61,676 nucleotides of DNA, filler included, from Hausera hauseri (GCA_046269625.1; 11 parts of 11 records of this genome joined end to end with filler, not necessarily neighbours in it); one strand, 5' to 3'; positions 1-61,676 are shown, numbered from the whole stretch's first letter. The notes: generated by a model from the sequence alone, not told the origin. Translations and numbers: made by a program.

Positions 1-167
1 ATTGATTACTATTATTGATATGAAAATTCTTATTTCGAAAATGGATATTTGAAATAGCACTTAAATTTTGGAAATCCAAAATCCAAATATATAAGCAGAC
101 ACGAAAATCAAGCATTAAAACATTAATTGCCATTACATCTTAAAGATAATTCGCACCAGCGTATTCG

Positions 168-510
168 TCAGTTTCAACAATTCAAGTTTATCAATTACAA
201 ATTGGACACTCTGAAGACAGGGTCATCGAGATTACAAATCTTCAGAGAAGAAAACGTGCGCTATTGTAGCGTCCGCTGCGAAAAAAATTGAATCATATCG
301 GAAAACTGGACAAAGAATTCAGTGAGTACGATAAATTATTATTTCATCGATAGCAGGTTATCCATAAAGGAGAGAAGCTTCCAGATCAGAATTTCGCTGC
401 GGAATGTTGAAGAAGAAAATTCCAAAAACATCGGAAACTTGAATAATAATTCAGTGAGTACGATACGTTATCTTTTACAATTAGCAATAAACTTAACAAC
501 AAAGAAGAAT
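168..510 (+). repeat. Degenerate ~130-nt tandem repeat (2 clear copies plus 1 weak copy), each encoding SVSTI
   Basis: aattcagtgagtacgat occurs at ~316 and ~447, each preceded by tcggaaa. A weaker tcagtttcaacaatt occurs at ~168. Confidence 0.55.
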
Positions 511-584
511 CAGATTTAATTTTCGACGGTGGAGGATTGTTGGTGGGTTCCAGCACATTGTGTCATGTACAAGATTATTAATGA

Positions 585-1010
585 ATGTTTTGCGCGAAGA
601 AAGATCTTTTCAAGACGTTCCGGAAATTTATTGTCGAGGTGATATTTTACTTTCAGCGTCTAGTTTTATCCAGCAGAGTATTGCTGATATTGCTTCATGC
701 ACATATGTACGTTAAGTCTCCGCTTTGGCGTTGAGTTTTTTTCCAGCAGTTTCATGGTGATGTTTACTCCGTGTATGTGTACACGTCGAGGTATGAGAGG
801 AAAAATGAAAGGATTATTGGTGTTAGCAAGAAGCGAATGCCCGTGGAATTTCAGGATGAGAATTTAACTAAAATTTTTAGAAGTACTAGGAAGATTTACC
901 CAAGTAAAGATGAAAACATTAATTCGGAAGGTTATTTAAATGAAGTAATTAAAAGCAAATGCCGTTATTTTTCGTGTGCATTTTGTTATACAATAAATCT
1001 TAATAAATGA
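585..1010 (+). pseudogene. Degenerate HUH-endonuclease (Rep-like) domain related to the Rep at 37895; no helicase visible
   Basis: The frame of ORF 771..1010 extended upstream reads LLHAHMYVKSPLWR*VFFQQFHGDVYSVYVY. This aligns with HHLYFLFYLRNPMRL...IPFRGDVYAVYKY of the 37895 Rep. There is one in-frame TGA at 732. Confidence 0.55.
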
Positions 1011-3129
1011 AAATTGAATTATCTTTAATTTTTTTATCTTATTTGAATTAATGGTTTATCTTAGAATAATTTATATTGAAGATCAGAGGTTTTAACCATT
1101 CATGAATTGTCATTTTATATGGAATTTCTAGGCAATCAATTTGGTCGTTTCATCAGAAACCACACGTATTGTGAAATATTGATCATTTAATCGTCAATAA
1201 TAAGGAGAAAGAGCGCAGACAATTAACTTTGCCGTACCGTTCTCGAGCTCAACCGACCTTCAGATAATGCTTTTGAATTCGATTGTTGCCAAAACACCCA
1301 TGCAACACTGGGAGCTATTAATTAATCCTGCTCGACACGGGTCGACAAGCAATTTGTTTTGTGTTCACCGCAAACCTGAATAAAATTTCTATCATTCGTT
1401 ACAGGCACCAGATTGATGAGAGCGTTTATATATCATTGGACCAATGAAGCAACAGCGTTGACTTACATTATCACCGATAGTCGAACGAGCGTAACCAGTA
1501 TTCGAACGTGGCTAGGTAAATAGTGAGATCGAGAATCGATTACTATTAAGTAGCAGCGAATTAACTTTCTGCGGTTGTCAGTGCGGATCGCCTTCGGATG
1601 TGGGGTAGCAATTGTGTAGATAATACCGTCCTTGGGTACTAAAACTAATGTAACGATGACATTCATTCCTAGACCTGTCCATTCCTTTAAGAATGATAAT
1701 GCCACACGGCCTCCTATCTCGTGTACAGTTTCCACTAATGCTTTGCTACAACATAGCGGAAATTTTGTTGTAAACCCGCAATCTCGAAATCTGGCAGGTG
1801 TGGGTCTATGATCGAATCCAGGAAGGACCGCTCTGGTATCGTAATTGAGACGTTCCGGTTATAAAAATCAAAGTAGTCATGGTAACGACATAACACGTTC
1901 AATGAGTATGTTAAAGAGAAGTCTTACAATATTCACAAACGTCTATCGTTTTTCGGTTAATCACAAGCTCTTGCAATCGAATCATGGAAATAAAGTAGTT
2001 TCTTAAAATCACTATAGCAAAGTTGAAATCAGATATTATGGTTAGGGTAGACCCCAGGAAGGAACAATAATGAGAAAATATCCCACAGACGCAAGTGACC
2101 TTAGATTTCCTTTCCGACACTTCAAACTCGAGATGCCTACCTTCGACATATAAATTTTACACATACGGATTTAAATTCTACTGAAGATAGTGGCAGATAC
2201 GGTAGGAGGTAGCGAATCACGACGACAAAAAATGTCAGTGAATGATATGCAGAATATGAATGGATAAGTGTACCTGATGATGGAGTCTCCAATAGTAAGG
2301 TATGTATATGATCCTTGATATCCGCCGTTGTAATCACCAATGGATTATACTTACCATATTGAACGCCAAATATATATAATTATGTAAATGACAAAGTTGT
2401 AGTTATTATTGCAATTTATAACCTACGATAACCAATCCTAAATACTGTACTCTAATTTTTGCGTATAAGGGGATGTCTAACTGTAAAGAGCGGGATTATG
2501 ATCGAATGGATAGCAGGTGGGGCCTTAAATAATCGATTTCATAGATCAAAATGTCTAGAGGGACGGAGGCAAGTCGCTGTTAGTGTGCGAGAGAGGAGAA
2601 TCCGAGGTGATAAATTTGTAAATAGACGCAGACCGGTTTTAACCGTCGAACTGCATGAACTCAGCCTTTAGAATGACTAACAACGATGAGAAGAAATTGT
2701 TGCTCTTCAATAACTGAAGATATTTTATATGTTGATAGTGAATTCCAAAATCCAGACGATGATGAACATGGGATTTGTGGGAATTAACCATTAGTGGTTT
2801 AATAATTTTGTAGAAGACATGTCCAATATAAGTATGTGTTTGCTTATTTTCTTTTACCTTTGACCTGGTGCTAGCAAATGATAATGCATCATAACTTCTG
2901 ATGGAAACCATCGTTCACTATTGGATTTGTTAATTTCTTGAGTACATTACGTCCATTATAGGCAATCCCTAAATCGCAGGCTGATCTCGGTCACCGAACC
3001 GCCAGAACTCCGGCTTCAGATATAAGCTTAACCCTGATGAACTTGTATGTTGGTAGGATTCGTCAAATGATTTTGAAATTACTCCCCCCAAACGTCAAAA
3101 TCCGACAATATCAAAGTAAGTTTTCATCC

Positions 3130-3836
3130 ATAGGAAGCAAGGTGAAATCTAAAAAGTGCCAAGATGCTAAAAGAATTATAAACTTTTCAAAATCATAACA
3201 GTGACAGGAAGTTTACAACTGATCATTTTGTGCTAGAAGGTACGGTGAAAAGAACTGTGGATCGTGTGTTAACTCGGTACATTACTGAAGATAAAATCGA
3301 ATATTCATAAAATGCCGGTCCTAAACCATCTGTCTTAACCAAAAGAAGATTGAACACCATCAAGAAGCATTATATAAAAAACCCAAACATGTAGCGAAAG
3401 AAAAGTAGTCCACAAACACAAATTATCAAAAGGAAGTGTATATAATGCTAAAAAGAAGTTGAATATTGTCTGCAGGAAGAAGAAAGTAGCACCAAAATAT
3501 AGAAAAGATCAAAAACAACGTGCAGAAAGAGCACTTAGAAAGTTGTACAAATTTTCAATACCATCTTGTTGAAGGAAATTCTTTGTACTTGATGATGAAA
3601 CTTCCTGTCCAGCTGATCCATGTCAAATGCCTGGTAATGAATATTTTAATATTGTTGATGGTTCTCCAGTTGATATCAAGGCTCAACTAAGTCGAAAGGT
3701 GAAAATATTCGCCAAATTTATGGTTTGGCAGGCGATCGCTACGTAACCACGGGCACAACGAATGGAAACATATATTTAGAAGAATGCGTTAAAAAGAGAT
3801 TGGTTCCATTCATCAATAAATTTAAACAAAATCACT
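3130..3836 (+). mobile_element. IS630-Tc1-mariner transposase remnant (DD37D/E-like), frameshifted and truncated
   Basis: Translated fragments FVLDDETSCPADP, KFMVWQAI and NGNIYLEECVKKRLVPFI, with an upstream basic HTH-like region and multiple stops. Confidence 0.75.
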
Positions 3837-5045
3837 GTCGGAACCTAATCATCTAGTTGGGCAATCCGGCCAGTATTAGGACGTCTAAAGGGAATACAGA
3901 GTGTATATATGTATATATAAAATTATGTATATATAAAATTATATATATATAGTGTATATATAAATGTATGTGTGTTCATGTTGGTTGCACTGTGTGTACT
4001 GGTTGTTAAAAATCGGGTTGTTATAGGTTAAATTGTTGAAAGTGTGCAAATAATGAATGCATGACCTCTGGCGGGGTTCGGGAAACTGGAGAGCGAGGAT
4101 AATTATGTTCGTCGAGAGTTGAAGGTTATTTAGACGCTCTGCACAAAACCATTGTTTTTACAATCACATACAAAGAATAAATGAGACAATGAACCGGTCC
4201 TTACGAAACATGTCATTGCTTAACTTTTCCCCTGCTCTAGAAGAATCTAGAGATAACATGAAGTATAACAGACACTCTGTTGGTAGTTTAAGGGGAGAAT
4301 ATATTGGAAAATGTATAAAACTAATTCGGTAAACAAAACACTGAACGAATGAAGAAGTTGTACGACCAAGTCAAAGATTTCGGAGTGGAAATGTGCGAAT
4401 TGCAGGAGGAGCATATTCATGAACGACAAGAGAGCGAAGCTCAACAAGAGTGTTTGACGAAATGAAGTAAAGCTGAGTTGTTAATAGTTAAACAAAAGTT
4501 CTTAAAGAGTTCTATTGAGCCTGAGAAAAGTCAATTGACAGAAGGAAATTGAGCGTGTAAAATTATATGTTCATCAATCAGAAGAACTAGCAAGCTCACG
4601 GTGTATTATGCCAATTACAAATTAATTTCGGATTGGTAAGCAAAATCTGAAATTTCTGAATTATACTGCCTTGAACAAGAAGAAGAAATCATACAGGAGC
4701 TCAAAATCTCAGATTTTAAAAGAGGGTTTCAAGTTTTACAATCTGAAACTGTATAAAAACACAAATCTGTTGAATTTAGAAAGATACGGCATGTTTGACC
4801 AATGGGCATTGTCGTAATAAAAATAAATTAAACAGTTTTAGAATTATTTTATGAAAGGGTTGGTCATTATTGTTGTATTCTCTAAGAAATGAAATTCTTA
4901 TTGGTGGGAATATTGTTTTAGAAACGACAAAAATAAATGTTATTCCATGCATTTTTATTGATAAGTTGATTTGTTCCTGATATGTCCTTACAAACTAAAA
5001 CTCTTCATTTTTTTCCATGACTATATTATTTAATCTTTCCCACAG

Positions 5046-5545
5046 GCACATGGGAAGATAAATTTAAGCCTGATGGTAAAAAACCGTTCCATTTGTTGAA
5101 TGGATCCGTAAAGGATGTTGACATGATGACAAAGACTATGAAATACCGTTACTTAGAAAATTCTGAAATAGGATTTCAAGCAGTACAAATTCCCTTTAAA
5201 GATCTAAAGTATAGATAATATTTCTATTGTTGCGTTATTTTGGCTATTAGTTCGGAACAGTATTCGTTTATGGTCATTTTACCGACAAAGAAATGTGGTT
5301 TAAAAGAATTGGAGGATTCATTTTTGACGAAATCATGGTCATCGATTTTGGATTCTTCGTTGTTTCGATCTGAAAACATTCACTTGGTAATGCCGAAATT
5401 TCGGATTGAAGCGAAATTTGAATTGAAAAAAATGCTTGAAAAATTAGGAATGGCAACTGCGTTCAGTGGTGATGCTGACTTTTCATTGATGACGGGGAAT
5501 CGAGATTTAATGATTGACGATGTTATCCACAAGGCATTTATAGAG
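5046..5545 (+). CDS. Serpin (serine protease inhibitor), two internal exons 5046-5208 and 5251-5545; gene incomplete in this contig
   Basis: GTWEDKF...VDMM...FQAVQIPFK, then SFMVILP...MPKFRIE...LEKLGM..AFSGDADFS...VIHKAFIEV. A 42-nt GT-AG intron at 5209-5250 keeps frame, and the next donor GTTAGT is at 5546. Confidence 0.9.
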
Positions 5546-5868
5546 GTTAGTACTTGATCATTCTAGAGTCACTGTTGTTTCCCTGAAGCCGTGAGTTCTT
5601 GCGGCGGTATGAGCTAAAAAGATCCGGCGCCGTTCCTATGCCGATATCTTCCTTAAGAGTTAATGAGTCTATCATACAATAATTTATTTGACTACCGTTC
5701 TTTCAAGTTTATCACGAAATTATTTTGGCAATCTAAAATATCCCTTTTATTTCACATTCGTGTACCCTTGAATTAACTCTATCAAGAAATTTCAGTTATT
5801 ATTATTATTATTATTAATCATAAAAGAGAAAATATGAAAACCAGAAACTCATACATCAGTTATTAAAC

Positions 5869-5968
5869 NNNNNNNNNNNNNNNNNNNNNNNNNNNNNNNN
5901 NNNNNNNNNNNNTTAATTAATTAANNNNNNNNNNNNNNNNNNNNNNNNNNNNNNNNNNNNNNNNNNNN
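5869..5968. other. Artificial contig spacer (N44-TTAATTAATTAA-N44). It recurs at 10767, 15083, 19889, 28046, 32954, 37775, 44056, 48565 and 56485.
   Basis: Identical 100-nt N-flanked linker with stops in all six frames, seen ten times. Neighbouring contigs have no biological adjacency. Confidence 0.98.
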
Positions 5969-5970
5969 TT

Positions 5971-6075
<105 letters not shown>

Positions 6076-7519
6076 CTAATATTAACAAAATCGATTTGAT
6101 ATAAAATGCATACATACTCGGTGCATATACCAATAAATCACCGCAGCAGTGCTGATTTTTTTGGGCCAGAAAGGTAACATCTTAGTCCCAGAAAAAACAT
6201 TCGAAACATTGGACACAGAGTCACAAAACAGAATAGGGCAATCAAACTATATAAGTATCCCCAAAACAGTTGAAAATGAAAGTAAATATGCAAATGATAA
6301 AGCATCTGAACGACGTCCAGTCCTTACACCAGACGATAAAGAGCAATCAAAAAGAGTACGCAGAAGCCAATAAGCAAATCATAGTCACTTGATAACCGAT
6401 GTAATACTTTCTTATCTGGACGCAATGCAGAAGCGTACATAGATGAAACGTCCGTGTCCGTCAACCGGTCACTTTGTATAATAAACACGGTAGTATAACC
6501 ACTTCTATCGCAAGACGTAGTATGAGTTGTCAAATTTCAATACGTACAACCCCTTCCGGGATATTGGTGGATACCGCAATACACTTCTGTGTGACAATCA
6601 TGACGATAGACAGGTATCAGTTCGTCATGTTAGCAATGAAGAATTCTGAATTTTTTGCGTCATTGTTGACAAAACTGTCGTATTTGCCGTTGTTGGCGTA
6701 GCCGTCCTAGTTGGTGTTTCAACAGTTGTTGCAGGAGCTAAAGTTGTGGTCATATATAGAATTATTGAGCAATTTTTCAGCTTCGGATGACGACTTTTGA
6801 TAAATAATGAATGTTTGGTCGATAATACTTTGAATATAAGTGTACATATATTTTATTGTAACACAAATTATGAAGATTGGACTGTTTCATGGCCAAATTG
6901 TTTCATCTAGCCATTTTGATTCATCCATTTTAAATGAATTACAAGTTTTTGATGTAATCATGTTGTGCCATTTCGAGGCAAAGAATCGGGGCCTGCCTAT
7001 GTTCCCGACGCGTCGGTAGCGGAAACCCGGCCGTGCCCAACCGAATGGGCCAGAGGACGCCGGCCCCTTTGGGAACCACAATTATGATAAAATACTATAG
7101 CCGTCTATACAAGACTTTTACAATGTCCATAAACAGCACTTGTGCAATACACAACCCTCAGAATTGCCACAATACCATGAGGTGCTATTATGGATAAAAA
7201 TTCAATAGGATAATTTATTATATCTGCCCAGGATGTGACGCCGTATGTGACGGAGAATACATACAGTTTTATGAATATCACAAACACCATTTGACTCACT
7301 TCGCATCAAAGTCAAAGATCATCTTTAATGAACGTAAGCCACTTGCAGTTCCACAGCCAGATGCAGCAGTACAGCTAGATGCGGGACTAAAACGCGCATC
7401 AGACCCATCAAGCGCATCAGGCGTAGCGGCTCCATCAAAAAGCCAAAGACAGAGGCCAGTTGATAATAGGGATATGAAACTGGAATATGAAACTGAAGGC
7501 CACATACGTCAGTGTTGAT

Positions 7520-10500
7520 GGCGCAGAGTCCAAAAGGGCCTTCAAGACCAGAAATAGGCCCATTTTTGAAGCCACCAATATAGCAGAATGGCTGCATGAA
7601 GAGCATGCGAATCTGATCCGTAAGAGTAAGTAGAGCGGATGGACTCTGCCAACCATCAAGATATTGCTTGTGTATGTTCACAAGTACTCTTCTATGCGGG
7701 ATAGTTTATATATTCAGCTCCCTGATTGGATCGGTAATAAAAAGCATGTGTTAATGTCCTTAATGATGACAACAAGTGTTTCATGTATGCCATTTTATGG
7801 AAAGTCATACGGGATCAAAAACATGGAACAGTTTGAGTTTGGCTATATAGTGATCTGCTGCACAACTATGATTTCCAATGTATCACATTCCCGCCATCCA
7901 AAGACGAAGTCAAAAAATTCGGGCCAATCAACAATATATCCATTAATATCTTTGGATTGGATTATGAAGACAAATTCTATCCCCTGCCGATATGTGATGC
8001 TGAATTGGAAGATCATAGGGATCTGCTCCTACTAAACGATGGAGAAAAGAAACATTATGTTTGGATAAAGAAGTTTGAGCATCTAGTCAGATCCAAAATT
8101 ACGAATCATCATGGAAAAATTGAGATATGTAAGCGATACCTGTCGCATTTCAGTGCTGATACAGCAGTGGACAAGCCTGCAGAGCACAAGATGTACTGCA
8201 ACAACAATTACTGTATCAGGCCAGAATTTCCAAAGGAGGACTACGTTGAATTCAAGGAGTTAGAGAAGAAGCTCAAGGTTCCAATAGTTATCTATTTAGA
8301 CTTTGAAGCTATTTACAGCCGCACTCCCAGTCCTCAACATAGCAGCACAATGGCATACCAATATCATGAAGTCTCATATTATTTTATGTATGCCAAAGGA
8401 CTAGACAGTGAACCAATTCTATTCGGAGATCCAGGTGCAGTAGCACATATCATGAAGAGATTTGAAGACATGACTCATAAGCTTGAAAACATGCTTGAAA
8501 ACATGGCGCAAGGCAACAGCATGTTACTTGTTCGACAAGTCTTTCACCACAGAAAATTGAAAAGTCACTGATCACTGTTATTTTACAAGTGCATATCGAA
8601 GGGCAGCATGCAACAACTGTAATCGTCGCTGCAAAACATGCACATATAAGCCTGTTGTGTTCCATAATCTCAGTGGCTATGATTTCCATTTCATAGTCTG
8701 AGAAATAGACAACATTGATGGTAATAGAGATGTGATTCCATACAGCGAGGAAAAATACATAACATTTACGAAGCATATTGTCAAAATCCGGCTTCTTTTC
8801 ATAGACAGCTTTCGTTTCATATCGTCTTCACTGGACAGTTTAGTGAAGAACCTCCCTGCAGAAGAACTCAAGGCGACGAAATGATTCTTCCCCACTGCAT
8901 TTGATCTAGTCAAGAGGAAAGGCGTGATTCCTTATGACTATATAACTTCAAGGGAAACACAGGATGACATCTCATTGCCGACCAAGAAGAAATTTTACAA
9001 TATCTTCTTTGATTGTGATATCAGTGATTTTGACTACCAGCATGCCAAGAACGCCAGGCATGCATTCCAATGCCGAACAATAGGAAAATATTGTGATATA
9101 TACCTCAAGACGGACGTGCTGCTGCTGACAGATGTCTTTGAGAGTTTCAGGGATGTTACAATGAAGAGCCATGCATTGATCCAGCTCATTTATTTACGGC
9201 TCCGGCGGTGAGTTTAGCAGCAATGTTGCGCTATACTGGTATTATGTTGTAGATCATTATGTATTATGATATTATCATTATGATTGAAAGAAGCATAAGA
9301 GGTGGAATATGCCAGGCTATCCAGCGGTATAGTGAGGTCCATAACACGTATATGGCCCAGTATGGTGCGTCCAAGAATTTCTCATATATATCATACCTGG
9401 ATTCCAACAACTTGTATGGATGGGCAATGAGTGCCCCATTGCCATATGATAACTTCAAATGCGTCGCGAATACAGAAAACATCCCTATGCTGGACCTGGA
9501 CCCACTGGAGATACGGGCTACATACTGCACGTAGAGATGGAACATCCGGCTTCTATCCACGCAAGGCATCAACAGATGCCTTTCATCCCTGAGAGCAGGC
9601 CTCCGCCCCATGGAAAGCATCGAAAGCTGCTCTGTCATCTGGGTAATAGGGAGAGGTATGTAGTCCACTACATCAATCTCCAGCAGGCAGTTAGACATGG
9701 ACTTCGCATTACAAAGATCCATAGAGCACTGCAGTTCATGCAGTCCATGTGTCTGCAGTCGTACATAAATCTCAATACAAAGTTGCGGACTAATGCCAAG
9801 AACGTCTTTGAGAAAGACCAATTCAAACTATATAACAATACCGTTTTTCGAAAGACCGTGGAGAATATCCGCAAAAGGATCAACACCGAATTGGTACCTG
9901 AGTGGAAGCGGGCAAAGAAACTGATTGCCAAACCCAACTTCCATAGCAGCAATATATATGTTGAGGACTTAGTCAGCATCCATATGCGGAAAACAGCACT
10001 GGTATTCAACAAGTTCATATATGTGGGTGTTGCAATATTAGATCTATCAAAGACCCTAATGTGCAGATTCCATTACGATATAATGGTACCTAAATTCAAG
10101 TCAATGCCGATGATCTATATGGATACTGATAGCTTCATCTGTCAGATCCATGTAAAGGATATTTATGAGGACTTTGCCCAATTGGCTCAACACATGGATA
10201 CCTCGGACTACCCAAGGGAGCATCCCAACTATTTAATTGCCAACAAAAATGTCCTAGGGAAATTCAAAGACGAGGTGAATGGAGCAGTCATCTCACGATT
10301 TGTATCTCTCGGATCTAAAATGTATGCCCTAGACGTATGTGGCCAGATCAAAAGTAAAGCCAAGGGCGTGCAAAGGGCTACCTTAGTCAAGAAGATCAGT
10401 TTTCAGGACTATGTGACAGTTCTGTAGGAGCAGACTCACATCATTTCAGAAATGAGAAGGATCCAATCTAGGGATCATAACATCCAAACAGTAACTCTGC

Positions 10501-10580
10501 ATAATAAGACCTAGATTGGATGGATGACAAGAGGCAGATCCTGAGCGATGGAATCTATACACTACCTTACGGACATAGTC
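7520..10580 (+). pseudogene. Polinton/Maverick/adintovirus-type protein-primed family B DNA polymerase, fragmented
   Basis: ExoI YLDFEA, ExoII HNLSGYD, YLKTDV, PolA YLDSNNLYGWAM, PolB KLYNNTVF, PolC YMDTDS and C-terminal DDKR..DGIYTLPYGH. An endonuclease-VII-like DHC...AACNNCN insert is at ~8570-8625. Many frameshifts and stops. Confidence 0.92.
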
Positions 10581-10866
10581 ATTGTAAATATTGTTATTCA
10601 TTGTTATTTTTTGTTTAACAAATGTTGTACAGAAATATCGTGTTGTCTTCTTTATCAAGTAATGTGGGATATAGGATAAGGCCAAGAAATCTAAGTAACT
10701 ACTATATAGGTTAAGACCTACTAATTTCATAACACATTTATTTAGTAATAATATAGCTTTGACATANNNNNNNNNNNNNNNNNNNNNNNNNNNNNNNNNN
10801 NNNNNNNNNNTTAATTAATTAANNNNNNNNNNNNNNNNNNNNNNNNNNNNNNNNNNNNNNNNNNNN

Positions 10867-13800
10867 TAGTGTTGGATCTATATCTTGGATTTTGAATCGA
10901 CCTAAAGTGCTTAAGTCCTTTCTTTTCGTTCTTACCAATTCATCATTCATCTATCTATTTAGCTGTTGCATTAATAATCCTTGAGACTTAGCTTTTTAAA
11001 TATATGAAACTATCAGTGATAGTGCTAAGACTATATGTACGTATGACATAGGTCTAGTAACTATAGATGAGTTTTTGACTTTTCTACATTTCGTCTTCTG
11101 GTTTACTTCCGTATCTTTTATACGCAACTGGTGTTGTCTATCTGGTTTTATCTCCGTTTTTACTACTCGTTGCACTGACACAACTTCTTTCTTTCCGTTT
11201 TTATTAATATACACAGTATTGGGTGTGGTTCTGATAACTTCATAAGGTCCTTATCCAGTACGCGTGAGTGTTAACGATGTGCCTTTCTTAGCTACGGGAT
11301 AGTGCATATAAACCAAATCTCCGTTTCTTAATTCATGTAGTTTTGCCTTCTTGTCGTATTGCTTCTTAAATACTTCTTGGTATTCTAATGATAGTGCCTT
11401 CGCTACTTCCTAACACTTTTGCAGTTTGACCTGTAAAACTTCTATAAAATTTGGTTATAGCTCTTCAATGTTTGCTTCATACGGAATCATTCCTAAATCC
11501 GTAGGTAATGCTGCCTTTCGTCCATACATCATGAAGAACGGTATAAATCGTGTCGCGGGGTGTAATGTTGTATTGATGGCAAATTGCGTGCCTTCTACAA
11601 ATTTATCCCAATCCTTCTGATCCTTTGTGACTACGGCGGACATTATTCTTATCACAGTAGCATTCATACGTTCGACCATTCCATTACATTGGGGATGGTA
11701 AATTGTTGTAGTTAATCTCTCGATTTCGAATATTTTCGTAATTTTATCGAATAGTTCGCTGGTAAAGTTTCTCCCTCGATCAGTTAGTATCAGATCTGGA
11801 GGTCCGTATCTACAGATAATTTTTTTTACCACGGCCTCGGCTAAGGTTTCTGCTTTTTGATCATATAGTGCCACTAACTCTACAAAGTGAGTTAAACAGT
11901 CGACGCATGTTAGTATGTATCTGTTGTTTCTATAAGTCGTGGATAGCGGTTCTACGATGTCCACTGACATTTCTTGCATCGATCAGTCTGATATAGTGAT
12001 CGGCTTCAGTTCTGCTATTTAATTCCTCATCCTGCACTGCTTCGTTGCGCATACTTCGCAAGCGCTTGTCCAGTTTTTTATATCGATAAACATACTAGGC
12101 AATAGTATATGTTTACTAGTCCATCTAACGCCTTCTTCCACGACACGTGTCCCGCCAAATACGAATTATGTTCGACCATTAAAACTCCGGCTCGCAAGTT
12201 TTTGGGTATTACAAACAACTTCCTTCCTTTTCGTTCACAGTACAATATCTTTTCGTTATCCTTATTTTCGGAAACACAGTATTTATGTTTATGTCTTTGT
12301 AAGGGCTTCTTTAACTGATGACCCTTGAGCATTGCGTTTGTCTCGGCATATTCAATGATTTGTTGAATAACTCGATCCCTTTTCTTTTCGTTTGAGATTT
12401 TAATTGCTTCATCCAACATTAGTATTCGCTGTCGATCTACTAGTTCTTCGAGCTGTTTTTTCTTCATAGTCGTAATAGCGCTTGTGTTTGTCTTTAGCCT
12501 TGATAACACGTCTGCATCTACATGCTACGCACCAGGCTTATATTGGAACTCGATATTATACCTCGAAATTTTTTCGATCCATCTATTCAATCTACAAGTA
12601 GGGTTATTTTCTCGTCCCTTTAGAGTTGTAACCGCTTTGTGATCCGTGACTATTAATATTCTCTGCCCATATACGTAGATGTTGAAATGCCTCAAGGCCC
12701 CTTTTACTGCTAGCGTTTCCAATTGTGCTACTGAATAATTTTTTCCGTGCTCTTCAGGGAGCGCTCTCCATAAGAGATTGGATGTTCCAATTCTTCGTCC
12801 TCGCGTTTTTGTGCCAACCCGTATCCGATACCCTCCTTACTTGCGTCCGTTTTAATAATAAATGGTAAGTTAAAATCGGGTATCTCAATACTGGTTTGCT
12901 AGTTAATATCTTTTTTATCTCGTCGAATGCCTTTTGTTCGACATCGGTCCATCTCCATTTTGTTCTTTTTTTTAATAGTCAGTATAATGTCACAGTGATT
13001 TTCGGATTGTCCGGCACATAGATAGCGTAATATCCCCGTAGGCCTAACCAATGTATCAGTTTTTTTGGGTTCCGGGGTACCATACAGTCCGAAATTTTGT
13101 TCAACAATGATTTGTCTGCCTTTGATCCTCCTTCTCCGATTATATGGCCGAGATAAGATACGGCGTTCTGAGCCCATTTACATTTCTTCGAATTAATCTT
13201 TAACCCAGCTTGTTCTAACTTCATGAGCGCGTTCTCAATATCCTTCAGGTGCTCCTTTTCGTCCTTCGAGGCCATCATTATGTCATCTAAGTACGCAAAT
13301 GCATGCTCGAATTTCATTAGCATTTTATTTATCATCCTGGTAAATATGGCTGATCCAGTGGTAATTCCAAACGACATAACATTAAATTCATATACTCCAT
13401 CATGGGTCTTGAACGCTGTTTCATAACGATCCTCATCTTCAATCTCTACTTGAGAATATCCAGACTGTAAGTCTAGAGTGGTAAACCATTTTATTCTTGA
13501 GAGCCTATCCAGAGCCTCTTATACGGATGTTAGGGGAAAAGAATCCTTCATCATGAGAGTGTTTTATGCCCTATAATCGATACAAAATCGATGTTTTGCA
13601 GTACCCTTCTTTTTGACCTTGAGAATAGGAGAATACTATGATCTGAAACTCGGTTGGATTATATCAGGTTTAAGCAATCGTTCCACTTCTTTGGTTATCT
13701 CGGGTCTTAGGGAATGCGGCGGCGGGTAACATTTTGGCATTTTCTGTTCTTTGAGATCAATTTTGTGGTTGGAACCCGGCTTTTTCTTAAGCGGTATAGT

Positions 13801-14620
13801 TAGCTTTAGTGCTTTTGCTCCACCAATGTCTTCTTTATTCCTCGCGATAATTGATTTGTATCTACATAGTAATTCGTAAAACTGACAATACATCTCTGTC
13901 GAAAATTTAATATCGACGTGTGGTGGGAATTCTGCATATTTATGCGGTTTTTCTTTAATCGTTATTGCTGATACTTTGGAAGTATGACCCAAAGTAGTGT
14001 TAGCATATAATCTCATTGGAGTTTGCGCATTGTTCGCTATTCTGAATGGTATCCGGCCAGATGCTTCGCGGGTTCATATATTGTATTCGGGTTTAACGTT
14101 TCCTTCGGCTCGAAATATACTGGTAAGTCGTCGTCTTGACAGATTTGTGCAACTACTAACAATTCCGTTCTGGATGAAGTGGTATCGTCAAGTGGAATCC
14201 ATCCTTCACCGTGCTTTCTTTCTTTGTTAATTTTTGTTCTTTTTATCGGACCTAGCTCGATAAACTTCAAGGTGTTCAGGTCTACCGCGACATTAAATAG
14301 GCGCCTTAATATATCTCACCCTAGTACCATGTCGTCTGTTAAGTGTTCCATTATAGAACATTCATGTTGGAATGTTTGTCCCATTACCTCGAGATTCGGA
14401 TTCCACTAAAATTTCGGTCTTGATTCTTGTCCGAAATCTCCTATACTTCCAAGGTCGGTTGCTAGTGGTGGTCGTAATTGATTTCGCAATGTTTTTGGTA
14501 TTGATCCGTCCTTTACGAAAGATTTTTCCGATCCGGTATCTACTAGTGCGTATACTTCCCAATCATCAATATAGATTTTTGTGAAGAGCCTTCCTTCCTT
14601 GATTCTGGGCTGTTTAGCGA
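10867..14620 (-). mobile_element. Degenerate Ty3/Gypsy pol (PR-RT-RH-IN) followed by a signal-peptide-like region; same family as 58010-61676
   Basis: LVDTGS protease (~14540), RT AYLDDIM, RNase H ETLAV..TDHKA, integrase VDIVEP/TDRGRNF/HPQCNGMVER and a GPY motif. Multiple frameshifts. Confidence 0.93.
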
Positions 14621-15200
14621 CGGATATCTTATACCTATTTACGCTAATCTCCGGCGCGTTATTTCGGTTACTCGTTTCAATTCTTCGGTGGGGTATAATC
14701 CGTTATTTACGCTGTTTTCATTGTCTCATTCCTGTGTGGTGATTAATGGCTCTCGGTTGTTTGAATTTGTTAGTAGATCGCGTCTCTGCCATTCCGCCCT
14801 CAGCATTACTTGATGATTGTAAGACTGAATTATCCATAAGATATTTGTTATAAAAGTTTATGTAACATTTATTTCCTTCATTCGGGAAATGAGTCTTATT
14901 TTCCTTCTTTTCTGAATTTTCTAACTTTCTGTTGGTTGTTCATTGAATTATATTTATTTACTGAATATTCCTTTCAATTCCTCCTCACAATATTGATAAC
15001 GTAACTGATAAGTTTATTGATATAAAAAGGATGATTTTATTATCACAAACTTATGCTTTACTCACTCTGATCGGGAGTTTCTNNNNNNNNNNNNNNNNNN
15101 NNNNNNNNNNNNNNNNNNNNNNNNNNTTAATTAATTAANNNNNNNNNNNNNNNNNNNNNNNNNNNNNNNNNNNNNNNNNNNNGCTTGGTACTATATTAGT

Positions 15201-16010
15201 ATGGAATCTACAGGTTCTGTAGTGGTTGGTAAGGTAGGAATGCGTGTGCCGCAATTTTCTCCCTCGAATGTTAGGTTATTTTTCGCGCAGCTGGATGCTA
15301 ATTTTGACATAGCTGAAATAACTGTCGAAAAAACTAGATTTAGCTATCTAGTGGCTGCTATAACCACAGAGTACCTTAAGTACGTTTCGGATTTGGTTTA
15401 CTCACCCCCCGCTGAAAAACCGTATTCCATTCTAAAGGAGAGGTTAATTAAGCAGTACGAGCCTTCTGATTCAAGAAAGATTAAAATTCTTTTGCAGGAT
15501 CTCGTACTAGGGGATAAAAAACCTTCAGAGTTATTGCATGAAATGCGGGAGTTGAGCGGACACAAATTAGACGAGGAAATCTTGAAATACATGTGGTTGG
15601 GACGCTTGCCACAAAATATACAGACTATAGTTGCGGCTAGTCCTGAGAAGCTGTCAGAGTTGGCCCGAATAGCCGATAATGTCACTGAAGTTGTTGACAC
15701 CCCTTCTGTTGTTGTATTAACACAACCACATTCTGATATTCCTGTAGCTAAACTAGAACGTCGGATTAATATCTTGACAGATAGAGTTGAACAGCTTTCC
15801 AAATCACGGTTTAAAGATCGGAATTCACGTTCAGAACCAACCACTCAACCACACAGCAGTTTCCATAAAAAGCATACATCAAGTTCTGTTTTGTGCTGGT
15901 ATCATAGAACTTTTGGCAAGAAAGCTACCAGGTGTAAACAGCCCTGTACATTTACAGATAATGAAATAAAAAAAAAGAAACAAAAACAAGTCCCTCGGTT
16001 AACTCGGTAA
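15201..16010 (+). CDS. gag: Gypsy Gag (CsRN1/Kabuki-like type)
   Basis: PQFSPSNVRLFFAQLDANF N-terminal motif, LGDKKPSELL, and a C-terminal CWYHRTFGKKATRCKQPC knuckle. Confidence 0.9.
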   Translation: MESTGSVVVGKVGMRVPQFSPSNVRLFFAQLDANFDIAEITVEKTRFSYLVAAITTEYLKYVSDLVYSPPAEKPYSILKERLIKQYEPSDSRKIKILLQDLVLGDKKPSELLHEMRELSGHKLDEEILKYMWLGRLPQNIQTIVAASPEKLSELARIADNVTEVVDTPSVVVLTQPHSDIPVAKLERRINILTDRVEQLSKSRFKDRNSRSEPTTQPHSSFHKKHTSSSVLCWYHRTFGKKATRCKQPCTFTDNEIKKKKQKQVPRLTR

Positions 16011-19000
16011 CAGAAGTTCAGAATCGCAGACTTTTTATTCAGGATTCCAATTCAGGTATACAGTTTTTGGTTGATACAGGTAGCGATGTTTCTTGTTGGC
16101 CTTGTAGTCGTTCTAAAAATAATGCAGTGACGGATTTTGTACTTTCGGCCGCGAATGGCTCAAGCATTAAAACATTTGGAACTAGAATTCTTGTCTTAAA
16201 TTTAGGTCTTCGAAAAACATATAGATGGCCATTTGTAATTGCAGAAGTAAGCAAGCCAATAATTGGGGCTGATTTTTTACAAAATTTCGGCTTAATTGTT
16301 GATATAAGACGTAGGGTTTTAATTGACCCCCACAGCTCTCTTACTTCTAATGGTCGTACCTTAAAATGTTTTGTTCCTACAGTTAAGAGTGTATTAGGTA
16401 GTTCTCGGTTTCATAAACTTTTAGAAGATTTTAAAATTTTAACTCAACCAGGAATTTTGTCTACAGGGTCGGTCAAGCATAATACCATGCATTATATCCC
16501 TACTACAGGTCCACCGATACAGGCACGTCCAAGACGCCTCCACCCAGCCCAGCTAAAAGTTGCTAAAAAAGAATTCCAACATATGCTGGAGCGTGGAATT
16601 TGTAGGCCTTCCCGTAGTAATTGGTCTAGCCCTTTACATTTAGTGCCGAAAAGCACAGGGGATTGGCGACCAACAGGGGATTATAGAATGCTTAACCGAA
16701 TTACTAAAAAAGACAAATATCCTCTTCCTTTTTTGCGAGATTTTGCACAGCAGCTGTATGGAAGTAAAATTTTTTCAAAGATTGACCTTTTGAAGGCCTT
16801 TTATCAAATTCCGGTAAATCCAGAAGATATATGTAAAACGGCAATTATAACCCCGTTCGGACTATACGAGTTTCCGTTTATGAATTTTGGCTTGTGTGGA
16901 GCCGCTCAAACTTTTCAACGATTTATGGACGAAGTGGTCAGAGGATTAAACTTTTGTTTTGTATACATGGATGACGTCCTTGTAGCTAGTACAAATAAGG
17001 ACGAGCATGAAAAACATTTACGCATGCTATTTGAACGGTTTAAAACGTATGGAATTAAGATTAACTCTGTAAAATGCCTTTTTGGTGTTCCGGAGGTGCA
17101 ATTCCTAGGACATACTATTAATCAGTATGGATTTAAACCTTTAATGGATCGCGTAAAAGCAATCCAGGACTATAAACTTCCATCTACCGTTAAAGGCTTA
17201 CGACAATTTTTAGGAATGTTGAACTTTTATCATGTTTTTCTGCCTAAAATTGCAGAAATACAAATTCCGCTAAACACCTATTTATTAGGCGCAAAAAAAA
17301 AAAGATAAATCAGAGATTAAGTGGTCCGAGGAGGGGAAATTAGCTTTTAATCGTTGTAAAGAGATTTTAATAAATTCTACACTTTTACATTTTCCATCTG
17401 TTGACGCGAATCTAGTACTTTCAACAGATTGCAGTAATATCGCCATGGGAGCCACATTGTATGAGGTTGAACAAGACGGGGTTAAACCTCTTGGATTTTT
17501 TTCGAAAAAGTTAACCTCTACCCAGCAGCGATATTCGACGTACGATAGGGAACTTTTGGCTATGTATAGCGCTATTATACATTTTAGGTATATGTTAGAG
17601 GCAAGGCCTTTTGTGATCTATACCGATCATCAACCCCTAGTTTTTGCATTTAATCGAAAGAGTGATTCCAAGTCACCGCCTAGGCGTCTGCGGCATTTAG
17701 ATTTCATTTCCCAGTTTACTACCGATATTCGGTATGTACCGGGAGGGGAAAATTTTATTGCCGACGCCTTGTCTCGTACTGAAGAGATTGTTCTTCCTTC
17801 AACGGTCCGGCTGGAATCGCTTGCGGATGCACAGATTGGGGATGCTGGTTTGTTAAAAATTCAAAAAGGCGAAGTGCAAAGTTCTTTGCAATTAAAGCAA
17901 TTTCCGGTTCCTAACTCGGATAAAACTTTATTTTGTGATGTTTCTACTGCTAAAATACGGCCTTTCGTTCCTACCGTGTGTCGGAAAATTGTTTTTCAAG
18001 CATTACATGGGTTATCACATCCTGGTCAACGGGCAACGGCCAAGTTAATCTCGGAGAGATATGTGTGGATAGGGATGAATAAGGATATTGCTTTATGGTC
18101 TCGGGCTTGTGTACCTTGCCAAAGAACTAAGGTTCAGCGGCATGTTAGGACACCGCTGGGCGATTTTGGCCTTCCTTCCGGTCGTTTCCAACATATACAT
18201 ATCGATATAGTTGGTCCGTTACCGACCTGTAAAGGTTTTCGTTATTGTTTGACAGTCATAGATAGGTTTACACGGTGGCCAGAAGTAATACCACTTGCTG
18301 ATATCACTGCTGAGACTGTTGCCTATGCTTTGTATTTTAACTGGATAGCTCGTTTTGGTACCCCTGTTAGGCTTACCAGCGACCAGGGTAAACAATTTGA
18401 ATCTTCCCTGTTTCATTCTTTTACAGCGCTCTTTGGCATACAAATCCATCGCTCTTCGCCTTACAATCCTAAATGTAACGGCATATTGGAGAGATTACAT
18501 CGTCCACTTAAGCAGGCCATCATGTGTTCTCCAAGTGAGTCATGGGTCGAAGCTTTGCCGGCTGTACTGATGGGTTTACGTACTGCCTACCGAGAAGACT
18601 TGGGAGCATCGGTCGCGGAATTAGTATATGGTGCAACGATTCGTCTGCCAGGTGACTTTTATGTTGATACACCCTTGTCTCCTATGTCGCCGGAGTTCAT
18701 ACAGCGATTGCAGAGGACTATCAAAGATGTTAAACCAGTTGCAGCTTCACGACACTGTGTTCCTACAATTTATGTGCCTAAGGACTTATATACGTGTTCA
18801 CATGTATTTTTGCGATATGATGCAGTCCGACGACCTTTGCGGCCACAATATGATGGCCCTTTCAAAGTTGTTAAGCGTTTGCAAAAGACTTTTGTTATTT
18901 CTATTCAGGGTCTTAATAAGACTGTATCTGTGGATCGACTAAAACCCGCATATTTGATAGAGGATAATCTCACTCCTTTATTGGCACAGCCTGCTGACAC

Positions 19001-19163
19001 AATCATCACCACAAAATATGGGCGTACGGTCCGTCCGCCTGATAGGTTCGTCGCCTCTCTGAGGAAGACTCAGAGGGGGGTACTGTGGCGACGTCAGAGC
19101 CCGGATTCAGCCACGAACGAGATGCACGTGAGTTGTGAGATGCGGGAAGCAAATTGTGGGTGA
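15968..19163 (+). CDS. pol: Gypsy Pol (PR-RT-RH-IN) in the -1 frame relative to gag; one +1 break in an A11 run at 17293-17303
   Basis: FLVDTGS, YMDDVL, RELLA..TDHQPL, HHCC zinc finger, DDE integrase and YDGPF. Removing one A at ~17300 gives GAKKKDKSEIKW and joins ORFs 16067 and 17445. Confidence 0.92.
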
Positions 19164-19570
19164 ATTGCGAAACTGTACGAGAAGAAGCTTTTAAAGTTTG
19201 CTGAAACGTATGCTGTTTCAAAGTACTGACGAGCTCTCGTCAGTTGATTATAAAAAGAAGTACTCAGATGACTGAGTAGCAGACATCCTAAATCCTGAGG
19301 CCGGCTCAGTGACTTTTTGCTCGAGTAGAGCTTTCATTCTAAATTACTGTGTTTGGCCAGAGTGCCTAAGTTTTATTTAACAAATGTTATGTTTAATAGA
19401 TTTTAATTAATAAATGTTTTTGTTGTACAACGTGTCATGTAGATCATTTATATTTAATGGGAAGCTTGGAATAAACCTTCTGTACTAATGGAGTCTTTTA
19501 ACCAGTGGAGTGGATACTTAAGTTGGCATGATACTTAAACCATACTCCCTAAAGAGTGGTGACGAAGGAT
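19071..19570 (+). repeat. PPT (19072-19080), single LTR from TGT at 19084 to about 19556, and candidate PBS TGGTGACGAAGGAT at 19557
   Basis: AGAGGGGGG-TAC-TGTGGCG junction and AATAAA at ~19408 and ~19470. The PBS resembles tRNA-Ser-type TGGCGACGAGGAT. The 3' LTR edge lacks a canonical CA, so that boundary is uncertain. Confidence 0.65.
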
Positions 19571-20356
19571 AATGTACTAGTTCCAGGTTTCCAGTTTGAT
19601 CAGCGATTACACAAGTACTCAAGACGTATTTTCTTCCACTTCTTCCAGTAATGGAGCTGTTCTGACTGGTATTGCCGCTTGTTTTTGCATGTTTCACTTA
19701 TTCAATAATGGACTTTTCGCATTTTCGGATTAAAGCGACTTTGGATGGAGCTGCCGGACCGCATATTGAGGAACAGGGGTAAGTGATTCATTTTTGTTTT
19801 TTTACCTGGTCGCTTGGTACTATATTAGTATGGAATCTACAGGTTCTGTAGTGGTTGGTAAGGTAGGAATGCGTGTGCCGCAATTTTCNNNNNNNNNNNN
19901 NNNNNNNNNNNNNNNNNNNNNNNNNNNNNNNNTTAATTAATTAANNNNNNNNNNNNNNNNNNNNNNNNNNNNNNNNNNNNNNNNNNNNAGGTGCTCAAAA
20001 GAATACAAAAGACGAAATTCCGTCCACGAGACGTTGAAAAAAAAAATAATAAATAAATAAATAAATAAAGAATAGGACAAGTTCACAAAAGAGGGTTTTG
20101 TATGGGAGAACTCCTCCCTGGTGTGTGTGTATGAAGCAGAGAGGATCACCTCTGTGTGCGCGCGTGTGTGAAAAAAGCGAGCAAAAGACGCCTCGGGGAG
20201 AGGCCATGAGAGTGGCTTGAGGGGGGTCACACCAAGCTAAGAGCGCTTTTGGTTTGTAGCTTGACGTCGTCCTTATCAATCTACATCAGTAGCTCGTGGA
20301 GTGAAAGAATTACAAAATAAAGTTTTAGGGCTGTGTGAAAGGAACAGTGTTGAAAG

Positions 20357-22474
20357 ATGGAGTCCATGAAACAAAGTACTGTCATATATCAAACTGTGAA
20401 AAAACAAGCTGAACGTGTACGAGCTGCAATCTACCGTATTTATGCAAGAGATGGAGCCAGGAGGAGCGAACTGGAGGGGTTGTTGAACCAGCTAGTCGTG
20501 ATAGAGGATGCTGATTGCAGACAGCCACTCACAAAACTGGCATGGGACAGAGTTAAATTACTAAAAAAGGAATTGCAAGTGCTCGCAGAACAGATGGTCA
20601 CAAACAAGTCTTTCTGGAGTCGAAGAAGAATCAAAAAAGATCAAGAAAAATATTCAAGAATCAAAACAGCTTATGAGGAACTTGCTTTGATGTGTCAGAG
20701 CGTTCAGAAGTTGAATGAGGAGGAATGCACTGAGAGACCTCCACCCTTTGCGACTCCTCCGACCTGTCCAACGGCGCCCCCTGCAGGAGTGTACCCAATA
20801 ATGCGTGTGACATCAGGGACTGTTTATATGGGCAGTGAGAACAAGGAGGAGGAAGAACTGCAGGAAGAAGAGGGAGGTATGAGTAGCAGAATGGAAGCAG
20901 ACAGGAAGAGAGACATCTGCCAGCAGTTAGCTGGAGGAGAACAGAGGGTGAGTGAGCCTGAACTGAGCAGGCCCTCCCTGGGAGAAACATCAGATTTTGG
21001 AGCAACAACAAGCGCTCAGAGTAAGGGGAAGAAAACATCATTTAAGTCAAGTGGAGTCAGTAAATCAGGAACAGTGGAGAAAACAGTGAATTTTTCAGGG
21101 GAACTGACTGGCACATTTACAGATTCAGATGAGGAGCAGTCTGTAGGAGTAAAAACAGGCAGAAAGAGGAAGCAGCCAGACAAGTTGAACTATGACGGGC
21201 TCGGGCACCAGGCTCAGTCCCACCCTGAGGAAGAAAAGGAGGAAGATGAAGCTGAGGAGGATCTGACTAGTGATTTCACAGGGAATAATGTACCATTAAT
21301 TAACGTTCCAGGAGTGACTGGTGGGGCTCGTAGGTATAAACCGTTTGCTATGAGCGACATAGAGACTATTGTAGACAAGCTGCCGCCCATCACAGAAGGG
21401 GGGTCGAGGTGGTTAGAACAACTGAACACTCTTACATTAGGACATACACTGGCAGTAGGTGATCTTAAAGCCATTTTAGCTCGATGTGCAAATCATGCAA
21501 TGGTTCAGGCTTTTTTAAACACTAACATCACTGTGGGACACAATCAGATTCCCATTTCCGGTTTGCTGGATGAGAGTCCACTACATGAGTTTTTTAATCA
21601 GATATCACCCATTATCAGAAATCTCTACCCACTGCCTTTGGGGATGCCCATCCCAGAGTTTAAATGGGACAAAAACATGGAACCTCGTGAATTTATTGAA
21701 CAGAGTAAGGATGCTTGGTTGAAAATCACTGGTAGGCATGCACAATCTGAACAACAAAAACCGTACTTCAGGAAGGCGGTGCTTGATGGTTTACCTAGTG
21801 ACGTTGTGGATGACCTAGAGAAAAATGCTGAGTTGATTACAGCTGATGCAGAGAAGTGGGAGAGACATGTCGTACATCGGCTTAAGTTTGCTAAGAAAAA
21901 AGCAGATAAAGAAGCGGACGAGATGGAGGACATGAAAAATCAACTGGTTAAGGTTCAGCTGAGTGGAGCCAGACATAAATTAAATGAGGAAAAAAAGAGT
22001 AAAGAGAAAAAACAGATGTTAGTTCAGGAGGATGTAGGAACCTCCACACCTGGGGTAGTTGCTGTGCAGCAGTGGTCTGAAAACCCTGGTCCGCGGGCCA
22101 GAGGGGGACACTCAGCACGTGGGACGAGACGAGGGGGACGAGGTGATGTTGCGGGACAGAGAGGTGCACGCTGGGGACTGCAGAGGGATTCCTGTTTCCT
22201 CTGTGGTCAGCCGGGACACTGGGCGAGAGACTGTATGTACGCACCACCTCAACAGTCAATGTGGGGACAACCTCCATACCAACAGCCTATGAGAGGCCCA
22301 CCACAATACCAACAGCCTATGAGGGGCCCACCGCAATATCAGCAGCCTATGGGGGGCCCACAATATCAGCAACCTATGGGGGGCCCACTTCAATATCAAC
22401 AGCCAATGGGAGTACAGCAACAGGCAGGAGCGCCCCCTCTGAGGCAAGGAGGGAGAGGCTTCCAAGAACAATGA
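20357..22474 (+). CDS. gag: Endogenous retrovirus Gag (fish/epsilon-like class I ERV)
   Basis: 705-aa ORF with an RPPPF/PTAPP late-domain-like segment, a CFLCGQPGHWARDC zinc knuckle and C-terminal YQQPM(R/G)GP repeats. Its TGA is in frame with pol. Confidence 0.9.
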   Translation: MESMKQSTVIYQTVKKQAERVRAAIYRIYARDGARRSELEGLLNQLVVIEDADCRQPLTKLAWDRVKLLKKELQVLAEQMVTNKSFWSRRRIKKDQEKYSRIKTAYEELALMCQSVQKLNEEECTERPPPFATPPTCPTAPPAGVYPIMRVTSGTVYMGSENKEEEELQEEEGGMSSRMEADRKRDICQQLAGGEQRVSEPELSRPSLGETSDFGATTSAQSKGKKTSFKSSGVSKSGTVEKTVNFSGELTGTFTDSDEEQSVGVKTGRKRKQPDKLNYDGLGHQAQSHPEEEKEEDEAEEDLTSDFTGNNVPLINVPGVTGGARRYKPFAMSDIETIVDKLPPITEGGSRWLEQLNTLTLGHTLAVGDLKAILARCANHAMVQAFLNTNITVGHNQIPISGLLDESPLHEFFNQISPIIRNLYPLPLGMPIPEFKWDKNMEPREFIEQSKDAWLKITGRHAQSEQQKPYFRKAVLDGLPSDVVDDLEKNAELITADAEKWERHVVHRLKFAKKKADKEADEMEDMKNQLVKVQLSGARHKLNEEKKSKEKKQMLVQEDVGTSTPGVVAVQQWSENPGPRARGGHSARGTRRGGRGDVAGQRGARWGLQRDSCFLCGQPGHWARDCMYAPPQQSMWGQPPYQQPMRGPPQYQQPMRGPPQYQQPMGGPQYQQPMGGPLQYQQPMGVQQQAGAPPLRQGGRGFQEQ

Positions 22475-25400
22475 GACACCCCACAGAAAATCCAGTATGC
22501 ATGGGGAGGGGCAGACCCAATGCTAACTGTCAAAGTGAGGACTGACACATTGCCGTTTCTAGTTGACACTGGAGCGACGTTTTCAACCATCAACCGCACA
22601 CCACCTGACTGCCTACTATCAACACAGTCAGTGGAGGTTGTTGGATTTTCTGGGGTAAAACAGAGACTGCCTGTAACAGTTCCCCTTACCACACAAGTGG
22701 GAACACAGACGCTGACTCATCCTTTTGTGATCGCGAGAGAAGCTCCTGCGAATCTCCTCGGGAGAGATCTTCTCATCAAACTTGGGGCTTCAATTCTTTG
22801 TGCACCTGAGGGACTGACTGTCCGGCTTCCGGATGGAACCACCTTGAACTGTGGCCTGGTCACCACTTCTCACTCTCAGTGTGTGATCCAACCCATCCAG
22901 GACGAGTTTGCGGACATCTACTGGGGGCTGATTGAACCGGAGATCCCTGGGGGGATGGGGGTTTTCTCTGCATATCTGGCGTGGAAGCCGTGGTTTCAGA
23001 CTCTTGAACCGTACGCATCACTCTCAGATCCCTTACATGTGACCCTCTATTATGACAGGAAAGGTGATGAGGTTTTTCAAGATCACTTTGCAGAGCAACT
23101 ACAAGGAAATTTCTGGTCAATTAAAACAGGTAACATTTATGCAGGAAAACAAGGAATAGCAGCCATTGTAAACTTCACTCCTGAACAGGAGGCCTGGTAT
23201 ATGATGGGCACAGAAGCGGTGCCTCATGTATCGCTGGGTTTGAGTCCACATTATCAGGCTAAAGATCTAGGTCCAATGGTGAAGATGGCTTCAGAAGCCT
23301 CAGACTGGGTAGAAACAGCTCTAAACAATGTCTGGTTCTCGCCTAGCTGTGAATGTTATTCAGTTGATTCAGAATCGAATGATGTCGCCTTATTACAGCA
23401 TGAGGTACTTCCCATGGAACATGGACGTGAACAGACTGACCACCCGCTCGCAGGTCAGCTGATGGATAGTATGCCTGAGTCGTTGTGGTCTGCAGGACCC
23501 ACAGATGTGGGACTGACGAACTGCACTCCCATATCGTTTCAGGTCCAAAACACTTACCCTATTTGGCTAAAACAATATCCACACAAACACGCAGCTGAAG
23601 AGGGAATTTCTGAAACGATCATGGGGTTAAAACGAAGTGGGGTTTTGGAACCTTCGTACTCTGATTGGAACACACCTATTTTGCCGGTACAAAAACCAGG
23701 TACAGGTAAATATCGCATGGCACATGATCTGAGAGCCATAAATAAATTACTTGTCACACCCACCGTACCAGTACCAAATCCTTATGTGGCCTTAAGTAAC
23801 CTAACCCCGGAACATGAATGGTTCAGCTGTCTGGACCTCGCGAACGCCTTTTTCTGTCTTCCCCTCGCAGAAGAATGTAGAGACATATTTTCATTCATGT
23901 ATCGTGGAGAAAAATTGCGATATACAAGACTACCTCAGGGGTTTGCACTGTCACCAGGGATTTTCAACCAAGTGCTAAAACAGGCCCTATGCGACATAGA
24001 ACTGCCACAAGGCACAGTGCTTGTCCAGTATGTTGATGATTTGTTAATCGCGAGCCATACTGCACAAGACTCATTACAAGCCACCGAGGACGTGTTGCGT
24101 CATCTGCATGCCGCTGGTTTTAAAGTGAGTAAAAATAAACTTCAAGTGACGCGAAAACAGGTATCATTCTTGGGAAGAATTATCTCTCAGAAAGGAGCAG
24201 GTCTTTCTTATTCCCACCGCGATGCCATCCTGCATCATCCGAAACCGCGGACAGTAAAAGAAATGCTGTCATTTTTGGGCCTGACGGGATACAGCAGAAA
24301 TTATATCCCAAACTACACAGGCCTGACACAAACCTTGCGCGTCTTGGTCAAACAGAAAGGAATGAGAAACCTCACAGCTCCATTGGACTGGACTGAGGAG
24401 GCCGAAAAAACATTTATTGACATAAAGCAGCATCTGAGCAGTGCAGCTGAGCTAGCTCTTGCTGACTATGGAAAACCCTTCTATTTGGATGTTTCTGAAA
24501 CAGACGGAGTGATGAATGGTGTCTTGTTTCAGAAACATGAGGGGGGGAGAACAACATTAATGTATGTTAGCGTTATGCTAGACAACACAGAAAAAAGACA
24601 CCCACCGTGTACACAACATGCAGCAGGTCTGGCCAAACTGATTCAGAAAACAGCTCATCTGGTAATGGGACATCCTCTACATGTGTTGACCTCACACAGT
24701 GTAGTTGCATATGTTAACTCACAAAACTTCACTATGTCACCATTAAGACAACAGCGTATAAACAAAATACTGGAAGCACCAAACTTGTTGTTCACTCATG
24801 AAGGGATAAACATGGCAGACAGAATAGGCACCGGAGAACCACATGCATGCCAAAAGAGGGTGGAGAGAGATGAGAAGGTCAGACCAGACCTAAAAGCCGC
24901 ACCTCTGGGTGACGGACAGGTGGTATTCAGTGATGGTAGTTGTTTCCGTCAGGAGGATGGACAGCTCAGTGCTGGTTACGCAGTGGTACAGCAGACAGAC
25001 CAGGGTTATGAGACAATAGCCCAGGAGAGACTGCAGGGAGCTCAGTCAGCACAGAGGGCTGAGGTAAGGGCCCTGATTGCAGCATTACAGTGGGCTGAAG
25101 GAAGAAAAGTCACCATTTTCACTGACTCAGCTTATGCTTTTGGAGCAGCGCACGTGGAGCTGGCTCAGTGGATGAGAGGAGGTTTTCTAACAGCGAATGG
25201 AAAGCCAATTAAACATGAAAAAGACATGAAAGAACTAGCAACAGCTTTGATGTTACCTGCAGAGGTAGCCATCGTAAAGTGTAAAGGACACGACACAGAG
25301 GCATCAAACACGGCCAGAGGAAACTTTCAGGCCGACCAGGAGGCTAAAAGAGCAGCAGGCTACATCACTGGGAGTCAGATGATGCTTGTAACAGCAGAAG

Positions 25401-26596
25401 AGGAATGTGGGATGAGATGGGATGCTGCAACGGTGGCCTGTTGTCAACAAGGAGCAGCTCCCCTCGAGAAATCAGTGTGGATTGAGTATGGAGCTGAACA
25501 AAATGAAGATGGACTGTGGACTGGACCAGGAGACAGCAGATGGGTCCTACCGTTGACATTGAAGAGGAGAGTTTTTGAAGAAGCGCACGGTTTGGCTCAC
25601 GTGGGGGCACACCAGATGGGAAAAAACATCCTTTCTTGGTGGCATCCACACATGAAAACGATGATCAGAGAATTTGTGAAAAGCTGCACGGTGTGTAATT
25701 TGTATAACTCAAAACCAACCATTAAACCGAGTGCGCAAGGGAAATTTCCAGTAAACATGACACCAGGTCATGAGATAATTATTGATTACACCGATATGAT
25801 TCATGCCGTACGAGGATTCAAATATTTGCTTGTTTGCGTCGATGCATTCACCGGTTGGCCAGAAGCGTGGCCTGCGAAAAAAGAGGACAGTCAGACTGTC
25901 ATTAAGTGCCTAATCAATCATTACATACCGAGACACGGGTTTCCAACAACAATAAGGTCAGATAATGGAACACACTTTAAAAACTCAGATCTTCAGAAGG
26001 TGGAAAAAGCATTAGGCTTGAAGCATGCTTTTGGGACAGTGTACCACCCTCAATCTCAAGGGAAGGTTGAGAGAATGAACAGAAACCTCAAACAAAAATT
26101 GTCAAAAATCTGTGCACAGACTAATTCCAATTGGCTTGATTCATTGCCCATAGCGCTCATGGCCGTTAGGGCTTCTGTTAACAGGGGTACAGGTTTCACC
26201 CCTTATGAATTAACGACAGGAAGATCTTTCCCTGGGCCTCAGCAAAATATTGAGTGGCCCACTGAACAGGTAATGATGATGTCACACAAGACATATTATA
26301 ACACACTTGGAGCCTTGTTGTCCAGCTTTGCTCAACAGATTACAGATTCCAGTGCTGATCAGGAGGAAGGGCCGGTGAATCCCACCTCAAACTGGGTCCT
26401 GCTGAGAGTGGTGAAACGAAAGTGGGCGGAACCCAGGTGGACGGGTCCGTACGAGGTCAGAGATCGTACATCACATGCTGTACGTCTGAAGGGAAAGGGC
26501 TCCACGTGGTTTCATCTCAGCCAGTGTGCACCTGCTGAAGAGCCCAACCGCTCGCTGGACCAGGTGGAGGCGGATCTGCTGGAACAACGCGAGTAA
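22475..26596 (+). CDS. pol: Endogenous retrovirus Pol (PR, 2H-like insert, RT, tether, RNase H, IN), expressed by gag stop readthrough
   Basis: LVDTGA/NLLGRDLL, LDLANAFF, LPQGF, QYVDDLL, retroviral RNase H FSDGS...SAQRAE...FTDSAY, HHCC, and DDE IDYTD/SDNGTHF/PQSQGKVER. The frame is open from the gag stop. Confidence 0.95.
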   Translation, partial: DTPQKIQYAWGGADPMLTVKVRTDTLPFLVDTGATFSTINRTPPDCLLSTQSVEVVGFSGVKQRLPVTVPLTTQVGTQTLTHPFVIAREAPANLLGRDLLIKLGASILCAPEGLTVRLPDGTTLNCGLVTTSHSQCVIQPIQDEFADIYWGLIEPEIPGGMGVFSAYLAWKPWFQTLEPYASLSDPLHVTLYYDRKGDEVFQDHFAEQLQGNFWSIKTGNIYAGKQGIAAIVNFTPEQEAWYMMGTEAVPHVSLGLSPHYQAKDLGPMVKMASEASDWVETALNNVWFSPSCECYSVDSESNDVALLQHEVLPMEHGREQTDHPLAGQLMDSMPESLWSAGPTDVGLTNCTPISFQVQNTYPIWLKQYPHKHAAEEGISETIMGLKRSGVLEPSYSDWNTPILPVQKPGTGKYRMAHDLRAINKLLVTPTVPVPNPYVALSNLTPEHEWFSCLDLANAFFCLPLAEECRDIFSFMYRGEKLRYTRLPQGFALSPGIFNQVLKQALCDIELPQGTVLVQYVDDLLIASHTAQDSLQATEDVLRHLHAAGFKVSKNKLQVTRKQVSFLGRIISQKGAGLSYSHRDAILHHPKPRTVKEMLSFLGLTGYSRNYIPNYTGLTQTLRVLVKQKGMRNLTAPLDWTEEAEKTFIDIKQHLSSAAELALADYGKPFYLDVSETDGVMNGVLFQKHEGGRTTLMYVSVMLDNTEKRHPPCTQHAAGLAKLIQKTAHLVMGHPLHVLTSHSVVAYVNSQNFTMSPLRQQRINKILEAPNLLFTHEGINMADRIGTGEPHACQKRVERDEKVRPDLKAAPLGDGQVVFSDGSCFRQEDGQLSAGYAVVQQTDQGYETIAQERLQGAQSAQRAEVRALIAALQWAEGRKVTIFTDSAYAFGAAHVELAQWMRGGFLTANGKPIKHEKDMKELATALMLPAEVAIVKCKGHDTEASNTARGNFQADQEAKRAAGYITGSQMMLVTAEEECGMRWDAATVACCQQGAAPLEKSVWIEYGAEQNEDGLWTGPGDSRWVLPLTLKRRVFEEAHGLAHVGAHQMGKNILSWWHPHMKTMIREFVKSCTVCNLYNSKPTIKPSAQGKFPVNMTPGHEIIIDYTDMIHAVRGFKYLLVCVDAFTGWPEAWPAKKEDSQTVIKCLINHYIPRHGFPTTIRSDNGTHFKNSDLQKVEKALGLKHAFGTVYHPQSQGKVERMNRNLKQKLSKICAQTNSNWLDSLPIALMAVRASVNRGTGFTPYELTTGRSFPGPQQNIEWPTEQVMMMSHKTYYNTLGALLSSFAQQITDSSADQEEGPVNPTSNWVLLRVVKRKWAEPRWTGPYEVRDRTSHAVRLKGKGSTWFHLSQCAPAEEPNRSLDQVEADLLEQRE

Positions 26597-26899
26597 GGCC
26601 CCCACCCTTCTGGAGAGGGTGATAGACCTTCGTGGGAGCTCACTCTTTGCCCCTTTGCCCTTTGTTGAAAAAAGGCAGTAGCAAAACATTGGAGAAAGGA
26701 GTCTCCGCTCTGCCTAAAGTCGGTCAGTCAGGTGGAACGGGGAAGGAAGGAAGATTCCCAGCCCTGACCGTGAAGAAAAGAACACGCGTCACACTGATTT
26801 AGTTTTTGACCCCTCACACACACGTCATTTAGAAAAGTCTAAGCACACTGATATAGGTTCTGAGACTTTTACATGAAGTTAACTCCGCGGGCCGAATAC

Positions 26900-27870
26900 C
26901 GCTGAGCACCATGGACCCTTGTGGACGAACAAGGGCTCCCACCGCAAGCTTCAAGAACCGAAGATCTGCTGAATAGTTTAATATGTTTAATATGAGTATT
27001 TGTCTTTTCTTTTAGTCATTCTGAGGAAACAACCAGAGCTTTTAAAAGGGTCGGTTAATTCAATTGAGAACTATAACTATTCTAAATTTTCCTCCATTCA
27101 ATAGGGCTTTCAATCATTCTAACATCTCTTGAGGTATTTTAATGGTGATTTTAATTTTTGAAAATTTCAATTTGTGGTATTAAGGGTCAATTTTTGGTTA
27201 TATAAAAGTGTTTTTGATATTATTGGATTTAATCTTTCAGGAGTGTGGTGGTGTTTTATTGGAGGTGAAAATGCTAGAGGGTGCTGTTTGAACATGAGTG
27301 GGATTAGATGGACTTTTACTGGGTTAGATTTTTACTATGCATGCAGGTTGGATTAATTTTGCTTTGCAGGTTTATTTAATTGATTCCTGGTTCACGTTAA
27401 GAAATTTACATTATGTGTGTGTATTGTCCATTGGTTCTGTGATAATATTATTCTTTCAGGTTATGTGGGGCTGACATTTTTCCTGCATGTACTGTTGCAT
27501 TCAAGTTTACACATAATTAATTTTCATTTTCAGGGTGTGATACCAAACAGGGTTCTCATATCAAATAGGATGTTGACCGAGGGGGTAGTAGAGATAATGG
27601 GGTTTCTTGTTTTGGTGATGGAGTGTTCTGGTTATTATTTATGGTTGTGTGGGCATGCAGTGCTTTTAACTCTTTCCTCTAATTGGACAGGTCTCTGCGC
27701 ACCTGGGGCGGTCACAGACAAATAGCTTCTGTTATTTTTAGGTAATATCTCAGGCGACGGATGCATTAAGCACTGGACGACAGGGGACATGGTTATGCTT
27801 TCACTTTCTCATTGGGCTGGTGTTGGTAAACTCTTTTTACGTGTTGAGACTTTGGATTACTGCTTCATAA
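26900..27870 (+). pseudogene. env: Eroded, internally deleted env of the ERV
   Basis: YLWLCGHAVLLTLSSNWTGLCAP (class I env WLCG...NWxGxC motif, ~27630-27705) and a TM-like GVGKLFLRVETLDY (~27815-27860), with many stops. Confidence 0.65.
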
Positions 27871-28015
27871 TTGTCATTATTTCAATTGTTCAATTGTTGT
27901 TAAAGCGCTAGAGGGGATTTCGGCCATATTGTCCACCCTGAGAGTGGTGGTTTTATAGGATAGAATGTTTTTGGATCTATTAACGACGTCTAGGTGTAAA
28001 GTGTGTGAAGCTATT

Positions 28016-28045
28016 GGAGGGGATGTAAGTTGTACTTGTAACCTG
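28016..28045 (+). repeat. ERV polypurine tract and start of the 3' LTR (TGTAAG at 28024)
   Basis: GGAGGGGA followed directly by TGTAAG at the contig end, where an LTR repeat would break the assembly. Confidence 0.65.
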
Positions 28046-28366
28046 NNNNNNNNNNNNNNNNNNNNNNNNNNNNNNNNNNNNNNNNNNNNTTAATTAATTA
28101 ANNNNNNNNNNNNNNNNNNNNNNNNNNNNNNNNNNNNNNNNNNNNTATAAATATATATATATCGAAAGTTTTATTGAAACTGGGGGTGACAACGGATTTA
28201 GGGGTGCTGAGTGGGAGTCTCTCGCTCTTTCTGTGCGAAAACGTGAATAACGGTCGCTACTCCGGTATAAGTGCCAATTTTCCCCAAAATCGCACGTTTT
28301 TGCTAATTTTCAGGTGGCAAATCAACGTTGAGCAAAATTTATTTTAATAATATAGAGATGTGCATC

Positions 28367-31300
28367 TTATAGAGCAAAGCTTACTCTTTTGATTGAGACC
28401 CTTTTTGAATTTTTCAAAATTGATTTTCTATCAGAAACACGCCGATGTTGCAGAGGTGTCCGGTGCTCCAGGAGCGGGCGATTTTCTTCCCGCCCTGGGT
28501 CTAAAAAAGCTGGTTTGAGCCTGTCGATGCTGACGCGATCTTGAGTACTATTTCGGAGGATGGTGAACACCTTCTTGTCCCTTTTTAAAACCTTAAAGGG
28601 GCCATCGTAAACAGGGGTGAGAGTTTTCCTGCAGAATGAATCTCTCCTCAGGAAAACGTGAGAGACAAAAAACAATGCGTCTGGGATATACGAATGCTGC
28701 TGAGGGAACCTTGGCAATGAAGCGCATATATTAGCCATGGTATCCTTTAACTCCTTGCAACTTGACGTTTGCAACTGTGTAGACGGAGGAGAGGGTGCAA
28801 CCAGCTCTCCAGGTAATCTTAGATGTTTCCCGAAAACTAGTTCTGCTGGAGAATATCCTATATCCGCCTTTACCGTGGCGCGCAAACCAAGCAATACCAA
28901 AGGGAGTTTCTTAGTCCAGGAGGGATCTTCCGTAGCTCTCAGGGCGGCTTTCAAAGTCCTATGAAAACGCTCTATAACCCCATTAGTCTGGGGGTGGTAC
29001 GGGCTAATATAACGTGGCTCTGATCCCAGTAGGGGCAATAATTCCTTCCACACGGCGCTTACAAAAGGACCGCCATTATCCGACAGGGTGCTGCTTGGAA
29101 CGCCATACCGGCAGACCCAATGTTGCAAGAAAGCCTGCGCTACTGTAGTGGTGTCGGCCTTCCTCAAGGGGATAGCTTCCATGAACCGTGTGAATCTGCA
29201 GATCATAGTTAAGATATAGTGGTAACCGTTGTCGGGTGGCATGGAGACAATATCGATATGCACTTGAGAAAGTCTCTCTGTTGGAGCCGGAAAAGCCTGT
29301 AGAGGGGACTTCGTGTGTCTGTAGACCTTGCTCTTCTGGCAGGGGATGCAAGTTTTAACCCAATTTGCAATATCCTTGTTCATACCGGGCCAAACGAATC
29401 GCTGAGAAATGGTTAATCGAGAACCCCGTATTCCGGGATGGGCCATTTTGTGCACAAGTTGAAAAATGAGGCGCCTGTATTCCACGGGGACCCAAGGACG
29501 TGGTCTGCCCGTCGAGACATCCACGATTAGCTTCCGGGAGGATTCAGGGATATCCATTTCCTGAAAATCCAATGAAGGAAATTCCTGACGAAGGGAGTTC
29601 AAAGACAGCGTGTCTTGTGCTTCGGCCATCTGTCGATAACTGATTTCGGGGAGGCAAAGTATTTGATCCGGGTTTGAACGAAGGGCAAAACATTCTTGCA
29701 CGTCCGATGAACAATCCGGCGCTTCTGATGAAAAGGTAGTTTCTTCAGCTGGCGATGAGATCTGAGGGGGATTATTATACGTAGTTGCGTGTGTGTTAAT
29801 TGATGCGGAATGGTGTTGTGAGTGAGTGTAAGGCGTAGGAGAGTGGGGAATGCTAACTGTCGGCGAAGTAAAAAGAGAGATTAGATTTATATCAAGGTAA
29901 GGAATATCGGATGTAAGAGGTTCGTCATGAGCAGACGGGGCAATGTCTGAAGGATGTTCAACCCGAGAGAGGGCGTCAGCGACGGGATTAGCGACTCCGG
30001 GCACATAAGTAATTTTACTCGTAAATTGAGAAATATAATCCAAGTAGCGTGAATCTCTTGGGCTGTGAGAATAATGTGGGCGCGACAAAGCAAAAGTAAG
30101 GGGCTTGTGATCAGTAAATATTGTGAAATCGCAGCCTTCAAGTAAAAATCGATAATGTTTAACGGCCAAGTAAATAGCTAGTAATTCCCTTCCGAAAGTA
30201 GAATATTTCATTTGTGTTGTAGAAAATCTACGGGAAAAGTACGAGATAGGGTGCCAAGTTTCGTTTTCGTGAAATTGTAGAACGGCACCAGCGCAAGTTA
30301 AGCTTGCATCAGTAAATAATCCTAAAGGCAGGTTATAATTAGGAGGCTTTACAGGCGGAAGGTCAATGAGGACCTGTTTCGCAGCAACAAAAGCCTCTTC
30401 CCCCTCGGGGGTCCACTTAATAATCTCTTTTTTGGACTTATGGGTACCTTTCAGATATTCATGAAGAGGGGCGAATAAAGATGCCGCGTTAGGAATCAAA
30501 CTTCTATAATAATTGATAAGGCCAAGGAATCGGCGCAATTCTTGCAAGTTGGAAGGTTTTGGGAAATTAGAGATGGCTTGGACTTTGTCCTCCACCGGGA
30601 AAATTCCCGTAGAGTTTATTTTATGAGCCAAGAATTCAATCTCGGTAACGCCGAAAAGACATTTGTCAATGTTCAATCGTAAATCGTGATCAGCTAATAA
30701 GGATAAAACCTGGCGAACATGGGAGAGGTGTTCCCTCTCGTTTCGAGAGAATATGAGAATGTCATCGATATAAACGAAAACGAAAGGCAAGTGCCCCAGA
30801 ATGTTGTTTATTAACATTTGGAAGGAGCGACCGGAGTTGGTAAGGCCAAAAGGTGTAAAAAGATATTCAAACGTGCCGATAGGCGTTGTGATAGCGGTTT
30901 TTGCAATATCGTCCTGGTGGACAGGTATGTTGAAATAAGCGTGACGTAAGTCAAGTCTCCCGAACGTCGTAGCGCCGTTCAAATTAGAGGAAAAATCATG
31001 CAAATGGGGAAGAGAGTAAGTGGACGGGGTGGTCCTACAATTTAAAAGTCTATAATCCCCAACCAGACGGAATTCGCCCGGGGTTTTCTTAGGAACTAGG
31101 TGAATAGGGGAAGCCCAAGGGCTCTGAGAAGGCCGAATGATCCCGGCGTCTAATAATTTGCGTATCTCCCTTTTGACAATTTTTAGCTTGTCTGGAGCGA
31201 GGCGACGGGGCTTGCAGAAGATTGGGGGTCCTTTTGTAATAATTCTATGAACGACATCATGCCTAGGTGCGGAACAGACCGGCCCATCGCAAGTTAATGA

Positions 31301-31789
31301 AGGGAACTCAGACAATAACTCGAAGTAGGGTGTGGGAAATTTAGATGAGGGAAGAATATTTGAAATTTGAGAAACCTCATATTTAGGGGAGAAAGCGCAT
31401 GAAAAGGAACGTCCGGAGGGTTTATGAACGAGCCTATGGTGTTCAAAGTCTATTGCAAATGAATGTTTTCGCAAGAAATCACAACCAATGATGGGCTTGC
31501 GCACATCTGCCAAGTAAAATTTATGTGTAAATGGGGCTGATTTACTCAAATAAACTGTGAGATGAACGGCAGAATTCACAGTGACTTCGGATGAATTTGC
31601 ACAATTTAAGGTAAAAGGAGGGACAGGATGGGGGAGAAATTGCCACGAAAACTTAGAAGGTAATAAGGATATAGAAGCACCACTATCTAGTAAGAAGTTA
31701 ATGTGTGTGTTAGAGCAACTAATATATAATAAAATACCTGAGGAAGTAGCCTCGGCCGAGCTGACGCTCGGCCCTCTTCTTAGTTTCCC
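28367..31789 (-). CDS. pol: Gypsy Pol (PR-RT-RH-IN), intact
   Basis: FLLDSGA, YIDDIL, FTDAS..RELLA..TDHKPL, HHCC, DDE integrase and YDGPF in an uninterrupted 1168-aa frame. Confidence 0.95.
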   Translation of the reverse strand, partial: GKLRRGPSVSSAEATSSGILLYISCSNTHINFLLDSGASISLLPSKFSWQFLPHPVPPFTLNCANSSEVTVNSAVHLTVYLSKSAPFTHKFYLADVRKPIIGCDFLRKHSFAIDFEHHRLVHKPSGRSFSCAFSPKYEVSQISNILPSSKFPTPYFELLSEFPSLTCDGPVCSAPRHDVVHRIITKGPPIFCKPRRLAPDKLKIVKREIRKLLDAGIIRPSQSPWASPIHLVPKKTPGEFRLVGDYRLLNCRTTPSTYSLPHLHDFSSNLNGATTFGRLDLRHAYFNIPVHQDDIAKTAITTPIGTFEYLFTPFGLTNSGRSFQMLINNILGHLPFVFVYIDDILIFSRNEREHLSHVRQVLSLLADHDLRLNIDKCLFGVTEIEFLAHKINSTGIFPVEDKVQAISNFPKPSNLQELRRFLGLINYYRSLIPNAASLFAPLHEYLKGTHKSKKEIIKWTPEGEEAFVAAKQVLIDLPPVKPPNYNLPLGLFTDASLTCAGAVLQFHENETWHPISYFSRRFSTTQMKYSTFGRELLAIYLAVKHYRFLLEGCDFTIFTDHKPLTFALSRPHYSHSPRDSRYLDYISQFTSKITYVPGVANPVADALSRVEHPSDIAPSAHDEPLTSDIPYLDINLISLFTSPTVSIPHSPTPYTHSQHHSASINTHATTYNNPPQISSPAEETTFSSEAPDCSSDVQECFALRSNPDQILCLPEISYRQMAEAQDTLSLNSLRQEFPSLDFQEMDIPESSRKLIVDVSTGRPRPWVPVEYRRLIFQLVHKMAHPGIRGSRLTISQRFVWPGMNKDIANWVKTCIPCQKSKVYRHTKSPLQAFPAPTERLSQVHIDIVSMPPDNGYHYILTMICRFTRFMEAIPLRKADTTTVAQAFLQHWVCRYGVPSSTLSDNGGPFVSAVWKELLPLLGSEPRYISPYHPQTNGVIERFHRTLKAALRATEDPSWTKKLPLVLLGLRATVKADIGYSPAELVFGKHLRLPGELVAPSPPSTQLQTSSCKELKDTMANICASLPRFPQQHSYIPDALFFVSHVFLRRDSFCRKTLTPVYDGPFKVLKRDKKVFTILRNSTQDRVSIDRLKPAFLDPGREENRPLLEHRTPLQHRRVSDRKSILKNSKRVSIKRVSFAL
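31754..31789 (-). promoter_or_regulatory. -1 ribosomal frameshift signal: G GGA AAC heptamer plus a downstream 8-bp GC-rich hairpin
   Basis: GGGAAAC at 31789-31783, a 9-nt spacer, then GGCCGAGC-GTCA-GCTCGGCC (31773-31754). Confidence 0.85.
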
Positions 31790-32838
31790 GAAACGGCTTC
31801 TTCTTGATCGACGAAATTGCACGGTGGCATGCAACGATGAGCATGTTGTTTGAATCTCCGATGATAATAACACATCCCATCAGCGTCGGTTCGATTCCCC
31901 GAGGGGTGGGGGGAAGGAGATCTGCTGTGTCGCTGGCGAGATGAAAAACGTCCTCGACGGAAACTATCCGAGCGTTGGCCTCTTTTCGTGAATTCAGCGG
32001 AGACTTTGGAAGACAATTGTTGCATGGACAGTTGCAGTGCCTGGATTGCAGGCAAAAGTTGACTCATCATTTGCTCCATTTTTCTGATGGGGGCCTCCAA
32101 AGTTGATTCTATAGGAGATCGATTCTGCGGCGTTGGTGCCTGGGCACTCGGATGCGATACTCTCTTGTCGACGGCATATACTTGAGGAAGGGTAACCATA
32201 GATAGGCCGGCATCGTATAAGCGGTCAGCGTAATTTGCAAGTTGCTCTAAAGTTGAATCGGGTGAACAGATGGCTAACTGCTGTTTATATACGTCCGGAA
32301 GTCTCTCCAAATAGATTTGCTTGATGATGTCTCTGTTGTCAACACCGGCAGAGAGCGCGTGTTCTTTTAAGCGAGACATAAACTTAGAAGGTCTGTCAAT
32401 TCCTAGTTGATCGGTATGCAATAAACAACGAAGTCTCTGTGTTGCAGATAGGGACATTCGTTCCATGATGCGTTGCTTCAGTGTTTCGTACGGCTGTCGC
32501 GTGGGAATGTCGCTCACCAAGTCTGTTATTTCCATGAGGGCTTCACGCGGGAGATTCTGTAATGCGAAGTGAAATTTCTCATTTGAAGAGGTTATTTTTT
32601 TTTTTGTAAAGGAGTGTTCAAGAATTACAAAAAAGACTGCAGGGTTGCTCGGCAAAAAGATCGGTTTGGAGACTTCGATTGTCAGGGCCTCCGGTTGAAT
32701 AGCGTTCTGTTGCACTTCTGAAGAAACGCTGGCATCGTCTTCTGCCAAAACAAAATCTTGGAAGGAAAGTAGGTCATCTTGAGACATTGTTGCAAGTGAA
32801 GAAGGTAGTAGGCTGGGTTTTAATTCGTGTCGATCCAA
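31780..32838 (-). CDS. gag: Gypsy Gag (CsRN1-like), intact
   Basis: PIFLPSNPAVFF, LGIDRPSKFM and a CYYHRRFKQHAHRCMPPC knuckle. It ends ...VSGN* over a GGGAAAC slippery site. Confidence 0.9.
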   Translation of the reverse strand: MDRHELKPSLLPSSLATMSQDDLLSFQDFVLAEDDASVSSEVQQNAIQPEALTIEVSKPIFLPSNPAVFFVILEHSFTKKKITSSNEKFHFALQNLPREALMEITDLVSDIPTRQPYETLKQRIMERMSLSATQRLRCLLHTDQLGIDRPSKFMSRLKEHALSAGVDNRDIIKQIYLERLPDVYKQQLAICSPDSTLEQLANYADRLYDAGLSMVTLPQVYAVDKRVSHPSAQAPTPQNRSPIESTLEAPIRKMEQMMSQLLPAIQALQLSMQQLSSKVSAEFTKRGQRSDSFRRGRFSSRQRHSRSPSPHPSGNRTDADGMCYYHRRFKQHAHRCMPPCNFVDQEEAVSGN

Positions 32839-32851
32839 ACGTGGAAGCTCC

Positions 32852-32953
32852 AGGGTTCACCAATTTGTAGAGATTAACCCTATTGCAATGAGACTGCAAA
32901 CGGCAAGTAAGGCTTGTTGAATTGAAGATCGGCTGGGTTTTAATCTTTATTAC
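32852..32953 (-). repeat. 3' end of the 5' LTR (ending ...CTACA at 32866) and PBS TGGTGAACCCT
   Basis: On the minus strand: AATAAA ... CTACA-AAT-TGGTGAACCCTGG, just upstream of gag. Confidence 0.7.
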
Positions 32954-33477
32954 NNNNNNNNNNNNNNNNNNNNNNNNNNNNNNNNNNNNNNNNNNNNTTA
33001 ATTAATTAANNNNNNNNNNNNNNNNNNNNNNNNNNNNNNNNNNNNNNNNNNNNACTAACATGGAGGGCGAAGCAGAATAGGTACAACTCTTAATCGTCTA
33101 TAAGATTACATATTCAATAGAACTCTATAATATGCATCCAATCAATTGGAATAAAAATTACAAAATGGGAAATATTTTATATTTCATTATCATCATCAAA
33201 TTTTCGTTTTCTCTTGTTAATCAAATGTACTACAATTTCCGAATAGACTGAAACCCAAGCGAATCGAGTGATTAAAGAGTGACGTCAAACAACAAAACGG
33301 CGAGATATGGAAGTTAGAAAATGTAATAATTTGTTTGAATAATGTCAATTATATATTAGAAATATAAATTGATATGGAATCTTCTAGTTCTCTTACTATT
33401 AAATACGATTTCAGATCTTCAAATTTTATCGTTGTTTCAAAATCATGAATTTGAATTTATCAACTCATGAAGGAGCT

Positions 33478-33712
33478 AATACAATGGCAAATAATCATAT
33501 ATCGTGTAAAGGAAAACAAATGCCTACCATTTCATAAATTCACATACTACATACAGTAAATCCAAAATGGCAAATAATTATTAATAAACATAAACAAATC
33601 ACTTCCATTTCACAAATTCACATACAGTAAAGTATGAAGTCCCATACAATGGAAAATAATCGAATATCGAGTAAAGCAAAACAAATGCTTTTCATTTCAT
33701 AAATTCATATAC
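33478..33712. repeat. Three imperfect ~80-nt tandem repeats
   Basis: The unit aatgg(c/a)aaataat...aaacaaat...catttca(t/c)aaattca(c/t)atac is repeated three times. Confidence 0.75.
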
Positions 33713-34488
33713 CCGCATAATCAAAATCGGAAAAAGAACCATGCGAAAAATAAACATTTCATCATGATCATTTTTAATTATAAAAAAACTGTAAAAAAGA
33801 AACACACACATATACACTAATACAACATACAAAAGTATTTTAAAGCTCAGTATACGTTTATAGTGAATAATCGTCATTGAGTTCATCTGACAATTTCATA
33901 ATAAACAATTGACGAAATCGATGGCAGAAAAGTCGACGGATCAAACGCCATACTATCAAAAACTTGAGGAGTCCGAAATTCAAAATGAACACCATCCGTA
34001 TTTTCCTGATCGAATGAATTAATTCCTATAACCTCTGTTTTGTTTCGACACTTCACCAGAACTTTAATTTAAAAATAGAATGTGACTACTTAATAATTAA
34101 ATATATACTACTTAAATTAATAAGTAGTTTAAATTCTACAAATAAATAAAATTTATTTTTGAACATTAATTAATTTTCTATTTAGATTTTAAAATAAACT
34201 ACTTATAATTATAAGTAGTAATTGCTCACTAAATTTATTCTTCAATTATTATTGGCCGATTAAAATTATTTATGTTCTACCCCTTAAACATATTAGTTTT
34301 AAATTGAGTCACCAATAGGATTACAGTATTCTATCTGGTTTTCTATTGGTAACTCAATTTTCTTTTCAACAGTTTTAGGAGAAGAGAATTATTAGAGTGA
34401 TTTGTCCAATGAAAATTAATTATTAATACAGTAAAACAAACGTACTTATATATAGTAATAAAATTAAATAAATTTCATTATTTAATAT

Positions 34489-35381
34489 AATGGCTCAAAG
34501 TTATAATGTTGATATAGACTTTTAAATTATTTAATTTAATTTATTTTTCTTAGAATAATTTAATTGATGAAGTAGTATATAATTTGTCACTCAAGAGATG
34601 TGTCCTGTGCGAAATAGGAGATGATTTTAGAAAATTAGCCGAAGAAATCAGTGAGCTGCGGTAAATACCTATTAATGTTCCGGTAACATCACAGTTGTCT
34701 GTAAATGTTTCTGATAGGGATTACCGATCTGACTCTATGTTAAGTACGCCTGAAATTGATCCTATGAGTGTAAATTTAGAAAATATTATTAATTATCGTC
34801 CTACTTATCATAGAGAAATTTTATCGCCTTATCGCATGTGTGATCAGCGTTGTTATGTGCCACCTGCGGTGAATTTTTGAAATACAGGTACTTCTGCAGG
34901 ATCTGTAAACACAGCGCCTGCATATGTACGTTCTACAGACATTGACGTTGATTTTGGTATTGACAATCTTATCACACTGTGATTGGTTGCTCAATATGTG
35001 TGTATATATAACAATATAAAAATATTTTGTGTATTCGTTTTCTTCAATTCTAAATGGATTTTAAAGCTCGTTGATTTGCAGCATGTCGTGCGTTTAGCCT
35101 TATAAAATTTAACGATGATGAAGCGTTTGTTATGTCAGTACGATAAATTGTCGGCTCAATATTATAATGATCCGCTTCATTTGTGCAGCATTTTGAAATA
35201 TTTTGTGGATGATGAAGATGTTAGGGATGTGTATTCTTGTTTACCCAGTTCTGCAGAGGATATTTGCGATAATTTAGTTCCCAGAATAGTGATGCGTCGA
35301 GTTGCCTCTCTATTCCAGACAGTTAATGAGGATAAGAAGGATGATGATACTGAGCCTATGGGCAATGAAAATTTTGTGTAA
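34489..35381 (+). mobile_element. Internally deleted copy of the Rep/ORF2 element: Rep C-terminal fragment 34593-34982 and ORF2 remnant 35054-35381
   Basis: KRCVLCEIGDDFRKLAEE...VNLENIINYRPTYHREILSPY...TAPAYVRSTDIDVDFGIDNLIT matches 38993-39472. MMKRLL..YDK..DPLHLCS..SAEDICD..PRIVMR..DDTEPM..FV matches 39556-40159. Confidence 0.88.
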
Positions 35382-35459
35382 TAAATTTTAGTGTGTTTAA
35401 AAATGTAATTGTTTTAATTTTGGTTTTTTGATTTTTTATGTTATTGCGATCTCTGCTGC

Positions 35460-35585
35460 CAAAATTTCCCTAACTTCATTCCAAAGAATTTGTGGCCCGG
35501 TAACAGTCCAGACTTGAACTATGTTGAACATTTATGGGCAAAGATCAATGATAGTGTGCTGCTTGAACCCAAACCAATAAACCGG
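35460..35585 (+). mobile_element. Tc1/mariner transposase C-terminal fragment
   Basis: NFIPKNLWPGNSPDLNYVEHLWAKI, containing the WPxxSPDLN motif. Confidence 0.75.
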
Positions 35586-35968
35586 CTGAAATATCTGAGT
35601 GAGGACGAGGGAAAAATTTTGACCAATCCTGTATATACTAATCATTAATTATTACACATAGGCACGTTTTAATTTTTCGAACCTTGATCGTTGCTATTAG
35701 GACAGGTCAGATGTTGGTGACAGTATACAATACAATAATTTCGCGACTAACATGGAGGGCGAAGCAGAATAGGTACAACTCTTAATCGTCTATAAGATTA
35801 CATATTCAATAGAACTCTATANNNNNNNNNNNNNNNNNNNNNNNNNNNNNNNNNNNNNNNNNNNNNNNNNNNNNNNNNNNNNNNNNNNNNNNNNNNNNNN
35901 NNNNNNNNNNNNNNNNNNNNNACTCGCATCCAATCAATTGGAATAAGAATTACAAAATGGGAAATATT

Positions 35969-37196
35969 TTATATTTCATTATCATCATCAAATTTTCGTT
36001 TTCTCTTGTTTGTAGTTGCTGATTCCTGTTGCTCTTTCCGCTTATTCCTTTTTCGTTTATTGTCCGACATAATGTCGGCATCCTTCAAATCACGTCGGAC
36101 TTCTGTCAAAATACTGATAACATCTTCTTTAATATCGTTCAATTCGGTACGCGGAAATGCAAACTTGACCATTTTTATCCCGATATCCCGTTCAATGGCC
36201 AATAGATTGGCAGTCGTATATGGAGTAACAACGTTTATTGCCAGACCAGACCGACCGGCACGTGCAGTACGACCGACTCGGTGCTGGTAGTCTTTTGTCT
36301 TTTCGGGAACGTTATAGTTAATAACGAGTAGTACGTTGTTGAAATCGAGACCACGACTGGCGACATCGGTTGCAACAAGAATCGACGCTTTTTTACTGTT
36401 GAATTTCTCGAACGACTGCTGCCTTTCGTCCCGATTCATGTCACTTTGGAGCATCACAACGGGCAAATTGAATTTCTTTAAAACAGCATACAATTCTTTT
36501 GTTTCCTTTTTCGTTTCGGCAAAAACAATAACCCCGGTCATGTCGTCATCATCCTGAAGTTAGACTCAAATAACTGGTACATTTGTCAATTTAACCAACT
36601 TACCGATTTATTAGTTAGACTTTGCAATTTCCATACGAGATAAAGAATTCGGTCGTCATCATCGATGAAAACAAATTCTTGGCGCAGAGTTTGGACTGTT
36701 TGATGTTTCCAAAAAACTTCAACACATGATACTTTTCTGATCTTAGTAATTTTGATTGTTTCTTTACATTTTCACCACCTAGTAATGTAATAACTTTCAA
36801 GCCATCTTGACACAATTCCAGAAAAACCTTTTCAATTTGCTCGGCCAACTCGTGAGTTGGTGTTAAAATTAAAGCAAAATTTATCTGAGGTTTTTCATAT
36901 AATTTCTAAAAATACAATTAGTGTTATTTCAACCAACTGCATGGAATGAACCACCTGCAATATGGGCAAAACGAAAGCTCCCGTCTTACCGGATCCAGTT
37001 TCGGCAAGACCAATGACATCATTACCTTTTAATACTAATGGTATGACTTTTTTCTGTATCTCTGTCGGAACTTCCCATACAATTTTTTCACAATTTTTAA
37101 TTAAATTACTATCAAGTCCCTAGGAGTAATAATCTTTCATAACCAGTATTCGCAATAAATACTCACTAGAATTTCAAAATTGGTACCGCCGAACAT
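35969..37196 (-). pseudogene. DEAD-box RNA helicase, DDX47/RRP3-like, with an internal deletion of motifs Ib-III
   Basis: Spliced via mini-introns: PTEIQ (Q motif), [18 protein letters not shown] and PTHELA, then a direct jump to QTVQTLRQEF. The C-domain VATDVASRGLD and YQHRVGRTARAGRSG is intact. No TPGR, DEAD or SAT is present. Confidence 0.85.
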
Positions 37197-37517
37197 TCCG
37201 TACTTAAACAAATGTGAATATTTAAACAAATTAAAATGATATACTCATTAATTTTCTAAACTGTATTTGATTTTCGAAGAAAACAGCCTCAGTCATTCCC
37301 AGAAACTATGCACAGTTTGTGAATAAAATTATTTAAATATATCAAACTTTTAATAGATTTTAAGCTTCTAAGTAAATCCTTTTCAGTGAATTATTCAAAA
37401 CATGAAGTTTTGTTAATTTACATATTAGCCTTTCGACTAACAAATAGAAATTGTTTGATTTGTGATTCATTAGTTTCAGCAAATAAAAGCATCATTCAAA
37501 AGTAATGTTATCATAAA

Positions 37518-37774
37518 ATGGATAGTAAATCATCTTTCGACCCGGTAAGGGATGGACTATTAATGGGATTTGGAATTCTTGGTGGTCTAATTATTGTTAT
37601 GATTATTTTAATTTGTTGCTGTTGTTCTTCATCGAAAAAAATTAAAAATCCTCAGAAAAAGGACCCAATCGAAGAAATTAAAAGAAAAATGTCAAGCCAT
37701 ACGGTAGTAGTGGGTTACGCGTTGTCTAGAACAGGGTCAGCATGTAAAGGGACATGTGAGCACACATGTGCGAC
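37518..37774 (+). CDS. Putative small single-pass membrane protein, truncated by the contig end
   Basis: Short N-terminus, ~20-aa hydrophobic GLLMGFGILGGLIIVMIILI, a CCCC string and a polybasic tail, with AAAATG start context. Confidence 0.45.
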
Positions 37775-37894
37775 NNNNNNNNNNNNNNNNNNNNNNNNNN
37801 NNNNNNNNNNNNNNNNNNTTAATTAATTAANNNNNNNNNNNNNNNNNNNNNNNNNNNNNNNNNNNNNNNNNNNNAGTTCTCATATTACTACAAA

Positions 37895-39472
37895 ATGTCT
37901 GAATCGTCAAATTCCCAGTTGCTATCCCGCAGTGAACGTAATGAACAAGTATGATTTCTTTATTATTATTATTATTATTATTATTATGAAGGGATATAGA
38001 ACAAATTTTACTATCGCTAACGCAGTGAACGGCCGATATGTCCGATTGTTTTCCGATACTAATGAGAATCATGTCAGAGCATTGCAGATGAAATTCCCTG
38101 ATCCTATCGATGATTTGGTGATACCTCCTGATGGTGCAACATTCCGCCATTTCATGGCAGTTGTGAAATATGGCGATGAATTGAATATATGTGATTATGT
38201 TTCAAATTTTGTGAGGTTATCTTTGTTGTACAAATTTTACATGAAGGTGGTCGAAGACATGTCGTCAAATGGTTTCCACCACCTTTATTTTTTATTCTAT
38301 TTGCGCAACCCTATGAGGTTGCATCGTTTTCGTTCGGTCTTCGGGTTTAATTTTGTAATACCGTTTAGGGGTGATGTTTATGCTGTATATAAATATCAAA
38401 ATAAAGACATCACCCCTAATTCTTTTTTATTGCAAATAGGAAATCCCCCTATTGATATCACCCGCGATAACACATCTAGGAAAGCTTTATATCGTATGTT
38501 CGACGACGCTCCCTCGGTCAATGAGGTGATGAGTATAATAAAGGAAGGTGACCGAGCGGAGTTCGTCACAAGACATAAATTATTGCAGTCTTATGTTTCG
38601 AGTAAATTTAGACCGAAAATTGCTATTAATTCAGAATATATTTTTACTTTGCCTAAAATTGATTTTAGACTTGACCGTGGTGTCAATACTGCTCTGTTGT
38701 TCGGGAGTAGCAACATAGGAAAGACATGTTTTGCTATGTCCCATGGTAAAAATCCTTTGATCCTTCATTCGTTGCATGACACTCCTAATGAGTGGTCATC
38801 TTCTTTTGACTTAATAATATTTGACGATGTCGGGTTCAGTGAAGTGTGCCCTGACATATTTTTGGCAATTGTACAATGTAACCATGTAAACGACAATAGG
38901 TCGATACGTGGTTTGTATAAAAGTGTAGTGGTCCCTTCATCTGTCCCTGTAATCTTCACATGTAATAATTAATCCTCCTTTGTCCTCGAAGGATGGATTT
39001 AAGTCAGAAGGAGGCTTGTATGAAACGGTGTCTCCTGTACGATTTAGGGGATTTTATGCTCTATCGTACAGGAGAAAGTAGGGATAGATTTCTGCAAGAA
39101 AATAAAGTCGATTTTCGCAGGTTGGCTAATGAGTTCAGTGAGCCACCTGCTATCCCAATAGTTATTCCTCCTAATACTTCTCTTACCGTTAATGTCCATA
39201 GTGGGATGGATTATCGCAATGATTCATTGGTTTCTTCTCCTGATTTATTTGCTTCGCCTGTAAATATTGATAACATTGTAAATTATCGCCCTGCTTATCA
39301 CAGGGAAGTTTTATCGCCGTTTCACATGTGTAGTAAACGGTATTACATGTCACCTCCTGTAGATTTTTTGAATACAGGCAGTACGCCTGTCGAAACCGAT
39401 ACAGCACCAGCTTATGTACGATATCACGATATTGACGTTGATTTTGGAGTTGACAACCATATCACAATGTGA
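37895..39472 (+). CDS. rep: CRESS-type replication protein (HUH endonuclease plus SF3 helicase), spliced (intron 37949-37991), broken by a stop/frameshift at ~38970
   Basis: Motif II-like GFHHLYFLF, motif III YKYQNKD, Walker A GSSNIGKT, Walker B IIFDD, motif C IFTCNN, and an Arg-finger-like ACMKRC in the -1 frame ORF 38993. ATG 37895 joins in frame via a 43-nt GTATGA...AAG intron. Confidence 0.88.
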
Positions 39473-39555
39473 TTGGTTGCTCAATCTGTGTGTGATTGTG
39501 TGTCTTTGTAAATATGTCAATAAATACTTTCGTGTTTCTGACTTGTTATTTTCTA

Positions 39556-40159
39556 ATGTCGTCTGTTAATGCTGAATTATTATCTAATCTTTTGAAGTTA
39601 AATTACAGCGTCGATTCATTATGCGACCATGTTCGCAATGTGGAAGTGCGTTATAATTTGCCTCCAGAGGAGATTACAGATATGCAGCACATTTCCCGCT
39701 TGTGCTTATATAATTTGGGAATGATGAAGAAGATTCTCATGCAGTACGAAAAAATGCAAACGAAATATCAGATAGAAGATCCTCTGAATTTTTGTAGCAT
39801 GCTGCGTGTGTTTACGGATGAAGTAGAAGGTGTGCGTGATGTGTCGTCATGTAATACGAGATCTGCTGAAGATATATGTGACAGTTTGCACCGGCAGGAG
39901 ATATTGTGTAGCCACAATCCTTTTCCTATCTACGATTGGGGAAATGACTGTCTTATATGCTTCGCTTTGAGGGGTAAGCGTGCGCAAGGTATTTAATTTT
40001 TTGATTTCTATTTTATTATTTTTAGGTAAGTGGCTAGATCCACGCATAGTGATGCGTCCAGTCGGCTTTCCACCCCCGCCGAAAGTCCCTGACGATGATG
40101 CTAAGGATGATGATGGGAATGCTACTGACGATACTGAACCTATGTCTAGCTTTGTTTAA
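39556..40159 (+). CDS. Unknown 188-aa companion gene (ORF2) of the Rep element, spliced (intron 39989-40025)
   Basis: Removing a 37-nt GT-AG intron gives ...RAQGKWLDPRIVMRPVG...DDTEPMSSFV*, whose exon-2 motifs are conserved in the 35115-35381 paralogue. AATAAA overlaps the stop. Confidence 0.8.
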
Positions 40160-40545
40160 TAAAATCTTAGTGTGTTATAATGTCTTTGTTCATTTTTATC
40201 TTTGTTCGTAATTTGAGTTTAAATGTCTTTGTTTACGATTTTCTTTGTTTTATGTTTCCATGGTAACGTAAACCCGAGTGCGCACCAGGTGTTTCATATT
40301 TCGAGGTATTTAGCTTGGCGAAATTACTTTAATATAAGCGGAATCCACTGTAATAACTTCGCGTGTATTTTCAGATCGCATAAGTTGAAGTACTCCAGTC
40401 TATAAATTGAAAGTCACATTAATGTAAAAATTCTAAGTGTAGTTAAAGAAATCATTAATTGTTCAGGCATAAAAATATTTATCCAGACATCAAAATACTG
40501 ATCCACAGAACATTTTTAACTGTCATGCAGATTTTTATTAGAAAT

Positions 40546-41115
40546 AGTCAAATACGTGCAAAATATAATGCTGATTAATAATGTGAAAAAAATGTTGCCG
40601 AGAAAGCCAAAATAACGCATTTTACGAGCCTTTAAATGTTACATCATTTCACACTTGTTCCATTCCCCCCACCACCACCACCATGTTTAGAAATTTTGAA
40701 CTTATGCAAAATTTTCATTACTTTTTTTGTGCAATATTCTTTTAATATTCAGTATTATAACGTTTTCTTGATGTTCTGTCGAAATAAAAAAATTCCAACT
40801 AATATTCAGTCTATAGTCTGTGCCCATTCTTGTGCATAGTGAAAACTTGAAACATGAGATAATATGCCATTGATGATCTGACGAATACATTTTAGATTTA
40901 CAGAACATCAAGAAAACCCTATAAATCAAATATTAAACGAACATTAACTCGAGAAAATGAACGAAAATTTCTTTAAAATTTCACAACGTAGTGGAGGAAA
41001 CTTGAACAAGTGCGAAAAACTATCATTTAAAATTTCCAAATTCGTTATTCTGACTTCGTTGACAAAAATTATTTTCATATTATTAATTGACATTACATTT
41101 TGCACGTATTTGACT
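40546..41115. mobile_element. Foldback/MITE-like element with long imperfect terminal inverted repeats
   Basis: AGTCAAATACGTGCAAAAT at 40546 pairs with ATTTTGCACGTATTTGACT ending at 41115. Inner arms also pair: gttttcttgatgttctgt (~40762) with acagaacatcaagaaaac (~40900). Confidence 0.8.
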
Positions 41116-42339
41116 GGGAGTCTCAAATAAAGAAATTTTAGAATGAGGATATTTGTGACAACACTTTGTCGACCGATGATATGTTAAATAGTACGGTTTT
41201 GTTAAAATAGCCGACCACCTAAAGTGTGTTCAATTAAGAAAAATTTTAACCTTCGGATTATCGTGAACATAACTGAGTATTTCAATGCATGTTGTGTGGG
41301 TTTTTTAAATTCAGATGAGATGAAATGTCGTTTTTGTCAAGCGGCATTTTGAACTAAATCACTTGAAAAACATATTTCAGTTTTAATTTTAATTATGCCA
41401 TATTCAATATTGATGTTATGTTATAGTTTTGTTTTTGCACAGTAAACAATAATTTATGACATTTCAACAGCTCTGATGGTGTAATATTCACATCAAAACC
41501 CGAGTTCCGTCAGTGCTGCATTAACATATTCTAATGATTGAAAATAATCGATAGTTGGTGCGTTTATTAAACTGTAGTCACAAAGAAGTAGAGAACTTAT
41601 GCCGTTTATATGGTGGCTTGAGTTTTCCGTTATTTCTGTTCCTTTCTCGAACTACTAGAGTGGTATTCTAATTAAGCTCCAAAGGGAAATACGGTATTGG
41701 AAGTGGAAAGACATGGTAAAGATGGAAAATCACCATGAATCTGAAATTCAATTTAGTCCAATTAGATTAAAAGTTGTTATTAATCTCCATATGGGGTTAA
41801 AGACAAATTATGTCAAAATTACTTGAAAGGAAACTTCGATAAGATGACAAAGTTAGGATATCGGTGAGCGCTGTTTGGAAAGAAGTCCAACATTTCTGAA
41901 AGGACTGTTGGTTTTGGTCGAATCCTTATCCAAACCTATGTATAACATAAACTCTAAGCACAACTGCAAGCGGGTTTGAAAAGACCCTCTTGGCACTTTT
42001 AAGTATTTCAATAATTAAATAATAAATTCCGAAATATCTTTTGTTGACTACTCTTTGTTCTTACTCTTTTTTGCCCTTTCATTTAATTTTCCATTACTTT
42101 TGCCGAATTTCTGAGTTTGTAGTATCCTTTATCAGATTGTTTTATGAAAGAACCTTTTGTTATTCCGTTCACTGTAAAACTATCCTCAGAAACTAATCTT
42201 GTCATGATTCCATTAACCTGTTGTCTTTTCATAAAACTTGGAATATTTTATTTGAATGAAAACTAGAAGTGTTATCTGTCGATCTCTTTCTAGTAAATTT
42301 AAAATGATTTAACATGGATGTTTTAGTAGATTCTTTGTA

Positions 42340-43020
42340 CAAACTTAAAATCCCACCAAACGGAGAGCATAACTCTTTTCTTATGAATATCGGCTTTCGC
42401 ATGTATTTGAGCTGGCTCATCTCTTCTACTCCATGGTCTTTTTCGTTCACTATGGGTGTAAGAAATCCACTTTTCATCGCCAGTTATGATTAGCTTCATA
42501 AATGGATCATATGTCAATGCAACGAAACAAATCTCTCTAAGAATATGTAGACATTTATATGTCGAATTTTGAAACAAAACAAAGTCGTTTGACGTGATCA
42601 TAAACGGTTGAATTTGATAAATTCAATGTCTTAGCAATTTCTCGTGTTGTTATTAGAAGGTTTTCTTCAATGGGATCTTCCGGAACGTGGTACATCTTCA
42701 GTATCGAATTTGCCGGAATGGAATTTTTTCAAACTAGTTCTGTCGTCACATTTTGTTCCATTCACGTCACAATTTTTTCTTGTTTGAACGGAATTCTTAC
42801 CTTTTCAGTAATAGAAAAGTAAAGCATGTAGCAGACGTCGCTTTTCAGTTTCCATATTTGCTGAGACACCAGAGAAACACAATTGCAGAATCAAATAAAA
42901 TTTTACACAAATACGCCTTGAAATGTCTGTTAAAAATGTAGCATAAAGTTGGTTGGTAAAAAACAGCCAATCCATCTAATTTATTAAAAAATGAAATTAC
43001 TTTCCGAATAACCCAATATA
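42340..43020 (-). mobile_element. mariner (DD34D, Mos1-like) remnant with a 5' TIR, truncated at the 3' end
   Basis: IITGDEKWISY...KRPWS...HKKRVMLSVWWDFK, and TIR-like TATTGGGTTATTCGGAAAGTAATTTC at ~43018. Confidence 0.85.
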
Positions 43021-44155
43021 CAGTGTGGATAAAAGTTCTGGTCGTTGGAATTTCATAAATATAGGACACTATATTATATATTTAATGTATATAGTTATTT
43101 TCTAATTAAAAAAATTACACACAAGTTTTTCGAGTATTCAATATTTATGAAATTTTTACGACCATGACATTTTCCACACAGTAATTTATAAATATTTAAA
43201 TTTTCATTACATTAATGAATATTTTCCTTATATTCTGTATTAAAATCACGACTAATATACAGTTGAGTTTATATATAATTGGAGTTGTGAATGATTGTCG
43301 AATTTCGTAGTTAAACCCAAAACCTATACTATTGGAATACTGAACAAAAATGTTAGACTATTGTATTTGTGTGCTAAACCTTATCTGGAACACACCGTAT
43401 ATGTAATCTCTGTTGATTGTCATTCAAATGTCTGTCATTACATGCACACCATTGCAATAAAAGTGTTCTTTGTTGTTCATAAGCATCATTGAGCCTCTGT
43501 TTGTGCTTGAACAATTGTGTCATTTACAGCACCTTTTCATAATTTACTGATAAAGCATGTCTATTTTTGTTTGGTTTGATTTACGCTTTTCATTTGTTAT
43601 CACGTTGCTTCAACTCACAGATTTTAATTGGTTTCATTCTTTGCAAATGGTATGTACTTCAAATACGTGTTTCATTGTTCTAAGCATTAATTAGGATAAC
43701 TAATAAATGTAACATCCGTTGTATGGTTTTCACGTCTCGCCGATTATTTGTTATAAAGAGGTTATGTATTTTGTATAATTCATTTGGCACTTCTACGATA
43801 TCCTTCCGTAAAGTATGCACTCGTACAAATTTACCACCGGATAAGTTTGAAACAAACATTAGCAATAATTAAAAGCCTTGACATACTATTTATAATTGCA
43901 TTAAGTCAAAACACGGTGGGTATGAGTGTAATATAGGGTTTTATTCTAATGGGGAATATTGGAAGAATGTCATTTATGCCTGCAAGCATACGAAAATGGA
44001 TGTGGAACAATTGTTGACCAAGAACGGATAGGAACAAAGAATCACCAACTGATGANNNNNNNNNNNNNNNNNNNNNNNNNNNNNNNNNNNNNNNNNNNNT
44101 TAATTAATTAANNNNNNNNNNNNNNNNNNNNNNNNNNNNNNNNNNNNNNNNNNNN

Positions 44156-45560
44156 TAAGCAATCTTCCCATCTGTCTTGTATCTTTAATTTGATTCCTGG
44201 TCGTCCATTAAACTTTCTGTATGATATCTGTTTGACATACAATTCTTCCAGCGTGGAGATCTGCGTATCGCTCCCACTTTCCTCCATTCTGTTGAAGGAT
44301 ACTTCCTGGAAATTTTCCGTTTTCATAAATTTCCGTACTTTTTCCTCTGTCCTTTTATCCATCGCTATATCTCCGTATCCCCTTCTTCCTGATCCGCCTA
44401 TATTGTTTGATATACTACTACTATTATAAATAAAGATATTTTGGGAGACTGAATCTATCGTAGTTCCCCGATTTGCTTTACTTCTGTCGACGCTATATCT
44501 TTTGGGGCAACTGACTCCTGATCGGATTTTGTTTCTTCCTCCTCTACGTTCGCGACTTCCTCCCGTCTTCTGTTTAAATTATCCCCGTACCTTCTTTTAA
44601 CTCTGTACGTATCCCATCCTAGTTCTCTTCTCCTCTCCAGCTTGGTGTAGAACTCCTTTTCGGTATGTCCCCTCTGGTGACATCATGCACAGCTAAGGTT
44701 AACACAATTTTGTCTGATGTGCCCTAGCTGACCACATCCGTAGCACTGTATTGGTTTTCTTTCGGGACACTGACTGCTTATATGTCCTTCTTTTCCACAT
44801 GTGAAGCATTTAATCGATCTTTGTGTGGTGCACGTTCTGCTTGTATGTCCTTCCTTCTGATACGTCCAACACTTTATTCTACTATTTTGCGGTCTAGTAG
44901 AGGTAGTGTTAATTCTAGGAACGGGTTTTTGATATTTTGTGCTGCCACTTCCTGGTAGCTTCTTCTACCGATCCCCGGATGCTCCTTGACCGTATTGACT
45001 TCTTCTGTCTTAATCTTCACCTCGTGTATCTTCTGTATTTTCACCTTTATTGTTTCCGCGTCTTGTTTTTCACTGAGGCATATTTCTCTTCTCATCTCTC
45101 TATTGTTACAACATTGGAACAATAATTCATCTTTTAGAGCCTCGCGTGAAAGATTGTGTTTCATGATTTTATCCAGAAGTTTCTCTATTATCTCGAAGTA
45201 AGCCTCCGGTTCCGCTCCATTCATTCTGTACTCGAGCGCTTCTTTTAGATCTTCACATAAGGTTGAGGATCGGGCGAAAGCCTTCCGTAGTTGGTTTTGA
45301 TATCCCGTTATCCTTGCATCAACTGCCTCGTATCTTTCTAGTGAATCTTCCTCCAAGACACATTCAACCATGATCTCTCGCTTTGCCGTCGGAGTGTTCA
45401 TATATTTAAAGAATTTTTCACATCCTTTAATGAACTTCTCCACGTCGTCGCCTTTCTTGAACTTGTTGGGCAACAATTGGTTCGCGAAGATGTCCATTGT
45501 GGCGTAAGTTGCCATGTTGGCCGCAGGGGCATCCACGCCGTCCACCTCGTCGTCCAGCTT
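44156..45560 (-). mobile_element. gag: 5' part of an LTR retrotransposon: PBS-like TGGACGACGAGG and a frameshifted gag with 3-4 CCHC knuckles
   Basis: LPNKFKKGDDVEKFIKGCEKFF Gag start. Tandem CFTCGKEGHISSQC and CYGCGQLGHIRQNC knuckles at ~44700-44870 lie in a shifted frame. Confidence 0.8.
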
Positions 45561-45874
45561 GGGTAAGGTTGGATATCCCCGTACCCTGGTCTGTCCGCTG
45601 AATCAGAATTTGATCGTTTGTAATTACTCATGGAAAAGTAACAACAGTTGTTGAAAATTTTTACTGAAATCCAAATTATTTATTTTGGAACAAATTTTCC
45701 AAATTTAAATCAGATTTTTAATATTACATTTTCAAATTAGTTTTAATTTAAATTTAAAAATGTTTCTAATTTAAATTCAGAATTTCTGTTCTCAATTATA
45801 TCCTCAATTATATCCCCTATATTTTCAAACTTGACCTGCAATTTGCTCACTTCTTAGCGTTGCAGTGATTCTAT

Positions 45875-46885
45875 TGTAAACATGACTTTCGATACCACTG
45901 CGTCTAACACGGGATACATGAGCTGCCTGTGTTTGCATTCAGAATGAGTTAAAGAAACTTCTTTGGTCTGCTTGTAGACATCATGTTAGGGAAGTGCTGC
46001 TGTCGCATGTTTTTGCTGGTCTCAATATTGAAGCGTCTAGATCGCTTTCACAAACTACCACATTCGTGAAAACTTTCGCAACTGGCAAGATTTGACGTAT
46101 AAATGCACAGCGATGAAGCTCGACAATTGATAGAACAATGTCGACAGTTCAAGAGATGACTACAAAGAGTGCATAGGGCTATGTGATATGTTCTTGAACA
46201 CAGAAGCAAATGATAAAATTGTGATCTTCAAAAGACCCGGAGCCATCCACAGAGCAAGGTAGATGTCAAAGATGTTATATTCAGTTAAGATATGCTTGTT
46301 GCAAGAAGAATTATCAAAGAAAGCAAACAGCACCATTGTTACCCAAGAACAATTAAAGAATCCCAGAGAATTTGCTTTTTTTGCAACAGTCATTTACAGC
46401 TGGTGGTGGCTGACATGCGGTTTTGCTACTGATGCTCCATGGAACGATTTACAGCTTCACCGCCAAATTTTTAGGTATGACGCGGTCACCTCCAAGGTAT
46501 GAAAGAGTGTATTTCGTGCCCTTAGTCGCCACCGATGGTATTTCACTTAGGAAATGATTCCACTTACTCTATTCATCACTCAGGTATCGGTTATGGATAA
46601 GCGCCAGTTGACTGATAAACTTCTAGCTTGAAATCAGAATTTCATGACAAAGTGTCACAAATTGTTTGGTTCTGGTTACGAAAAACCGAAGTTAGTCATG
46701 AAGTATCAATGTCAAGAAACTTGCAGATTTGGTAGGCCTCGATTCCTGGTTCATATTAAGTTGCTTGCTTCAAGAGCCAAGCTTTCTCGCAGATGTTGAT
46801 GCTTGGACCAGTTCAGAAGCCTATCAAGAAAGGCTCGCACGTCTGCAAGCTATAAAAGTTGTAAATAATGGGGTCAAATGCGTTA
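45875..46885 (+). mobile_element. Degenerate DDE transposase, hAT-related (hATm-like)
   Basis: FDTTASNTG, ACRHHVREVLL, PGAIHRAR*MSKMLYSVKI, APWNDL and IKVVNN motifs spread across frameshifts. Confidence 0.7.
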
Positions 46886-49862
46886 TGATTGGCTCATTTC
46901 TCATGTGTGATAAAAAGTATAAATAGTAATACTTCCACAAAAAATTTCATTTTCATATTTGTCCTATAGCTATTCTCAGTTTCCAAGTTATCAATCCGGT
47001 ATGTTTAGTCAGTACGGGTTTCAACAACCACCACTCGAATATGGCTTTGAATATCCAGCCTGCTATCCACCACCACCACCACCACCACCAAATTTGTTTA
47101 ACGTCCATTTTTAATATAATTACATACATTTTAGTAAAATCATCGACTGCAAAGAAACCAAGAATGATACATTACCTGTCCGATGATGAACTATTCAATG
47201 CGCCATCAACATTTCACGATTGAAATACATATGCTGAAAAAGTGGTCAATGCTAACTTTGTCAAATGTTGATATTTAGAAAAGTATATATGGCTATTACA
47301 TAAAAACCAGACTATAATTGACTATAATTGACGGTTTTGCCATGGTCCATCCTAAACTCAACTTGACGAAGAGAAATATTCTTATGATCTTATGCAAATT
47401 TCAAAATTACTTATTCATATGGAAATGAATTAGAGAATACTATTCAAATCACAGGTTAAACACCTAAAGTTAAAATAGATTTGCAGGGATACAAGATAAA
47501 GATGTAATTCTTCCAATTTGGAGAATAAATGAAATTTTGTGCTTAATGTATATATGTATAATAGTTGTTAATGTTGTGGTGCCGCGTTTGAGGACGTCGC
47601 CATCACTAACGGTAACCGGTTAACAATTCGGTTCCGTTGGGTTGGTTTGCCATTCGTCACAGCCGGTGCTTGCCGGTTCATGTTTCGTTGGCGGTCATCC
47701 AAAGTTTTCAAAAAAATTTATCAGAAACAGATGTTGTAGGTTTATCATGATGGAATACATTGTTTTTGTGATCATATTTGGCCGCCAAGACCCAAACGCA
47801 CAAATCCTAAACGGGGATATAAAGCAGAACAAATGACGTCATGGAAAAACGCAGAGCAATAGAGCCGCGCATAAATGGTTAAAGGAAGTGTATACAAAGA
47901 TTGATGATGAAGTTAACAGCAACCACAGAAAAATAAGATTTCCTATACAACAGAATCCTTGTGTAGACATCTAAAACCAATGGACTGACGTCCTAGCTAA
48001 CAACCGAACCATATTTAAGTTGGTGCACGGCTACCAACCAAACAGTTGGTCTTGTGATTTCTCAAGGTGCAGATATGTATCTGCTAAGCAGTTTTGTCTA
48101 CTGTGGGTCTTGAAGTTCCGTGATGTACGGATGTGGTTACCCAAGACTGTTGTTCTCTGGCTATCGATGAGTATTCATTGATATGACAGTTGGTTCCGAA
48201 GTCTGAAAGTGAGTAGACATATTCACTGTGAAAGCAGTTAATTCCCAGCAAGTCTGTGATGTGGTAGAAGTTGCCTCTTGTCTAGCAGTGATCTCAGAAG
48301 CAAATGTGCTCTTTGCCAACGGGTGAGCTTTTTCAATGTTCGTGGGAGGCAGATGAGCAATTCTGTCGCAGTTACTCAGCAAACCTAGAATATGCCGACA
48401 TCATTTCAGTCAACTGTTTTACGGAGAAAAAATTGAGATGGCCGTCTACAAGCAGCACTTCTAGCTGTTCACCAAAGGAAGCAGTGTCAAACAATTATCT
48501 ATGGAGCAGTCTTGCTCATCATGAGTAATATATATAGCTAGCTATTATCGTCCTATATTTTATGNNNNNNNNNNNNNNNNNNNNNNNNNNNNNNNNNNNN
48601 NNNNNNNNTTAATTAATTAANNNNNNNNNNNNNNNNNNNNNNNNNNNNNNNNNNNNNNNNNNNNTTTAATGCCATGTTTCTTGTACAGGCATTACCAATG
48701 TTTAAAAATGGACTCATTTGGTTAAATTAAAGAAATTCAAGTTGAAGTGTTTATTGTGACTATTTTCAGGACTCAGTGGAGAACATGCAGTCTTTAGACA
48801 GCTGTGAGTACATCTGGGAGGCTGGAGTGGGCTTCGCACAGTCCCCTCCACTCAACTACATCCATGATATGAATAGGTAGGCATGTAGTCAAGTGGTTCT
48901 ATTCTTGGAGGAGTGTGTTTGCTCAGGTTTCTGTTGTAACCTTTTAATCAGTAACCACCATACAAGGTCTGTTCAGAGAGATTTGTGGATCTCGGGTCTG
49001 TCCATGGGTATGAGTGCATAGTTTTATTTTATTTTCTGACTCTTCCATCACATTCTGGTTGTGTGTGACGTTGGTTATATTCTTGTTTCTTCTACTTGCG
49101 TGCAACAGTGTTCTGACCTTCAATACCTGTGTCTCTGCGTCTAGTATCTGGACTTTTTCTAGCGACTGTATAATGATTAACTTCCAGTGGGCTTATACTT
49201 CATTTACCTCTTTCCCTCTTATAAAGATGGTTCCTTTTCTCTGGAACATTCCATCTTTGGCCTGCGTCAAATTGACGATCAAATTCAGCTTGCGACGACT
49301 GCTATCAGTTGATACCTTTTCACCGTGTTCTCGAGTGGAAGATTATGTTTCTTCCTACTACTATGCTAACTTAAGCATGGTTTGTAATAACATGTTCATA
49401 ACGTCCCCGTTTCTCTCTTCTTTTTTATCTTCTTCATCTTCATCTCTTTGTCTACATTTTCCACGTGTATCTGGCTCTCTAATTCGCTTTTCTCATAGTT
49501 TCACCGTTTTATTCTCTTGACTTTTCTATTTCACTTGATTTTTTAAATTCGTTTATCATCGCTACCTGCTTCATTTTTTCTTCGTCTAGTCTCTTCGTTT
49601 GTCAATCCTTCTTTGATATCACTTTCTCTTTGATTTTCGTGTGTGCTTTTACGTCATTCACTACTCTTTCTGCTTGTCTTCTTCCATTTTCTACTTTCCT
49701 TTGCACCTTTTCGACTCTTCAGTTGTACTTTCTTCTCAGAGCTGCCTGTTGCGTAATCTTCACCACTGGTTAATCTTCAGGCGATATGTCGGATACCCTT
49801 TTTCGCTTCTTACTTCTTATAATTTGCTCCATTTCTTATGTCTCAGCGTCAATGTCTTCGAC

Positions 49863-49902
<40 letters not shown>

Positions 49903-52900
49903 CTTTATTTTCAAAGGGTTGAGAATTGGGCACACAGGCCCGTCTTACATTCTGCCCTTCCTGTCTCAAACAATTCTCAAACAATAGATAATACATAAAT
50001 TTGATACATATACCATCATACATACATATTGTCATACACGTTTTGATATTAACCCTTCACTCACAAGAGCAAACTAAGTTAAACCTAAATTTTTACATGT
50101 AAACAGCCACAGAAAGCAATTGCATTCATCTTCCATCAACTCATACATAATTAGTTACATTGGCATTATAACAGAATCGTAAGAATAAGCAACCACGTGC
50201 ACCCCGTTCTCACGACACACACTCACGATTCACAGACTCATTGGAGTAAACTACATTCATGGAAATATAGGTAATCATGCCGTATCATATTATACATAAT
50301 TAATAGTAATTGTGACACTTCCTGGTACTAAACACGTTCTGAGATTAAATCAACAAGTATCATTAATCAAGCAGCAGACTTGTTGCATGTGCAATAATAT
50401 AGTCCGCCTGTAAGGTTGTTAGTCAATACTGCTGAGATAATCAAACAATTTAGAATTAAATATATATGGACTGTAGGAGTTCTTCAAGCTGTTTGGAAGA
50501 CCATTCCAAATCTGGGCAGCAGAAAATGAAAAACTCTTCTTAAACAAGTCAAGATTAGCTCGCGGTATATGAATGGTTTTCAATCGTTGGCTATGTCTGC
50601 CATCTGAATTCAACGTTGACCATAGATATGATGGAACATTATGTGACAAAATCTTGTGAGCTAGTTTAGCCTTGTTGAAGTCAAACCTTTTTCTAAGAGG
50701 CAGCAACTTAAGATGCTGGAAAGCTTCTCTGCTACGTTCAGGTCGTCTATTACAGATTAGTCGTACAGCTCGCTTCTGGAGTGAGTATAGCCTTTTCGTG
50801 TTAGAGTCGGCACATCCATCCCAAACAGTAGAGCAGTAGTCTATATGTGACTGTATTTGTGTTATGTAAAATATTCTCCTTGTATTCTCATTTAGAAAAT
50901 GTTTAATTTTGGCCAACTGATACACCTTTTGAGCTACAAGTTTAGTCACTGCTTGTGCCTGGGGTTTCCAAGTCAGGTTTTGGTCAATGATCACACCTAA
51001 TGATTTATATTCATTTACATTTTCGATGAATGAGTTTCCAATAAACAGCTGAAGACCTGTTTTGTTTGAATTATATAGTTTCTGTCTTGTTGTTATTAAC
51101 ATAGATTTGGTCTTTTTGATGTTGACCACCATCCTGTTCCTGTTGCTCCAGTCAACTAAAGTGTCCAAGTCATTTTGTAAGGTGGTTTCTAATATATTAC
51201 AGTCTGTATCATTCTTATAGACTGTACAGTCATCAGCAAAAAGATCACATGATGAAAAATTGAGATGCAATGGAAGGTCATTAATATAGACTGCAAAAAG
51301 CAGGGGGCCAAGCACAGATCCTTGAGGAACACCACCATCAACTGGAGTGGGCTGGGACAACGAGTTATTATAAGATACAACTTGCTGCCTATCTGACAAG
51401 AAAGAATTAATTATCCTGACTAAGCTAGTGTTAGTTTTCATAACTTCCAACTTTCTCAGTAGGATGGAGTGGTCAATCATGTCAAAGGCTTTCTTAAAAT
51501 CTACAAATATTGCACCACATAAGTCGTTATTATTGATTTTGGAGTACCAATGTTCAGTCATTTTAGTTAAAGCTGTGTGACATGAATGTTTTGGTCTAAA
51601 CCCAGATTGGTTATCAATTAACAGGTTATTGGTTGCAAGATGGTGGAATGTTAGTTTATATATATGTTTTTCTAATGGTTTTGACAGGGACGAGATAAGG
51701 GAAATAGGTCTATAATTGTCGATCTGGGCGCTACCTGATGAAGTACATTTCTGCAAAGGATAAACTTTAGCTATCTTAAGAGATCTAGGGAAAATATTTT
51801 GTGATAAACATTGGTTGTACATGAACGTCAGCGAATCACAAATAACTGGCGCAGCATAGCGTAATGCCCTATTACAAATCCCATCAATTCCCGATGAGCA
51901 GTTGTTTTTAAGACTTAATAGATAATGATATACATCACTAACTGTCATAAGGGGAAGATGGTCATTGTTGGCTGTGACATGTTTGCCCTCACAGAAGGAG
52001 GTTAGTTTGCTTAGGTCACAATGAGAATTAGGAATTGAAGATTTGCTATTAATTATTTCATCTTGGAAATAATGGCTAAAGTCCGTAGCACTAAATGCAG
52101 CATTGTAAGCAGAATTATCGGATGAACGACCTTTGTTAGATAAAGTGGCTATTGCCTTCCATATATCTTTACTGTTGTTTTTATCCTGGACTAAACTGCT
52201 AAAGTAGGCTTTCTTTTCTCGTCGAATCAAGTACTGCACCTTGTTCCGTAGAATTCGGTATGTACTCATATCTTTTAGTTTGTGAGCTCGGTCCCTCTCT
52301 CGCATAGTGTGGAGTACTTCTTGTGTGATCCACGGAGATTTAGTCTGACTCTTCACACGCACTACTTTGACAGGTGCATGCTTCGATAACACACTAAGGA
52401 AGACATCTGTCCAGTATCTAAATGCATCCTCCGGATCTGGAAGCTGATAAACTAATGAAAGGGGCGCAGCCTTTAGGTCGTTTAGGAACAAATCCAAGTT
52501 GAAGTTTTTAAAGCTTCTATATTTGATACTAATGTGTCTGCTTTTAGGGGCTCTATAGCCTCTCTTGGACCACGTGCAGCAGACTGGGTAGTGGTCGCTT
52601 ATGGCATTTGTAAGTACCGAGCATTCTGTGATATGTTGAGGACACGTAACATAAATATGGTCGATAAGAGTAGATGACCTTTCAGTGATTCTAGTGGGAT
52701 ATCTGACAATCTGTGTGAGGTTGTATGACATCATGATATTTTCCCAGTTTTCATGTGATTTTTGCAGATCGATGTTGAAATCTCCGAATAGTAGCACTTC
52801 TTTGTCAGTGTTTGTTATCCTGTCCATCATATTTGTGAAGTCGTCATACCACTTGATAGGTGCTGCAGGATTTCTGTAGAGATATCCAATTAAAATAGAT

Positions 52901-55520
52901 CCATATTTAGAAAGTTTGACTTCTAGCCATAGACATTCTATCTCTGTAGTCTCTAAGTCAATTCTCCTGTGAAAGTTCAAAGACTTGGAAATGTAGGTGA
53001 CTATGCCAGTGTCAAGGTTCATGACCGGGTCGCGTCTGACAAAACTGAATCCTTGTATTGCAATGTCATTATCACTAATATTATCATTTAAACGACATTC
53101 GGATAATCCAAACACATGGAAGTTATCATTCAAAATTAAAGAGAGTTCTGGTATTTTGCCAGCAACATGATAAACATTGAGATGACCTAATCGCAAGCCA
53201 TTCTTAGTAAGCATCTGTCTGTGATGCTGCGTCATGATGCAGATACAGTGCTTTGTTATGGCATTAATGATTATGGACAGTAAAATTGAAACGGAAGGGA
53301 AAGATAACTAAAAGGCTGTTAGCTCTCATCAAAATATACCATCCTTGACACTAAGGTAGGCATTATAAAAATGAGAGTATTATTTATGGTATAAATGGTG
53401 CAAGACTAGCTTTGTAGCATAGTGAGAGCACAATATCATACAATGTGTAAATACTAAAAAATCAGTCAGTGCCAGGTACAAAATCATATAGGTAACAGTT
53501 GATTACACTTGTATACAGGTTTTAAATGAAGTTAATAACTGCTGTTTAAACTCTGCCATGGAGGAGGGGCTCCTTTGTAAAAGAGTTCAGCAGGGCCATA
53601 TGGTACTCCCCAAGAGTAGTAAGGATTTTGTGACCAATAAGACCACCAAGCATGGTAATTTCTGTAGTCACTAAAGGCCTGCGGATTTGAATAAGTCAGA
53701 GGTTGAGGTGATGAGATAAAAGATTGTTGTAGCGATGGTGGCATTTGACATGAATTCTGAGCCGCTCATTGGTGGATCGCTGAAGGTTAACCGTGTTAGA
53801 CTGTTGTACTATTGGCTCTTCCACATTGGTGGGCTGCTCATGTTGTTGAGTGACATGAGTTGTCTTCTCAGACTGATCTAATGTATTAGTGACGCCAACA
53901 CTACCTTTATGGGTGGTAATGGACTTTGTAGACATTCGAGGAAACTCAGTATTGTAGCTGGTACATGTGTATTTCGCCCTTGTGTGGTTGTAGAGTTGCG
54001 ATATTTTAGCAAATTATATTTATTCGGCAGTGTTTTATTGGGGTGCTTGATATTTGATGCTAGTAAACTAACACCAAGACTGGAAAACTGTCACCGAAGA
54101 ACTTTTTTCTTGGTGCTCCTGACTTGGTAAGAAAATACTGGGTGTGGTTGATGAAGGTGTGGTTGTACTGTACACAGTGTCTATTCAGTATTTTGTTATT
54201 ACTGTCTACGGCCGTGCGAAAATATCCACTGACAGGGGGGATAATAGATGACATAAAAATTTTGGCTGTGGGGAAAAGGATCTTCAGTTTCTTTGATATT
54301 TTGGTAAGATCTTCTTGGGACATGGCCCTATTCTGTAAGGAATTGGCCAGACCAATATGAATGGTCACTCTAGTGACTGCTGTGTCTGTAGAATAAGTAT
54401 TTAAGTGTGATAGGAGTTGTTTAGTTGATGCCCCGTGTTTAAAGCATATCCTCACAAGGTCATTATTGCCAGTGGCTAATTTCGAATGAGGAAGATTCTT
54501 GAGGCACTGGTCTCCCAGGACAAGATGTTTGTTTGCTTGTTTGGAATTGAGGCTAGAATCTATGTTCTTGTTTTGGATGGGAAGGTTGTCCTCTCTCCGT
54601 TCGCAGACTTTGCCTTGGCTGTGGCGTAGCTCATCAGTCTGTAGCTGTGAAAAACGATTAGACATTTTCACGGGAATCTGATGCATGACAGGCGAAGTTG
54701 GTGCCCCCATTGGAATTTGGTGATAGTCATCAAGTTTATTTTCTTGTTTGTTAAATGAATTGTTCTTCAGACAAGAATTGGGAAACTAGTGACACTTTGA
54801 CTTTCCTTTTCAACATTCAGACAGTCAGTGATCTGGTTTGGAATGTTGCATAGTCCATGATTCTCTTCGCATGATGTTTTTAACAAAACGTGTTCGACTT
54901 GTAGCTTGTCTAGAGAGAAACTTCTGAGAATACTGCCAGAGGAATTGGTTCTCAAGGTGCTCCACTGTCTGGGTTTTCTGTTAAATGAGGTGAAGAATAG
55001 CAAACGGATGGTAGTAGTGTATTAAAGGTGCCTGAAGTATCTGATGAGGTGTTAGACGAGATGTTTGATAATTCATGTGATAATTTATCAGAGCTAGGTG
55101 ATGTTTAGAGATGTTCAAGCACAAGGAAAGTCCACCACTGATAGGACGTGATTCGATGCTGATATCATGAGTTGAGGCATCCATGCAAACACCCGATGAG
55201 GTTGTGGCCATTTTCCACAAACGCTGGAGGTCGTCTTCGATCCACTTCTTAACAGCTATTTCACTCCCTTGTGTCATGATTTTGTTGTTGGTGTTGTAGA
55301 AATGCAGGAAAGCATCACCTGTTGAAATGATGTCTTCAGTGTAGGCTCCATTGATATCGACCATTGATTCTACGGCATTAGAGTGGTCTTTTGATTTCGA
55401 TATAATATACGAAACGATTGTGATAACGAGCTCGTTACTTCCGTTGGCCCTTCTCGACGTTGACAATCTGCTGTTGCAGGCAAACTGATAGATGCTTTTC
55501 GAAGTAGTGGTAACAACCAC
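49863..55520 (-). mobile_element. Near full-length LINE: fragmented ORF1 (with SGNH-esterase-like domain), ORF2, 3' UTR and (TTA)n tail
   Basis: ORF1 pieces FYNTNNKIMTQG and HLVLGDQ..GAST..IHIGLAN. The 3' end reads aagggcagaatgtaaga...cccttt-gaaaataaag-(tta)n at 49960-49863. Confidence 0.85.
50419..53235 (-). CDS. Non-LTR retrotransposon ORF2 (APE endonuclease plus RT), CR1/L2 group (Crack/Daphne-like), intact
   Basis: GHLNV..GLSE, YRNP, GDFNID, STLIDH, SDHY, NYRPIS, QSGFR, VDFKKAFD, GVPQGSVLGP and FADD in a 938-aa open frame. Confidence 0.95.
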   Translation of the reverse strand: MTQHHRQMLTKNGLRLGHLNVYHVAGKIPELSLILNDNFHVFGLSECRLNDNISDNDIAIQGFSFVRRDPVMNLDTGIVTYISKSLNFHRRIDLETTEIECLWLEVKLSKYGSILIGYLYRNPAAPIKWYDDFTNMMDRITNTDKEVLLFGDFNIDLQKSHENWENIMMSYNLTQIVRYPTRITERSSTLIDHIYVTCPQHITECSVLTNAISDHYPVCCTWSKRGYRAPKSRHISIKYRSFKNFNLDLFLNDLKAAPLSLVYQLPDPEDAFRYWTDVFLSVLSKHAPVKVVRVKSQTKSPWITQEVLHTMRERDRAHKLKDMSTYRILRNKVQYLIRREKKAYFSSLVQDKNNSKDIWKAIATLSNKGRSSDNSAYNAAFSATDFSHYFQDEIINSKSSIPNSHCDLSKLTSFCEGKHVTANNDHLPLMTVSDVYHYLLSLKNNCSSGIDGICNRALRYAAPVICDSLTFMYNQCLSQNIFPRSLKIAKVYPLQKCTSSGSAQIDNYRPISLISSLSKPLEKHIYKLTFHHLATNNLLIDNQSGFRPKHSCHTALTKMTEHWYSKINNNDLCGAIFVDFKKAFDMIDHSILLRKLEVMKTNTSLVRIINSFLSDRQQVVSYNNSLSQPTPVDGGVPQGSVLGPLLFAVYINDLPLHLNFSSCDLFADDCTVYKNDTDCNILETTLQNDLDTLVDWSNRNRMVVNIKKTKSMLITTRQKLYNSNKTGLQLFIGNSFIENVNEYKSLGVIIDQNLTWKPQAQAVTKLVAQKVYQLAKIKHFLNENTRRIFYITQIQSHIDYCSTVWDGCADSNTKRLYSLQKRAVRLICNRRPERSREAFQHLKLLPLRKRFDFNKAKLAHKILSHNVPSYLWSTLNSDGRHSQRLKTIHIPRANLDLFKKSFSFSAAQIWNGLPNSLKNSYSPYIFNSKLFDYLSSID

Positions 55521-56159
55521 AATGTAGTTACGCCGATTTCACTAGCGGGGTTGAGAACATTTGAATTGACTTGCTTTCACAAACCTTCTCTGTGCTCAAT
55601 AGTGATCTTTCTGTGACCACTGCGTTAACGAATCTGCTGAAAAAATTACGAATGCTCCCTTTGAAGCATATATTAGACGCCTTCGTCGGAAATCGATTCT
55701 TCTGCAAAGCGTAAGGTAACTGCCGTACTAACTGTTAGACCTCAACAGCTAAGATATCTGAGACAAACGGTATCAAAACTGATACATCAACCATCATGCT
55801 TGATGCTAACACTTCAGCACTGGTAATGCTTCAACTGACTGACTGCCGTTGCCAAAGCCATTCGTTACCAACCATTGTGTCATTGCATGGTTTATTTTCG
55901 TGTATACAGGGATACTTGTCGCTGCAAACCAGTCGTATCACTTTTGCCGTTGAATGTACTTCATTAACTTTTTGTTTTCTGCGTCATAGCCGTAGCCCTC
56001 GGAGGTACAGTCCTGAGTTCTGGCAGCCATATTGCATCGTGACGTCACCAAAGCCGTTCCTTTATAATGGCTTAAAAAGTGTTTTATTGGAAGTAACGAA
56101 CAAACAAACCTAATTTTATCGGGGTAAAGAAATAAGCAGAATCGCTTTTGTTACATTTC

Positions 56160-56484
56160 TGCCATGAGGCAACATCACCATCATCATCAAGCGCCATGCC
56201 TAATGGCGTTGGCGATTATGTCTCTCCACATCTCAATTTTCTTTGCTTGATACCCAATCCATTAATGATTTTGTATCTCTTGTGCTTGGTATCAAAACAA
56301 TTGATCATTTTTTCTCCATACCAAGTTGTCAAACCATCTAATCCATCATCATCATCATCACCAGCTTGTGCCCTACCTAATGGCATTGATGATCATGTCT
56401 CTCCACGTCCCATTTTACTTGTGCTTAGTATCAAAACAGTTGATGGTTTTTGTCCATACCATGTTGTCAAACCATCTAACAACA
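56160..56484. repeat. Degenerate tandem repeat with (CAT)n tracts
   Basis: cctaatggc(g/a)ttg...gtctctccac and ccatacca(a/t)gttgtcaaaccatctaa each occur twice. Confidence 0.6.
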
Positions 56485-58009
56485 NNNNNNNNNNNNNNNN
56501 NNNNNNNNNNNNNNNNNNNNNNNNNNNNTTAATTAATTAANNNNNNNNNNNNNNNNNNNNNNNNNNNNNNNNNNNNNNNNNNNNCTTACGATAATATATG
56601 GGAAAAAATATTCTCAACTGCAGGCCTTCAAGAAAAAAATTACGGCAACATTTAGGCGCAGCAAGCTAGCGTGATTCGTTCTCGTAGTGAGTCACAACAA
56701 ACTACTAACAACTATCCTTTAAAGAACTGCAGAAGGTGGCCGCCGAAGAGGTCGACATCGGAAATGCTGGTTCGACGACATCAAAGAGTGGACGGGAATG
56801 GGAATTCCACAACTACTGCCATACAATCCCACATTATTATCACAGGACCACTAAATGACCCCCATTACTTGACAGTAATGATTTCACAATGTTTCACTGA
56901 CAATTATTATAAACAGACTTATCCACTTACTGCTGCTCTGTCTGAACCGCCTTGTTCTGCTGCAACATGGCATCATGACTCCCTTGTCTAATCTGTCCTG
57001 TCAGCTTGATTCTTCTCGTACCTTTCCAGAAGGCTTGTAGGAATGCACGAAACATGCTTTGCAAGCATTCTACTCTGCACTCAAGTTAATTGGAAGTGTG
57101 GTACTTTTTATTTACCCATCGCTTGGTTTCTTTCTGTCTGAAGAACACTTTGTTGGACCATCAGTATCTGTAGTTGGTTAATTTGTCTTCCAGTTAGCTG
57201 AGTGGTTTCAGCCCTGCTGTCCTGAATGTTTTAGTTGTTCTCATACCTCCACACTCCTGACCCAAATACTGAATGACTTTTCAAAAGTGGACATAAAAAA
57301 CCCCTAAAAATCTTGAAAGGCTGATCGAAAATAGATAGCTATGTTACAGACAGTCAAACGTTTTACAAGCGACGCCCCGACTACCAAATAGGTTAAGAGG
57401 CCAAGACAAGACAAGGTAAAGCACCATCCCAGTTCACATGGCCTGCAAAATTCGGATACATTAAAGGTTCGTTACCTTGTCATTTGGATATCAAAGAAAG
57501 AATGCCGAAATATCGCTGCCGTGGAAACATTATTTACAACAAATTCTGTACCATTGCTTTTACCATTTCACAACATTTGTAATTCTAGATATTAATGAAT
57601 CCTATGATTCTTTACCAAGACACCTTCTTCCTGAAAAAATAACATTCTTAGAAATTGTCTTAGTTCATACTTACTTATTTTTATCCTATCTATTTTGACA
57701 GTTTCTAGATGTTTTTTTGAGAATCCTTCCTTTTCTGCATTTTGGAAAGATGAGGAAACATTTGAGATTGTCCGTTGCAGAATTACAGTACCTTTTCTCA
57801 TCCCCATTTCTTTCATTTAAAAACTCTTTGAATGTTTTAACATTAAACTGACCCATAAACCATTGTTTAAATCAACTTGATTAAAATATTTCACATGTTG
57901 CCGCTTTATGATGCACTCATTCAGGACTTACAGAAGAAAAGCAACCCAAGTGCCTTTTGTCTTTACTTCCTCAGAGGTTGGTTGTTAAAAACTAAACTGT
58001 AGCAGCATC

Positions 58010-61000
58010 ATAAAGGAAAGGAAATAGGGCGAAGTATGGATCCCAGTGGATGAAGACATTCCGCCTAGAACCAAAATGATAATTTTCGCACAAATCCATC
58101 AAGAGGAAAATTTACCAGTATATTTCGAACCTCAAGAAAATATCGATTTAAACCTTATGATTTGTAATATTTTATGTAGAGTAATGACGGGACGAATACC
58201 TATCAGATTAGTGAACAATGCACCAATTCCCGTAAGATTGCACATGAACACTACTTTAGGTCACAGTTGTAGAGTATCGGCTGTGACAATAGAGGAGAAA
58301 CCATACACGTGTGCTGAATTTCCACCACATGTTAAAACAAAATTCTATCCTGAGGTGTATTGCAAGTTCTTCGAATTACTATGTAAATACCGGTCAATAA
58401 TCTCACAAAATGAGGAAGACATAGGCAGAGCAAAAGCCCTGAGATTAACAATCCAATTAAAAAAGAAATCCGGTTCAAATGACGAAATCGATCTAGAAGA
58501 ACAGAAAATGTCCAAATGGTAACCACCTCCTCATTCGCTGAGGCCAGAGATAACTAAAGAGGTAGAGCGGATGTTAAAGGCCGACATAATTCGACAAAGT
58601 TACCGATCATGGTACTCACCTATAGTCATGGTTAAAAAGAAAGGAACCACGAAACATAGATTCTGTATCGATTACCGGGCATTACACACGCTGATTATGA
58701 AAGACTCGTTCCCACTACCATCAGTAAAAGAGGCACTAGATAGACTATCAGGAGCGAAATGGTTTACCATTCTCGACTTACAATCAGGATACTGGCAAGT
58801 GTAAATCGAAGATGAAGGTCGATATAAGGCAGCATTCAAAACACACGATGGCGTATACGAATTTAATGTTATGCCTTTTGGCATCACCACAGGACCAGCT
58901 ATTTTTACGAGAATTATGAACAAGATGCTCATGAAATTTGATCATGCTTTCGCGTACTTAGACAACGTGATAATAGCATCAAAAACAAAAGAAAAACACT
59001 TAAAGGACATTGAGGATACACTCATGCGACTAGAACAAGCAGGGTTGAAACTAAGTCCAAAGAAATGTAAATGGGCACAAAACGCAGTATCGTACCTCGG
59101 ACACGTAGTTGGAGAAGGAGGATCAAAACCGGAAAAGTCCCTGCTAGATAAAATACCCGATGTTATGGAACCACATAATCAAAAAGAGTTAAGACACTGG
59201 TTAGGTCTATGTGGATATTACGCCACTTACGTACCAGACAATTCAAAAATTAACGCGCCACTATATCGCCTACTCAAAAAAAGAACTAAGTGGAGATACA
59301 CAGAAGTGGAACAAAAAGCATTCGACGAAATGAAGAAAGTTTTGACAAGCGAACCAGTTCTAAAATACCCGGATTTTAACCTACCATTCATCATTAAAAC
59401 AAATGCAAGTAAAGAAGATATAAGATACGAATTAGCTCAGAAACGAGAAGACGAAGAATTAGAACATCCAATAGCCTATGGGGGACGCTCGTTAAAGAAA
59501 GCAGAAAAGAATTATTTGGCTACCGAATTAGAAACGTTAGCCTTAAAAGAAGCACTACGACAGTTTAATGTCTATGTCTATGGATAAAAGATTATCATAG
59601 TGACTGATTACAAAGCAGTTACAACATTGAAAGGACGAGCTAATAACCCAACGTGTAGATTAAACCGCTGGATCGAAGAAATATCACGATATAACATTGA
59701 ATTTCAATACAAACCGGGTAACAAACACGTCGACGCCGATGCACTGTTAAGATTAAAGACAAAAACGAGTGCCACAATAAAATCACCACAATAAAAAAGC
59801 CACAACTCGAACAGTTGATTGAACGGCAGAGAACTCTAATATCGGATAAGATGATTAGAATTACAGCCGAGCAGGCTAAAGACACGGTTATTCAGCAAAT
59901 TATCGAGTCCGTACAAAACAACGAAATGTCCAAAGGACGACAACTGAAAAAGAATCTACAAAAACATGGATATAAATATCATGCATCGAACCAAGATAAT
60001 ATCCTATATTACGAGCGAAAAGGAAGAAGACTAGTAGTTATTCCAAAAAGACTGCGCATCGAAGTACTCATGGCCGAACATGACTCGTATTTAGCTGGAC
60101 ACATGTCTTGGAAGAAGACATTGGAAAGAATATTGAATGAATACTATTGGTCAAGCATTTATATCGATGTATAACGTCCCAGATAGATCCATGCAAGCCA
60201 TGTCTATGGATATAGCAGGACCCGTGCCGAAAACTCATAAAAATAACAGATAAATCCTAACATGAGTGGATCGATTAACGCATTTCGTCGAACTAGTAGC
60301 ACTATTAGATCAAAAGGCAGAAACTTTAGCCGACGCAGTGGTAAGAAAAATCATCTGCATATACGGATCACCAGAACCAACCTCAGCGGATAGAGGAAGA
60401 AACTTTACAAGCGAATTATTCGAAAAAATTACCAAGATATTCGAAATTGAACGTTTAACCACTACCGCGTACCACCCCCAATGTAATGGAATGGTCGAGC
60501 GGATGAACACAACAGTCATTCGGATATTATCAACAGTAGTGGCAAAAGATCAAAAGGATTGGGGTGAATTCCTAGAAGGCACACAATTTGCAATCAATAC
60601 GACACCACATCCAGCAACAGAATTTACACCGTTCTTTATGATGTACGGACGAGAAGCAATCTTACCCACAGATCTAGGTATGACACCCTATGAAAAGGAT
60701 CTCGGGGACCTCGAGCAAAACTTTGTGTAAGTTCTACAGACAAGGCTGCAAAAGTGTTGGGAAGTTGCAAAAACATTATCACGTGAATATCAGGAACAAA
60801 TTAAAAACAATATGATAAAAAGATTAAACCCCATGATCTGAAAAAGGGAAATTGGGATTATATACATTACCTAGTCGCGAAAAAAGGTACATCCTTGAAA
60901 TTAACACTCACCGGAAGAGAACCATATGAAATCGTCCGCACAACACCAACCACAGTCTATGTTAACAAAAATGGTAAACAGGAAGTCGTATCAATCCAAA

Positions 61001-61676
61001 AAGTAATTAAAACATATATAAGACCAGCGAAACACTACAATCTAAGACAGCGGGGAAATAATACTTCGTCGATTGTCACTAGACCAGTATCTTATAAGCA
61101 GATAATAGTAGCCTTATCGCTGATTGCTGTCCTAACGCCAAAGTCAAATGCCCAATGGTGGGTCGATAAAACTTCACTGAACGATATATATGGAATCAGG
61201 AAGATTGAGTTAAAACCTTTACCACCGAAGGAGAAAACTCCAGAACACAAATCAGAACAAAGGGGCGAAAAATTTTTACGAGCAATTAAACTAGATTATT
61301 TTTCGCCAGAAGCCTCATGTGTCGGGTTTAGGATACCAGGACCATATAAGGGGCAAATCCAGATACTTTTCCGTGACCTATTAAGTCAAACAAAGTCTGA
61401 TTGTGAATTCGAGCCAGAAGATGATAGGATTTGTTGCAGCGTAGAATACGGACATTCTTACGCCCTCAGTTATCGTTTATATTTACCAAACTGTAATAAA
61501 GTACACTCTGAAAAAAATCTGAATTCACATTTAGTTATACCACAAACTTATGGAGATTATCTCAACATAGAGTTAGAAGACATGCTACAGACCCTTGACC
61601 CATTAAAACGAATGCTAGATTAAAATATAGCTAGAATAATGGAAAACCCAAAGGACAACTGTATCCAAATAAACAC
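58010..61676 (+). mobile_element. Degenerate Ty3/Gypsy pol (RT-RH-IN) running in-frame into a signal peptide and a Cys-containing env-like region
   Basis: SPIVMVKK..FCIDYR, LDLQSGYWQ, AYLDNV, TELETLA, HPQCNGMVER, GREPY and HYNLR, then IIVALSLIAVLTPKSNA-Q. Several stops and frameshifts; high similarity to 10867-14620. Confidence 0.92.

Follow-up and report, generated by a model that had tools for sequence, protein, structure and literature searches.

A candidate family of CRESS-derived endogenous elements pairing a divergent Rep with a putatively spliced, non-capsid-like companion gene

The window analysed here, a 61,676-nt stretch of DNA from Hausera hauseri, is not contiguous: its contigs are strung together with ten N44-TTAATTAATTAA-N44 linkers and one N100 gap. 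The element described below lies on the contig 37875-44055, with its first Rep ATG 20 nt from the contig edge, and consists of a gene for a putative replication initiator (Rep) followed by a second gene, ORF2, on the same strand (copy 1, Table 1); remains of another copy are found elsewhere in the window. The other content of the window comprises LTR and LINE retroelements, a protein-primed polymerase fragment, a serpin gene and a gene for a DDX47/49-type helicase. One LTR retroelement (20354-26596, +) looks intact; its gag and pol share a frame, interrupted between them by one stop codon, and the pol has two RNase H domains. A Ty3/gypsy contig (15183-19888, DUF7041 gag) carries 77 identical bases at both ends, the signature of a collapsed LTR or a circular assembly, and the fragmented protein-primed family B DNA polymerase at 7837-10427 (+) is Polinton/Maverick-like (PF03175, E 2e-06). 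At the end of the neighbouring scaffold, a short ORF (37506-37775, +) with a predicted single transmembrane segment and a Cys cluster has no significant family match and no link to the element.

Table 1. Features of the Rep-ORF2 element and its surroundings, in positions of the window.
Feature	Position	Strand	Remarks
Hairpin upstream of copy 2	34301..34360	+	18-nt arms, 24-nt loop; z -5.8, 0/200 shuffles
Copy 2, decayed	34590..35446	+	Arg-finger region, tail and ORF2; on host DEAD-box gene scaffold
Assembly linker	37775..37874	.	
Putative Rep exon 1, optional	37895..37948	+	18 codons; in-frame ATGs at 37941 and 37985
Putative intron 1 (Rep)	37949..37991	+	43 nt, GT..AG, 88% AT, mostly (ATT)n microsatellite
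Rep main exon	37992..38972	+	ends in stop; frame 37992-38969 = 326 codons
Rep motif I region	~38145-38168	+	
Rep motif II	~38271-38297	+	Tyr at one metal-ligand position in copy 1
Rep motif III YxxK	38394-38405	+	
Rep Walker A	38703-38726	+	
Rep Walker B	38823-38828	+	
Rep motif C	38964-38966	+	stop afterwards
Arg-finger region and tail	38969..39472	+	Arg-finger region ~39011-39031; ~145-aa acidic, Pro/Ser-rich tail; other frame
Intergenic stretch	39470..39524	+	16-nt non-coding stretch identical in both copies; AATAAA at 39519-39524
ORF2 exon 1	39556..39988	+	144 codons; C-x-H..CxxC near end
ORF2 intron	39989..40025	+	37 nt, GT..AG, 89% AT; contains exon-1 frame stop
ORF2 exon 2	40026..40159	+	acidic tail; same frame in copy 2
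AATAAA and T/GT-rich tract	40158..40231	+	last stretch aligning with copy 2
Host flank, MITE-like inverted repeat	40546..41115	.	very high depth in run X1

Rep can be recognised by homology. A phmmer search with the Rep frame over 1.84 billion proteins returned 232 matches at E<=1e-3 (best 7e-15), and a profile built from 150 listed relatives scores 38145-38990 at E 2e-47. Twelve of the 20 best matches fit Viral_Rep, Gemini_AL1 or Gemini_AL1_M well below E 0.001, the remaining ones fitting these families mostly weakly or not at all. One cluster member among the relatives carries the name CRESS-virus replication protein, the top ESM Atlas matches are Cressdnaviricota Rep clusters (at 0.95), and the profile of the Rep alignment retrieves solved Reps. 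Rep itself, tail included, has no sequence match in Pfam, PHROGs or the PDB, nor did a word-index search confined to proteins of 179-571 aa return one. Motif I, motif III, Walker A, Walker B and motif C are all present, in order, at columns conserved in the relatives. The signatures resembling HUH motifs II and III that the first-pass annotation listed hold for motif III, whose Tyr (134 of 150 relatives) and Lys (122 of 150) are both kept, and fail for motif II, which reads H-L-Y in copy 1; where copy 1 has this Tyr, 90 of the 150 relatives have Gln and 33 have His. All 13 covering contigs of run X1, a DNA-like run possibly related to the source of the window, differ from the window at this codon, so the loss looks private to copy 1. 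A quick tree of 61 rows (the window Rep, 44 of the first 45 matches with at least 270 aa and 16 of 24 related viral loci, named reference Reps not being among the rows) put Rep on the longest of all end branches (3.23, the median being 0.9), and its long-branch placement is unsure. Taken together, these matches identify Rep, at the level of predicted protein, as a very divergent CRESS-type HUH+SF3 protein.

The helicase of copy 1 was at first taken for a full SF3 domain, which it is not in any one frame. A stop codon stands at 38970-38972, directly after FTCNN, and the Arg finger (ACMKRC) and the tail continue in another frame. The tail past the Arg finger was correctly noticed (then estimated at ~140 aa, here measured at ~145), but it does not share the frame of the helicase. 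Only 4 of 120 scored relatives have a tail of that length. In both copies the Arg finger shares its frame with the tail, and compared with copy 2 the tail shows purifying selection (dN/dS ~0.23, 128 codons). A third mini-intron at the frame break was rejected for want of a short AT-rich candidate: the 25 GT/GC..AG segments (25-130 nt searched) that join both frames are all 59-128 nt long and 58-65% AT, and splicing any of them would delete motif C or the Arg finger. For 38960-39010, run X1 has no indel listed at a 10% share, with high summed depth, and none of the 8 pieces shown (of ~2,960) spans the frame change. As read from its frames, the Rep of copy 1 is broken, a pseudogene.

Each gene is likely split by a tiny putative intron of host size. 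The exons are 51-62% AT versus 88-89% in the two putative introns, both of which are phase-compatible. The region 37895-40160 offers 200 possible GT..AG segments between 30 and 55 nt long; no more than 6 have an AT content of 80% or above, and five of these six are the two putative introns or share a boundary with them. The candidate introns of the host genes measure 42 nt (serpin, 5209-5250) and ~32 nt (DEAD-box gene, 36937-36906), which bears out the earlier remark that the element introns, of 43 and 37 nt, fall in the host size class. That both genes need such an intron proved true of ORF2 alone. The ORF2 intron is well supported: the reading frame of exon 1 runs into a stop inside it, copy 2 conserves the frame of exon 2, and a diverged run X1 contig crosses the intron ungapped. 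Rep intron 1 is plausible and optional, because the in-frame ATGs (Table 1) make it dispensable; it lies outside the X1 cover, 37875-37995 having been left out of that comparison as repeat.

ORF2 amounts to 188 codons when 39989-40025 is skipped (144 + 1 split + 43), the length given in the first-pass annotation. Compared with copy 2, dN/dS is ~0.13 in exon 1 (70 codons) and ~0.21 in exon 2, where the amino acid is identical in 17 of 31 aligned codons; values of ~0.13-0.2 therefore argue that ORF2 is a real gene. The 16-nt stretch identical in both copies is located after the Rep stop, includes an inverted CCAAT and may serve as an ORF2 promoter or a 3'-end signal. ORF2 has no sequence match in Pfam, PHROGs or the PDB and no usable match in the ESM Atlas, and a word-index search with exon 1 (79-252 aa proteins only) returned none. 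Scans of viral and metagenome data with Rep, ORF2 or a tail motif, which need near-exact words, found no relative, and four metagenome motif matches were set aside as chance. The single-sequence AlphaFold model of ORF2 is all-helix, in agreement with the helical character expected of it, yet its pLDDT is only 36; the corresponding Rep model is equally poor (pLDDT 36), and the 0 matches at E<=0.001 from a fold search with the low-confidence ORF2 model are not meaningful. The acidic composition and the missing basic N-terminal arm were confirmed: the net charge is -10, and no span of 30 residues has more than 17% K/R. Nineteen capsid candidates from related viral loci range over 227-546 aa, charges of -4 to +31 and 17-63% K/R in 30 residues, two of them being non-basic, and their Leu/Glu/Met/Gln share is 0.10-0.20 versus 0.28 in ORF2. 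On a separate 5.7-kb viral contig (L021, 171-3825), a related Rep is seemingly split between two frames near motif I and is accompanied by an overlapping 265-aa ORF and an opposite-strand 614-aa ORF, with no Pfam capsid match; homology between ORF2 and the ORF beside this Rep was rejected (E 4).

The diverged copy first reported at 34489-35381 was verified, at 34590-35446 (tblastn against copy 1: tail E 1e-41, ORF2 E 7e-20). Copy 2 carries stops and several deletions, one of which takes out the Cys/His cluster and the intron; the 16-nt non-coding stretch and the 3' tract are also retained. The 3' tracts align up to 40231/35446 (score 68 versus a shuffle maximum of 52); past 40231 the copies have nothing in common, and their flanks do not align. 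Between the copies dS exceeds 1 and dN/dS is 0.13-0.23 across the tail and ORF2, all of these being rough, near-saturated estimates; purifying selection at such a distance suggests that the cassette was functional in separate lineages. A further stretch once read as a copy, 585-1010, was discarded, since its pairwise E value is 0.33 and the profile of 150 relatives finds no match there. Copy 1 sits in host DNA, as seen from its MITE-like 3' flank. Dispersal in host DNA is evident from the two copies with host flanks and from diverged run X1 contigs across 38041 to ~40400, up to 19 per listed site, a figure that is not a copy number and may include alleles. In the Rep exon, 11 of the 18 listed sites that differ in run X1 are third codon positions (p 0.014). 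Copy 2 and run X1 thus uphold the earlier notion of a multi-copy cassette made of an intron-bearing Rep and a non-capsid ORF2, and the comparisons identify Rep plus ORF2, as predicted genes, as a real and previously unmatched family of CRESS-derived endogenous elements.

The host gene beside copy 2 has peculiarities of its own. Its 3' end is present twice (33054-33218 and 35746-36010, 99-100% identical), on either side of a 2.5-kb segment with copy 2, which reflects either a tandem duplication or an assembly loop. The DDX47/49-like helicase at 35969-36990 (-) is very divergent, with at most 51% identity to any protein among the matches listed; its translation apparently lacks the stretch around the DEAD motif, and it is possibly a decayed paralogue. 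At this divergence the host would be a long-branch eukaryote, probably an invertebrate to judge from its serpin and transposon content.

Pfam capsid matches are found in 12 of the 24 related viral loci (32 of 87 ORFs scanned); a further five loci match a leave-one-out capsid profile, and two more have ORFs with basic N-termini, which leaves five loci unassigned. Three capsid profiles built from the relatives found nothing in the window (best E 1.1), and in a control 17 of 19 left-out capsids were recovered at E<=0.005. No capsid-like frame follows ORF2 in either copy, at the position of the capsid gene in most of the 24 viral relatives, and the 1.3 kb upstream of copy 2 holds no capsid remnant. 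The term capsid-less therefore stands for the DNA downstream of either copy and for the window; the contig edge cuts the DNA 5' of Rep, and since Rep begins 20 nt from it, absence of a capsid gene is established only downstream, in both copies.

Neither an exact canonical nonamer nor shared termini or a target-site feature was found beside either copy, and no short direct repeats are seen on the 3' side. The sequence TCATATTAC at 37880-37888 is one letter off a geminivirus-type nonamer; it stands 6 nt before the first Rep ATG and has no stem, in DNA truncated by the contig edge. The AT-rich DNA upstream of copy 2 presents a hairpin, then an ATG, then an AT-rich GT..AG segment. The hairpin loop has CAGTATT, seven of the nine letters of a nonamer seen in relatives, and the hairpin stands 230 nt before the first alignable base of copy 2; the DNA 5' of copy 2 shows no alignment to copy 1 (score 32 versus a shuffle mean of 35). 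This region could be the origin and 5' end of the element after an internal deletion. Further upstream, at 34085-34220, two AT-rich palindromes on ACTACTTA..TAAGTAGT, 91 nt apart (z -2.4), may represent binding repeats for Rep or belong to another element. A Helitron-type hairpin at the 3' end (z 0.1-1.5) was rejected, and so was, by alignment, a circular permutation relating the 3' flank of copy 1 to the region upstream of copy 2.

The explanation that we favour, tentatively and at just short of an even chance, is a capsid-less, host-adapted rolling-circle replicon, a two-gene cassette that re-integrates and of which copy 1 is a broken chromosomal copy. Origin nicking, unwinding and circle release are established functions of CRESS Reps. 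By analogy, an intact Rep would use its motif III tyrosine to cut a stem-loop origin and its SF3 helicase to unwind the template, a host polymerase would displace the single strand and Rep would close that strand into a circle; Rep-linked ends may occasionally join host DNA. The cassette has likely spread by such Rep-driven copying and re-insertion, without a capsid gene of its own. Each gene would form its own host-type transcription unit, with its own AATAAA and a host-sized intron. ORF2, with its helical model, Cys/His cluster and acidic tail, might act as a regulator or anti-silencing factor, the most speculative part of the model, for which geminivirus AC2 offers an analogy only.

The main competing explanation, doubtful in itself and still a substantial possibility, is that the copies are repeated fossils of a host-adapted ssDNA virus, with its capsid gene upstream or on another segment, ORF2 as an accessory gene and introns that are viral. 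The nearest known relatives are ordinary viruses, 17 of the 24 related loci carrying a capsid by homology, the contig begins 20 nt before the Rep ATG and both window copies are decayed. Endogenous Reps at ~60 copies from repeated invasions are described in PMC3198968, according to which a circulating virus that invades repeatedly would also leave many diverged copies with signs of purifying selection. Intron-interrupted Reps are likewise on record (PMC6186406), capsids long went unseen beside protist Rep insertions until whole viruses were found (PMC7493932), and AC2 provides a viral precedent for an accessory protein with a Cys/His cluster and an acidic tail (PMC8062710). However, two independent copies show no capsid remnant after ORF2, and the 1.3 kb 5' of copy 2 show none either; in run X1, Rep and ORF2 both have relatives along their length, and near-exact-word scans of viral and metagenome contigs found no close relative.

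Passive amplification of the cassette, carried along by another transposon or copied in a segmental duplication, or else its domestication as host genes, is improbable. Downstream of both copies lie remnants (35490-35560 and 42232-42622) that we take to be DDE-transposon-like, with Mariner/Tc1 labels assigned from motifs; however, they look like different families at different distances. A 165-nt host repeat flanks copy 2 on both sides, and Tuber provides an example of a TIR transposon that carries a Rep (PMC3198968), but the sequences around copies 1 and 2 do not align. The host-type introns and poly(A) signals would suit passive spread or domestication, whereas retention of motif III and the helicase motifs while copies decay fits selection for mobility, not a host function. 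It is very improbable that ORF2 is a highly divergent capsid and the element the fossil of an ordinary monopartite, unisense CRESS virus: ORF2 occupies the place of the co-directional capsid of three relatives (L002, L004 and L015), capsids of ~180 aa exist (PMC7493932), its structure model is unreliable (pLDDT 36) and two of the 19 capsid candidates are non-basic too, but it is acidic, lacks a basic arm, lies outside their Leu/Glu/Met/Gln range and matches no capsid profile, Pfam family or ESM Atlas entry.

The rolling-circle replicon that we favour is less isolated than the first-pass annotation had it, and the statement that it fits none of the known kinds was too strong. Alphasatellites (PMC6186406) and the plasmids of Pyropia pulchra, nested in CRESSV6 (PMC6668415), are capsid-less HUH+SF3 replicons, spliced Reps are described as routine in CRESS genomes (PMC6186406), and endogenous Reps reach ~60 copies, together with a proposal printed in 2011 that integrated ssDNA-virus Reps could turn into self-propagating genomic parasites (PMC3198968). 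The word intron is absent from the main text of that paper, the supplements of which list endogenous Reps and may bear on novelty. A literature search, with most subscription papers outside its scope, found no description of a eukaryotic transposon with HUH+SF3. It is conceivable, if on present evidence unlikely, that the family represents a third group of eukaryotic HUH transposons beside Helitrons and Replitrons, descended from CRESS viruses, with the SF3 domain kept and the capsid swapped for a spliced Cys/His-acidic companion, possibly anti-silencing, and with several subfamilies in one host lineage. With its fixed non-capsid partner gene and its living relatives in a single genome, such a family would make the step from virus to transposon testable from a long-read assembly alone. 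If a virus is involved instead, its lineage would be new and deeply divergent, its accessory protein would be new as well, and its host is one that has been little sampled.

Among known systems, the closest are the Reps of unclassified CRESS-DNA viruses with a Viral_Rep-type nuclease and a Gemini_AL1_M-type middle, crucivirus-like ones included (P0001-P0020, L001-L024). They share HUH motifs I-III, the oligomerisation region and the SF3 motifs in the same order and spacing with the window Rep, which differs in its identity of only 22-40%, the longest branch and the ~145-aa tail; unlike these viruses, the window element is chromosomal and multi-copy and has a non-capsid-like partner gene. The multi-copy endogenous Reps of the salmon louse, Varroa and the geminivirus-like transposon of Tuber, as described in PMC3198968, are similarly dispersed and decayed, in tens of copies, whereas the window family has a fixed Rep with a novel ORF2, host-sized introns and no transposase or TIRs seen. 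Alphasatellites, Pyropia pulchra plasmids and pCRESS plasmids also combine a HUH+SF3 Rep with the lack of a cis capsid gene, but by the accounts in PMC6186406 and PMC6668415 they are extrachromosomal in plants or algae, or bacterial, and the window element is chromosomal; a tblastn search against a plasmid collection gave no match. ORF2 resembles geminivirus AC2/C2 (PMC8062710), by analogy only, in being a small non-structural protein with a Cys/His cluster and an acidic C-terminus; there is no sequence match, a basic N-terminal domain is missing from ORF2 and the arrangement of its cluster differs. Replitrons, as PMC10288648 presents them, are eukaryotic and multi-copy, have a Y1 HUH domain related to CRESS Reps and include a founder gene with two introns; they carry no helicase and have short terminal direct repeats, in contrast to the fused SF3 domain and second gene of the window element, in which no such repeats were found. 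Helitrons fuse a Y2 Rep to an SF1B helicase (PMC10288648), whereas the window Rep, beside which no 3' hairpin was found, joins Y1 to SF3; the two have the logic of rolling-circle propagation in common.
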